This document shows, one piece after another, positions 1 through 64,000 of a stretch of 64,000 bases of DNA. The DNA is taken from assembly GCA_036172245.1 (NCBI GenBank), contig JAYWIR010000003.1, positions 5,580,001-5,644,000 of the forward strand. Reading direction: 5' to 3'. This DNA comes from Raillietiella orientalis. Lineage: Eukaryota. Numbering within the stretch: the stretch's first letter is position 1; each line of letters starts with the position of its first letter. A program made the translations under genes and the position numbers. The notes below the pieces were generated by a model. It searched no databases, was not told the DNA's origin, and was given only the letters and a program-made list of their open reading frames with translations.

Positions 1-636
1 ATGCAACAGATTATCCTAAATCTCACCGACGCCCGAGCTCTTTCTGGAACCGAAAGGCGATCAGCACACACCCAGAGCGAATCTGGAAGAACGAACGGGA
101 AACCGAGTCCAGTCCAGGAGAAACGCATGGACTGCGAGCACCACGACAAATGGGGAGAGGAGGTGGAGAGATCAGCAGGGGAGGTTGAAGGGTGGCGAAA
201 TAGTCGCTAGCAGCCGGAAGCCTCTTCCCAGTGAACCTGCTTCTTGAGCACAGAAAGGAACTCCAGCTGCGGCACAGACGTTCGGGTTCCTCACCTCATC
301 CTGCTCCCTTCCTCCTCTGCTTCTCTGCCTCTTCCTCCCTTCCTCTTCCTCCTCCATTCATCCTTCTTCATTCCTTTTCATTGTCTCATGAAGCTGCGTT
401 TGGAGGCAAACTGATGTTCCAGGAATGAGCGCAACATCCGTCGTGTGGTGTGGTGGTTCCTGATGTCTCGAGGCGGCTTCCCCTTCGACCCCCGCCAAAT
501 GTCAGGATCCGGAGTTCCAAGCCGTTGCTGAAAGACGAATTTGCTTTTCTTCCTGTTTTCCAAACTCATAGCGGCGCCACAGAGTATGCAATCCCCTGGA
601 AGGCACTCTCGCCTGTAGGAGGCACCGGGAACATGA

Positions 637-660
637 CTGCTGCTGCTGCTGCTGCTGCTG
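637..660. repeat. (CTG)8 microsatellite
   Basis: Read directly from the sequence. Confidence 0.95.
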
Positions 661-3600
661 TGCAGCGGCGACCTTTCAGATCAGTGATGCGGCGCGCTCA
701 AGGAGGAGTCCGCAGGTTCCATCCAAGCAGCTGGAAGAGCAAAAAGAGGCTCTCCTGAATCACAAGCTGCGCGCCCCGGTCGCCCACACGGCGGCGACCC
801 GGCACTTCCGTGAGCTAAAGGAAACCTAGAGGTACGTCCACCTTCCGCTGTTCTGGCCCCAGGTCGCGCCTGTTCGGCGCCTCCTCCGGTACCCTCCTCC
901 TGTTGCGTCCGCCCTATCTCGCTTGGGGGCAACGATCGCAAGCATCCTGGAAGGCGGCCGAGCGTCCCCCTGCTGCTCCGAGGAGTAGGGCCCACCTCCC
1001 TGCTCCTCTTCCTCGGGCACTAGCGGAGACACTGCGCACTTTTGGAAGTCCTCCAGACGACTCTCTTCAGTGATGCTGAGGGATCCGTTCATTTTTCATA
1101 GCCGCGCAAGAGGGGAGTCGGAGGCGCGTGGGGTCAAAGGCAACGGTAGGTCGCAGGTCGCATCTTCTTCGTCCTCCTCCCCTCCCGCTCCGAAGCGCTC
1201 CGCAAAATGGCTCTCGGCAGCGACACGGTAGGCTCGAACGGCTTTTGACCACCTGCCGCAGCATCCAGAAGGGCTGACTAACCAGCAGCTAAGAGTCCAG
1301 AGGAACGCGCACCAAACAGGAGCAGAGGGGCGACCCGGATGTCCTGCATGGACCTACTCCGGAGCCCTCCCCCCCTTCACACCCCTCCGTCCCGTCAGCG
1401 TGTTCGTCGTTCCTTCCGCTTCCGGGTGCGCGCAAGAAAAGCTCGAAGGACGGTCCTGTGGATTCGCGAAGAGTGAGCGCTCGTTACCACGAGAACACCC
1501 TCTTTCCGCACCTTGGCTTGAGAAAGGGAGCTGAGTAGTGTCATGATTGCGGTATCCGCTGGTTCCCGGAGGGAACGAACGGCTTCCTCGCAGGGAGGGA
1601 CCGGACCCCACGGCAGGGTCCGAGTCCGGAAAGAAAACCGGCTCAGGGGTTCTGCGGAGCGTTTACTTCATTGAGAAGAGGAGGACGTGGAAGGAGGGGA
1701 GGAGAGGGGACGAAGATACGAAACGAAAACATTTGCTAGTGGATTCAAAAGCTTCCCTCGCGTCTGTTTCAAGGCGTCCCCAGTGGAAAACCGTCTCACG
1801 CCCTTGAGGTCCCCACAGACAGCACGAGACGCGCGCAGAGTCGTTATTGTCTTCGCAATGAATTGTTCCTCACCCCACCGTCCCCCACCTCACCCTCACA
1901 AGGCATCCTTAGAAAGCGCGCACAAAGAATGCATTTTTCCCGGTACCCCGGTTCAGCAATCCACAGAATGGCGCGTGATGACGTAAAACGGCCCTCTCTT
2001 TCCCTTGTTCCACGTCTCCGATCGGAGAAAAGCGGGGCGCTCTTTTTCTGTTGCCGACCCCGCAAGAGCGATCCATTTCTTCCGAAAAAGCCTCCTCAGT
2101 TTCTCTCCCACGCTCTCTCCGTCTTTCAGCAGGGACGCCAGTTTCTCTCGCGGTGCCGTTTCGGTGCAGCCTCCGTCGGGCGTGAGCCGCCGAGGAGGAG
2201 CAGGCCACTGCTCTCGCTAGTTTCGCGTTGCTTTCAGAGAGGTCGCGCCCAGGGCTCGCGGAGGGCTCCCTAGCAGCAGCGCGGGGTAGCGCGCGATTCG
2301 CTCCAGGAACGCGTGCGCGTGCATCCTCCGCGGTGTCCGTGGCACTGGCGCTCATGCGCTCTCGCTGCTAATAAATCATCGACTCCGTAAACAACTCCGA
2401 ATTCTTTTGTCTGAGTTGGGCTTTTTGGCTGCGAAGAGACTCATGCCTCCAAAAGCCAGCCCCGAAAGGAAAAAGTCTGCGGTGGAAGCGAGCGATTTCA
2501 AGATGGCGGACGAGCTCTGTGCCGCCAAGTCGTTGGGAGTCTGCCCACGTCATCGCGTTGCACCCGGCGAGCCTGCGTGAGAAAGGCTCCTGAGGGGAAA
2601 GCGCGAACTCTTGCTGGAAGCATTGGGCTGCCTGCGCCATTATGATGGCCATTTCATTCTTACGTAGTAGGTCACCGCAGCTCGAAACTCGTTTCTGTTT
2701 AGAAGACATCATCGATGCCGAAGCGGCTGTTATTTCTGGATTGTCACCCCCCGGTTCCGATTCCGTCCCTCCCCCCTCCTCCCCAGCAAGACGGTGGGAC
2801 GCTGCGGTCTCCCGCCGATACTTAAAGAGATCAGGTTTCGGCCGTCGTCCAAGAACACGGAAGAGGATGCGCCCCGCTCTCCATCGTTGCGTTCGTTAAC
2901 AAGCAGGCTACCGAAAGCCGTACAAGAGAGGTGGTCTCTAGGGTGATAAATCAGGAGTTGCCAAGAGGAGTTCCACGCGAAGCTTGGCCGAAGGGGACGG
3001 ACGCTGGGAAAGGAGGGGAGGAGAAATCGGGAGCGCTGTCGGCGCTCCTGCAGTCTGCATGTGGCTCTCCCGGACGAATCTGCGGAGATGCACCTCCGAA
3101 ACCCGAAGATGCCCCAGGGGGCTCTCGGCGGGGAAAGGAAATCTCCCTGCTCGCGCGGCCGGACGAGCAAAGCCGCGCGAAAATCCCGTCCCCCTCGCGG
3201 GTCGGGTCGACCTGGTCCCACGGGGGGAAACGGGTAAACCAGAAGAGGGAGACGCCCGCTCTCCGCATCGGGACGCTCTCGGGGCGAAGGGGAAAAACGG
3301 GAGTAGAATGTTCGAGGTCGCCATCTCGAAATTCGCCCCTCTGAGGCGCTCGTCTCGCGTGCGCCGAACGCGACGGCTGCCCCAGCCGAAAATGGGGGGC
3401 CTCCGAAAGGGGAGGCACGGCGACGAAGCTCTCCCTCTACCCGACGAATCATCCCGAGGGAGAGGCGGCGGGGGCGACTACCGGGAGTGCCGCGGGCGAC
3501 GGCGAATCTCCTCACGCTCCGGCGGTCCTGCGGATGCAGCGGGAGCTGCGCACGCGCCTCCGTAACGCATCGTCGTTCCCGGAGGACCCACCCACGGTCG

Positions 3601-6489
3601 AGGGGGAAAGAGGGAGGAGGACGGGATGGATGGAACGCGGCCGTCGAGCGCGCCGGTCGGATGGGAGTCCGCGGGTGGCGATCTCGGATGCGCCTGCAAC
3701 TTGGCGGCGCCGTGGAGCGGCAGGCGGCATCTGCGGAACGGTGCGTGGATGGGAGGAGGAGGGAGAGGGAAATGCGCCTCCGTCAGCACGCTGCTTTTCC
3801 GCCTGCTCCTCGCGCCAGCCGAAGGTCGCTTAACCCGTCGGTAAGCGAGTGACCCAAGGGAGGCTCCTGTGAGAAACGAATCAGCAAATCCGGAAGGCGG
3901 GGAAACAGCTGATCCTGCCGCAGTGGAGGAATAAAAGAGGAAGGGGGGGGATCAATTGGATGCTGGATGCTGTCCCCAGAGCTGATAGAGCTCCTCGCGA
4001 GCGACGAGTGGCGGTAGCACGGTGGCGGCGACTGGTGGGGTCTCGGAGACCCTTGTGGCTGCCGACCGCTTCGGCACTCATTCAGAGCTGTGCCCCCCCC
4101 CCCCGTCCCTCCTCAGTCGTTCCAGCTGGCTTGTACTGCCGCCACGCGGGGTCGCGCGCGCGCGCATTTCCCCGTAGGGCATCCGCCGCCGGATTACGAG
4201 CGCAAGCGCGGGCGCAAACGGCGTGCACCTCCCGACCTCTGGACCGACACACCTACTCGAGCGTGAAGAGCTCACCCAGTGCCCCTCCGGAACGGGACCT
4301 GGGCAACGACTCCTCTCGGCAGCGGCGCAACCGTCCAGCAACTCTCCCGCCGCCATAACGGCCGCCCTCTGCGGACCGCACCTCAGGAAAAAGCGGCTGA
4401 CCGCAATCGCTCCGTCCCGGCGCCCACCTGAGGGTTGCGGAAATCGCCGTTCTTTCCTTCTTTTTTTTCCTGCTGCCCTTCTTGATTCCTCTTCTTTTCC
4501 TTCCCGCGTTAGAGGAGCGGCCTGGATGAAAGCGCGCAGACGCCGTGCCTCCTCCCTCTCTCCCTCAGGAGAGGCCAGGTCCGAGGGAACCGAAGAGATT
4601 GGAGGGAGAAATGGCCGATCTCAACTGTTTCGCTGCCCGGGTGCACGAGAGAGGAGACCCGAGAGATGAGGGCGGAGTTAAGCAGCCGCTGCTCCAAGAG
4701 CTCGAAGCTCTTCTTCCTCCTTTCCCGGGCGACAGGGTGGTCAAAGGAGAATGCTCCCGCCTTCTCCCTGTAGGGACTCACTTTTTTACCAAAAGGACGG
4801 GTTTCCCTCATGAGGAAGAAAGAGAGGTGCTTCCTGGTATTATCGACCAAATTCCTGTTTCGAAAATTGCTGCCAACTCTGGACAGTCTAGGACAGGGAG
4901 AGGCTCAGGGCGTGGGCTAATCTGAGACAACCCCAGGCGCCATCGGAACCGAAGACGCCAGGAGGTGGGCAAGGGAGCGGCAAAGACGGCTCTCTGGAAG
5001 CCACCGGAAGCTTTCCAGCCTCCACTTTCCAGACCAGAGTCCCTGCTGCGACGCCGGGTCGGAGGCGACGGCTCCTGCCAATCCGGCACAGGGCAGCGGC
5101 AGGCAGGCAACTCGACTGCGCGCCGCCGCTTTCGCGGGGGACCGCCGACGCGTCCACGCCCTGATTCAGATGTCGGCTTCACGCGCCGGTCTCCCCGGTG
5201 GTACGGAGCTCTCGATCTATGTTTGTAGGATGGCATTCTGATCCACCCTCCAAGCAAAAACACACACGCGCGCGCGCGCGGGGGGGCACTCCTAGAAACA
5301 CTTGCCTGCTTGCAAAGAGGTGCAGAAGTTGCCGCGAGCGACCGTCGCCTCTCTCCGACTCCAAAGATAAACTGGGTCACGTGTCCCCCCCCCCCTTTTT
5401 CATTCTCCCGAAACACGCACTGTTGCTAAGAGAGAAAGATGGGGCAAGATTTCTTCGTTCAGCCTGCGTTCTACTTGCTCCGTCAGCATGCGTCCCTAAA
5501 AAGAGCAGGATCGTTTCCTCGGTTTCCATGGTGTGGGGCAGTTCCCTCGAACTCAGAGCCAGGCAGCAGCTGCTCCCCAATTCTTTGGGAGGCTCCCTCC
5601 CTCCCCACTGGATGCCTCATCCTCAGAATCCCACCACCATCCCTCTGAAATGAGACTCCTCCGTGGCTGCTCGATCCGCCGTGAGCAGAGTCATGCGCTG
5701 CAGATCTCCTAAATCTCCCCGAAGCTGCGTTTTCGATAAGGTGATTTTAAGATGGCGAAAGATCTTGCGGAAAAGCTCGGAAGCTTTCAGATTCCTAGAG
5801 GTGCTGTGAATCTTCTTCGTGCCTGCTTTCGAGGTTTCTAAGGAAAAGCGCAGATCACTTAAAGGAGGTCGGCCCAAGGACGCGGGTTTCTCGGGTGGCA
5901 GGAAGTCCCGTTGTAACCGGGAGCTGGAAGCAACGACCGAGTCCACCTCTTTCTTGAAACCTCACGTGGTTTGCTCCTGGGCGGACATCAGGCACGGATG
6001 GGAGAGACGGAGCAAACGGGATACAGAGGGTGCTTCCAAGACGGAAGAAGGCACAGGAGATTCCGCAGCCCCCGTGTCAAGCGACTTCCATGGGAAAAAC
6101 CTTCTTCCCAGATGGCCAGACTGGAGACCCGACTCCCATAAATTTCATCTTCAGCGGGAGAAGGGAGGTCGTCGGAAACCCTCATTCATGCATGAAAGAG
6201 AAAATCGGAAAAGCAACTGCTGGACTGCAGCTGCGGTCACGTAGTGGAAGGGGCTGACCGTGTGGTGTTCCGGAAGCCCTTGCGACTTCCCGTTCAGGAC
6301 GTGCTTTCGTTGTCATCATCTTCCCTGCTGATCCGGAGGCGAGCACCTTCCTTCCTCTTACAAGACGTTTGCAAAGAGTCTCAGCACCGGAGGGGGGCTG
6401 CCGAGCATTTTCCTCCGCTGGTCCTGGTGGGGTGTCCAATAACCATCGAGAATGCTCTACACGAAGAACGGAGGAAGAACCCGCTTCGG

Positions 6490-6680
6490 AAAATGAACTT
6501 CCTGTGTGGTGGTCCTCGCCTCGACATGCGTTAGGCTCGAGGAATTTTTTGAGGACACGACTCTGAAACGCAGCGGAGGAGGCAAGGGAGTGTCTTTTTA
6601 CAGATGTTGAAGGCATTAGTCCGAAACGGTGGCAGACGGAACACACACGTAAAACAGATATGTGTGCCAGCGATGGACCT
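6490..6680 (-). mobile_element. Decayed non-LTR retrotransposon ORF1 (gag-like) zinc-knuckle cluster
   Basis: Across frames reads CSVCHRFG..., CKKTLPCLLRC...CP and NACRGEDHHTGSS, resembling the three consecutive CCHC knuckles of LINE ORF1 proteins. Frameshifted. Confidence 0.5.
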
Positions 6681-7129
6681 CTGGCAGATTTGTTTCTTTG
6701 TTTTGTTTTGTTTTTTGCGACCTCGTGCTAAAAGCCGCGAGTGCAATCGTAATTGAGGAGAGAAACGGAGCACTACTAGAGAAGGCCTGAATTCCGGAAG
6801 AACGCTCAAAAAATAACAAGAGAAGGGAACAATCCTCTTACTTATCTTTAACATAATTCTACTGCACTGCACGCCCAGATGGATTGGCACTGCACGCCCA
6901 GAACAGGTCCGCTACTGCTGAAGACTTGCAAATTTTCTGAGGGTTACTCCAAGTCTCGTCGTTTTCTGGCGAGGCGGCACGGGACGACGGCTCCTCTTAC
7001 CGGAGACGTCATCCAGCTCACTCATCGCTTCGAGAAAACAAAGTAAACCCAGCCCTTCAATCCTTTACTGAAAAGCTTCTTCCTTTTTTATCTCTGTATT
7101 TTCAAAAAAAAAAAAAAAAAAAATCCTGA

Positions 7130-8000
7130 TTACATCCGGTATGGTGCCTGATTTGAAAATTTCTTTGAAGGATTCTGGACAAGTTTTGATTCAACCTTCT
7201 GTACCAGCTTCGGCGGTACGTGTACGAAAACAATTGAAAGACTTGTCGGATAAACCCAGCATGAATTATGATGAGGTCAATTAACTTCATGAGCTCACAG
7301 TGAGGAGCTCATTTCCGCTCCACAAGCTTTGCTTTCTCCATTGTAACCATTCCGTGCTGCCACACCACTAGTGTGGGTTTGTCCCTAGTTGTACGTTTAC
7401 GTTTTCCTCAGAGTCGTAACATCTCCCACGACAGCTCTTCAATTGGCCGTGTATTCTGTTACCATTATGTCCGCTAGATGACCCTGTCCACACCACTCTC
7501 CCTTTCAGCCTCACATTTTCTTTTTTCTGATTGAAATTCCCACTCTGGCAGTGAGATGCACACCATCTTCTGAGTGACTTCAACCATCGCCCCGCTCGAA
7601 AGACCTCAAGCATTAAGGAATGACATTCCCTGTTATTCCTAACTCGGTTTTTCACGGGAGCTATTGTGACTATTGGGAGACTCATCTTGGTTCTCGAGCC
7701 ACGACGAACTGCCAGCATGCTCCTGACAGGGTGGCAAGATAGTGGTAGCCTTGGAGAACCCCGCTAAGATGCACTAAAACTGAACAAAATGGAAGAGCAC
7801 GATCTGCTGACCGTCAGGTGGTCGCGTTCCCGGAGAGTACAGGCTCCGAGGGAGTTCACTGCTCCTCCACCATAGGAGGTGCTGCCGACCGCATCCACTC
7901 AAGTTTCCCTCCCAGATCTGTGTTTGCCTCAGTTTTATCCAGCTGTTCCTGAGAAAACTGCCTCCCAAGGGCTGCTCCTTCGACATATCGCTGTCTCCCT
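7130..8000 (+). mobile_element. Decayed Ty3/gypsy reverse transcriptase
   Basis: Motif remnants in the expected order: LKISLKD..QP..PASAVRVRKQLKDL, CYHYV/PLDD..F..FP, ALKLNK, RVQAPREFTAP..EVL. Many stops and frameshifts. Confidence 0.5.
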
Positions 8001-8399
8001 CGTGTGCGCAAGAGCTGAGCAAGAATTTCCTGATTTCTCTGAAAACGAAAAAGGTGCACGACATGGGAGCGGAGATCTACAGAACGAACAAAAGTTGGCT
8101 CCACGGTTTTCCGACCCTTAAGAACTAACGAGGGACTCAGAGAACGGAGTGCCCAAAGGGCGAGAACCCCGCGCCCCCCAGGCACAAAACAGGAAGAGGA
8201 CAGCGTGCGTTGGCATTCAGCATGGCCGAGGAGATTCACCAGGGACACATCTTGGACCACCGGAAAAGCTGGGATGTCGGCGTGCTTTTAACAAAACGAA
8301 AAGATTGAGTGATGATTCCCCCCCTCCCACACCTTCATCGCACCATCCCCATCGGAGACAGCCACTGTAGCTACTAAAATTGCACGAAATATCACCTCC

Positions 8400-11300
8400 C
8401 ATGCGCCATACCTCACCCCCCCCCCACCACCACCTCCAGTGGTCATCAGCATGAGGCGCACTTTCCAAAAATTCGCAGGCAAATTCCTTGCAGTTCCGGC
8501 TGCCGAGCCTCTCGTGAACCCTACCTCTACACGCACTGGAGGCTGATACAGCTTCACACACAGGAAGGAAAAAGCTAGTAAACAGAGAGAAGCTTCTGGA
8601 AAGAAGGTTCCTTTTTTCTCCCGAAGCCTCCGCGTCTGTGTTTCATCGGGCACTCGTAGATGGCGCGCGTCCGATCGGTTCCGCACCAGGAACGAAATGA
8701 AACGCTCTCGCAGTTTCCTCCGCATCCCTTTCGGCGACCCAGCCAGCGATGATCCCCCTACGTGCCGGCCTCCACAGGACACAAGGCGTTCACTCACCTC
8801 ACGGAAGAGACCGCTGGAACCTTCCCCAGCCCCCCCTACGCTGCGCTCCCCATCAATTACGCGACAGAGACAGGTAAGCGGCGTTGCGACGGAATTAGCG
8901 GACAACGGCGATGGAAGGTGATTGGGGCTGGTCCGTTTTTTTCCCGCGGCGATTCAGCGTCGCACGCAGAAGCCGCCATGCGTCGCCCTCGTCAGGACGC
9001 CGTCGCCACGGTTGCGAGTGAAAGCTCCGTCCGCATCCTGCGCTTCCGTCCAGGACGCTTCCAACGCAGGCGGAGCCGATAGGGGCGCCTTTCCACTGGC
9101 GTGTGCGAAATGGGCCTCGCCGGAAAAGGGAGAAGCCCATTCTTTCTCCTCCTCCACATGCAGCGAATGTGCCAGGGACCACCACCATGGAGGGGTTCAA
9201 GTCAGCTCTTGGAGACAAACCAGCCAGCGGGCCGCGTTACCCCGGACTGTCCGAAGGCACGCGAGAGGAGGGTCGACGTGACGCCCTGGCGGTCACTCGC
9301 CGGTCGGACAGCAATCCTAGCTGGTCCCTTACCTTCGACCCTGGAAGGAAAAAAAAAACCCACCCAAAGCATTCCGGAGGCCGCATCACGGAGGGCTCGA
9401 GGAACTCCCCGGTGTCCTTGTCCCTTCGCTGGCCAGCCAGCAAGGCTCGACGAAGTTCCCTGGCGAAGAGCCGAAGGCAACAACAGCAACACACACAACA
9501 AAGCAAAACGCCGAGTGGGTTTTTATTCTTCGTGCAAGCAGAAGCACGTGGTGCTGCTCCAGAGCACACGAACTGGAACGTGGGCGCTGTCCGGCGTATG
9601 CGTGGGCACACACCCGAAAGACTAGAACACGGGGAGAGCAGGGAACGCACGCGACGCTTCCGGAGAGCCAGTCCGTGTACGGGCAGCAGGGAAGCTGTCT
9701 CCGCAAGACGAAGCGTGGACCACATGAGGATGGTGGCAGCACGGAGTCCGCGTTGCTGACGCGATTCCTCTCGGATCTCTGAAATGGTCCCAGTAAAGAA
9801 AAAAACAAAAAAAAGGGAGGGGTTGAGCCAAACGGAGCCGAAAGCAACCATCAGCCGCGGGTCACGGGAGATAGGCGAAAGGTCAGGAGGAGACTCGCGC
9901 GCTCCGTCCCTGAGAGGGAGGGAGGGAAGAAGCAAACAAACAAAAATGCCGCGGAGCTGGAAGGTGAGCCGGGAAGCCACTCGCCGGATCTCGGGAGCGG
10001 CGCGACCAAACTCCGGGAAAACCGGAAGGTCAGCCACCGTCGGGTCTGGAAATTTCCTCCTCTCCCCATCGTTTCCGCTTCCTACCGTTCGCGCGGGCCG
10101 CCTCTTCCTCTTGGAGGCAGTAGGGAGGGAAGGAGTCAGGTGCTGCCCAACTACGCCGGCTAGGGGCTGGAAAGCAGGAGGCTCCCGACAGAAATGCCGG
10201 AGGAATCCAGAGCGTAGCGCTCCTGGGGCGCCCTCCTTCCTTCCCAACAGGTCACAGGTCGGCGGAGCTACCGCAAGGCCTACCGGCCTTCCGAAACCGC
10301 GAGAGGTCTGTCGCCGACTCAGCGCGTGCTCCGGGAGGGAATGGAGAGCGTAGGGTAGGGGAAGGAACAAACGGGAGGGCAGCGGCTCTCTCGCGGGGAT
10401 CGCGTGCCGCCGCGGGGTGAGGGAACCACGGCTCGTGCTTGCGCCTGCAGTCTCGCCCACTTCCTGCTTCCCGTGGAAAAGCAGACGACCTAGAGGCGTC
10501 CGCAGCAGCGCCGCAGGCAGACCGACGAGAAACGCCGCCAGCGCCCATGCAGACCAAGGTGGGGAGACCCGCGGAGGCACCTGTCCGCGGCACGAAGAGG
10601 ACGCGGGCGCTCGCGTCGGCGCGGGAAGACGGGCGGACGCCCCACTCCTCCCTCACGGCGTGGGGCAAGAAAGCCGGAACGCGCGGAGCCAGAAGCAGCG
10701 GCACAGCCCCTCCTCCTCCTGGCAGCGGGAGGGAGAACCCCTCCCCGCTCGGTCGCAGCAGCCGACTCAATTCCGTCCCTTCCCCCAGCAGGAGCAGGAG
10801 GGGGAGAAAAAGCTGCCGCCCTGCTTTCGGCGGCAGCCAGGGACGCGCGCCCTCTCGCGCTGCTGGGGTCCGCAGTCCTCGAGGGCGGACGTACGCGAAG
10901 CGACCCCTCCGGCGGTTTCCCCGGTGAAGGCGGCGCGCAGCGAGAGCGTTCCCGGCCTCGCCTCGTCCCTGCGACTACAACACCGGCGGCTGACGGAAGA
11001 GAAAAGCAGCGGCGGGAGAAAAGCTCAGCATCCGAGCGAGGCAGCGCCTTTTTTTCTGGCTCAATTTGATTGGACGACGCGGATGCCCTTAAAAAAAAAA
11101 AAAAAAAAAAGGAAAGAAAGAAAAACTGCTGACGTGAGTTTGGCGAGAGCCCGAGCGCGCCACTACGGTCGCGGCGGGCGGCGGGCACGCGAACCTCGCC
11201 AACACGCGCGCATACACGAGGCTGGCACGAGACTGCCGCACCAACGAACAAAAAAGAAGACGAAAAGCATCGCGGGGCACCGGGGCGACAACGCCCTTCG

Positions 11301-14300
11301 CACAGGCACGGAGGAGGGCATTCGAGGAGCCGTCCTGAGCTTTGCGCCTCCCTCACGAGAAGGCGCGCGCACCTCCCGGCCTACATTCACGCACAGCCGC
11401 CTCCAGATGCTTTCTCCCTCCCTCTCTCGGCTTCTAAATTTGGACCAGCCGCCGCCTTTCCAGATGATCTTCCCGCCGACGAGAAAGGAGAGGAAAATCC
11501 GAGAGATGTCGCGACGCGCGCGGACAACCCGCCGGTCTCTCTGCAGCCGGCGGGCAGCTGTCGCGCCCGTCGAGGGCCCGACTTTCCCCTCCCGCTGCCA
11601 AAGACCGCGCTGCCAGCTCCCGCAAATAAAACGGACACTCCAGGAGGTGAAGGAAGAGACCGCGGTGCCGGCCGGCGACCCAGCCACACCCCTTCTGAAA
11701 GGACCGCGCACGCGCCAACGCGACCCCCGGGCGTCGGGTTCATCCGCTTTCCGCCGTGGATCCCCCCTTCCTGCCCTTTCCCTCCCGGAGAACGAGAGGA
11801 CTTGCGCGAACCGTCCTCTCCTGGGCCGCGCGCTAAGGGGAGCTCCCGTCTGGGCCGGGCGGGAAGAGGAACCGGCTTGCGCGCCGGAAGGCGGGACGAC
11901 CTCTACTGCCAGCGCCGACGCGGAGGGCGCCTGTCTTGAGGACAAAATCACCCCATGAAAACGGGGGAGGGGGCGCAAGGGGAAAGCGCACGAGCACAGC
12001 CACCAACCGCACGGGACGCGGGACCACGGAGCGCTCGCGCACGTCCGGAGGGCCTGCGACCCCGCGGTGCCCCCGAAGGTCGCCACGGAAACGTGGATGA
12101 GCGAGGAAACCTTGCGCGAGGGGGCGTTGCGCAAGCGCCGCAGCTCGGCGTGCGGGCGGTGGAAGGGCGTTCCCCCACGTCCCTCTCTCCGCAGCGGCGG
12201 CGAGGCTGGGCGACTCGCCCGCGGGTGCTCCGCGCGACGGCCTCGAGGTCTCACAGATGGGAAGAAGGGGGGGAAAGGTGCGGCCGAGACCTCGGCAGAG
12301 CGCAGGTGTCGTCACCGCCGAGGATCGGCGGGCGCGCAGCCGGAAGCCGCGCGCCTCCATCGGGTAAACGGGGAGGGGCCCTCTGTTTTCACCATCACTG
12401 GCTCGCGCGTGCCCTGGAGCCGACCTCTCATCGCGGATGAAGGGAGCACCAGCGATGCCATGCGGGCGCACCGCTGGGCGAAGGAAAGGTAGCAGCTCAG
12501 AGGAGGACCACGAGGCGAGCCGCCTGTCGGCATGCGCAGGGAAGCAACGGCAGTCTCTCTCACGGCCTACGCGGGAAAGGGGGAGGGGGAGCCCCATTCT
12601 ACTTCCCCCTCCCCTCTTTCCCACGGGACGGTGGAGACACTGACGGGCCCGGCAAGCCGCGGTCTGACGGCGAGCCGACCGACCGGGACGCAGCTGCGAT
12701 TGCCCGAGGCAGGGAAACGGCGCAGCATCCCCTGTGGACCGGAAAACGCAGACAAAAGGACTGGGCGATCCTACCCTGCTGGGTCACGGGGAGCGCCCGC
12801 CAGGGTTCCCCTCGTCTACCTAGCGCCGCGGGACTCGATCGACCCTTTCGCTGCCTCCGGGGCGCGCCAGACTGACCAGCAGCCCGGAGGGGGTAAGAAA
12901 GGGAAAGAGGGAGAAAGAGAGGTGGAAGAGGAGCACAGCCCCCAGTGCAGACAGGCCGCATCAGGAACCCACTGCCTGCATACCCAGGTGCTCGCCCAGG
13001 AACGTGGGGCCCACCGGCGGGCGCAGCGACGCACGCGGCAACCGATTGCCTCCCCTCCCCCGCGTGCTGGAGCCCCGAATCATCCGCGTGCGTCCTCGGA
13101 ACGAGCGGGCAAGGGAGAGGAGCCCGCAGGGCACGGCCCACTCACACGGGGAGGCGGAAGTGCAGCATCCCACCGACCGAGGCGCGGCGGTCGGCCGCCG
13201 GCGAGGGCGTCCCTCGGGCACCGCCGCACCCGGAGAAGCGCGCGAGTCGGACTTCCTCGGAGCGAAGGGATATCGGAGCGCCCCATCCTCTGAGAGGCAG
13301 AGTCTGTCCACGGGGCGTAAGGGAGAGAGGAAGGAAGGAGCACTCGGCTTCTGCCCCTCTCCCAGCGAGTGCTGCAAAGGAGCAGCTTCCAGATCTGGGA
13401 AAGAGGAGTAGCGCAAGGAGCGGAGAGGGACGAGAGGGATGGTCCACCCTCCTCGGACGGCAGATGCTGCGAGTGCCAAGGCTGCCGCCGCCGGAGGTCT
13501 CGGGCTCGGAAGTTTCCTCTGGCGAGGAGGGACTGCCCCCCCTCTCACCTGGCTTCACGACTGGACCAGGAAAGGGACGAAGTTCTCGTAGCCGCCCTTG
13601 CTCATCATGTGGTCCTGGAGGGCCACCAGCTGGCTGCTGCCCAGGCAGGCGTCCGCCGAGCCGATGTGGATGGTGTGCTGGAAGTTGGTCGGCTTCCCGA
13701 TCATGGCCGGGCTGATGCGCCGACGTTTCTGCAACACGGGAGAAGCGAAGGTCAGTGAGGAGACGGCAGGGCATGCTCGAACGGCATTTCTGGATCCGCG
13801 AGCGCGATGGAAAAGAGAAGAGGAGGATCAAGAAGTGGAGGAAGAGGAAGGAATGGTGCCGCCTCCCGTTCCTTTCCTCCTCCCAACGCATGTTTGTGCG
13901 CGCATCCTTTCGCCCCTTTTTTGGAGGTAGCTGGACCACCAGAGAGCGATCCTATGAAGGGGAGAGGGAGGTCATCAGCCGGGAGCGCACCCCGGGTTCC
14001 GCGGGGAGGAGGAGCTCCATGTTTCCTAAAGGAGGAGGAGACCGGACGTCCTCAGGTGAGCGCACCCGCATCCGGCTGCTGCAGACTTTCTGCGCGTTCC
14101 GAGAGCGGGCGTGGGCACAGAGGAGACGTCGCGCTCCGAGAGAGCCCGGCTGACATGATTCCTCCCCCCAATATGTCCCCATCAGGAAGGGCAGCAGGGG
14201 ACCGATCCGCGTTCATATGGAGCGGTTGAACCGGGCCCGCGAGAGCGCTCCGAGCGGACCTGCCGCATGCATCGGCCCCCCTGGCGGACGACGTTTTCCT

Positions 14301-16800
14301 GGGAAAACCGCCTGCCGCACCGCCGAGCGCGCCGCGGAGGAACGATCGCTTCGTTCCGGTAGCGCCTTGGGGTGTTGCGGGACGGAAGGGACGAAGCTTC
14401 TCACGGAGAAGACGGGGGTTTCCCCCACCCTTTGGGGTAGGGCATGAGAAAGGGAAGGGAAGGGGCAACGCGCCGAAGAGATCGCCGCCGTCCCCGGGAG
14501 GGATCGTGTGGAAGCTGCCTGCGCAACACGGGGGGTAGCTCCCATGCGAGCCCCAAAAGGCGGTCGCTTCGGGAAGGGGACCGAACAAGTTTGGGAAGAA
14601 AGGGAGGGCGCCCTTCTCCCCTGCCCCCTCCCCCCCCGTGCAGCCGGATTCGGAACAGGGGCCGAGAATGGGGGCCCGCCACCGGAAGCGGGAGATGCCC
14701 CACGGCCGGTCCAGCCGACCTACGGAGGGGAGGGCTGTCTCCTCGCCGCCCCCGCACCCACATTCCGACCGAATGTGCACGGGCGAAAGGCTGGCATCCC
14801 GCCATCTCGGCGGAGGAGGTGGCGCAGTAAAGCTCCGACCCCTTGCAGAGTCGGGAGGGAAACGGGAACAGGGGGAAAGAGAGGGAGAAGGAGGGGGGAT
14901 ACCAAGCTGCTTACGTCACTCCGCACGCGAGCTTGCGCTCGCGCTCCGCTTCCTGCGACAACCACCCGAGCGTACTCTTAGAGGGAAAGCAAGAAAGCGC
15001 CCCATCGGGCAGGAAAAGAAGCAAGTCACCCGCTGACCCCCTTCTCCTCCCCACCCCCGTTCCGCTGGAGACCCTTCCTTCCCCTTCCGGACTCACCATC
15101 GAGGGCTCCGGCGTCACGCAGCAACCGAACAGGGATACCAGCGACTCACCCGTCATGCTTCGGGCCGGTGGATGGGGTAGAAAGGAGGGGATCGGGGGGA
15201 GGGGGAGGCTTCCGGGGAAGAACTTCAGAGAGCTGCCCGCCGGCGCATCCGCTCGGGCCCACTCGGTCCAATTCCGCTGCTCTCTCCTTCCGCTCCCTGG
15301 GAGCTTGTTCCTTCGGCTGCGCGGGCGGGGGCGCTTGCCTCACGGACGGCGGGCTGGAACCTCCGGTCCACTTCGGGCTTCCTCCTCTTCCTCCGAGACG
15401 GGATGCTGGGGGGACACACGGAACGGGATCCATGACCGAAGCACGTTCGGCGTTGCGCCGCGCCCCCGCGCCGCTGACCCACACAGTTCCCCCCCCCTTT
15501 TCCCTTCCCCGATAAACGGCGAGACCCACTCAAGCCGCCACCACCCTTCCCGATCACGGGCACACACATCATGCCACCACCGAAGGGAGGAACAACACTG
15601 CGCGCCCCACGCGCTCTTCCAGCCTTATGTGCGCGTCGCCGCCGAGGAAGGGGAAACGCGAGCGCCTCCCTCCCGAGCGGCGAGCGCGGGCACAACGCCG
15701 CCGCCATCTAAGAGCAGTGGCAGGAAGCTCGGAGCCCATAAGGGACTAGACTGCTCTCCATCTTCCTCTGCGCCGATTTGAGGGCGCCCATCGGACTAGG
15801 GAGGAAGAAAGAGACGAAGCCACCTCTTCCGCGCCCAGAAACGGGTCAGCGGAGCGAGAGGAGCGGCTTCTTCTTCTCCTCACTTCACAGCAACGGTGCG
15901 CAGGACGACGGCGATTCTGCTGCAATTTTCGGCATCCGGGAAAGACCCCTCCGGAGAGAAGACCCAACGGGTCCCGCTTCCGGAACTGGCAGCTGTAGAA
16001 AGGGGGCTTCCGAGGGATCGCTGCGAGTCACCCTGCCTGGAGAGACATTACCCCTCCTCCTAGGCTCCTGCCTGGGGGCGTACCGCCTCCTTTTTGCTTG
16101 CACAACAGAAGGGCAGGCTCACCGCAGAGCGTTCTCGGCGTGTCGCAACCACGAGAGATCATCGCCTAGGCGCGAGTGCCCACAAGCATCGATGGTACTC
16201 ATCTTTCACCAAGGAGTCTTCTCTCCCTCTTCCTTTGTCTTTCGTTTTCCCTGACTCAGGACGTGACTTTGGTCCGAAAGCGTGTCAGCAGAGACTTTCG
16301 CCCTTGTGCTCCTCCTCCTCCTCCTTCCACTTGCACACCCACCCTCCCGACACATCCGCAAGAGGAAGAGCTGCTGCATCCAGACAGTGCCAGAGGCATC
16401 GCGAAGAGCCAGGCGCTCCAAAGGAAAGGCATAGGACGAGCGCCCGTAACAGTACTGCTCGGCTTTGGCACTCCTCGCGCTGCCTCCAGCTGCCCTCGAA
16501 ACGCAGGCGAAAGTGGAGGAAAGGCAAAGCGACGGGAGGAGGCGTCGGTAGAACTCTCCCTCCCTCCAGAGGAGCAACCCTAAAGCGCAGGCGACCCAAG
16601 AGGAAAATCCTCCTCCTCTCGGAACTGGGTGAAAACCTCCCTCCTGGGGAAGAATTTCAAGACGAGGTGCACAGCGGCGCCTAGCAGCCGAGCTGCAAGA
16701 GAGTCGGCAAACTGCGATAAATCCCGATCCATGAGGCCGCCCACGAGCGCGACCTCACGCATCAGGTTTCGTCAATAGCGCCGCCCACTTCCGTCTAACC
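8400..16800. other. Very GC- and CpG-rich domain around CDC42SE
   Basis: Visibly dense CG/CGCG content and many overlapping Arg/Gly/Pro/Ala-rich ORFs in all frames. Boundaries approximate. Confidence 0.7.
13555..15156 (-). CDS. CDC42SE: CDC42 small effector protein (SPEC/CDC42SE family), 77 aa, complement(join(13555..13728,15097..15156))
   Basis: Exon 1 MTGESLVSLFGCCVTPEPSM ends at ATG|GTGAGT. The 1368-bp phase-0 intron ends in CTGAC..cttctcccgtgttgCAG. Exon 2 reads KRRRISPAMIGKPTNFQHTIHIGS...LQDHMMSKGGY...*. The di-cysteine, basic patch, CRIB motif and QxxMxSKGGY tail are family hallmarks. Confidence 0.95.
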
Positions 16801-18249
16801 CCCCTGCACCCCAGCCTAGAGAAAACGAAATCCCTGAATGCAGGAGCTTCCGACGGGGGATGCGAAGAGCACCTCTGGAGCCAACTGTTTTGGTCTTCGA
16901 AAACAGCAGACTCCTCGCCCGCGGCATCTTCGAAACATCTCCGCTGACTCCGAGCACTCTTCAGGTTTCTCGAGAGCTCAAGTGAAGAGAGAGTGAAAAG
17001 AGAGAGAGTGAAAGGAAGAGAAGGTGAGAAGAGATTCCGCCAAGTTGTGGTCCGTCGCCGAGTCCCCTCCGATGTACGTCTGCATTGCAAAGTTGGATGC
17101 ATCCGGAAGATGTCTCTCCTGCTCGAACCCTCGGCCTCGTAATCAGCTGTTCCAGAAGGCGAGCATCCTCTTCCTTTGTACCCCTCTCCAGTAAATCCAT
17201 GGCATTCTCTAGTTGATCCTCCTTTTGAAAAGATTAGCTATCATCTGAGAGGTACATCCTTTGAGATCGTGGCATCTTCCAGATGGCTCGCGTCATCTTG
17301 GAAAACCATCCTACCATCTCCATGATGGTTTCCTGTACTTCAGATTTTTATGCCCAGCATGTCTTCGCTGCCCGGAGACGTCCTGTTCAGCTGGATCTCC
17401 AAGAAGCATTTCATCTGCAACATGTGGGATGCTTTGCTTCGAGAAGCAGGATGGTCGTCTTGAAAGAGTGGGATGTGTGATCCTACGGCTTTGTCTTGGT
17501 TCTGATATTCATCTAGGATCTCTGTTTACTGACTCATCCCTCTAGTCCCCTCTCCCCAACTGCCAGGACTACTTTTATTATCCTTTGTCCAGACGAGCTT
17601 TGGACGAGCTTGCACAAGGCTACATTACCCCTCCCCTCCTTCTTTCTGGGCTAGAATGGTCTTAAAGCGCGTTGAGCAGATGCATTCATAGATCTCGGAA
17701 GCTCGTTGGAGACTCTGAAGCTCTTCTTCCTCCTCTCAGTCTTCTCAGTGCCACAATCCGGATTGTTCCCTTCGAACTTGAGCATACCAAGGTCTCCATC
17801 TATGTCTGAAGACCTTATGTAGCTCTTTTTATTTCCTGCTCTTCACTTCAGCGCCTCCATGTTAAACCACCGAGATCCAGTTGTTCTCCTCTTCCCTTCT
17901 GCGACCTTAGTCGCAATCCAAGACGATGTAAAAATGTGAGAGAAGCGCGCCACGGAGGTGTCCGTCGAAGGTTGCATGTGCTGTTCTTCCCTCAGGGTCT
18001 CTTGATCTTTTGCTCCTCGGTGCTCATGGAAACCACTCGAACCGAAATCCACGCGACGCAGATCTGGCAAAAAGAGGGAGGCAGGCTCGATTATTCGACA
18101 ACGGCAGTCATCTGGAGCACCTTCGATCCCGACCTTAGTCCGACAAGTCGAAGGCTGCTTCGTGGAAGGTAGGCAAAGAACGAAACGCGAGCGCAGCCTC
18201 GCTTAGAGGACATGCGAGCAATCAGACATCTCTGAAAGAGAATTCACAA

Positions 18250-20000
18250 GCTCTTCAAGAATGAAGGTGGAATCTGAGGAACCACTGGCACACGGATGGC
18301 ACCAGGCTCGGTTAGGGGGATAGCGGATGCTTTCGGCAATGGAAATATGAGTTGCGTTTCTCTGGAAGAGAGAGATGACTTTCCCCAACAGTGTCTCTGA
18401 GAATCCTTTCGAGATGCGAGAAAGCGGCTATCGGTGGTTCTTGGTACTCAGACCTACCAGAAGCTCCACCCCGTGTGCTCAGCGAGTCTCAGGTTCCTGG
18501 AAATCATCCTCTCGGCATCCGAGAATTGCAAGAGTGCGCGGACGGTGCCCCACGGAGAAGTGGTCCCAGAATGATGCACTACGAAGGCAGCGAGGGTTTC
18601 AACAGAAACAGATGTGGGGCGGCAACAGATTCAAACGTGCTTCGGTCTCGGAACAGCGTTGCAGCAAAATAGCCGTTGCGGATCTCCGAGCATCCCATCA
18701 CTGGGATTTTGCATTTTCCGGAGCGGAAAACGCAGCTCGAACGCATGGAATCTTCTCCGTTGGCCCAAGCGCTCTTCAGAATCCTTTTAAGGGCTATTGT
18801 CGTTACTCTGAGCGACAGCTCTGCCTCGTGTCCTCCGCGATTCCCCTGATGCCCTCCGTCCCGAATCGACCCCAGGCTTTTGGCGACGGAGGTCGTCGAC
18901 GTCGCATACGTTATTGTCGCATACATCATCCGTACAGTCGTTAGTCGAGAACACTCCAGAATGAAACGTGAGAGAAAAACCGGAGGACAAAAACCTGATT
19001 CAAAGGGGAAATCGCTCATGTTCACCGTTCCCATTGACACGCTTAGGGGGAGTACTGAGTAGGTCGACCAGGCATGCCTGTTGATTTGCTAAGGTTCCCA
19101 GGATGGAAGCTCCTACGATCTGATTCGTCAAAGATAAGAGACGGGGCAACCATTGGAGAATTTTTGAAACAGGTTATTTAACTTGGGGTTACCGTATTGG
19201 ACTCCGGACATGGACGCCGAAAGTCCCTGGAACCTCCAGAGACGTGCAATGATTATCCTTTGGGGGATGGTAGAATGGGCTTTGTATCCCGGATACGAAT
19301 GCACGGAGGAGGAGGCAGAGGAAGGGACTGGTTGCCAAGAAGGTCATGTTTACAGGAAGAAGCACCGCTGCTTCCAAATTCTTCGAAACCGCATGCCTTC
19401 CCTTTCTGAAGTTGTGCTCGTGCTTGTGTACATTGTACCGGTTTTTCTCTCCTGAGAGGGCTCTGCGAACAGTGGCTTTTCCCTCAGATACGCAGGAGAT
19501 ACCCAGACGCTCGTGTAAGCTCACTTTCCATATCTCACATGAGGTCAGGAAACCGGCCTCGATGAACGTCGAAGACGGAACGAACGTCAAGCCACTGGTT
19601 CGTTCCGTCACGTCTTAGCTAGTACCGACCCCCTTCATCCCGTAGGCAGGGTGGAACATCACCACTTTCAGTAAATCGACAACTCCCCATTGGATCATGG
19701 AAACCCCTCAGACCTCGCTACAGAATTTCGAACCGAGCTACTCGGTCGGTCGGTTAAGAGCACAGCCCCCTCGCAGCCTCGTCCCCCATGTCTGCTGCAC
19801 CCTCTCGCACTTTCATTCCTCCTCGACTTTTCCGATATTTGCTTATTGTCACCGTCGGCAGAAGAGGAAGGGGACGGAGAAGGAGGGATTTCATGGAATC
19901 TGAGAACAAAGAGCAAAGCCCCCCCCAGCCGTGAGTGCAAGCTCTGCCATGGGCACAGGACGGGAGAAGCCTCCCAGAAAAAAAAAGCAGGTCCACCCGA
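18250..20000 (+). mobile_element. Decayed non-LTR (L1/Tx1-like) ORF2: RT plus C-terminal Cys motif
   Basis: ORF 18375..18944 has colinear RT remnants (YRWFLVL ~ YRPISLL, QRGF, AVADL..WDF, ERQLCLVS ~ VRQGCPLS, AFGD ~ FADD), followed by LGLP/LGVT at ~19183 and RECKLC at ~19930. Confidence 0.45.
19574..19609. repeat. Perfect 12-bp inverted repeat, 12-nt loop
   Basis: GACGGAACGAAC (19574-19585) and GTTCGTTCCGTC (19598-19609). Confidence 0.95.
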
Positions 20001-23000
20001 TGAAGATACTTGCGCTCGGGAGGTTTGAGAGGAGCACGAGATGCTGCCTGCATCTGGTTCCAGCGAAAGAGTCTTCTCGAAGAATCCTCATGACTAAGAT
20101 GCAGCTTGGGAGAAGAAAGGGAAAAAAGAATGCATCTATGCTTAGAACAGCAGCTGGCACACGAGGCGGCAGAAGTTCAAGAGAGTACTTAACGGAGGAA
20201 GCAAAGATTTACTCGTGAGCATGATCGTGCTGGATTTCGGTGACCATAAATCAGTAACAGGAAGCTGGAAATCGGCGGAATGCACGAAAACAGTTTGAAT
20301 GACCCGCAAGTATCAAGCAAAACGTCCTCCTTCCCGTGGGAGCTCTCGCCAAACTCCTCTCCGCTACGTCCGAAGAGATTTCATGTCGATCCCAGTCAGC
20401 GACACCTCCAATCATCAGAAGATGTACGAGCGCGGAGATGGGTGGTATCAAGGATGGATGTTAAAGAGCTCCGACAAGCAGTCGAAGGAGAACAGGCGAA
20501 GAATTTCGGAGCGTTAGCGTGACCTGATCGTTGGTGTCGTTCGATTCCGTTCTGCCCATCCATGTCGAACGCACCCAGTTGGTACGTTCGAAAATTTTCG
20601 GCCCCCGTGCCACGCCAGTTCGTGAAAAACGCCGTCACGTGATGGCTTCACCCAAGGCTGATCGATGCAAATCTGCAACAAGATCGCGTTGGGAGGGACG
20701 ACGCGATTCAGGTCGCCGGAGAGACAGCACGCAGAGAGGACCCCCTCCGTTCAGTTCCTCTCGATTCGCAGAGTCAGCCAAGCGGGCTGAAGACCGGGCA
20801 GAGGATTGTCTGCAGGCGAAGCGAAAGCCGGAGAGGAGAAGGATGACGCAGACGGCCACAGGACACAGCGGAGAAAAGAGTTTGCGCGCGCAAGTGCAGG
20901 GCACCAGCGCGAAAGAGAGCAAACTCACGCTGCGGCTTGTTTACCAGATGGAAGTGTAGGATGCAGGAAACATGCGTGGGAGTCTTTCGGGACCAGACAG
21001 AGCCTCAATAAATAACGCCGAACTCTTTTAAGAGCGTCCTGAGATGCGTTCGACCGTTAAAGGCAGCACGGAAAAGAATGAGGTGCGCCCATGTTTTGAG
21101 CCCGCATTGAGGTGGAGGATCGGGCCAAATGAATCAGGAACGACGACCATCGCACCTGAGGCCACGGGGCCTTCAGAACAACTCAGCGGAAGACAAAAAG
21201 GTTGAGAAAGCTCCGAAAGCGGAGACCACCGACTGAACTGAGAGCCTCAGCGGATCACGGAAAGGTAAAAGTGATGAACTGCCGATTCCGAGGGAGCCAC
21301 GTTGTTCGATGCTTTGAACTTTCTCGTGCAGAACGCGTGAGATTCCTGCTGGAAAGAAAGCATGCAGAAGGAAACGACTCTTTTAGAGACACGGGAAGTG
21401 CGCGTGCAGTGGGAAAACAGTTTCTTGGGAAGCTTTTTTTCTTCCTTTTTTTTTTTTTTTTTTTTTTTCCTTGTATGCGAACGTCGGAACCGAAACCAAC
21501 GAGGTTATCGAAGAGAATCTCAGTAACAGTTTATTCATGGTATACACCTGCCAAGAGGGCCTAAACCGACAAACTAGTTTGGAATTTCGGAGGGCGGCCG
21601 AAACGTGGCCCTCTCTTTGATTTCGCTTGCTCTTTTGTAAAAGTTGTTTGCCAAGTTCCGTTGACACGGATTTTAATGAGTGCTTGCCTTGACATTTCCT
21701 TTGCGTCTACCTAGCAACGAGCCACAAGGGCAAACAAGGGCAGCAGTGGTCCCTATCGCGCACTCTGATCCATATCTTCAACGAGGAAGCTTTGTGCCCA
21801 GTCTCAGGAAAACGGACCCACTTCCTTGCTACGATGCTAAAGAAAGGGAGAGGAAGAAAAGGGAATGACACCTGAGAGATCGTGCTTGCTTGAAATGCCA
21901 AGGAGGGAAGCAAAAACGAATGGGAAAACTGAGCAAGTTTATTTTGCTGCGAACGCCTCCACTCCCTTCAGATCTTTGGGAGCTTGCGGACGGCTCCTCA
22001 CCTCGTTGTCATGTGACCATGCAAACGGTCGCAGTCGACTTTCCCAGTATTTTGTGGGGTCGGAGAATCTCGCCCTCTCTCTTTCGAAACCTCCTCATGG
22101 CGAGAGTGTTCCTGGGCTCCCTAGCTCCAGGTATACAAACACAATGGCAGCTGAAACGAACTTCCGTTTATTTGGGGTTTAATAACCCCAAGGCTTCCCT
22201 GATAGGGCTTCACACGTTCGTTCGATGGCGAGGGTTTTCTCTCCAGGATATCGCAACGCAGTCAGGTGCGGATAATGCAAGGTTCCAGAAATACCATAAA
22301 GTTGCTTAATCATAATTGCAGGTGTCGAGTCCTTTGGCTCTCGTACGTGTTATTTCTGAGACCCCCTATTTCCCTTCCGAATGATACGCTTCTTTTACAT
22401 CGCCAAGAACGCTTCCCGTTACTTTGTGAGACGTTTCGCAAGACGATTCTCATTTCCCCGCGTGCGTTTCATGGAAGCAAAAATGAAGGTTCGTGTTGCT
22501 TGGAGGAAAGTGTTCTCGTCGACCCCCCCCCCCCCCGGGGGATCGAGGAAAACACGGGGAAGCTGTGGGATTCGAGGAAATCGATTTTTTTTTTTTTCCA
22601 TGCGAAATCCAGCTATCCTGTGCCTACAAGTCTTGGGTAGTCCCCGCGTTGAGACACTTCCGCTGTAACCTCTCCTTTCTCGTGTTTCTTGGCATCCCCG
22701 AAATCGCCTCGAGCTGCAAAGCATCCGCCCATTGAAGGGAAACCACGGATATCGCCCGTGGAAGTATCAAAAAGCAAAAAAAGGGGGAAAAAAAAAAAAA
22801 AAAAAAAAACATGCTGTCTACGTGATCGTTGAAAAAGTGCGGTGTCTCTCGAATCCACCGAGTTACCTGGAAAAAGACGCAAGCATTTCTACGGTTTCTT
22901 CCACAAGCTGCGAGAAACGGGATGGGAGGAGAGGGGGGGCAGGAATGCAATGCATCAATGTATACGTGTGTGTACTGATAAATCACCACGCAACGAAGGC

Positions 23001-25440
23001 TCCAATTGTATCGACCCCCTACCTAATCAATCAAGCCCTGCCTACAGAATCGTAATGGATTCGTACTCGGGAAGTGTAAAAGTCACGCTGGTCGTGGTGC
23101 AAAGAATCCCAAAGCAGCACCCATTCGAACATCTCTTGAGCAAGGGATATGAGGAACCATAAAGATCGCGACAAGGGAAGCAATCGGAACATCGAAAACG
23201 GCGGATGAAAGTTTCCCTTAATAATAAGTTCGGTGAAGCACATGAGCAGAGATTAAAAGCAATCGGCGCCGCATCGTTTTGAGTTTGTCAAGGCGGGCCA
23301 CAGGGGGACTTGTCACGCCCGGGGCAATTCGATCGAGACCGAAACTGTCTACCCAGCAAGCTTTTTACGAACGCTCGCTTTGTCCAGATTTGCCGGACGA
23401 CAGGAAATTTCGATAAATTGCACGTACGCAATTTTGTACAGTGCGAGGAGTATTGGGTTCTCCTTGATCCCAGAAGTCGATGACTACCGTTCCATGAAAT
23501 TCTTGGCACGTTAGAAGAAATGCCGTGGTTCTTGGTGCCTCGGTGAACGGGTTGGACTGCCATCTCAAATAAAACAAAGTAGCGACACGGAAACCAAAAC
23601 CAAGTGCATTCTCAACGAGAGAAGATTAGAAGTCTCAGAAGAGATCGTTTCCTTAGGGGAACGCTCACGTAAGGAACCCTTAATGACCGATAATTCTTGT
23701 GCTTAAGGAAATGCTTATCCAGCCAGGGCATGACTGTGTACCTGGAGTGAGTATTTGGGAGGCCCATTCTGCTTTATTATGGAAAGTCCCCTCCTTAGAT
23801 GAAAAGGGGGGAAAAAAATCTTTCGAATTTTTAGAGCACCGGATGCTATTTTGAGAACTGGAAGTAGATGTGGGAAATGTGATATCTCTTTTGCTCCTAG
23901 GATGATAAGCCGGGTGACGTAGCACGTGTCGTTGCGTGGCTCGGTGAAAACGTATCTATCTGATGAAAATTCCATCTTCAGTCGGAGAATCTCCCATCGG
24001 AGCATGGGGGAAACGCCGCCGCTGGAGGAAAGGGATCGTTTCTTCCAGGTGACTGTCTTTATAAAGAGACGCTCGTGTTTCGGGAATGAATCCGACTCGA
24101 AAGTAGGGCTCGAGTTTACATGGTGGGCAGCCATTGATCGCGGATCTCTACGATCAAGTCTGCGGCCAGCGCTGGGCATCTTTTGTTTCGCATTCCCTTC
24201 TTATTCTTTACGAATAATAATCGCTTCCAGAAAGGATATTCCAGAACAGTCTGCCATTTGGATTCGTCCTTGAGCATACCTTAGCATGGCATGAAGATAT
24301 TCGCATTCAAGTTCATATTGGATGCAACAAATTTAAGATGCACGTGAATCTGCAGTCGTGGTTTCAACGAAAACTCCGAACGCCTTGATTATCTTGTGGG
24401 CCTCTGTACCGTGGAGGATGATGTACGTCTCGACGCTTTAACTAACTAATAAAGAATTTCACTGGTAAGTAAGCAGCGACCTCCGATTCCTCTGATTTTC
24501 TTTTGATAAACGCACCCGGGTGAAATTCCTTTGCTGCCTTTATTGGAGCAATTTGAATTATAAGTCAGCAGCAATCATTTCTCTCACCGATGAAGGCCGT
24601 CGGTGAAACAAGCAAAAGATGTATTCGGAGAAGGGAAAGTCTGACTTGCATCTCGATTTCGGGACTACAAACGTTCCGTCTTGAATTCTCCGGGATTCTC
24701 ACATGCGTGGAGACACGCGCAGCTGCTGTTCCGAAACGGAAAATCCGACGGCCCGCGACGTTTACTCGAACGGCTCCTGCCGCTCGAGATCGCCTAGGAT
24801 GCTGCCAAACATCGGCGTGCCGCAAAGATGGGAACCGCTTTCTGTCGTATTGCCATTCGAGGCGTTCAACACGTCGTGTTTTGGTACGGAGAGATTCCCG
24901 AAGCGGGATCCCGTCGTCGGAGAGGTTGCGCGTAGGCGTTAGGATGAAAGCGGACGCATGCTCCCGCGATCCTTCGAGCTCGTTACATCCCATCCCTTTG
25001 TCTTCTCCAGACGGATGGGATACGGATACCTTCAGAGGTGTCTTCTTTGTTCCTTCCATCTCATGAAAATCCCATCCTCGTAAGCAGCTTAACGTTTCTC
25101 ATTGATGAGTCTGATTTGCCCCTGGATGACTGAAAAATGGGCCACCTGTGGCGCAGTGCAAGTACCTCAGCCAGAACGGTTGCACCCCACAGGAAAACTG
25201 CCGCGGAAGAGTCCCGAAGGTCAAAGGGCATCATCACGTTAGACAGTTCCGCTAAAAAAGAAACCACTGCCAGACAAACAAACGAGGGTTCTGCTATCAG
25301 CATCCATTGCAGCAGTAGCGCACCTGGAGTGCGGAAGTGGATCATCTACTGGTCGCAAAAGAAAGCAGGGTTCCTGCTGCTGCAGCGAGGGAACGCTTCC
25401 CAATTTCTCTGAAGGGTCCGCTTCCGGAAGAAAGCAGCGC

Positions 25441-25640
25441 ACTTCTTGACACTCTGTAGAGGTATCCATCCAACCAGCTCCATGGTGCTCTATGGAGGGT
25501 CCGCTCACCTAGAGGGAGGGGAGGAAGGACGACTCCACTTTCACAACCGGGAGAGAATCCCGAAGAGAATCGGTGCGCTCCCTGATCCCTGGAAGCGACT
25601 CCGGAGGGTCGACTGTCGGCTCCAGCGGGGACATTCGGTT
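25441..25640 (+). repeat. Unclassified dispersed repeat, copy 1
   Basis: Shares cagctccatggt....atggagggtcc and ctggaag.gactcc.gagg.tcgact with 28060-28195, and ttg(a)cactctgt..agagg with 52123. Confidence 0.65.
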
Positions 25641-25678
25641 TCCAATAGTGGCGTTTCCACTGGGACGGTGACCTGAGA

Positions 25679-25732
25679 ATTCTGACTCTGGAGCGAATGG
25701 AGCTGCAATTCCATTCGCTCCAGAGTCAGAAT
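25679..25732. repeat. Perfect 23-bp inverted repeat, 8-nt loop
   Basis: ATTCTGACTCTGGAGCGAATGGA (25679-25701) and TCCATTCGCTCCAGAGTCAGAAT (25710-25732), followed by a duplicated CTCCAGTTTCGAAC that forms a second small hairpin. Confidence 0.97.
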
Positions 25733-27084
25733 CACCTCCAGTTTCGAACTGGAGCTCCAGTTTCGAACACTGGACCTCATGGAAAAATTCTGGAGCACCA
25801 CCAGGTGCCAACCTGCACGTCTTCTCGTATAACAAGCCACCGGTAGCGTGGGACTCGCGTCCTTCCTTGCGCACCCTCCACGCAAGGCGGACTGCACCTG
25901 CGGCAGGCGGCCACCCTGGCGAGGAAAAACACATGGATCTCGTGCTGCCCCCCACGAAGGGTAGTGTCTGGTTGCAGGGAACCGTTCACACGTGAACGAT
26001 GATCCATGAGCCAAGCTCGGAACAGGTGCGACGTTTCCTGTACGCGCTCAACAACTGCACGCTCTGGGAGATCCTGGAAGATCCCGTAAAGAGTGCGTGG
26101 GCAAGCAAAATCTCCCTCGCTGACGCGCTGCCCTCTCTTAGGGAACACACGGACCGCAGCCTTACGGCGAGACGGGAGGTTACTGTGGAAATCTTTGAAA
26201 GGAGAAGAGGACTGGGCAAGTAGACAACGGGCCAGCTCACCGACGCTACAACACCGAGTGCTCGACCTCGTGGACTTTTGCGCTGAGGCGTGCTACTCGG
26301 TATTCCAGAGGAAGACCTGCAGTGGCCCCCCCGGTGCTCATGGACACCGCACCCTTTCCTTAAAGTGGCTGGAGTCGGCATTGATGCTGCTGCACTGGGG
26401 TCTTCCGTGCAACGCCCGCCGGCATCTGTGGACACAATTGTGTGTGAACCCAAGCTGTGCAAAGTGCGGGAATCCCTCCCGCACCTGCTAGTGGGCTATG
26501 TTGCCCTCCGGCCTCCCGACGCTTTGCCGCGATCCTTAGAACCCCCGGCGGCAATGCCAGAGACGTTGTAAAGCGCCTCTTTCTGTGCGATACCACCCGA
26601 GGTGCGAATATTTCCTCACGCCGGCCGCATCCCCAGCAGCACTGTGCTGCCCATCGGAGGGATAGTGGCTGCATGGAGTAACAACGCCAGAGGAGGCCAG
26701 GACGACAGAAACGCCATCTATTTTTCTGTCCTCTTCATGAGGATAGCGTTACGATAGCCCCATCTGGGAACCATAAAACAGGAACTTGCCGGCATCCTTG
26801 CAAGGATGCAGAGGACACCCTCCAGCGCACAGTGATCGCTTCCCAAACCCCCTTCCCATTTTCTGACTACATTTTTCGTTTTTTTTTTTTTTTGTCTCCC
26901 CTTCTCTTGTGCTGCTGAGTCGAACACCGCTGATCTGCGTGCCAGACCTCGGCAGGCTCCTTTTCGTATCCAAATGCAACGTGTATCCATAAGTAAACCC
27001 ATAAGTAACGTGGCAGGATCAAGCGTCCCACCGACATGTATGTTTATTTCTTATAAATAAACGCCCCCGAGTGACCAGGTGTCA

Positions 27085-27268
27085 ACCAGTGTCACACCTG
27101 GCCTATCAAGGCCAACCAGCGTCGTCCTGCGTGCGGGGGGGATTCGAAACCTACCCCCCCCCCCCCCCCGCTCTCGACGTCGACTCTCCCTTCCCCGGAC
27201 GGCATTCGAACCCGCGACGCCTGGTGGTGCCACACGGCCGACAACGTATCCACACGGCGGCCATCCAC
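27085..27268 (-). mobile_element. tRNA-derived SINE, copy A (two B-box-like motifs)
   Basis: Minus strand: tggcc..gtgg (A-box-like), GGGTTCGAATGCC and a second GGTTTCGAATCCC. Alignable by eye with 28238-28396. Confidence 0.65.
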
Positions 27269-27759
27269 GTTGATGCAGACCCCTACGTTTCCAGACGGTC
27301 CTACGTTGTCAGGCCGTTCAAGCATGATCCCACCTGCTTTCTAATGGACTCTCATGCTGAACACACCGCCTCCATCTAAGATGAGAGCTTCCTGCTTGGC
27401 TGCAGAAACCGCGTAGCTCTCTGGAAGTCTCAGATCACTTCGGATTCCTCACTACTCCGGGAGTTGTTGCTTTTTTATTTCTTTTCTTTTCTTTTCTTGG
27501 GCTCCCCAGTTTGTTTTTTGTTTGTTTGTTTGTTGCTGTTCTTTAGGACACGACCCTCAAAGGAAGCAGCAAAGTGAAAAGTCATTCAAAGAGGAAGCTG
27601 CATCTCTGCTGCTCAGAAACTTCCTTCCATCGAGGAAAGGGCTGCCATGGTTTTTTCGGCGACTATAGAGAACCAGCTGAGATTGGATTGAATTCTGGAG
27701 ACCACCGTCGGCCTATTCTAAAGATAGGGAGTACCCTGGGAGGGTACCACTCTATGAAT

Positions 27760-28220
27760 ATAGGAAGGGCTCCGGAGAAGGGAGTCTGCTCCTTTCATGC
27801 CTGGTGTGGAGGGATCTCCAAAGGGAAGCCACCTCCCTCGTTGTCTCCGAAGGGAATCTCCTACCTTATTTTCTCCGGAGGGAACTCCTAAAGGGACCGC
27901 TCCATTCTTTCTTCTCCGGAGGGGACCTGCAAGGGAACCTCTCCTGTTTACTCCTTCCCTGAAGAGAGCCCCAAAGGGACGCTTCCGAATTTTCTCAGAA
28001 GGACACTCCCTGATGGGAGCCGCACGGTTCTTTCAACTCGGGAGAGATGTCACCAATCCATCAGCTCCATGGTACAAGATGGAGGGTCCCCCTCTTCCCC
28101 CCCCGAAGAAATGGGTAAGATCGCTCCTTTGCATAACCGGTGGGGAATCCCAAAGGGCTTCTTGATTTCTGGAAGGACTCCAGAGGCTCGACTCCCAATC
28201 CCGGCCGCTCATCGGGAGCA
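27760..28220 (+). repeat. Unclassified dispersed repeat, copy 2, containing a degenerate ~41-nt tandem array
   Basis: Units start near 27803, 27844, 27872, 27913, 27955 and 27992 (tctccggaggg..c.c.aaaggga...). The 3' part matches the 25441 and 52117 copies. Confidence 0.65.
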
Positions 28221-28237
28221 TACGGTTTGAACCGCTA

Positions 28238-28396
28238 CCAGTGCCGCACCCGGATAGAGACCAACTAGCGTCATCTTGCAGGAGGACCTCGAACCTACGA
28301 CGCGCCCTGTTCTCGGCGTCGATCTTTCCCCAGGTGAGATTCGAACCCACGACTCTTGGTGCCACGCAGGGAGACCTCGGAAGCCACGTGGCCTCC
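28238..28396 (-). mobile_element. tRNA-derived SINE, copy B
   Basis: Minus strand: ggccacgtgg, gtcgtGGGTTCGAATCTC and a second gtcgtAGGTTCGAGGTCC. The body accagtg.c.cacc.gg...ccaac.agcgtc.tc.tgc is shared with copy A. Confidence 0.65.
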
Positions 28397-28799
28397 TGCG
28401 CGGGCTCCAAGGCCGAGTCCAATTCACCGTCCGCCGAGACACTCCGAGACCTCATGGGAACTCGAGAACCGGTCTGGAAAAACGGAGGCCAAGAGTTGCT
28501 CGAATGCCAATCACTGACGGAGCCCTTCGGCACTAGCCGATCACAAGCTGATGAGTCCATCGTTGGATGTTTGTGCCTATTGCACAGCCTTCGTCCGTGC
28601 CCCATTAGGTATCGAGCCCTCGAATACTCGCAAAAGGGTCTCCAGAAAATTCGTTCGGAGGAGGAGGAAACCACGTGGATGAGGCTGGAATCTCAACCCA
28701 GGGGGAAAGTGGGAACAGGGTATGAGCTGGTTTTCCCTTCAGATATCGACTCTGTGCTGACAATAGGGATGGCTACCTCGAAAATCAAGGGAGACACTG

Positions 28800-29000
28800 A
28801 GAAACATAGGAGTGAGCTTTTCCTAACATTGCTGATTGCTGCTGCTCTCCCAGGAAATTTCTGGAGCTTCCTTGGAATTTTCACTTTTTACAGAATTCCA
28901 TTTTATTACCATCGTTTCTCATTGCCTATTACCTGGGTAGCATCGGACGATGAAGGGTTTCTCATGGGTTACCGAATTACTGACGAGAATAATCATCCCC
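28800..29000 (+). mobile_element. Ty3/gypsy RT-RNase H connection remnant
   Basis: NFWSFLGIFTFYR..F...F.LPIT.W....GF resembles the conserved xLRSFLGxxxYYRxF...F..PLT..W segment. Confidence 0.4.
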
Positions 29001-30125
29001 TGAATCGCTTCCAAGGAAATACTGAAGTCGTTTGCAGTATCATTAGGTTTCCAGAGAAAACATGGAAGATCTGAGCCAGATTTGAGAAAAACGCGGACCC
29101 TTTACTCGAAGGAAAAGGGGGAAACATGCAGAAAAAGGAGAAAATAGGGCTCGTCTATGGGAGAAGCAGAAAGCCAAACGCTCGCTGCTGAAGAAGACCA
29201 AAAGACAGAGTACTAAGCAGAGGAAATAAACGAAACGGATCGGCTGAACTTCTGGGAGCGTAGGAAGTGTTCCGGGTTCCATGATGGTTGGGAGCGACTG
29301 CGAGAAACCCTAGCGGGGTCTGCAAGTCTACGCAGAGAGCCGCCCAGCTGTTGGGCGGCGGACCTCTCACTGCGCCATCTGCGAAGACAGGGTTCCTCAG
29401 CAAATTTCCTTTTCCAAACACAACGAGGAAGAGAGGCGAAACGGGTAGGAGAGAGCAGCCTGCATTCAGGCACAGGGGCAGGAGCGGATGCGGGGTGATG
29501 CGAGCGTGGGATTTTTGTGATGTCAGCAGTTGAGGCTCCTCGCTCCTTCACTCTCCAGTTCAGAAAGCTCTTGCGTGCCTGTGAGTGTGAACTTAGCCGT
29601 GAGGTTGCTTTCACCTTTTACCTGAAACAGGAATCTGCGCAACTGTGGTTCCTGAACGCAGATCCTTGACGAGGACGAACCAGACACCAGGAGATGGCTT
29701 AGCTGAGAACGACATCTACCTTCCTTCTCCTCGACTACACCCTTAATTTGCCACAGGGAGGAAGGACATTCCTCGTTTTCCCTCTCAGTCTTTGACTCAC
29801 CACCAGTCTTCCCAGAATGAAATTCGTTCCCTCGCTTTCTACTCAAAGGGGCGCTTTCAAAACGCAGCGTCACAAAGCCTTCGCGATGGCACTGACTGAA
29901 GAGAAATGGCCATTTCTTCTGTTTGTACTGTTTTCCGAAATAAAGCGTATTCGAGCAACAAATCACGCCTTAACACCCGAGGCACTACTGACTTGTCAAC
30001 GAACCGCTACTGCTCAGCTGATGGCTGACAAGCCCAACCAAAATTGCAGAATTTTCGGGGTTTTCGCCTCCGATCTGCGTTCAAAAGAAATTCCCTGGAC
30101 GGAGGGGAGGGATGTCTTCCACGAA

Positions 30126-30153
<28 letters not shown>
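30126..30153. repeat. (TC)14 microsatellite
   Basis: Read directly from the sequence. Confidence 0.95.
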
Positions 30154-30156
<3 letters not shown>

Positions 30157-30539
30157 ACAAAGGGATCATCCATAAGCACAGAAATCCCCTTCCCCGTGTC
30201 TGCAGCATGCCACCACATCCTGTGACACTCACAGTCATGCTCCACGTAACCAAGAGTGCTTGTGGGAAAATTCCGGATCTCAAACCTCAAGCAGCCCCAC
30301 CGTGCGATCACTTCCGCTTCCAAAAGTTTCCGGCTTCCGCTTATCCCACCACTCGGTAACGACCAGAATGAGCCAGCACGAAATTCGAGAGATCTCTGAT
30401 CTCTGATGTGGGCGAGGATCGATTTTAAAGGAAGAAAAGACCAACTGAGAGCTCCTGAGATTTCTAGGAAGGTGATTTTCTATCCTTTTTTTTTTCTCGA
30501 GAGAGTAGCTGGGTAGCTGATCTCATATTAGGAATAGAG

Positions 30540-30850
30540 AGATTGGCGTATGCTTCTCACTTCATAGGTCGAATCACTCATCGTTCCCCTTGCCCTCCAG
30601 CACAGCATTTGAAAGGAAGGCTCTCGTTGAGATGGTAGCGTCCAGCTGCTTTCTCCGAAGACTTTCTTGGTTGTGGAGTTTGCTTCCTCGATTTCCTTCC
30701 GCGTCCAACTGAGCAGAAACCACGCTTCCGCGTGTGATGTACTCATTTTTAACTTGCTCCTCTAGTTCTCATAAGCTATGCACGCCATCAAGGTATTTCA
30801 TATTCACTTCTGTACTTATTCCATGTTCATCAGTTTTGGGTTCCTACAAG
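30540..30850 (-). mobile_element. R4/Dong-like non-LTR retrotransposon RT C-terminal remnant
   Basis: KYLDG....VKNEYITR and, in another frame, LSWTRKEIEEANSTTKKVF, matching the KYLG..K.EY..R / W...EI..LD..TRK pattern recalled for this clade. Confidence 0.4.
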
Positions 30851-32631
30851 TTCTCAAAATGAACCCAGTACATTGAGGGAAAGTAGCTCCGTAGAAACCG
30901 AATTGCACTAAAGAATGTTGAGGAACAGATTTTCCAAGCAAAATTTTACCGCTGATCGGTGACATTGAAGAATTGTATAAGCGCATGGACGAAGGTTGAA
31001 GAATATGTAGAAATAGTAATGTCATTATTAATACTTGCAATTTTGGAAAAACATCCAGCACTAGACTGATTTTATGTTCCTTAATTCAATTTAAGGAAGA
31101 TTTGATTTTTAATTAAAAGTGCTTCCCTGATTAATCTGAAGATCTCCTTGGGAGACAGGATCCTTGGCATCATGAGTTGGGAAGTATGATTCCATATGAT
31201 ATGACTAATATTCTACCTGCTAATGAGTGAATTCAAGTATTTTGGGGCGGTGTAAATTGTAAAATAACATGAAGTTTAAAAACAAGTTCAACAAATCTGA
31301 CAAACGCAAGTTCTGCGTTTCAAAGAATACCCGAGGTTTTAATGAGAATGCTTTAAACAAGTTTTAAAACGAGCAATTCAGAAACAGTAGTGAAGCATTT
31401 AGCGAGTTCCGCAAATTTTTGACAATCGCTCTAAAAAATCGCTTTGCAATGCTTCTATACATAATTTCTATGGACTAAGATCAAGGAAGACATATAAAAC
31501 CCTAAGGTATAAATGTGACCATAGAGAAATATAACGTGACCAGTAACACAGAATCTTAACTTCAATATAAGTGCACGTAATGTATTTTATATGTTACATA
31601 TATTTGAGAACAAATTCCATTGTATTCAGCATACTGGAGAATTCTTTTCGAAGTCTGTATGAGCTCTCGCGAGATTTTTTTTTCTTTTTTCCTGCTTTCG
31701 TTACATCCATCACACCCTTTCCATGCAGCGAACACTTTTATATATAACCAACATTACACCAACGTTACAGTGTTAAATAGTGTATTATTAATGTGAATAA
31801 TTTTTTTTAAAATAAACGACTGAAGTTTACTTGACTGAAAATACAAATTTTGTCGCTATCGTAACAAACGACTTTACCGCTATTCACTGAAATGTAATAA
31901 CAGCAATTTAAACCAATTTTCCCTTTCCACATCTCTGTTAACGTCATTGTAACATGCCCAGTCTCATCAAAAGCAAATGGGCCATATTCAAAGAATTACC
32001 AAACACCACGGGATCATGAAATTGAATAACTTGTACAATAATACTAAATTTCACACAATCCTGAGTTTTCATATTAAGTATGAAATCGATGAAATGCATG
32101 TGTGCCGTTTTAAAAAAATGCATGGATTTACAGAAAACTGAAAGATGGCACCACCGAATAATTGTTTGCATCGAATCATGGTTTTCATACTTCGCGCAAG
32201 GAACAGATGTGAATAGAATGTGCAGAATGAAACATGAGAGAGCAAGCAACCGAGATATATCAGGAAGACGAAGTATGATTTCAACACTATGAAATTTACA
32301 AATGTTTTTTTTTTTTTTTTCATATGAAAACTGGATTCATAGTTAGTTTACATATGTATATATTGGACCTAAATTTGCATTTGGTTTGGTTTTACATATA
32401 GGGGAACTTTCGAAACACGAAATATTTGAAAACGAAATTAAGGGTTCATCTAAACTAAAGATAGCGATGAGGGACAAAATTTCGCATAAATTCTCGTTTT
32501 GTTTTTCATGATGACGAGTGATGTTGAAAGTTATTGCTGTAATTTTCAAGTTACAGTTAGTTTTTGTGTTAGTAAATGTTAGAATACGCCTGTTTACGAT
32601 TTTAATATTTAGAAGGGAAACTCCTATTGCC

Positions 32632-34221
32632 ATGGACTGTTACACACACAAATCCAGATTGCAAAAATGTTTAGCAGAAATCAAAATTCTCATTTCACTA
32701 ACATACACCTTGGTTTTCTTGCTAAGGTATCGATAGGATGAAGGAAAATAATGAAGACCTAGCCAATGCTCTTCAACAGCAACGACTTCTAGGTCAAAAG
32801 TATTCCAAGCAATTATTCAGGGTAAATACTGAAAATCATGCATTAAGGAAGAAAGTACTACATTTAGAAGCAATGCTAGATGATGTTAAGGTTAATATGC
32901 TGGTAGTCATTTTGCAAAGAAAAATACACAACTCTGATGACTCCTCTAATTCATAGCAATATGTGGAACCTGTAAAGTTGGAATTGGAAAATGCAATCAA
33001 ATATGTATCCATGCTGACTGAACATATTGCAAATTCAGCTAGATGCCTGACCCAAATCTCAAATCATATGCAAGGAGCATTACAGATCAACTCTCTCCTG
33101 CATGATGGCTCCAGCAATATCATAGGTGAGTGGCCTGAGCAGCAATCCTGAGATGCAGGTTGTAGCATGTCGCCAGAACCCAGCTCAGTCAGCTAATCTT
33201 AATCACCAATGTAAACCTACTCCTAAGCAGAGAGTCCCTCCAATGATCAGTGGAATCCCCTTACAGAGGCCAAAGATTCCATTGTACCGAGTAGATAGCA
33301 TCAAGCCTTCCAAAAGCAGTAAGTGAAATTAGGATGATAGATTGTAAATGCTGCAGAATCCTTGTCTCAAATCCAAGAAATGCACTTAGATTCACCGATC
33401 AGTGATGATTTTTCCATTAAGGAAAGCAGCACTGACAATCAGCCCAGGCGTGCCAACCGAAAATCTCTAATTGCCATCCCCAGTGAAGACTGGGATGAGC
33501 CTTTTGAAGATGCATTATTGAATGAAATGGAGGAGGAGGACCCGTTAGAAGGTCCCAGCAGTCGTGTAGACAATATCATTAAGAAGATCCAACCCTCAGT
33601 GATATCCATTAATTCATCATGTTTTGAAGAGTTCATTCCAGAAAACTCTTTGTTGACATTGCCTGTAGTTAAACTGAGACGTTTATCACAAGCTGTTAAT
33701 CATCATCCTGCAAGCACCCTTTCTGAATCTTCCATCACAAATTGTAGATCATCAGAGGTCACCATCATACGTGTGGAAGACATGGATCTCACCTATCTTT
33801 CCGACTCTTCTAAAAAGCACAGCTCTCCTGTAGAAAACCTTACAAACTCCCATGCTACCTGTGAGGTAACAGATGACACTGGAGTCCAAACAAGATGTGA
33901 CAATTCTAGCAAGTAAGCTCAGACTGATAATATCATCTGATTGCTTATCAGAGCAACCCATGATGCAGATACAATCAACCAGAGGTTTCTTCAGCACCTT
34001 TGGTATCTGTTAATTTAACAACCAGAAGTTGCCGTCGTGCTGCTAGCCAGATCGGGTCACTTAAAGAACCTAGTCTGCTCATGTAAGATGAACAGCATAC
34101 ATCAAGCCTCATCTCTTTTAGCAAGCTACGCCGTGTGGATGAACCTCCTGGCAAGCAGAAACACAAGCGTTCTACTAAAATCCACCCCATGTCATTGCCG
34201 ATTGATGTGTCTACCATCTAA
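32632..34221 (+). CDS. SGO1: Shugoshin, 422 aa, join(32632..32668,32727..32890,32957..33125,33166..33318,33357..33912,33952..33984,34026..34082,34122..34221)
   Basis: All seven introns are GT-AG and phase-compatible (1269 nt CDS). N-terminal coiled coil RMKENNEDLANAL carries the Asn typical of the PP2A-binding coil. The C-terminal SGO motif RSCRRAASQIGSLKEPSLLIKLRR assembles only after splicing. The first exon and start codon are the least certain part. Confidence 0.92.
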
Positions 34222-34472
34222 GCCTGTCTTCATTTCTACCTCAATTTCCCCCTGTTGAAATTCCTCAGGTTATGGTATCACTTCAGAGTTGACAAATACT
34301 TGGAAGGAATCTCATCTCTGAAGCCAAATTCCTGCAAATGGAATCAGGGCTAACTCACTGTTGTTGCAGTTGCTGAATGTGCAGGATGCCATCAATAACG
34401 CCAATGAAGCTTTAGTGTCACTAAGGCTCCATCAGATAACTTGCACTTACATTGTTCATTGAATGTTATTTT

Positions 34473-34478
34473 ATTAAA
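34473..34478 (+). terminator. Candidate polyadenylation signal (ATTAAA) for shugoshin
   Basis: Lies ~250 nt after the stop, near where the CpG-poor stretch ends. Hexamer evidence only. Confidence 0.35.
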
Positions 34479-35621
34479 TGAGAATGTAGAGGAGAGTATG
34501 TATTTTTAGGCGAGATATCGTTGCAGATATTTTTAAGCGTATAATTTTGGATAGTTATTCGGGTTCACCTTCACGCATTTTTTTGCAAAAATTGCCGTGG
34601 CCTTTTTTGTAAAGTATGTTCAAGTTCAAATTACATGCATGCAATGAATATTTGGTTTGCTTCGAGTCTACTCACACAAAGGGTTTTCATGGATGAAGGG
34701 CAAAAAACCACGATTATGACATTACAAAAATTCAAACAGGTCATTATGCAAACAGTATGTTGTGCATTACAGATATTAATATGAGCTCCTAATTTGATAA
34801 CTTACAAACACGTGGTGCAGCTGGTAATCAGAAAACAATAACATGCACGTTAACTTTTTAAATGCCTCTTGAACAGAAAGTGTTCAATGACTGGGTGCAA
34901 AGAAAGCAATAAAAATCTTTACATGCAACACGGAGCAAAATGTGTGAATGAAAATGGGAATGCCGAATTATGCGGATTCCAAGCAACCGTTATTTTTTCC
35001 CAGCATACCACCTTAATAACCGGAATGAAAAGCAATGCTGTCCGAAGTGAATATGTAAACATATACAAAAAAACTTTATATTTAAAATGTCCCTGCTAAT
35101 ACGCAATTCATTTCGAATAAATAGGATATCCGCCAGCAGACGTAAGGACAGATGAATTTCAAATTCCGAAAGGAAAAAGGATAGCTGTTATGAACGTTTT
35201 TTAAGGGTTTAAAACGTGTTTTTGTGTTAGAAAGTTCTATACTTGAAGAAGAAGAAGAAGAAGGAAAATGTTGAAGAGCATTCAAAATCGGCAAAACACA
35301 TTCCGGTCACCTCCTTCATTATAGCTCAAGCGCAGTTCTGATCTAATTTCTAAGCAGCATAGTAATTACGCTATTTCGGTTGCCAACACGAAAATTCTCA
35401 CAAAATTCATGGTAAATCGAAATGATTTAAATACCACAATTTTGGTGCTACAAAAAAGCTCAGACCAAGGACCATTTCGAGGGACACATTAATTCAGTTT
35501 AGCACCAACTGCATAAAGTTCCACCTTTTAATTTGAAAGAAGTGTTGTTTAGCACTTGACGAATGAATGCCTTGGACCCTTAGGTTTTGCATAATTTACG
35601 CAGAGCAAAGTGAAAATGATG

Positions 35622-35670
35622 TGTTTATCCTAATAAATATGAAATGTTTATCCTAATAAATATGGAATGT
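35622..35670. repeat. 23-bp tandem duplication
   Basis: TGTTTATCCTAATAAATATG(A/G)AA, two copies. Confidence 0.9.
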
Positions 35671-36059
35671 TAAAAGAGGTAAAGGAGATGAATGATAAAC
35701 TCTTCATTTAAAAGCGTCAGAAACAGAGCGACTCTTAATACAGTGCAAGTGCTGAAATGCAGATTCTTATCGATTACCAATTTTTGACGACCGTTGAAAC
35801 GATTATTAATTTCGTTTTTCCTTCTTAATCTACTGGCAATGCTCCAATTAATTTTTCAGCTAACGACCTCTTTTCGAATCTATACCTCTCGCACATCTAT
35901 CCTTGAAAAATACCTTAGCCGATTTGAAACGTTAAAAAAGACTAATTAGTTTATTTCAAATAACTAGTGGCGAAGGAAATTCTCAAAACTCTTTGAGGTT
36001 CCCGATTGGTTTTTTTTTTTCTTTTGATTTCCATGATCAACGTCGGTTCTTTTGAAAAA

Positions 36060-36300
36060 CAATATTTGCAGGACAACTTCTGTTTGACTTCAGGAAATGT
36101 TTGTTTCTTCTAACTAACTGGGATGTAATATTTGTATGCTTCCAAGTAAACCGTTCTTGCCATCACTTTCTGTTTTAGAGGGTCCAGTGGTTAAAGCAGA
36201 CAGCTTGAAAGTTGTATTCAAGAATAGCATCTGAAGCACTCGCACCATCACTTTGATGGTCAGTTTTTAACGCCAGCAGATTTTGAACTTTACTTACTTT
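36060..36300 (-). mobile_element. pogo/Tigger-like DDE transposase remnant
   Basis: NLLAL..DH, MLFLNTT and L*PLD..K...R..Y resemble the LLLD..H / FLP.NTT..LQPLD signature. Confidence 0.35.
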
Positions 36301-37499
36301 ACTTTTGTTTTTCCCCGTACGCACCACGAATAGTTAGATCGAAAGGACAACTGATCTCGTTGTCTTTTTGACCCCTGGTTGCTGGAAAGCGATTTTAAAA
36401 CCAAGCAGCATAGCACAAACGTCAGGGGCATGTTGCAAAGCAAGGATGAGATGTAATAATGCGTTTCATGGAAAATAGGGCATTCCCCTCCTCCTCCCCA
36501 TGTTCTGCCCATTGCTCATTGGAGAAGATTGCATTCAAATATTAAGTGAACTATAGAAGAAGAAATTATGAAATAAATGCTTTATTTCAAAGTAGCAGTG
36601 AGACTGTAGTGAAACTTATGACAAATAAATAACCTTGAACATGACAAAGTAAGCATTCTTAAACATAGGTTCCTGATTTCGGTCGTGCATCTTCGCTTTA
36701 AAACTTTATATTACACCATCGGTGTTTAAAGTGTTCTTGCAAACGTGCTTTTGTCATCGCAAGTGCTGCTGCTGTCAAGAGCAAAAAACTAGAATGACTT
36801 TCCAGGATCCCAGGATTTATCGTGGATCAGAAAGATCAGAATAAGCAATTACAGAAAGACATTTCTGATTTTTGTGTTGTGCATTCCTAGATAATGTCAA
36901 ATCAAAGTCACACGGGAGACTTTTGCAAAGTGAAATTCCAAAAATTCCCAAAAAGTTCGACGGTACTCTTTAATACGGACTATCCACTCTCTAGAGTGCC
37001 ATCGAATTAGATGCATAGTGAATAGTGCAAACTAATTCCAATTCATGTAACTCGACCCCCACCCGTTGCTGTTATCCTTTATGGCTTTCATTTGTCTTTA
37101 TTCGAAGGATTTTCTGGAAGACAAAAAAAAGCTTGAGAGCCGCCAGTTTCTTTGAAGCTCCGAAGAACGCGCTTCAGCATGAATGTTGCCCTGCAAATAA
37201 ATGATTGTCTGCGCTGAGACACAAACACTGATTTATTTGGAAAATCCTTGGAGTGTCCCCATTGGAGTCGGGAGCTCGGGATGTTTTTTCCTACTAATTT
37301 TTTTCGTAACCACATCAGGGTTGCCAGCCTGAGATTTGATTCGAGAACAGAGCCCGAGAGACTTATACGAGCAGGTGAGTGATGGTGACGCGAATTTACT
37401 TCTGCCAGGCGTGGTTTCTCAGGCAAACAACAGTTATGCAAAAAGAAAAGCTCGCCGTAGAAATCTGGGAGTGTTCCTACAATTCAATGGAGGAATACT

Positions 37500-38500
37500 T
37501 CCATTCCCAAGTTGAAAGATTTCCCGTTCTAAGTAAACCCTTTTGGGAGCCCCACTGAAACTTTGCTAATGAGAACTCGATGGTATGTCGAAAGAAAGAA
37601 TCAATGGATCAAAGTTCTGTTTCTGCATATTAAATGTTTTTGCGATTCGGGTCTGCGTATAGCGAAACCGATGAGGAAATTGTGGAAGGAATAGGTAAAC
37701 CTTTACACACCGCCATGGAATGTCTGCATCCATTTAGACATTCACATAATGTGACTTCCCCACATGTAACAGGAAACAAAGGTATAGTGTAGGTGTCTTC
37801 TGTGTGTGGATGGCATTCGGAGAATCTCACATGGCAAAGGTAGAAACCCTCGCTTAAGAAAGCAATCCGCATTTATGGTGACGGGAAGAAACAAGCTCGC
37901 TTAAGTACCTTGTACAGAATATTAGGACTGGTACAAACGACTAGAGCAGACAGGTAGTGGAACAGCACGTAACCTCAAGGATTGGCGAGAATCGGAGATA
38001 TATGCCGTAGGCGAGAATTCTTTATGATTTGAGAAATTTTACCGTTCTAAGGGAAACTTGTACTAACGCAACTCGTTTTTTTTTTTTTTTTGCTGTTGTT
38101 GTTGTTTTTTTTTTTAAAAAAAAAAAACAAGTGAGGGCAATAAGAAAAAGGTGAATAGTACACGGAATGTTTGGGGATAACTTCGTTGAGAAAACCAGCA
38201 GGAAACTTTGCAAAGTGGCCGGCATGGAAATCAGCGACAAAAGGAGTTTCCAATCAAAGAAAACTAAAAGCATGGCAATCCCTTATCCTCTGCCGGCCCA
38301 GCCTGAATAGATCCAGTCAGGAAGAGAGGCAGCACGAAGTGTCCGTTACGGCCGGATACAAAGAAAATGACACGTTCAACATGGAAGCACTCTCCAATAC
38401 CACATCGTGGTAGAGAACAATACAGCCCCACAAAAACTGCCTCCCCTCCTCTGGGAGCTCTGTCGTGTACAAATGAGGACCTGATGGAACAATCGACGGG
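37500..38500 (+). mobile_element. Decayed LINE RT
   Basis: PFGSP (~PQGSP), SAYSE (~AYADD), LKYLV (~KYLG) and KLKAWQSLI..P.L occur in the expected order. Confidence 0.3.
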
Positions 38501-39233
38501 AGAAGCACTGGTAAAAAGGGGAAGCAGTGAAAGAAAAAAAGGAGCTGTAACCTCCCTGCATAAGCACAGGGAATTCAACGCATCACAATAAAATTGAAAT
38601 GAGAACTTTTCGTGGTACGAGCAAAAGCAGGAAACATCATCGAGAAAAAGATACCAAGGAGGGATTTCAGGAAACACAGTCTGGAGCAATAGCAGCTAAG
38701 ATGAATTAGCAGACAGCACTCACATACAAAACTTTCGGCAAAGCCGGGACCGAGGATCCATCCCTACACGCAGGAAGCAGCCTTTCTTTTGCTGGTTCTG
38801 CAAGCAATTCGAACCCAATAGCCCAAGGACGGAATGTGGTGCATAGATGTGGAAGCCAAAAAAAATGTCTTTGTTTTTAATGAGCAAAACGGTCGTGCGA
38901 AGAAGCGATGCCAAAAAGCTGAGATGTAAAAAATGCTGTTAATTAATCAAACGACTGATGAGGCTGTCTTCAAGAAAAGGAAGTAGAATATAAACAGCGA
39001 ATCCAGTAAGGGGGTTTGTGGAGACCACCGGGCTGAGGTTAAAATGAAAGCACTGACTACACGTCGACAGGAAAGTGTTAATCCAAGAAAAAAGGGAAGA
39101 TATTCCCAAATCCAAGTTCGAATAAAGAAGTTCAGTAGATTCAGGGATCAATGAATAAGCAACTAGTCGGGCTGAGAAGTGATGGAGAGTGGTGTTCGAT
39201 TGAGGCGCTTATTCGGTTGCTACTTTCTCTTCA

Positions 39234-40423
39234 GCGGATCCAGGCCTTCAGGTCCAGCTTCCATACCTCTTCAGCTCGTCCTCGATATATTTCTGATTGT
39301 TCAGAAGCTGCTCCGTCAGAAGCTGTTTCTGGGTCTCCAGTTGCGCCTGGATGACATTCTCCTGCTGGTTCAGTCTGAATTGGAACTCTCGCTGTTGCTC
39401 CCGAAGTCTCCTGTGGTGGTGATGTTGCTCCAGAAAGAGGATCTGCTGCTGCTCTCTCATCTGGCGATGGTACTCCTGCTTCTGGAGCATCAGGTGCACC
39501 TGCTGCTCCAGCTGGACGGCCACTTCCAAGTGCTGTCGCTCCAGTCTTTCCCAGATCTCCTTCTGCTGCTCCTCGAACCTTTGCTGGTGCCCCCGGTAAT
39601 CGTCTTCCAGCTGCTTCAGCTGATCACGCTGCTTCTCCAAGAGGACTTACTGGTGCATCTCCTGCAGCTTAGCAAGCTTTTCCTGCTCTTCCTGTTTGTA
39701 TTTTTCCAGCTGCTTCTTCTGGTATTCCATCTGCCGCTCCAGGAACTGCTGCTCCGCCACGAGCTTCTGCTCGCGTTCTTGTTGCTGGCCTTCCACGTGC
39801 TGCTGCGCCTCGTTCAGCTCCCCTGCTGTTCGGACAGCTTCTCTTCGAGGAACAGCTTATGCTCCTCCAGTTTCTGCTGAAGCTTCATCTGCTGCATCTG
39901 GAGCCTGTCTTCCAGCAGCTGCTCCTGAAACGCGAGCTCCGCTCTTAGCTGATTCCTCTGTCGCTTCAGCGTCTCCGAAAGAGACACTTGCTTCTCCGCC
40001 CATTCCTTCTTTAGAGTTTCTTCTCCCCTTGCTGCGACTTCCTCGCTGCCAGTGGTCGTCAATTCCGGCAGTAGCAGTATGTCCATTGATTCCTCAGCTC
40101 CCATCGCTCCCAAATTCTCAGGGGTGCTCGGCGTTCCGTCGGTGGTTGCAGGTGTCGTCACCGTGCTTTCGGCACCATCGATGGTGTACTCCAGCGCGGT
40201 GGCTCCTGGTAGCGCCTCTGGACTTTTCTCCGCCTCCCATCGGTGAATCGCATCTGCAGTGGATCGCGCTCCCGGCAACGAAGAAGGCCAGGTCCAAGAA
40301 GCGCTGGGACTGCATGGTTGTTGGTTATCGGATTCCGCTGCAAGTTCTTCTACCTCACGAGCAGCTGGCCACGTCAGCACTGTCTGTTGCCCAGTACGAC
40401 TCGCGGTGTTGTCGATCGTGGTT
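39234..40423 (-). pseudogene. Disrupted intronless ORF: low-complexity N-terminus followed by a long Gln/Glu/Leu-rich hendecad coiled coil
   Basis: ORFs 39814..40380 and 39248..39640 join into one reading if one G is added in the GGGG run at 39820-39823 and the TAA at 39647-39649 is read as CAA. Codons are strongly CAG/GAG/CTG-biased. Family unknown. Confidence 0.7.
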
Positions 40424-41099
40424 CACGAGGACACACTAATTGACACTCAGAATGGCGAAGTCCAGGATGAGTTGCAAAAACTTGAAAACACACACGCGCA
40501 CACACAAGAGTTCCAAAAACGGTCCAAACATTGGAAGATAGCGAAGAGATGCAGCAGGAAATTTGAGGATGTGCATCAAGAGATGTGAGTGAACCAAGCA
40601 GTAAGATCCCAAGGACGATTTCTTATCTCAAATGCATGAGGTGGCTGACGCGGGATGAAGAAGGAGCCTAGAAATAAGGAAATTTTACAGAAATGGATTC
40701 GCGGGAAGTGCCATCAGCATTTCTCTACCGCATGTTCGAAAAATCACTCCAAAGATAAAAGGGCATTCTACATGGAGTGGCGACAGAAAGCGACAACAAC
40801 TCGAAGATATAAAGAATATGGCCTTCTATCTGGCTCTCGGTATGTAATAAAGAGAGAAAGCAGAAGACAAGGATAAGTCAAGAAAGAAAGAATCATTGGT
40901 TGAAATTAGGAAGAAGAATGAGGGTCTAACCCCAAATGCAAACTGGTGATTAGCCAATGACATAAGCACTACCAAGGTCACATAATGAACGTATCTCCAT
41001 TTGAGAGAGAAAAAGGAAAACAAAAAATTGTAATCTCCAAAAAACTAAAAGTATACAGCACAACTCGTCTACAAGGGAAACGAAACCTTACTGCTTTTC

Positions 41100-42750
41100 G
41101 ATTCTGTAGTGATAACTACGGAACTAGAAAATAATTCACAGGGGAAATAGAGAGGATTGGAAATGACGAAGGTGGGTGTAAGGCCAGTATTACAAACAGT
41201 AAAAAATATGGCTTGGAAGAACTTTTGATCAAGATTAGCTACAGAAGAACTTCCACATCTATTGCTGACTGGTGCTTATCGTCCATAAGGAAGAAAAAAC
41301 TAGCTGTTGAAACTCTTAGAAAAGAGTAAGAGGTGGAAGTGCTCAAGGACATTGTATTGGAGATCCAGGTATTTCTGTTAGTGAGGACAGAAGCTAGAAA
41401 AACAAAAACAGGACGAGTTCGATGCGAACAGTTCGACGGCCAGGACGAGTTGAGCTGGTATGGATATTAGTGTACAGAGGAAGATCTCCACGCTGTACTC
41501 GATCTTCAAACTGAAGGAGAAAAGTCAATTAAATATGGGGGGTAGCACATAAACGCATCAGATCGTTCATTAATTCAGACTGGAATTAGCATGCAGAATG
41601 TGGAGAGGGAAAAGCAAACTACGGCCGTTGTGATGGCCATCCAAGCGTACCGTGAACGATGGCCTCTGTTCCAAGAAACTACCGAAACGTGGAATTTAGC
41701 AGACGAAAACATTGCAATACCTTAAAGCAAGTGATCTTATTTCCCTCGTAACTTGCAAAGCGGTGACGATGAGAAACGACTCTAATGAGCAGCCACGCAA
41801 GCTAAGCTAAATCCTGGAACAAAGGAAGAACATCGAGGGGGTGAAGCTAGGACACTTGGAGAAAAGCATCTAGTGGAGGACTTTTTTTAAAAATAAAACA
41901 TGACAAAAAATAATGGAGAAGAACGAAGAAACGACAGACGTGCTTATGAAAATACCGAGGGCAGCAATTTAGGAACCGTGCGTTAAATAAAAAGAGGGAA
42001 GAATGCCTCCTTTTGAGTTTGAGGAAAGTGGAAGGAAGGATTTGTTTGTGTCATTTGGAAAGAACTTTGCAAATGAAGAAATAACATGAGCTCTTCAAGA
42101 AACCAACCCGACAATCCCATGTTTGATCCAGAACCTCATAACCCATTGACGAAAAAACAGTCATGGAATCGTAGCTGCACTAATTAGACACCTACTGCAT
42201 TTAGCGAAGGTATGCAGTCGACTAATTCAATCTTTCTATGGAGATCGTATGAGTCATATGCTCCAAAAGGCGATCGCAACAAGATAATCGAATGGGGCCC
42301 AGTACTGTAGATACGCATTCTACATAATGACCAAGGTTTGGGCAAATCGGGCAAATGGACTAGGGAGAATAGAGGAATCTATCATTTGTCCCTGCCACAA
42401 AGATTCGCATGGGAGAATTCGAAAGGGCAGTGCCCAAACCTTTTGAGAGATGAAAGGTACCCCGGCAATCGCGGGCATTTCGAAGTTTCAGCGCAAATTA
42501 CCGAATGCTGGTTGATGTCTTCGGAGGAATGCTTGTTTTGAGAGTCGCCAATATCCACAGGATGGCGGAAGTCAAATGAAAGTTTTGGATGAATGGAGAA
42601 AATACAGAGTTGATACAGATCTCCCAAGTCACCAACAAGTAACGTACATGCGGACCGGTGAGAAATCGCACGCATCGATCCAGAAATCAAAGCAGACCAA
42701 CTTTGAAATACTGACCGTATGCCGATGTTTTTTTTTTATCTATGAGATGC
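41100..42750 (+). mobile_element. Decayed Ty3/gypsy pol (RT to integrase)
   Basis: HIYC*LVLI (~YLDDVLI), CEQF.GQDELSWYG, LVDVF and PSHQQ....GEKSHASIQK (~PYHPQ..ER...TIK), in RT-then-integrase order. Confidence 0.4.
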
Positions 42751-43739
42751 GAAAGACAAAAAACATCGCCATGGGGTGGCAGCACCACCAAGCAAAGATA
42801 CGGAAAACTCACACTGCTGACATTTCTGGCAGCTGAGATGGAATCAAGCGGCAGTCAGTGAGTTTCCAAAACGCTGAACACGTGAAATAGCTAAGATGCA
42901 CAGCAGCCAAGAGAGTTAAGAGGGAAAGCAGTGAAGAATAGTTTGCGCAGGAATGAAGCAAAGAACTTGAAAGCGCTCCTATTAAGACTCCTTGCAAAAA
43001 GAGGAGAAATGACTTCTGCAATGGAACCTTCCGCCCGAAATGTGCTTTACTGATTTGTTCTATCCAACGGGCAAACATGATAAAGTGAAGTGAAAATGAA
43101 GACGCGACGGACACATAATGATTTAATCTATGGTGCAAGAAGTCGAGGGCAATCTTGAAAATCTAACAAACTGAAGAGATGGGCAGCCTCGAAGTGTTAC
43201 GATGGGTAGCCAAAACTTTGCTTAGCTAACTGTGCGACTTCTATCGGAAATACTCCAAAGTTCTGGATGTGCAGAAAGGTGCAGTCATGCTGCTCTAAGG
43301 AAAATGGACTGGAAGTGTATGGATAGTCCGTAGAAATCTTATCACATTGTGATACAAACGGAAAATAATACCTAAAAAGGCAAAGCAATATGGGAACAAG
43401 AATCTCTACGAGTTCCCGTGGAATAACACATCCAGTGCAGAAAGACTTCAGTCAAACACTTTAATTGAAAAAAGTAAGAGAAATTTATAGGAACGGGAAA
43501 AAAACTCAGTGAATTGGATGCTGGCAAGTGAGGTAGTAGACAGCGTTAGGAGACCGACAGTGCCATGGAAACCGTGAAAGGATTAATAGGAAATCGAAAC
43601 ACTGCGGAGTGGCAGAGGAAATGATGGGGCAGTTTGGCGTGGAAGGAACCTTGCGTCGGGAATCCCAGATAATGCATGGAAAACTACGATGAGAATCCAA
43701 AGTACCGCAATTTGATGTCAATGAAGAGCAAACTGTGGG

Positions 43740-43900
43740 GCATGAGGAATAAAAGAAATACCGATGCATCTATTTCTACGTCAGACACTGGATCCAGATC
43801 GGATGTTGCAGAGCAATTTACTGAAATGGAATATCTATTGATGGTGCAGGCAGTCCAGTGCACTGTACACAGTGTCAAGGAAGTGGAATAGAAAGCAGTT
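43740..43900 (+). mobile_element. LTR-retrotransposon RNase H remnant
   Basis: NTDAS.....SR...AE.F..ME.L...AV resembles the TDAS...SR.L..AE..Y...E.E.LA motif. Confidence 0.3.
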
Positions 43901-44759
43901 CTTCACCTAACCGTATACCTCGCATCGCTTATATCAGGAACACGAATGATGATGAACACCAAGGCAATTACATAACCCTCTGCTCCTATTTGGAGAAAAG
44001 AGATTTAGAAACCAAATCATCTAGGAAAAACGTAAAACACTGTTTATACATGTAGAAGTAACTCAGCATAATTGTCTCACCACCTCAAAAAAGAGGGAAA
44101 ATTCTTTTGCTTTTTCCTAACTGTACTCTGTGGACAGGCAGCCTAAATAAGTCTTTAGACCAATTTTCGAAAGGACTTCCTTCAGAGGCTTATCTACAAA
44201 GCGAAGTGTTATCTTTGATTTGTGCAACAGTAGGATATTTCCGACTAGAGCGGTATAAGTTTAGCTAACATACGAACAGAAAGGTTAGTGACAACTGAAC
44301 CCTTTCCTGAGTGTTCGAGCTAAGGAGATACCCTTACTAATGGTGTTCTGTAGATAAAAAGCAAGAACAGGAACAGATAATTCCTTGAAGGCTTCTACAA
44401 TATGCAATGGCACAGATCTTTGACCTGCTGAAAATCCAACACAAGATCTAATCTAAAAGGGATGGCATCAGGAATCGTATATATCCCAGATAGCGTTCAC
44501 TGCCAAAAACCAAAGGAGGAATCTAAGCATTGCCAAAGAAAAGCAAACCAATATGAGAATCACAAGAAAAGGTGCATTTAAGATAAGTACTTTTCGAATT
44601 AAAAATCGCAGAAATCTTCATGGGCATTACATGCCAAACCCTCAATGCTTCAAAACGATATCGATCGCATTCACAACACACTCCGAGCTAAAAAGTCACT
44701 TGAGGGCCTTGCCGAGTACGTAAAGTAGTACACGCAAAAGTACGTAAAGAAAAGCTATA

Positions 44760-45430
44760 GTGCGGGAAGGAAGAGTGTCAGGAGGAAGAGGACCCGCGAA
44801 GTGTGGAAAAACCACAACACAACTTCGTGTGGTCCAGGGTAACAAAGAGAAACCTATGCCGACCAGTGGTCGAAGAGGACCAAGAAACCAGTGCCCTCCA
44901 AGAAGCCGCCGATCGCCACGGGAGTGCTGGGATAAACCTGTTGGCGATCGGAACGACGCTCTGGAAGAGTGACTTGTCACTGGATTCACAGGATAACCCC
45001 CTGATGTTTTATCCTGGAGGAATCCTGTGCGGGACGTCCATGAAGCGATTCACGGGAAGAAGAGAAGATGAGGCCTGCAAAGCATGTGGAGACAAGGATA
45101 CACGTCCCACTATGCAACAAGAGTGGCACCCCCTCAAAAGGGCTATCGGACTGCCCACCACATCGACCATGGGAATTTTAGCAAGCGTGTTCCAAGGAAA
45201 TGGGAACGTTCCCTGTTACAATCCCATGGTAAGGACGACCATCGCCCTCTTCATCACCGCCATCCATGTGCGGTGGTGGAAGATGAAGACCACCAGCACC
45301 GCCGTATCTCCGATGGAAATCCCGAAAGGGCTTATCCAGAAGGAGATCGGCATAAGAAACTGTGGAAGAGTACAGGCCTGGAACTACCGACATATCCTGA
45401 GAAGGACCGAGGACGACGTCCAAGCATGAA
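44760..45430 (+). mobile_element. C-terminal (zf-RVT-like) part of an L1/Tx1-type ORF2
   Basis: The 208-aa ORF has LW...L......F.....L.....R......CKACGDKDT followed by W and a hydrophobic helix, the usual layout of LINE ORF2 C-termini. Confidence 0.5.
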
Positions 45431-46229
45431 CGACGCCCAGCTCCCCAAGTGTAGTGAACCCCAGCGATGATCCCACGAAGCAGACTTCCAGGTGACGTAA
45501 GTGGAATGATTGGAGAAAACGAATGCATGAATATGTAGAGTGAATGATAAAAGAAAACAAATTTCGCCCCACCCCTTGTGGGACTTGTGGAAAAGAGTGT
45601 CCGGAGGAGTTGCGAAAGGGAGGACAGCCTTGCACGTGCGTGAAAAACTTCTCACGAAAGCGTTTCGAACTATACCGAACGGTGCGAAAAATGAGGGAAA
45701 ACATGTCGCTGAAAAGATGCTTGATATTTCGTTTCGTAAAACTAATTATTAACCCAAAGCACCCAAATACGCAGTCTCGTTAAATCGAAAGACCTGAAGT
45801 GCATAAAGGACTCATACAGAAGAAATCGGGGTGATTTCTGCAGTGACACTTTCCAGTGGAACTCACCATTGAGGAATGGTTGCCCTAAAAGACTCCGAGT
45901 GGGAAGCAGAAGGTCGTATACGATGCACATTGCACGTCAGACGATGATGCATGTACGGCGCCAGATAATTGCGCCATAGGCTATCCAGACATCTGAAAAC
46001 GATCGTCCCAGACAGAAATCGCCTAGATGAATGAAGGCGAACAAATTAATAAATCGATTAACCAATCAACCAGGAAATTCTACTCTGACAGGAGACGGGA
46101 ATTAGAATTCGATAGCGACAGATACATCCCCGACTCATACGTTGAAGAACACAAAACTCGAAATTCGAAAATAAAGCTAAAGTGAAATGAAACTCGAAAA
46201 ACGAAAACATCTACGATGCTATCAGAATG

Positions 46230-46700
46230 GATGCTCTCTGTGGATTGAAGGCATTATGCTTGGAGGAACATATGACCTCTGAAAGAGCAGATGATATGGT
46301 GAATGGTTCCGATGATAATGCACACTTCAAATTAGGGAAAAGAAAAAGTCTGGCAAAGAATTTTGACAGCCATTTCGATTGTCTGTGGTATAAATTATCG
46401 TCCACAAAGAAATCGGCATCAATCAGAATGGGATGCGTTCTCATAGCAAATTCTGGTTGTTTACTATTTGTCCTCGTAGAAGAATTTCTTCGCAATGAGT
46501 CAAAAAGAAAAACAGATCTTGCAGAAAGTGGAGCAATTTGATGCTACACGCTTGTTTAAGATTCAGACCATTTAATTCGGATGCAAGCAAAGGAGTGGAC
46601 ATCGGACGACCGATTATTCTGCGTCAAGGAATCTTCAGAGAAAGAGAACGGCGATTCGTACAAACAAAAAGCCGGGATATGCGGAAAAGTGTTTATGTCG
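46230..46700 (+). mobile_element. Decayed LINE RT remnant
   Basis: SDDNAHF (~ADD..F) then F.....L...KKS..I.MG. Confidence 0.3.
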
Positions 46701-49700
46701 GAACGGTGAAATGATTGGATGCCCTGGGCAAAATCCATCTCTTCCTTCTCAACGTCTGTGGACACTGACAACAAGAAAACATAGACCTGCGAAATGCGTC
46801 AAGCTAAACCTCTTGTGCAGAAGGTCCGTGGGGACTGGAACGTAGAAATCAGCAAGAGATATTGGGAAGCATAAACATCTGCTAAAGACTATAAATTGAA
46901 CCGAGTCGAACTCATTTGGCTGAGTCCCCATTATCCCGACGTTTACTACACATCATTATGCATTCCACGGATATCTGCATGATGTGCAGAGACATAAGCA
47001 GGTAGCGCTATCGGATGATTCAATGATTCATATCGATTTGACACGAAGAATCTCAGAAGCGGGTCACACAATGCGGCCTCATAAACATGTGAGCATGGCA
47101 TAAAAAAATACATTCCACATACCAATACGGTAGAGAAGATCCAGAATGCTTCCCACGCAAAGTGTTGAGCGTTATACTATATGCTGCGCATCTTTATGTG
47201 GTCCTCATCTTCGTGCAGGTCTGGCAGCAGTTTCGGTCCAAACAGCCATTACACACTACCAAATATATTCACTTAGAATACGTAGTATTTTTCAGAAACT
47301 GCTAAAATGCATTGAGCACGAGAAAATGCTCCTTCGTTCAAGAACATTGTGGGCATTCTACGACAATTCCACAACTTATGTGTAGATCTGGCAACCTTTT
47401 CAGTTAATTCATGCCAACGTCCATCTTAAATAAAGATGCCAACTAGCTAAAATGTGACTTTGCAGAGGGAAAGAGGGGATTGCTATGGAAGTTCTAGACA
47501 TGATCTTGCGGACAATTTGAGATGTAATTGAAGGACTCCCGAGCTTTCGGGCAAAAATCTTTAAATGGTGTCCACGAGCGTAGCGGAGGCAATGCAAATA
47601 GAGTGGATCATAGAAGAATGGAAAGATTCCTAAAACTGTGGGTTTCCTTCGAAAGCCCTGTGAAATGTGGCACGACTCATGCATGCTTCAAAATCAACAC
47701 GAGCCCACAAACGACGTGCGTCTGGGAACCAGCAGACTAAGCTGGCAAAACTAGGGTGCCAAGAAGGAGAGTACCCAGGAGTACATGTTTGTACACAATC
47801 ATCCACAGAGGTGGGAGTAGCTGTGTAACACAGCGGCAATACAATAAAGGAAGCCTTAGTTCGAACCCCTCATGAAACGAAAGAATGTGTGCTACACAGC
47901 GTTGTCTTCGAAAAGGTTTTGGAGTGATTTGTTCTTCAGCGTGGCTATCAAAACAAGGGAAATCTATTTGAAAAGAAATAAAACACGATGTAGTATAAAG
48001 CCTCTATCAAATCCCAAGTGGGGTGATACATAGATGAAGAAAAAAGATACCAGAACTCACTGGCATTTCAGAGCCCATGGCGAAAAAATCGGTTTTGTAC
48101 GACCGGAAGTTGGTCCTATGCATCAGGAGGATAGATAATAAATGCTCTGCCTGTAAGCAGCTCGCAATGACCAATATTAGCACTGATATAAAAAAAAAAA
48201 AGCGGCAGACAGGCAGATTCCTACACGTGCCAACAGTAACCAGAAGTTGGTCACTAGAAAGAAACCCTCATGATCAGAGGTTCACATGATTTCGTACTCT
48301 GGGGATTATAAAAAGTTTCTGAGTACACCCTTCTATGACAAAAGCAGTTGCTGCGAAATTCGAAACCAAAACAAAGCAATTCCGAGAGGATGAAAGAATC
48401 ACCAGCCTGAATTGAGCAGCAAACTTTCCAGAAAGGATCTCGATATACAAAAAGAAAGGCACCTTTTGTGGACAGACTGCAGTATTGCAGATGGGATGTC
48501 GTATTCGGGAATGGTGTACGGTTGTTCAAGAATTCAGCAGACGACAGGAAGCATTTCATCTGAGCTCCGCGATCCTCGGCAGCACTGGTAGAAAGAGGTT
48601 CTTTCTTTGATAGCATGAATCTGCAAAGGTTAGTCGTAGTGAAAGCGAAAAGGAGTACGAAAGAAAATGGATGGGAGCAGAGCAAGAGAAACGTTTGTCA
48701 GGACGCTGCTTCCAGCTCGTCTGCCTCTCTTCGCGTTGTTTCCTCACGGCGGCGAATCCAAGGCTACAGCTGAATCAGAGAAGCTACCCATCCCGATATG
48801 TCAAGAAGCACCATCAAACAACTAATGAAGGAAGGATTATAGTAATCCTCAAGAGCAGCCCGAGTCACTTTCGGACAGGACTCCCCGTCCTTCTCACCAA
48901 GGACGGAAGCATCACTAGTCAGTCCACTGCTCTCTAGCAGGCTAAAGAGTCAGAAAGCACCCTGTTCCGCTTGGTCTTCTTTCTTTTCCTCTCGGGCTCT
49001 AGCAGGCCCTTCGGCTTTTGTTTAAGTACATCGAGAACGTTTGACCTGAGTACCTCAAAAACCAGGCACCTCAGTATGTCTACGGGACAATCTGGTTGCA
49101 CGTCCTCTCATTCTGCAGAGCGACCACGGCGAAACCGGATAGCTGGAGCTGTAACGAGAAAGCTTGAAGCAACTTGTGCTGTTCTCGACACCTGCAGGAG
49201 AAGGAAATGAGTCTCTCCTGGTGAATAGTCCACACCTGCAAAGCTGGGTATACCGCAAAGAGAAAAGACTGTGCATTCGGAGATCCGACGCTGTGGGGGA
49301 AGAACAAGAAACTGCAGGCAGCGGATGAGTTCGATCCTGGAATCTTGGAAAAACGGAATCTAGGAAGCGATAGGGATGGGAAACCAACATTAGTCCAACT
49401 GAAGGAAGAAACTGAAAAGGACGCTGGAAGTACGAACCGATGGACGCATACACTTAGATAAAGAGGAGTGCAAAACAAGAGCAAAGGAGTCCTAAGGTAG
49501 TCGACCAGATAATTCCAAGAGATGCGACAAGAGGCACTGTACTTCGATTAACTTATGGAAACAAAGTTTGGTACTGCATAAAGAAATCCATCGAGACCTC
49601 ATGTTATCCTTTTTGCTAAACAACGGGATGGCGGAAAATGATGAGCGGATGAACTTACGATCAGACGAATGGATGAAGGGCTTCCTTTTGTGTATACTGA

Positions 49701-50599
49701 AGGAAGAGGAGTTCCTGGGCTGACAAACAGTAATTGCGGTATCCCGTAGAATGGTAGTAGGGAGAGAAGAACGCATGCACTGGCACTCTCGCCCCGTCAT
49801 TTCATGTGGCAGAAAGCAGACTGCACAGGAGGATCAAATCCTGGAAGATATTTGTTAGGTAACCGCTATGTAGCAACTCCTTACGGTAGTTTTTGTGCAG
49901 GAACGGTAAAAAAGCGGAGTTTCTTCGCTTGTTGAGATCGAAAATCCCACTCCTGATACATGTGGCCAAGCATGCCCATGATCTTGTGAGAAATGCTGTG
50001 ACCAGCATGCACAAAGCATTTTTCAAAGGGGCATTCAAAAGTTCATGCGGATTTTTTTTTTTTTTTTTTTTTTTTTTCAATTTCAAAACAGCCAAAATTT
50101 CAGTTCGAAGAATGCAAAATTGCTATCACGAGCTCGACCCTGCCCGAATCGAAATCATGAGATGACTGTGTGATAGTCCTTTCAAAAGAAAGAAAAAGGC
50201 TGCAGGAATTAAAGAAACACCTGGAAACACGGAATAAGATCGAGACGGAGATGAAGGACGAGGTTCATCTTCAACAGAAAAAGAAAGCTTACCAAATCCG
50301 CCTCCGTTCCGACTGCTGTTTGTTCATTGCTTTCCCTTTCGATGCGAGGGCTTCTCATAGCTCTTAGGAACCTCAATTACTTGAAAAATTTAGTGAGAAG
50401 ACATGCATTGCAAGAATGGAAGCAGTCAGATGCCATGTGCCTGATGAAGATGATGCATCCGCCGAATATGAATGTAGCGGATGGAATACAGTGATTCTAA
50501 TTGCAAATACCTTCATTTGAACCTAGAAATACTTCGGCGTAAAGATTGACGACTTGCGTAAAGAGGCGCTCGAGCCATATGGTGATGGAAACATGTGAG

Positions 50600-51400
50600 C
50601 TGTGAAAAGATAGAATCACTGATTTAGGGGATGTCCAGTGCGGGAGGTGTACATCCGTTATTCACTAGTTCCTGTTTAGTACGTACGCAGGCTTGGTACG
50701 ATTCCACACAGTCAGAGAATGCAGTAACGAACGATTGTAACGATTCCAACCGAAAGATGTGTGCGATCATGTGTGCACAGCTGTGCACAAGTCTTTACGT
50801 GACCATCAACAGGAGAAAGTTTGGGATATGTCTTAAGCACCAAAGCATTCAAACACTGAGCAGAGAGATAAGAAATGAAAGACTGTTCTGAAGACACGCA
50901 GTCGACGCCATGTGTTCTACGGATACATCGAGATGGATTGGTAGCAGTACCAATCATCCTGTGATTAGTCTGGAAATCGGAATTGAGAGCCTACAGGAGG
51001 AACAGGCAGCATACTGGAGAGTCGCTCACATTCATGTAGGCATTCCATGAAGACTTACCCCGGCATTGAAATGGAAGTACCTTTTAAAAAACACCTCCAT
51101 TCAAAGGATGAAGGGTGGGGTTGTGATCAAGCATGTCATAAACATCTTCACAAGGGCAGGTGAAACTTCGATAAAGTGCCTACGAAAACCCTTATAGGTG
51201 CATGTCCGGATTCCACTGATTTACGAACAGCATTACTGGCCCAATTATCAGAAAAGAAGTTGCCAACTTCATGTCACAGGATGAGAATCCTCTAGACCAT
51301 GAACATCGTGGGTATTTTCGAAAATCAATGGAAAGAATGCTGAGAATGGAGAGAAAGCAGTAGCCTCCAGCATGCGCGGGATTGAGGGAATTTCTCAAGG
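50600..51400 (+). mobile_element. CR1/L2-like LINE RT C-terminal remnant
   Basis: TYPGI....FKKHL (~YLGV..L.F..HI) and VHVRIPLIYEQHYWPNYQK (~VRP.LEY...W.P..K). Confidence 0.45.
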
Positions 51401-52116
51401 ACTTTTTGAGAAACACATACTACCTTTCTTAAAATAACCCTCATCCTTATACTTTCAAAATTTCACCATGATTACTTGTATTGAAGATCTATTGTAGAAA
51501 TCCGAAAATTTTCAACATGGCAAATAAATTAAGAGACTGTATTTCTGCATGTTCAAGAACAGAAACACAATGGAAAGAGAATCTAAAACAAACTCAGAAC
51601 GGAGGCGAGGTAATATCACAAGGCAAACTTTCGTCCGAAACAAAGAGTGAATCTGTGTCAACAGTACCATTCCCAGGGAAGTTTTAGGTTTCTGAAATAT
51701 CTCCAGCAAAGAGAGAAACACCAGCAACTGGCATAGAAATACTGCAAGACATCGCGGAAAGCACTAAACCTATTGCTGTTCGATGTTTACATGGAGGCAC
51801 CGTGAGCAAAAATTGAGAAATCCGATCAAGGTTAAAGAATACAGGTGGATTTACAAACAATCAAATGTTTGGACCAGGCAGACGATTTCCCTCTTATTTC
51901 TCAGAAAACATGAAAGACCGTAAAGACATACTCTAATACGCCTAACACACTCTAATACGTTTCATGAACCAAATGCAACCAGAACTTGGACTCAGCATCA
52001 ACCTTGAGAAATCCAAACTCAGCCTCCGCAGCAATCACATAAGCTAACACAATACCTGGATTCTCCAAGTTTAAGAAAGAAGCGGATGCTTCGCGCCCCA
52101 ACCTTCGTTCTCGCTT

Positions 52117-52372
52117 GCTTCCTTGCACTCTGTGAAGAGGCGACGACTCGGAGGGTCCCCCCCGGAACAGGGGGGGTCCGCTCCTTTGAACAACTGGAGA
52201 GGTGCCCGTGAAGGCTCCTGCTCCATCTTGAAACCGGAGGGGTCCCCCTGGTGGGGGGGGGGGGGGCGCTCTCCGGTCGTTGCACCACAGGAGGAGGAAC
52301 TCCCCACTCTATTCCTGGAAGGACCCGAAGGTCGACTCCCATTGTTCCGGCCTTCATCGGGGGCCTCCGGCT
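52117..52372 (+). repeat. Unclassified dispersed repeat, copy 3
   Basis: ggagggtcccc..., cgctcctttg and ctggaaggac.c...g.tcgactccca....ccggcc..tcatcggg align with 28081-28217. Confidence 0.7.
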
Positions 52373-53443
52373 TAATCCACCTCGCTGACAGAGATCATCA
52401 ATGAATGGAAAGAGAGATACGGAAATTGACAGTGGCAGCGAGGAAGTAAGGTGTTCGACTTCCCACGGAAGAAGCAGCCGCACTTCAGAACGCCGAACTC
52501 CTCCTGACGGCGCCTTTCAGTTCTGGTTTCACACCCCAAGGCAAGAAAGACTTTCACTGAATGCAAAAACCAAGAGCTTGAACTCGAACACCTGGTAGTC
52601 AGTCAAGCGAGTTAGGCAGCGTACGAAACTGATGGAAAAGGCATGCACGACATCAGGATAGCGAAACCAAGCACCGGATCCAATCGTACAGAAATGTGAA
52701 GAACAGAACTTGGGCGTACAACCCGCCAAGTCTTCATACAGAATCTGACAAGACCGAAGACGTTCTGCTGGAAATGTGAAATTCAGACTGGAGAAAAGGC
52801 TACTTCATAGAGGAACTTGCTCAAAAGAAAAATATTGCGTTGATGATGACGCACAGTAAACAGAACCGTAGAAACTACTGTGCCTCATCTAAAAGACTGG
52901 GGTTTGGACCTCAATTTAATGAGTTTGCAAGCAGGAACAAACTTCGAGCTAGGCCTCATGGAAGCAACAGAATGAGATGGAAATGCATATCATGCTTAAA
53001 ACTTGATAGTAAACGTTGTTTGGAGATAGCAAACGAGTTTTACGAATTAACTAAAGATTCCAAAAACTCAATCTGGTGAATGAAGTTCAGTTCACACTAA
53101 TGTATACATCGAGTCATATACTGTTCAGCTACAGGAAAACAAATCCTCCACAGATAAAATCAATGTGAAATGCGAGCGCACATACGAAATAGAATGCGGT
53201 TCCTAATAAAACCAAACTTTTGGATGAAAGCAGATAGAAGCAGCTGGTCTAAAACCAACAAGAAAACAACCAGGCAAAAAAAAATGCTGCATGAACACAC
53301 TATATCGTTTTCCTTTTTCGCTTACATAAATTAGGGTTGGGAAGACGACCCACGATATGCACCCAATGGGGACCGGAACTAATGCACTCCAACAACTGAT
53401 TTGCAACTAGTCTACTGACAGTTTCTCTACCATGGATTCAACC

Positions 53444-53475
53444 CACAAGCATTCAACAGTGGTTGAATGCTTGTG
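53444..53475. repeat. Perfect 14-bp inverted repeat, 4-nt loop
   Basis: CACAAGCATTCAAC-AGTG-GTTGAATGCTTGTG. Confidence 0.97.
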
Positions 53476-54686
53476 CTGGAGGCATGGGTCAACTGAATAG
53501 GAAACATGCTGGACATAATGGAGTTCACTCGGACATGACAAAAAATTTTAAAAACTAAGTTTTTCCAGGATGCATTCCATAATTTTCCATGCATATAAAA
53601 GTACGAATTACGATTGTATTGGGTGCCTACTTTGATATTTAACTTCTGAAACACTCCTTGACGGAAACCTGGCTGAGATCATGAGATAAGTTATTAACCT
53701 TACAATAAAAATAGCCAAAGGGAAAGGTGAGGTAGACAAATGAAGGCATTTTAGACAACAGCATCCAGTTGAAGTATTCCTTTTGAATGGGACGCACTTC
53801 TATTTTGAATAAAAAGCATAACTGACAGCTTTTTTCTCATCCTATCCAACAAATCACATTTGGGTATCCTTAAGGATCAAGCAGGGTATGGGTAAGAAAC
53901 AAATTACTGCAATTAGTGAACTACTGACACTTTTCTTGTTGCAATTATGGTATTAAAAATAGTTTTCATGTATTTGAGATCCAGTTTTTGCATTATTGAT
54001 TGATAATAACTTAACCACACATTGCAAGATGGATTCAAAACCCTTTTTAAATACAGTTAGCTCGAGAATCTTCAAGGATGTTTTTCAGGTGGACATCTAC
54101 AGCTGCCATATTACACATACTACTAATGAGTGGTCATCACTTTATTCATCTGTCACATTAGATGAGCATGATAGTTGAAGAACTGATACATGCTGACCAG
54201 ACTGCAGATGCTTCTCTAAATAAAGTAGGTAAAACAACTTCTGAACCTCAATCCAGGCTTGTGACATGTTACAGTAAAGTAACAGTTGTTGTCCCCAGAT
54301 TAACAATTGTAATTTTCCCACTGAGAAATAAAAATGCACCTAAGGATGCACCTAAAATAAAAATGCACCTATTATTCCTTGTCACGACTATTTGTTTGCA
54401 AATTCGAAAAAATAAAAAACTTCATCATGACCATGTTACCTCCAAGATTGGTCCCATAACTTTGCTTCAAAAAATTTTAAGTGAGGTTTAGAAAAACAAA
54501 TTAGCTTTGTTATTCAGTAGTTTGCTCTCTTGTCTATCAAGCATTTGGTCATTACTACAAATGCTAAAGAAAACCCAAGGTCAAAAACAATATCTGTTAA
54601 GGTTTTACTGATTCATATTACATTAGACCAGGAAATATGTTGAGGATTGATGTCAGCATCATGTGTAGTGGTAGAATGTGTGGCAC

Positions 54687-54725
54687 TAAAGTCCTAGTGT
54701 CGACTTGGTCAACACTAGGACTTTA
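54687..54725. repeat. Perfect 14-bp inverted repeat with 3 more pairs in the loop
   Basis: TAAAGTCCTAGTGT-c-GAC-ttg-GTC-a-ACACTAGGACTTTA. Confidence 0.97.
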
Positions 54726-57700
54726 CATGGGAGGAAAGCATTGCTAGTAACCCCTTCAGATGTGACAGTGTTGGCTGGAAATGATGTACATAAATCTTCA
54801 GACAGAAGCTCAAGTTCTGCAAAATCAACAAGGTATAAAAACCTAAGATATGTATTGAGGAGTGATGCATCAAAACAATAAATTTACTACACCATAAGCT
54901 CTACATCTTTATTCACTGATCCAATTAAGTTCTTAACGCCTGATATTGCTGCAGTTCTGACCTTTATTGAATTATATCTATTAATGTGCAGGCTCACCAG
55001 CACACTATCCAGCTCTAATAGATCATGATTATGAAGCTTACCAAAAATCATTCATCTTCTTGCATGAAAGTAACAAACAGACAAAGTACTTGCAGTTTGA
55101 ATACTTTCATGTTCCTTTAGGTATCAACAAACAAGGGTGATGCGAAATGACCTATGCTACATACCAGTCTTTATATAAGACTCCCTATATATTACTCATA
55201 ATCAATAGCATGACCTCAGGAAGTATCTTTTCCACTCCTGGTAAATTTGAAGAATAAACATTTTGCTGTATTTGTTGGGGTCCTTTGAAGAATCAATCAA
55301 CAAAAGGAAGAACCCAGTGCAATTCATAATACTTCATGTCTTCTTTATATCCCATAAAAGGAATTCCATTTAGTTCAGAAAAGTCATTTTTCTCCCATAA
55401 ACTGTAAAGTGTACAAGTTATGGCCCAACCAAGAAAAAGAGATACTGTTCACACTATCCACTTGAAAACGGCCCATATAAAAATGGTGTGTATTAAGTGT
55501 CCAGTTCTGGAAACAAGTTACATACCGATACAAAACAAGAATCAGCATTACCAGCAAGTCATACCTTCCAAGCTCATATTTCATGCAGATGCTTAAGCTT
55601 CTGTAATGTAAACATATGTATTCAGTCCTAAATTGCATCTGTAACAACAGTATGAAGAACAAAAACCAAATGTTGCTCTATTCACAAAGTAAAACATTGT
55701 ACAACTGGCACAAGATTCATTAACTGAAACTTGTCATATAAGATCTTAACAAGAAAACCATGAGAAATCCCTATGTCTGCAAAACACATTTCATTGTGGG
55801 ACCATCATTTACACTATTAGCAGGAAGGTAATGTGCAAAGGCAGCTGAAACTCCAAAAATAATCTACATAATCTTTGAAGAATAACTGAATACATCCTCA
55901 TTAACCTAGAAAACAGCATATAATTGTGCATTTCAAAATCGAGCTTACTATCACAAACCATCTGATACATTATTTACTAAATCCCGAAATACCAAATCCC
56001 GAAAACATTTTCTATATTTACATTATTAGGCCATCACTATAACCATATTAAAAATGTAACTGGATTCCCCTGCAGCTTTGGGATCTTTATGACAAAATCT
56101 TACAAAGCTGCAATTTGGTGATTTTTGAAACATGCACAAATGTAAGTGAACTTTTGATAATTTACAAAAAAATGTTTCTTAAAACAAAAATGCCATTCAT
56201 TGTCGTAACAATTAGGATAAAAATTTATTCAATACGGCCGAAACTCCACAAACTGCATAACAGCACTATGAACTCACTGCATTTCGAATGTTTCCTAATA
56301 GCAATTATCATACGGAATACAAAGATTGTAGTTCTGCTGCCAATAAAAAAAAATTCCCAACATCCGATTCATCATTGCAGCAAGGAAACTAAAGACTCCA
56401 TTCGTGAAATATGGTTCCACGTTTGGGCACGAGCTTTTTTCAGAGCAAACTGGACACTTTCCTTTCAACATATGGCACACAACCTATATTTACACATACA
56501 AGCTGCTTTCAATTTAACAACGATTTGCGTTCTATTTCACATGCTAATCTGTGAAGCAAGGTTGGTTGCTCTCTGGTAAAAATGCACAGCAACATACACG
56601 GTACGCAGCTTTGCATCCCAGATAAGGATAGTGTGACATGTAATAACAAGAAAATAGCAATGTTCGGCATATGGGTTTCATTTTCATAACTTACATAGTT
56701 ACACTATTCAAGAATGCAAAGTCGAGGCAAGATTCCATTCTTGCATCTCTGGTGTTTTGACTATCGTAAGAAGCAATTCGACATGCGAATACAGCAGTTG
56801 AGAAGAAGCTTGCAGAGCTGCCACTGTTCCCTCTGAGGAGCCTTCCCACGACATGCCACATTTCTTTTCCCATTCTCAAACCTACCCCCATCACATTCCT
56901 CGTTTCCAAAATGCAGTGTCACCTATCTTAGCTTTAGCTAAAAGACAATGGGAAATACACATTGAATTTCACTTTATGGTCTGATGCATACTATTAAGCA
57001 TTGTGCATTTAAAATTGAATGATACATTATTTGATACAACAGACTTGTATGATATCCAGTATTCACATGAGAATGTTAATTTTCCCCTCGAAAGTAGGGC
57101 GTGTTCCAAAGTTTGCGTAAATCGTATTATGCGTATACGAATTATGTAATCACAGTATATTCTAGGATAAGAGCATTAAACTATTTGATAACACCGAAGA
57201 GGAACAATTTTTTTGTTTGGTGCTATTGCCGATTGTAACTGATGTATGTTTTAATTATTTACTGGAATGGTTAGTTTAGTTTTCCTTATATAGCTTACCA
57301 TTAAAGTATGAAAAAGTAAGCTTTATTCAAAGAATTGAAAAGGAATGGAAAAGCTGCCATCTGTAAAAGCAGGCATAGAATCCAAAAAGAATTTTCTTTA
57401 AAGCTCAAAAAACTTTTTTTTTTCTCTTCCATGATGCAAGATAGGACTTAGTCGGTGACAAGTACACCACTACAAGATTTTGACTGTTCCAAGATCGCAT
57501 TAGATAAAATCTATTCTATTCTGATTCCATACTAACAGAGAAACGTGGTAATGTGGATAAAAGATGATCAGTAATGGAACCACTATTCCCACCAGCTCTA
57601 GATGACGATGAATTCCATTACAGATACACGACACCATAGATATAACTGTACTTGAACATGAGTCAAGTTGAGAAACTCCTTGGTCTGAGGAACTTCCCAC

Positions 57701-59849
57701 CTGGTGGAGACACTTATTCTATCTAGATCTGCCTCTAATTTCCCTAGTTAATGGGGGAGTAGTTAATTATTTTGGTTACTTTTCTTCTATTCTCTCACTG
57801 AAATATGGAAACTGTAAAAGCTAGGGGTAGTATCAGCAAAGTGACGGCAACTAAAATTTCAGTTCTAATGAGCTGAATTTAGCTATACATTATGCTTCCT
57901 GTTCCTTATTAGTTCTTGCTTAACGGCTTGCTAGTTGTTTCAATTTGTTGTGGTTGGTTGTTTTGTAATGGTTACCGAATCATTGTCTACCATCATTAAA
58001 AACAAACCAATCTATCTCAAAGTTCCGCATAAATCCAGTTTTTCTAAGTCTAGATCAAGCTCTGGTTAATTGGAGTTTTTCATGCTCTATTTCGGAAGAT
58101 TTTTGGGTAAGGAAACGATTTCGAACATTCTGCATATCGAGCTTCACATGAAAATGATTCTCGAATCTTGGCGAAACTGAAATCATTGGTTCCAGATTTA
58201 CAAGAGATCACTTTCCAGAAGATCGTATGGAATAAAGACGTCTTGATTTTATAGTACGAGAGAACACTTCCAATAAAGAACAAATCCAAATGGTTTAGAA
58301 ATTTCGAAAGCTGTGTCTGTTCTTGACTTTTAACATTTAACGATAAAATCCTCGATTCGACCTGATTGCCAATAAAAAAAAAAAAAAAAGATAACGTCCC
58401 TAAGTCCATTAGCTCATATATCGTTCTGCATTTATGTGCATATTTCGGATAATTTTCGAATTTATCTCTGGATTTCATACTGCTATCTTGAGGATCACCA
58501 GTTAAAAGAAGAGCTGATTTCGGGAAGCTAAATCTTCTGTTTTGTTCCGATAAAATACATGAAACGTTTCTACAGTATATTACACATACTACACTACCAC
58601 CTTCTAAATTACGCTACATTTGCAGATGCTTAAAATTCGGTGTTTATGTCATCATTTGCGGCATTTTCCAAAAGAGTGGATTCGCCCCAATATGGGAGGT
58701 TGAACTTTTCTTACCAAAGTTGGCAGCATAAAAGGGAATGGTATGTTTGGGGCGTGCCTTTTGAAATCTCGTGAATCTTGTAAAGATCTTTTGAAGGCAC
58801 GTCTCAGATAAAAAAAATTAACATAAGCTGGTGGCTAAAGTACCTCTTCTCGTTGATGAAACTCATTTGTTTTACTAGAAGCGCCTTCAAATAGTCTTGT
58901 GATATGCAATACAGTTGAGAACTAATGCATGAATTTAGAGGTAACTTCATATTCCTGAGAGGAGTGTAAGAGAGAAAAGGCTCGTGCTCTTCACGAATTC
59001 GTTGAAAGACTGAACGGCAGGAGGAGCAAATAGCCGTATTTGACTTTTGAGACCAGATCAAACATGCATCCACAGATTAGAAACAAGAACATGTTCATGT
59101 ATCCACGAACTGGCTTACCTTCCTGTTTAGATGTGTTTGTGATTGGAACTGGCAAAGTGAAACGTGACCATTCAGCGAAGAGGTAGTTCGGTAAATCAAG
59201 CTCAGGAGAGAGAAAAAACTATTGGATGGGAACAAAGGATCACTGTTGTTCAGGAGAACGCATCAGCAATGGAGCAATCCTGGCCTGAGATGTGGAGAAG
59301 AAAATCAGTGAGGAGAGGGTTTGGGAAGAAGAACATTCCTCCACTTCCAGAAAGTGAAAGCATTGCCGACAAAGAATGCACGGGGTATGCTCATGCAGAA
59401 GCACTCGATCAATTCCAATGCCATCATCCGGAAATCCATCGAACCATCCATCAACCAATCCATCAATCCACCAACGCTTATCAGAACCAGGTGGGTGGCT
59501 GATCTGCAGAATGATACCGAGAAGCAACAGAAGTTTGAATGAAGAAAATCACTTCAGGTCTGGAAAAGTTATTCGGAAGCTGAGAGTCGCAAAAGGCTCA
59601 CAGACCCACTCTTAGAAAAGAAAGGTGCCAAACTTTTAGAAAGCACTGGACACAGAAGAACAGAGAATATAGTGGCAACTTCAATTTCGAGACTTTACCG
59701 AAAAGTCAAAGGACTACGTTGAGGAGAAGTCGACCAATTATGTTCCTAATTGAAACTGGATACGTCCCGTTCGTGGTGAACTCTTGAAATTGCATCCTTG
59801 CAACTTTGCTAAAAGGTTACAATATGATTGCGTCACATTTGCATATGCA

Positions 59850-60330
59850 TTCGCTGTGTGTGATCTATCAGTTCCCCCTACAACCTTATTTCATCTTGGG
59901 CTTTCTCTTCAACAGACTTGAACAGCTTTCTTTTCACAGTGACTCTGTGATCAATCAGCTCCAACATCCTGTATCAAGGGAAGTCTCGCACTTTGACCTC
60001 TTTTACTTTCAAATAAATCCGGACTTGTGTTTGTCGAATGCCGTGTGTCTCCAAATGAATGTCTGTCCACTATTCCCAAGGCGCTAAGTTCGCAAAAAAA
60101 TGAACGTGTCTCCTAGGCACCTGGTGATAACCTCCATCTTTTCAGTCATTCGTCAGTCCATGGGGTCCAGGACCAGCAGCTGATTCAAATTAAAACCTTC
60201 GATTTCATACTACTTCTCCGTCTCTATAGAGATTGCCCGACTCGATGGACCGGAAATGTGCTGTCGCCTGCCATTTCAAGTTTGCATTAGAAGAGAAGAC
60301 AGAATCTCCATTACTCTAGCATAGGAGTGA
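59850..60330 (-). mobile_element. Decayed LINE ORF2 (pre-RT region)
   Basis: SAAGPGPHGL (~K.PGPDG) followed by RMLELIDHR (~K.LE.I...R). Confidence 0.25.
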
Positions 60331-62299
60331 AGAGCGCTATCCTTTAGCCAAACGAGCGAGCAAGAGAGCCCAGAGTCCACAACACCCACCATTGCCATTC
60401 TGGGTGTATTGCTACCACTACACGGCACTGCTAGACTAGCTTGTTGTATGCTAAGAAGCACTGCATTCCGTTCCCTTACAGGTGGTTCTACATGACGGTT
60501 TCTTGGTGTCTTCGCACACCATGCTCAGCCTAACTACAATGCATCCTTTAAGAATTCGTAGAGTGATTCAGAAGTCTTTCGGTTGCTACGATCCTGCATT
60601 GTTGATCAGCGATCATGATGCTCAAAATGTAAGCGCTTTCAGGTAATTAAGATGATCTTCCTCTCACTTGCTTTTTAGTTCATGTGACCAGAACAGTTAC
60701 TTGTTCTGATCACATGCAGATCTTCCTATCCAGGTGAGTAGAAATTCTCGGAACCCTGGAGGCTTTCAAGATGAAATGCGCTGCTGCAGATGCGTTCTCT
60801 TCTGTTACAATCCGACAGAGAACGGGATTTCACTCTTGGAAAGCACCTTCCTTCCTTCGCACTTCGCATTCGCTTCGCAGCACGAAAGACTGCTCATCTT
60901 TCCCAGAAGACTTTTCCCCGGGGCATTCGGTGTTGCATGGGGGCAGCATTTGAGACTCATCCGTAAATTCTTGCTCCGAAGCAGCATTGCTGGATATGTC
61001 CAGGACTTGCATTTGCGACGAGTGGGCACAAGGTTCATGAGTGCATCCTAGAATGTTCCCGGAACGCTACTGAAGCGCGTCAGGGGCTCTGACGGGACGT
61101 CACGCGAGGTTGCTTCCGTGGGGGCATCTCTGCACTGCAAATGGCACAAGCCGTGGATGCACCGCGACTGAGGAAGCATCTGCGCATCTCCGGGAACTGA
61201 TAATGAAGAATCCTCCATCGCGCGGCACTTCGATCTTCGTCTGCACCTTCTTCAGAATAGGGTACCTTCCGACGGGAGGAAGGGGGGTCGGGTCCTTCTC
61301 GAACGACAGGCGTGATCCTCCCTATCCAATTTTCCTAGCTCTAGCAAAATCCGCTTAAATAAGTAGAAAACGAATGCATCCTCCAGGTTTCAGTTCCTGG
61401 ATTTTCTTCGATGGATTACTGGAATGGGTGCATTTCAAGCGTCATGCTCCTTCTCATGGGGAGCATCCTCGTGTCCCTGATATGCGATTACATGAAGACC
61501 AGGAACCCTAGGTATGCACAGGTATTTTCCGAAGTGCCAACTCCACTCTGTGACTCCAGTTCCTCGCGGACTGAGAAACAAGAAAGTTCATCAAGGAGAC
61601 CCAGTCTGGAAGAGGATTCGTAGACATGCATGAATAAATTCAGCCTCCACTCTCGAGAAGAAGGATGGTACCTTTTTTCAGATAAGAATGCATCGCGGAT
61701 TTGTGATGGGGACTGCAAGTTGGAATAACAAACGTCACCAATAAGGAAAAGCGGACCTGGAATCTCTCTCTACAGCAAAGATACCCACTCGCACAGATCC
61801 TTCACGGTTTCTTCCGAGCTTCATGGAGCATCTCGTCTAGGCAGCCGTTCCGAAGTTTCTGGTACCAAGGATTTATGGCTCGAGGTCAGCTGAAGTTATC
61901 GCAGAGAGAAGGCACCGGGATGGAGCGTTAAAAGGGTAGTCAGACAACGGACTTCACAGAACAATACAGGGAAAGAAGAAAAGAGACATGTCGGACTGCT
62001 TTCACTCTGAGGTGAACCACGATCTTTTCATTCTCATTATTTTGATCTTTCTCGCTTTTCTGATGCGAGGAGATGCATGATCTGGGATGGAAATGCTCGA
62101 CCCATACGTTCCAAAGACAAGCTATTGGTAGGAATTTTTCTGTTGTTCCATCTCCGCAGAGCTCGCTCTCCATCATTAAAATCCCTTCTTAAGCTACTTC
62201 TAGAAGTCCAGAATTCGATCTAGTCTAGCTCTCTAATAGATTTTATCAACGGAAGATGCAAAACTTGATGGTGCAATCTTGGTCTTATTGGAAGCTGCT

Positions 62300-62600
62300 G
62301 CGACTCGCCAGGACCTGAATCTCGTAGATGGATGTTTTCTTCCTCGTCACGGCGACCCCGGTCTTCAAAGGGAGAGTACCGGAAACAAGAGCAGTTGGAA
62401 CAAACTTTTCAGACCCGAAACCGCGTCCGCCCACGTCGCTTGGAGACTTCCAGTGTTGACGTCAAAGATGTCGTAATGAAGGGAGAATTCTTTTCACTGA
62501 GAAAAAACCAGATCTAAAGAATTCGCTGATGATGATCTCGACAAAGTGCATCCAACTCAAATGCGAAGAACGAGGGATTTCTTTAGTGTGCGAGAATCTG
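62300..62600 (+). mobile_element. LINE RT remnant
   Basis: EFADD at ~62519-62533 with a GLQREST.G segment upstream. Short evidence. Confidence 0.25.
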
Positions 62601-63399
62601 CGTTTTGAGGAAGTAAGGGAAGCTGACCTTACGTATGCTCTTCCACAAAAAAACACGAACATTCCGATCCAATCTTAATCAGATACAAGAATATTTGCGG
62701 CTTAACGTGTCCTCTCTTCCGTCCCACCTGTTCTACTGGGTTCTGTTTTCCTGCAATGTTATTGCAGATTCGCTCTTTAAAGCTCGTCAGTCTTGTCAAA
62801 ATTGCCCTTCGGACATCCTCAAACCGCTAATTCCTCTCAGGATAGAGAAGTATTTTGCCAAAAACTGTATGTCTAACTCTTGTCACCTCTGTCGCTGTCA
62901 CTCCAGAATCATGTAGGTGCAACAAATAGTCTGAGACCCTGTAGACTTGGTATGGAGGAGACCAATTATCCAAGGTGCAAAAAGACAGGAAGAGGGATAC
63001 AGCACTCGAATCTTTGAGGATGTCTCAGTACCAACGAAATAAACCCCATAACAGCATAGAAAACTTTTGCGGTCAAACTAGAACATTCCAGAACCTTGCG
63101 ATAGTCCAGGATGCATTGCAGAGTACCAGAAGTGCCACCAAAGAGGTGGCTTTCGAATGCAATGTGTAAGATTCTGCTAGAGGATAACTAAAGTTATGGA
63201 TGCCTCTCAGGGAGAATTCGATTTGATACAGGGGGTTGAAGAACATTCGAGGCTCCGGGGAGGTCAAATCATGAAGTGCCTTCTAGGGACGAAGAAAATT
63301 CCATGTTCAAGAATCAGAAATAATTGTGACATTGCTTATCATGAAGACATGTAGCAGAAGGGAGTCCAGAGGCACTTCTTGCCACGATAGTGATGAATC

Positions 63400-63750
63400 A
63401 CATGACACACTGCTGCTGACTCCACTTTGCTGCACTTTTACCACGCATGCCGATGCAACGAATGGTCGAGGACAGGTGAACCTTCATTGAGGGATGTTCT
63501 GCATGGAAGCAACAAATTTCCTTGCTCAGTGGGTCTCTACCCCATTTTCGGGAGTCATACATGGAATTGCTAAGCCTAATAAACACGGCAAGTAGCAAAT
63601 GACACTTGTTTGCTACTGTATGTTGCAATGCCCACACTGACTCCAGACGATGATCACCAGAGGACCGGAAAACACTCTAAGATCGATCTGGGTGTTACCC
63701 TACATCAAAAGTTCGAAGAAAGAACGAATGAGTTTCTGGACAAAAAAATT
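63400..63750 (+). mobile_element. CR1/L2-like LINE RT remnant
   Basis: THADAT (~YADDT), LAQW and DLGVTLHQKF (~DLGV..D..L.F) in order. Confidence 0.4.
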
Positions 63751-64000
63751 CAAGAGCAAGAAATCCTGTAATAATGGACGCCACATCCTAGAAACTTGAA
63801 GAGGAACGTTATCGTTAGTTGTGTGGAATTACATAGCTTGTTTGCAAGGGGTTCCGGAGAGTCTTCCGCAGTTGTTATTTTCTTTTTCCCGTCTTTACGG
63901 AGCTTCCTCCACTTGCTCGAATTCCTCCGATGGGAGACGGTTGTCTGGATTATCGAGCTGGTTGTCGGTTTTCCTTCCCACGTGGGTTGCAAATGTGGGG

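Follow-up and report, generated by a model that had tools for sequence, protein, structure and literature searches.

Introns of 38–41 nt in a shugoshin-like gene of Raillietiella orientalis, probably the short tail of a minimal intron class

Introduction

Among the two-component fits of intron length tabulated in PMC6157073, the mode of Drosophila melanogaster is 58.65 nt, and the lowest first mode of an arthropod belongs to Tribolium castaneum (47.55 nt, lowest of the 106 arthropod rows by hand count). Nematode modes in the supplement of the same paper lie at 42–46 nt, including 45.9 for Caenorhabditis elegans, 43–44 for Strongyloides and 42–43 for Meloidogyne. The Q10/Q25/Q50 values given in PMC13644364 are 41/43/47 for Oikopleura, 38/42/48 for Meloidogyne and 36/39/56 for Intoshia, and the medians listed there are 22–27 for the myxobolids and 24 for Dicyema. 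Gyrodactylus is described with two intron modes, at ~32 and 58 nt (PMC4040987). Drosophila introns of 40–50 nt have been described with weak 3′ sites, a branch point near −14 and a minimum of ~35 nt from donor to branch (PMC5762160, Pai et al. 2017). Our literature searches for genome or intron work on pentastomids returned no intron statistics, and a search on short introns of crustaceans returned nothing specific.

Here we analyse a stretch of 64,000 nt (the window; contig JAYWIR010000003.1, positions 5,580,001 to 5,644,000) of the Raillietiella orientalis assembly, which comprises 210 Mb in 491 contigs. A sequence-only reading of this window had described five consecutive introns of 38–41 nt in a shugoshin gene and proposed from them a genome-wide intron mode of 39–40 nt, served by an adapted spliceosome. 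We compare the locus with conserved genes of the same genome and with the systems described above.

Results and Discussion

The five GT..AG segments of 40, 38, 39, 41 and 39 nt are found at exactly the positions and with exactly the ends that the sequence-only reading gave (Table 1). The donors follow GTRAG in four of the five, intron 4 starting with GTTT instead, and all five acceptors are CAG or TAG. That their removal restores the frame is correct only with a further 66-nt intron, and introns 3 and 4 have an equally open alternative. Once all six introns are removed, a frame of 406 aa runs from the ATG at 32738 to the stop at 34221. Keeping any single intron cuts the product to 72–374 aa. 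For the 66-nt intron, one gene-model run favoured a donor 12 nt downstream. The candidate 58-nt intron upstream would possibly add 16 residues, starting from an ATG at 32632, and the first version of the gene model picked another upstream donor, at 32273. Between 32420 and 32490, 5′ of the gene, the window contains TTTGAA and TTTCGC elements, which we take to resemble promoter elements of cell-cycle genes (CHR and E2F sites).

Table 1. Features of the shugoshin-like gene and of the CDC42SE-like comparison intron, in window coordinates
Feature	Position	Strand	Remarks
Candidate upstream intron, 58 nt	32669..32726	+	weak donor, CTAAC motif, T-rich end
Coding exon	32738..32890	+	putative start at ATG 32738, the earliest in frame; coiled-coil-like N-terminal segment
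GT-AG intron, 66 nt	32891..32956	+	needed for the open frame; absent from the list of the sequence-only reading
Coding exon, 169 nt	32957..33125	+	
Intron 1, 40 nt	33126..33165	+	well supported; 58- and 67-nt in-frame alternatives score lower
Coding exon, 153 nt, frame-symmetric	33166..33318	+	
Intron 2, 38 nt	33319..33356	+	well supported
Exon, 556 nt	33357..33912	+	acidic, Ser/Thr-rich linker
Intron 3, 39 nt	33913..33951	+	donor and acceptor both strong; branch-like A at position −12; chances roughly even
Rival single intron, 56 nt	33913..33968	+	replaces introns 3 and 4; product 414 aa
Exon, 33 nt	33952..33984	+	conditional on introns 3 and 4
Intron 4, 41 nt	33985..34025	+	no stop codon in the frame of the exon that follows
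Exon, 57 nt	34026..34082	+	encodes residues 1–19 of the SGO-like motif
Intron 5, 39 nt	34083..34121	+	required for the EPSL-x-x-KLRR spacing; pyrimidines 9/10
Last coding exon	34122..34221	+	ends at the stop codon
CDC42SE-like gene intron, 1368 nt	13729..15096	-	shown for comparison; located in the window's GC-rich half

In the encoded protein, a coiled-coil-like N-terminal stretch is followed by a long, acidic middle rich in Ser and Thr, and the C-terminus carries a basic motif. Shugoshins are described with an N-terminal coiled coil, a divergent middle and a basic C-terminal motif (PMC4301718). By eye, the basic motif matches the fly, frog and plant SGO motifs listed in Table 3 of PMC5134366. 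The EPSL-x-x-KLRR spacing of the motif means that intron 5 must be exactly 39 nt; the sequence-only reading had likewise called for this intron to build the motif. The divergent middle and, for the motifs of that table, the spacing are shared with the shugoshin/MEI-S332 family, as may be the coiled-coil-like N-terminus, whereas no single exon here gives a profile or BLAST match to it. The large exon has no shugoshin homolog at E 0.01 among 569 candidates. Pfam applied to single exons returns one sub-threshold, unrelated match (one of five pieces) and none in the region of the SGO exons, and a PDB search with the exons of the gene gives no match. A search of the genome with PF07557 scored five candidates, the shugoshin-like locus not being among them. 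The atlas look-alikes of the N-terminal segment are generic coiled-coil or unnamed clusters with recognition below threshold. As the single exons have no independent family match, the shugoshin name rests on motif comparison by eye. Two of the PF07557 matches were considered as shugoshin genes and rejected, since on reading they are not convincing genes.

Gene-finder calls at this locus varied across versions (all five introns exact, then two of five, then three of five), and we therefore enumerated alternative stop-free structures with a compact gene model whose training set consisted of other genes of the same genome. Among 220 such structures, with flat or empirical length priors, the uncalibrated weight of intron 1 is 0.93–0.99 and that of intron 2 is 0.87–0.97. 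On sequence grounds, introns 1, 2 and 5 (40, 38 and 39 nt) are well supported as real, so that this part of the run of five consecutive short introns stands. Introns 3 and 4 may instead be one intron.

There is nearly an even chance that the introns of the locus are 66, 40, 38, 56 and 39 nt long, with introns 3 and 4 not spliced as such, or that isoforms of both kinds exist. Because the frame of the SGO exon runs through 33969–34082 with no stop codon, one 56-nt intron can stand in for introns 3 and 4. All four model settings favour it: among 23 stop-free structures its uncalibrated weight is 0.61–0.90, against 0.01–0.36 for the 39+41 pair. The donor and acceptor of intron 4 belong to the weakest 5% of aligned sites. 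The 33-nt exon that the sequence-only reading placed beside the 57-nt one, and which depends on both introns being real, is shorter than the shortest internal exon of the aligned genes (53 nt). On the other side, the 56-nt intron has no branch-like motif and bypasses a stronger acceptor that has a branch-like A, while introns 3 and 4 both have branch-like motifs. Skipping of a stronger YAG is depleted 3.6-fold (4 observed vs 14.3 expected). The gene-model weights leave out stronger-YAG skipping and branch motifs, both of which favour the 39+41 pair, and the first version of the gene model predicted this pair exactly. We consider the pair and the single 56-nt intron about evenly matched on these predicted signals. 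Their spliced products differ by 24 nt.

The lengths were compared with introns from less than 1 Mb of the genome (below 0.5%), picked around conserved genes. Protein sequences were aligned to the genome with a minimum intron of 15 nt and no length term. Prp8, 91–93% identical to three references, has 21 introns that are the same with all three, and 17 of them measure 41–55 nt. Together with seven intron-bearing CCT genes it gives an aligned set of 70 introns, counted after HSP60, a PIKfyve-like locus (27–29% identity to references) and partial CCT1 duplicates were dropped. Fifty-seven of the 70 are shorter than 70 nt, with a median of 46 for these and a peak at about 43–47; Q10/Q25/Q50 of the set are 41/44/47 nt. 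The floor is ~38 nt, which is also the shortest aligned intron, although several CCT junctions rely on references only 35–37% identical and the 38- and 39-nt calls in CCT6 are the least secure. No class below 30 nt (median < 30, reduced donor) appears among the aligned introns.

A gene finder extends this sample. Its early versions recovered 38 and 46 of the 70 held-out introns exactly, and 40 after self-training; the final model for AT-rich genes recovered 55 of 70 with 76 predicted. With a flat prior over 20–100 nt, it yields 104 confident short introns at other AT-rich loci, with a median of 45 and a peak at 43–47, under a confidence filter that passed 30 true and three false introns in held-out genes. 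The short-intron mode of AT-rich housekeeping genes is ~43–46 nt, a narrow peak across unrelated genes. It lies well below the fly mode tabulated in PMC6157073, as the sequence-only reading had stated for the introns of the locus.

With a mode near 45 nt, the shugoshin introns sit in the low tail. Under independence, five of five introns at or below 41 nt would occur with a probability of ~1e-4 (mean-of-five P 0.001), and three of four, with P 0.01–0.02. This rarity leaves some gene-level effect unexplained. Heterogeneity of intron length between genes is not significant (P 0.38, 27 genes), and inside AT-rich genes intron length does not correlate with intron GC (rho −0.08). Its trend with position in the gene is weak (rho −0.23, P 0.08).

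For annotation, the sequence-only reading had warned that a minimum intron of 40–50 nt would spoil such gene models. A minimum of 50 nt would indeed lose 44 of the 70 aligned introns, but one of 40 nt only three. Annotation here calls for a minimum of ~30–35 nt, and AT-rich and GC-rich genes need to be modelled separately. Two features of the CCT family were noted on the way: the CCT7-like gene (L004, G000:C4:1818921-1820390) is intronless while the other seven CCT genes carry 4–11 introns, and a 52-nt intron of the CCT2-like gene (L043, G000:C117) is GC-AG, one such case among the 70.

The aligned introns keep the full donor consensus, and their acceptors have a mild T excess over ~10 nt. In C. 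elegans the acceptor is a fixed TTTCAG-type sequence, whereas the acceptors here have no fixed sequence of this type. YTRA motifs with the A at −13 occur 12 times against 4.4 expected (max-bin P 0.038; P 0.058 for the window −15..−11). Branch-like motifs at −11 to −15 are seen in four of the five shugoshin introns, intron 2 being the one without. Matches to U2AF2, SF1, SPF45 and SAP30BP are found in the genome, so the survey of splicing factors that the sequence-only reading called for finds U2AF2, SF1 and SPF45 all present. The SPF45 match reaches E 2e-27 to the UHM of human SPF45. Three of the four U2 fragments that span the branch-pairing stretch have the usual sequence there, and none of the loci read is an intact U2 gene.

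AT-rich and GC-rich blocks alternate sharply on the same contigs throughout the genome (L059-L078, L093-L112). In the window, GC is 0.48–0.68 over positions 1–30000 and 0.37–0.41 over 30000–38000. Housekeeping genes (GC3 ~0.3) lie in AT-rich blocks, and myosins (GC3 0.81–0.90) and CDC42SE in GC-rich blocks. The intron of about 1.4 kb that had been reported in CDC42SE is confirmed (Table 1). In the GC-rich genes, represented by six gene models without hold-out validation (GC3 0.81–0.90; five from myosin loci, one RRM gene), 52 introns have a median of 62.5 nt, a mode of ~55–65 nt and strong C/T tracts. The median of short introns in AT-rich genes is 46 (n=166), and the difference has P 1e-15, a clear division of intron length by base composition. 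Per ten positions, pyrimidines average 6.4 in AT-rich and 8.0 in GC-rich introns. At −13..−4, shugoshin introns 1–5 have 4, 4, 6, 5 and 9 pyrimidines, whereas 158 other short introns average 6.4, so that the near absence of a polypyrimidine tract, claimed for most of the five, holds for three. Since the average in long AT-rich introns is hardly higher (6.7, n=43), the weak tract goes more with the compartment than with intron length.

These two classes could mean that AT-rich and GC-rich introns use different routes of 3′ splice-site recognition, through SPF45/SAP30BP and U2AF respectively. A human precedent is described in PMC8363638 and 10.1101/2022.12.30.522300. The differences in length and pyrimidine content are in line with it, as are the SPF45 and SAP30BP matches. 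However, base composition alone can account for the difference between the classes, since GC-rich introns need longer, stronger signals. The long AT-rich introns are equally tract-poor, the presence of SPF45 is uninformative on its use, and the GC-rich values come from the six unvalidated models. We regard separate routes as unlikely. If they were real, intron-length floors and U2AF independence could be compared side by side in one genome. It is likewise doubtful that the genome joins the shortest modal introns tabulated for an arthropod to a division into tract-poor 45-nt AT-rich and tract-rich 60-nt GC-rich compartments.

The proposal that the genome as a whole has a mode of 39–40 nt and a specially remodelled spliceosome is very improbable. 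Three to five introns of 38–41 nt in the shugoshin-like gene point in its direction, and comparable runs exist in PABPC1 (41, 39 and 40 nt, the first junction fixed via 1CVJ numbering, 10–64, then 66–190) and in an MCM3-like gene (39, 43, 41, 40, 44 and 57 nt). Over eight MCM loci, the introns are slightly shorter (18 introns, median 43.5, P 0.09). But only 8 of the 57 aligned and 27 of the 158 pooled short introns are 41 nt or less, and the modes fall at ~43–46 nt in AT-rich and ~55–65 nt in GC-rich genes. Remodelling finds no direct support: the standard factors are present, and similar or shorter modes are tabulated for nematodes, Oikopleura and flatworms. That the segments are chance GT..AG pairs patching a broken or mis-assembled gene is hardly credible, although none of the exons matches a homolog, a Pfam family or a PDB entry. 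Of the five GTRAG donors in 32701–34300, four have a YAG 38–41 nt 3′ of them (5000 doublet shuffles give a mean of 0.36, P 0.0002, for a window of spacings chosen post hoc). The gene-model score of the region is 46.5, while 100 shuffles reach 8.3 at most, and conserved genes carry introns of equal size.

We conclude that the shugoshin introns are probably ordinary GT-AG introns of the major spliceosome, intron-defined, and belong to the short tail of a minimal class of ~44–46 nt. The length class, its floor of ~38 nt, the canonical donors and the weak T-rich 3′ end are direct observations. Recognition would proceed by intron definition, with U1 and U2 pairing across the intron and a branch A some 11–15 nt from the AG. 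At this distance ~26–29 nt would separate the branch from the donor, and a long pyrimidine tract would not fit, in keeping with the description of 40–50-nt introns in flies. The lineage has probably shrunk such introns to the floor that the spliceosome tolerates, a little under flies and equal to nematodes, with a standard parts list. Shugoshin would be one of several genes with introns clustered at this floor. To be noted, introns of 38–41 nt imply less than 30 nt from donor to branch, which is below the fly minimum given in PMC5762160, so a tighter geometry is probably tolerated here. Nematodes and flatworms presumably must tolerate a similarly tight one.

Compared with the nematodes and Oikopleura, the lengths here are nearly the same as those tabulated in PMC6157073 and PMC13644364, but the host is an arthropod whose GC-rich genes have an additional class of longer introns. 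The ultra-short introns of Drosophila, as characterised in PMC5762160, share weak 3′ sites and a branch near −14 (a weak peak at −13 here); they are a minority class in flies and the main class here. Tribolium castaneum is likewise an arthropod with a mode below 50 nt in the fits of PMC6157073, although the AT-rich mode here, estimated from ~160 introns of selected genes, appears 2–4 nt lower. Being near 45, it equals or slightly undercuts the lowest arthropod value tabulated there, a near-record low. With the micro-introns reported for the parasites Gyrodactylus, the myxobolids, Dicyema and Intoshia, our case shares shortening in a parasitic lineage, retention of U2AF and two length classes. 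Introns there are shorter, and myxozoan donors are described in PMC13644364 as reduced to GTa, in contrast to the full consensus here.

Prp8 places the species among arthropods, outside the sampled insect clade (FastTree, 38 rows). The best COX1 matches are pentastomids (77, 76 and 75% identity), and COX1 groups with pentastomids at SH-aLRT 99 in a 15-row tree with no fish louse included, where compositional attraction is possible because COX1 is C-rich and G-poor. On these markers the animal is probably a tongue worm or a near relative of one. With the present introns, the animals that have a ~45-nt intron class come to include a parasitic crustacean lineage; the known lower limit of animal intron length is unchanged.

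Additional observations

The SPF45 gene (L124:1768-2082) has a stop-free, in-frame intron of ~48 nt in its UHM domain, read through as a 16-residue insertion relative to human SPF45. Stop-free in-frame introns of this kind are easily annotated as coding. SAP30BP matches twice with equal scores, in opposite orientation and 15 kb apart (G000:C1:2154108-2154406 and 2169549-2169847), by recent duplication or assembly artefact. Two SF1-HH loci lie on contigs C50 and C19.

The best four of 46 U2 snRNA matches (L047-L050; contigs C3, C34, C30 and C389) start immediately downstream of the branch-pairing stretch, with at least three kinds of AT-rich tail in front of them. These junctions look like 3′ junctions of U2-targeting retroelements, presumably Utopia or Keno. 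In addition, the 5′ end of U2 is matched at 461 dispersed places (L051-L058 and 453 more). The eight that were read (L051-L058) end near base 33–37 with unrelated flanks, like 3′-truncated U2 pseudogenes.

The genome contains 54 matches to mitochondrial COX1, with many nuclear copies (e.g. L045, L046 and L037:5716-5918), one of which lies on this contig a short way outside the window. Three nuclear copies that were compared are 84–94% identical to the copy on contig C282, which ties the mitochondrial COX1 to this genome. Within the window, the minus strand of 39251–39877 contains long Gln/Glu-rich open frames.
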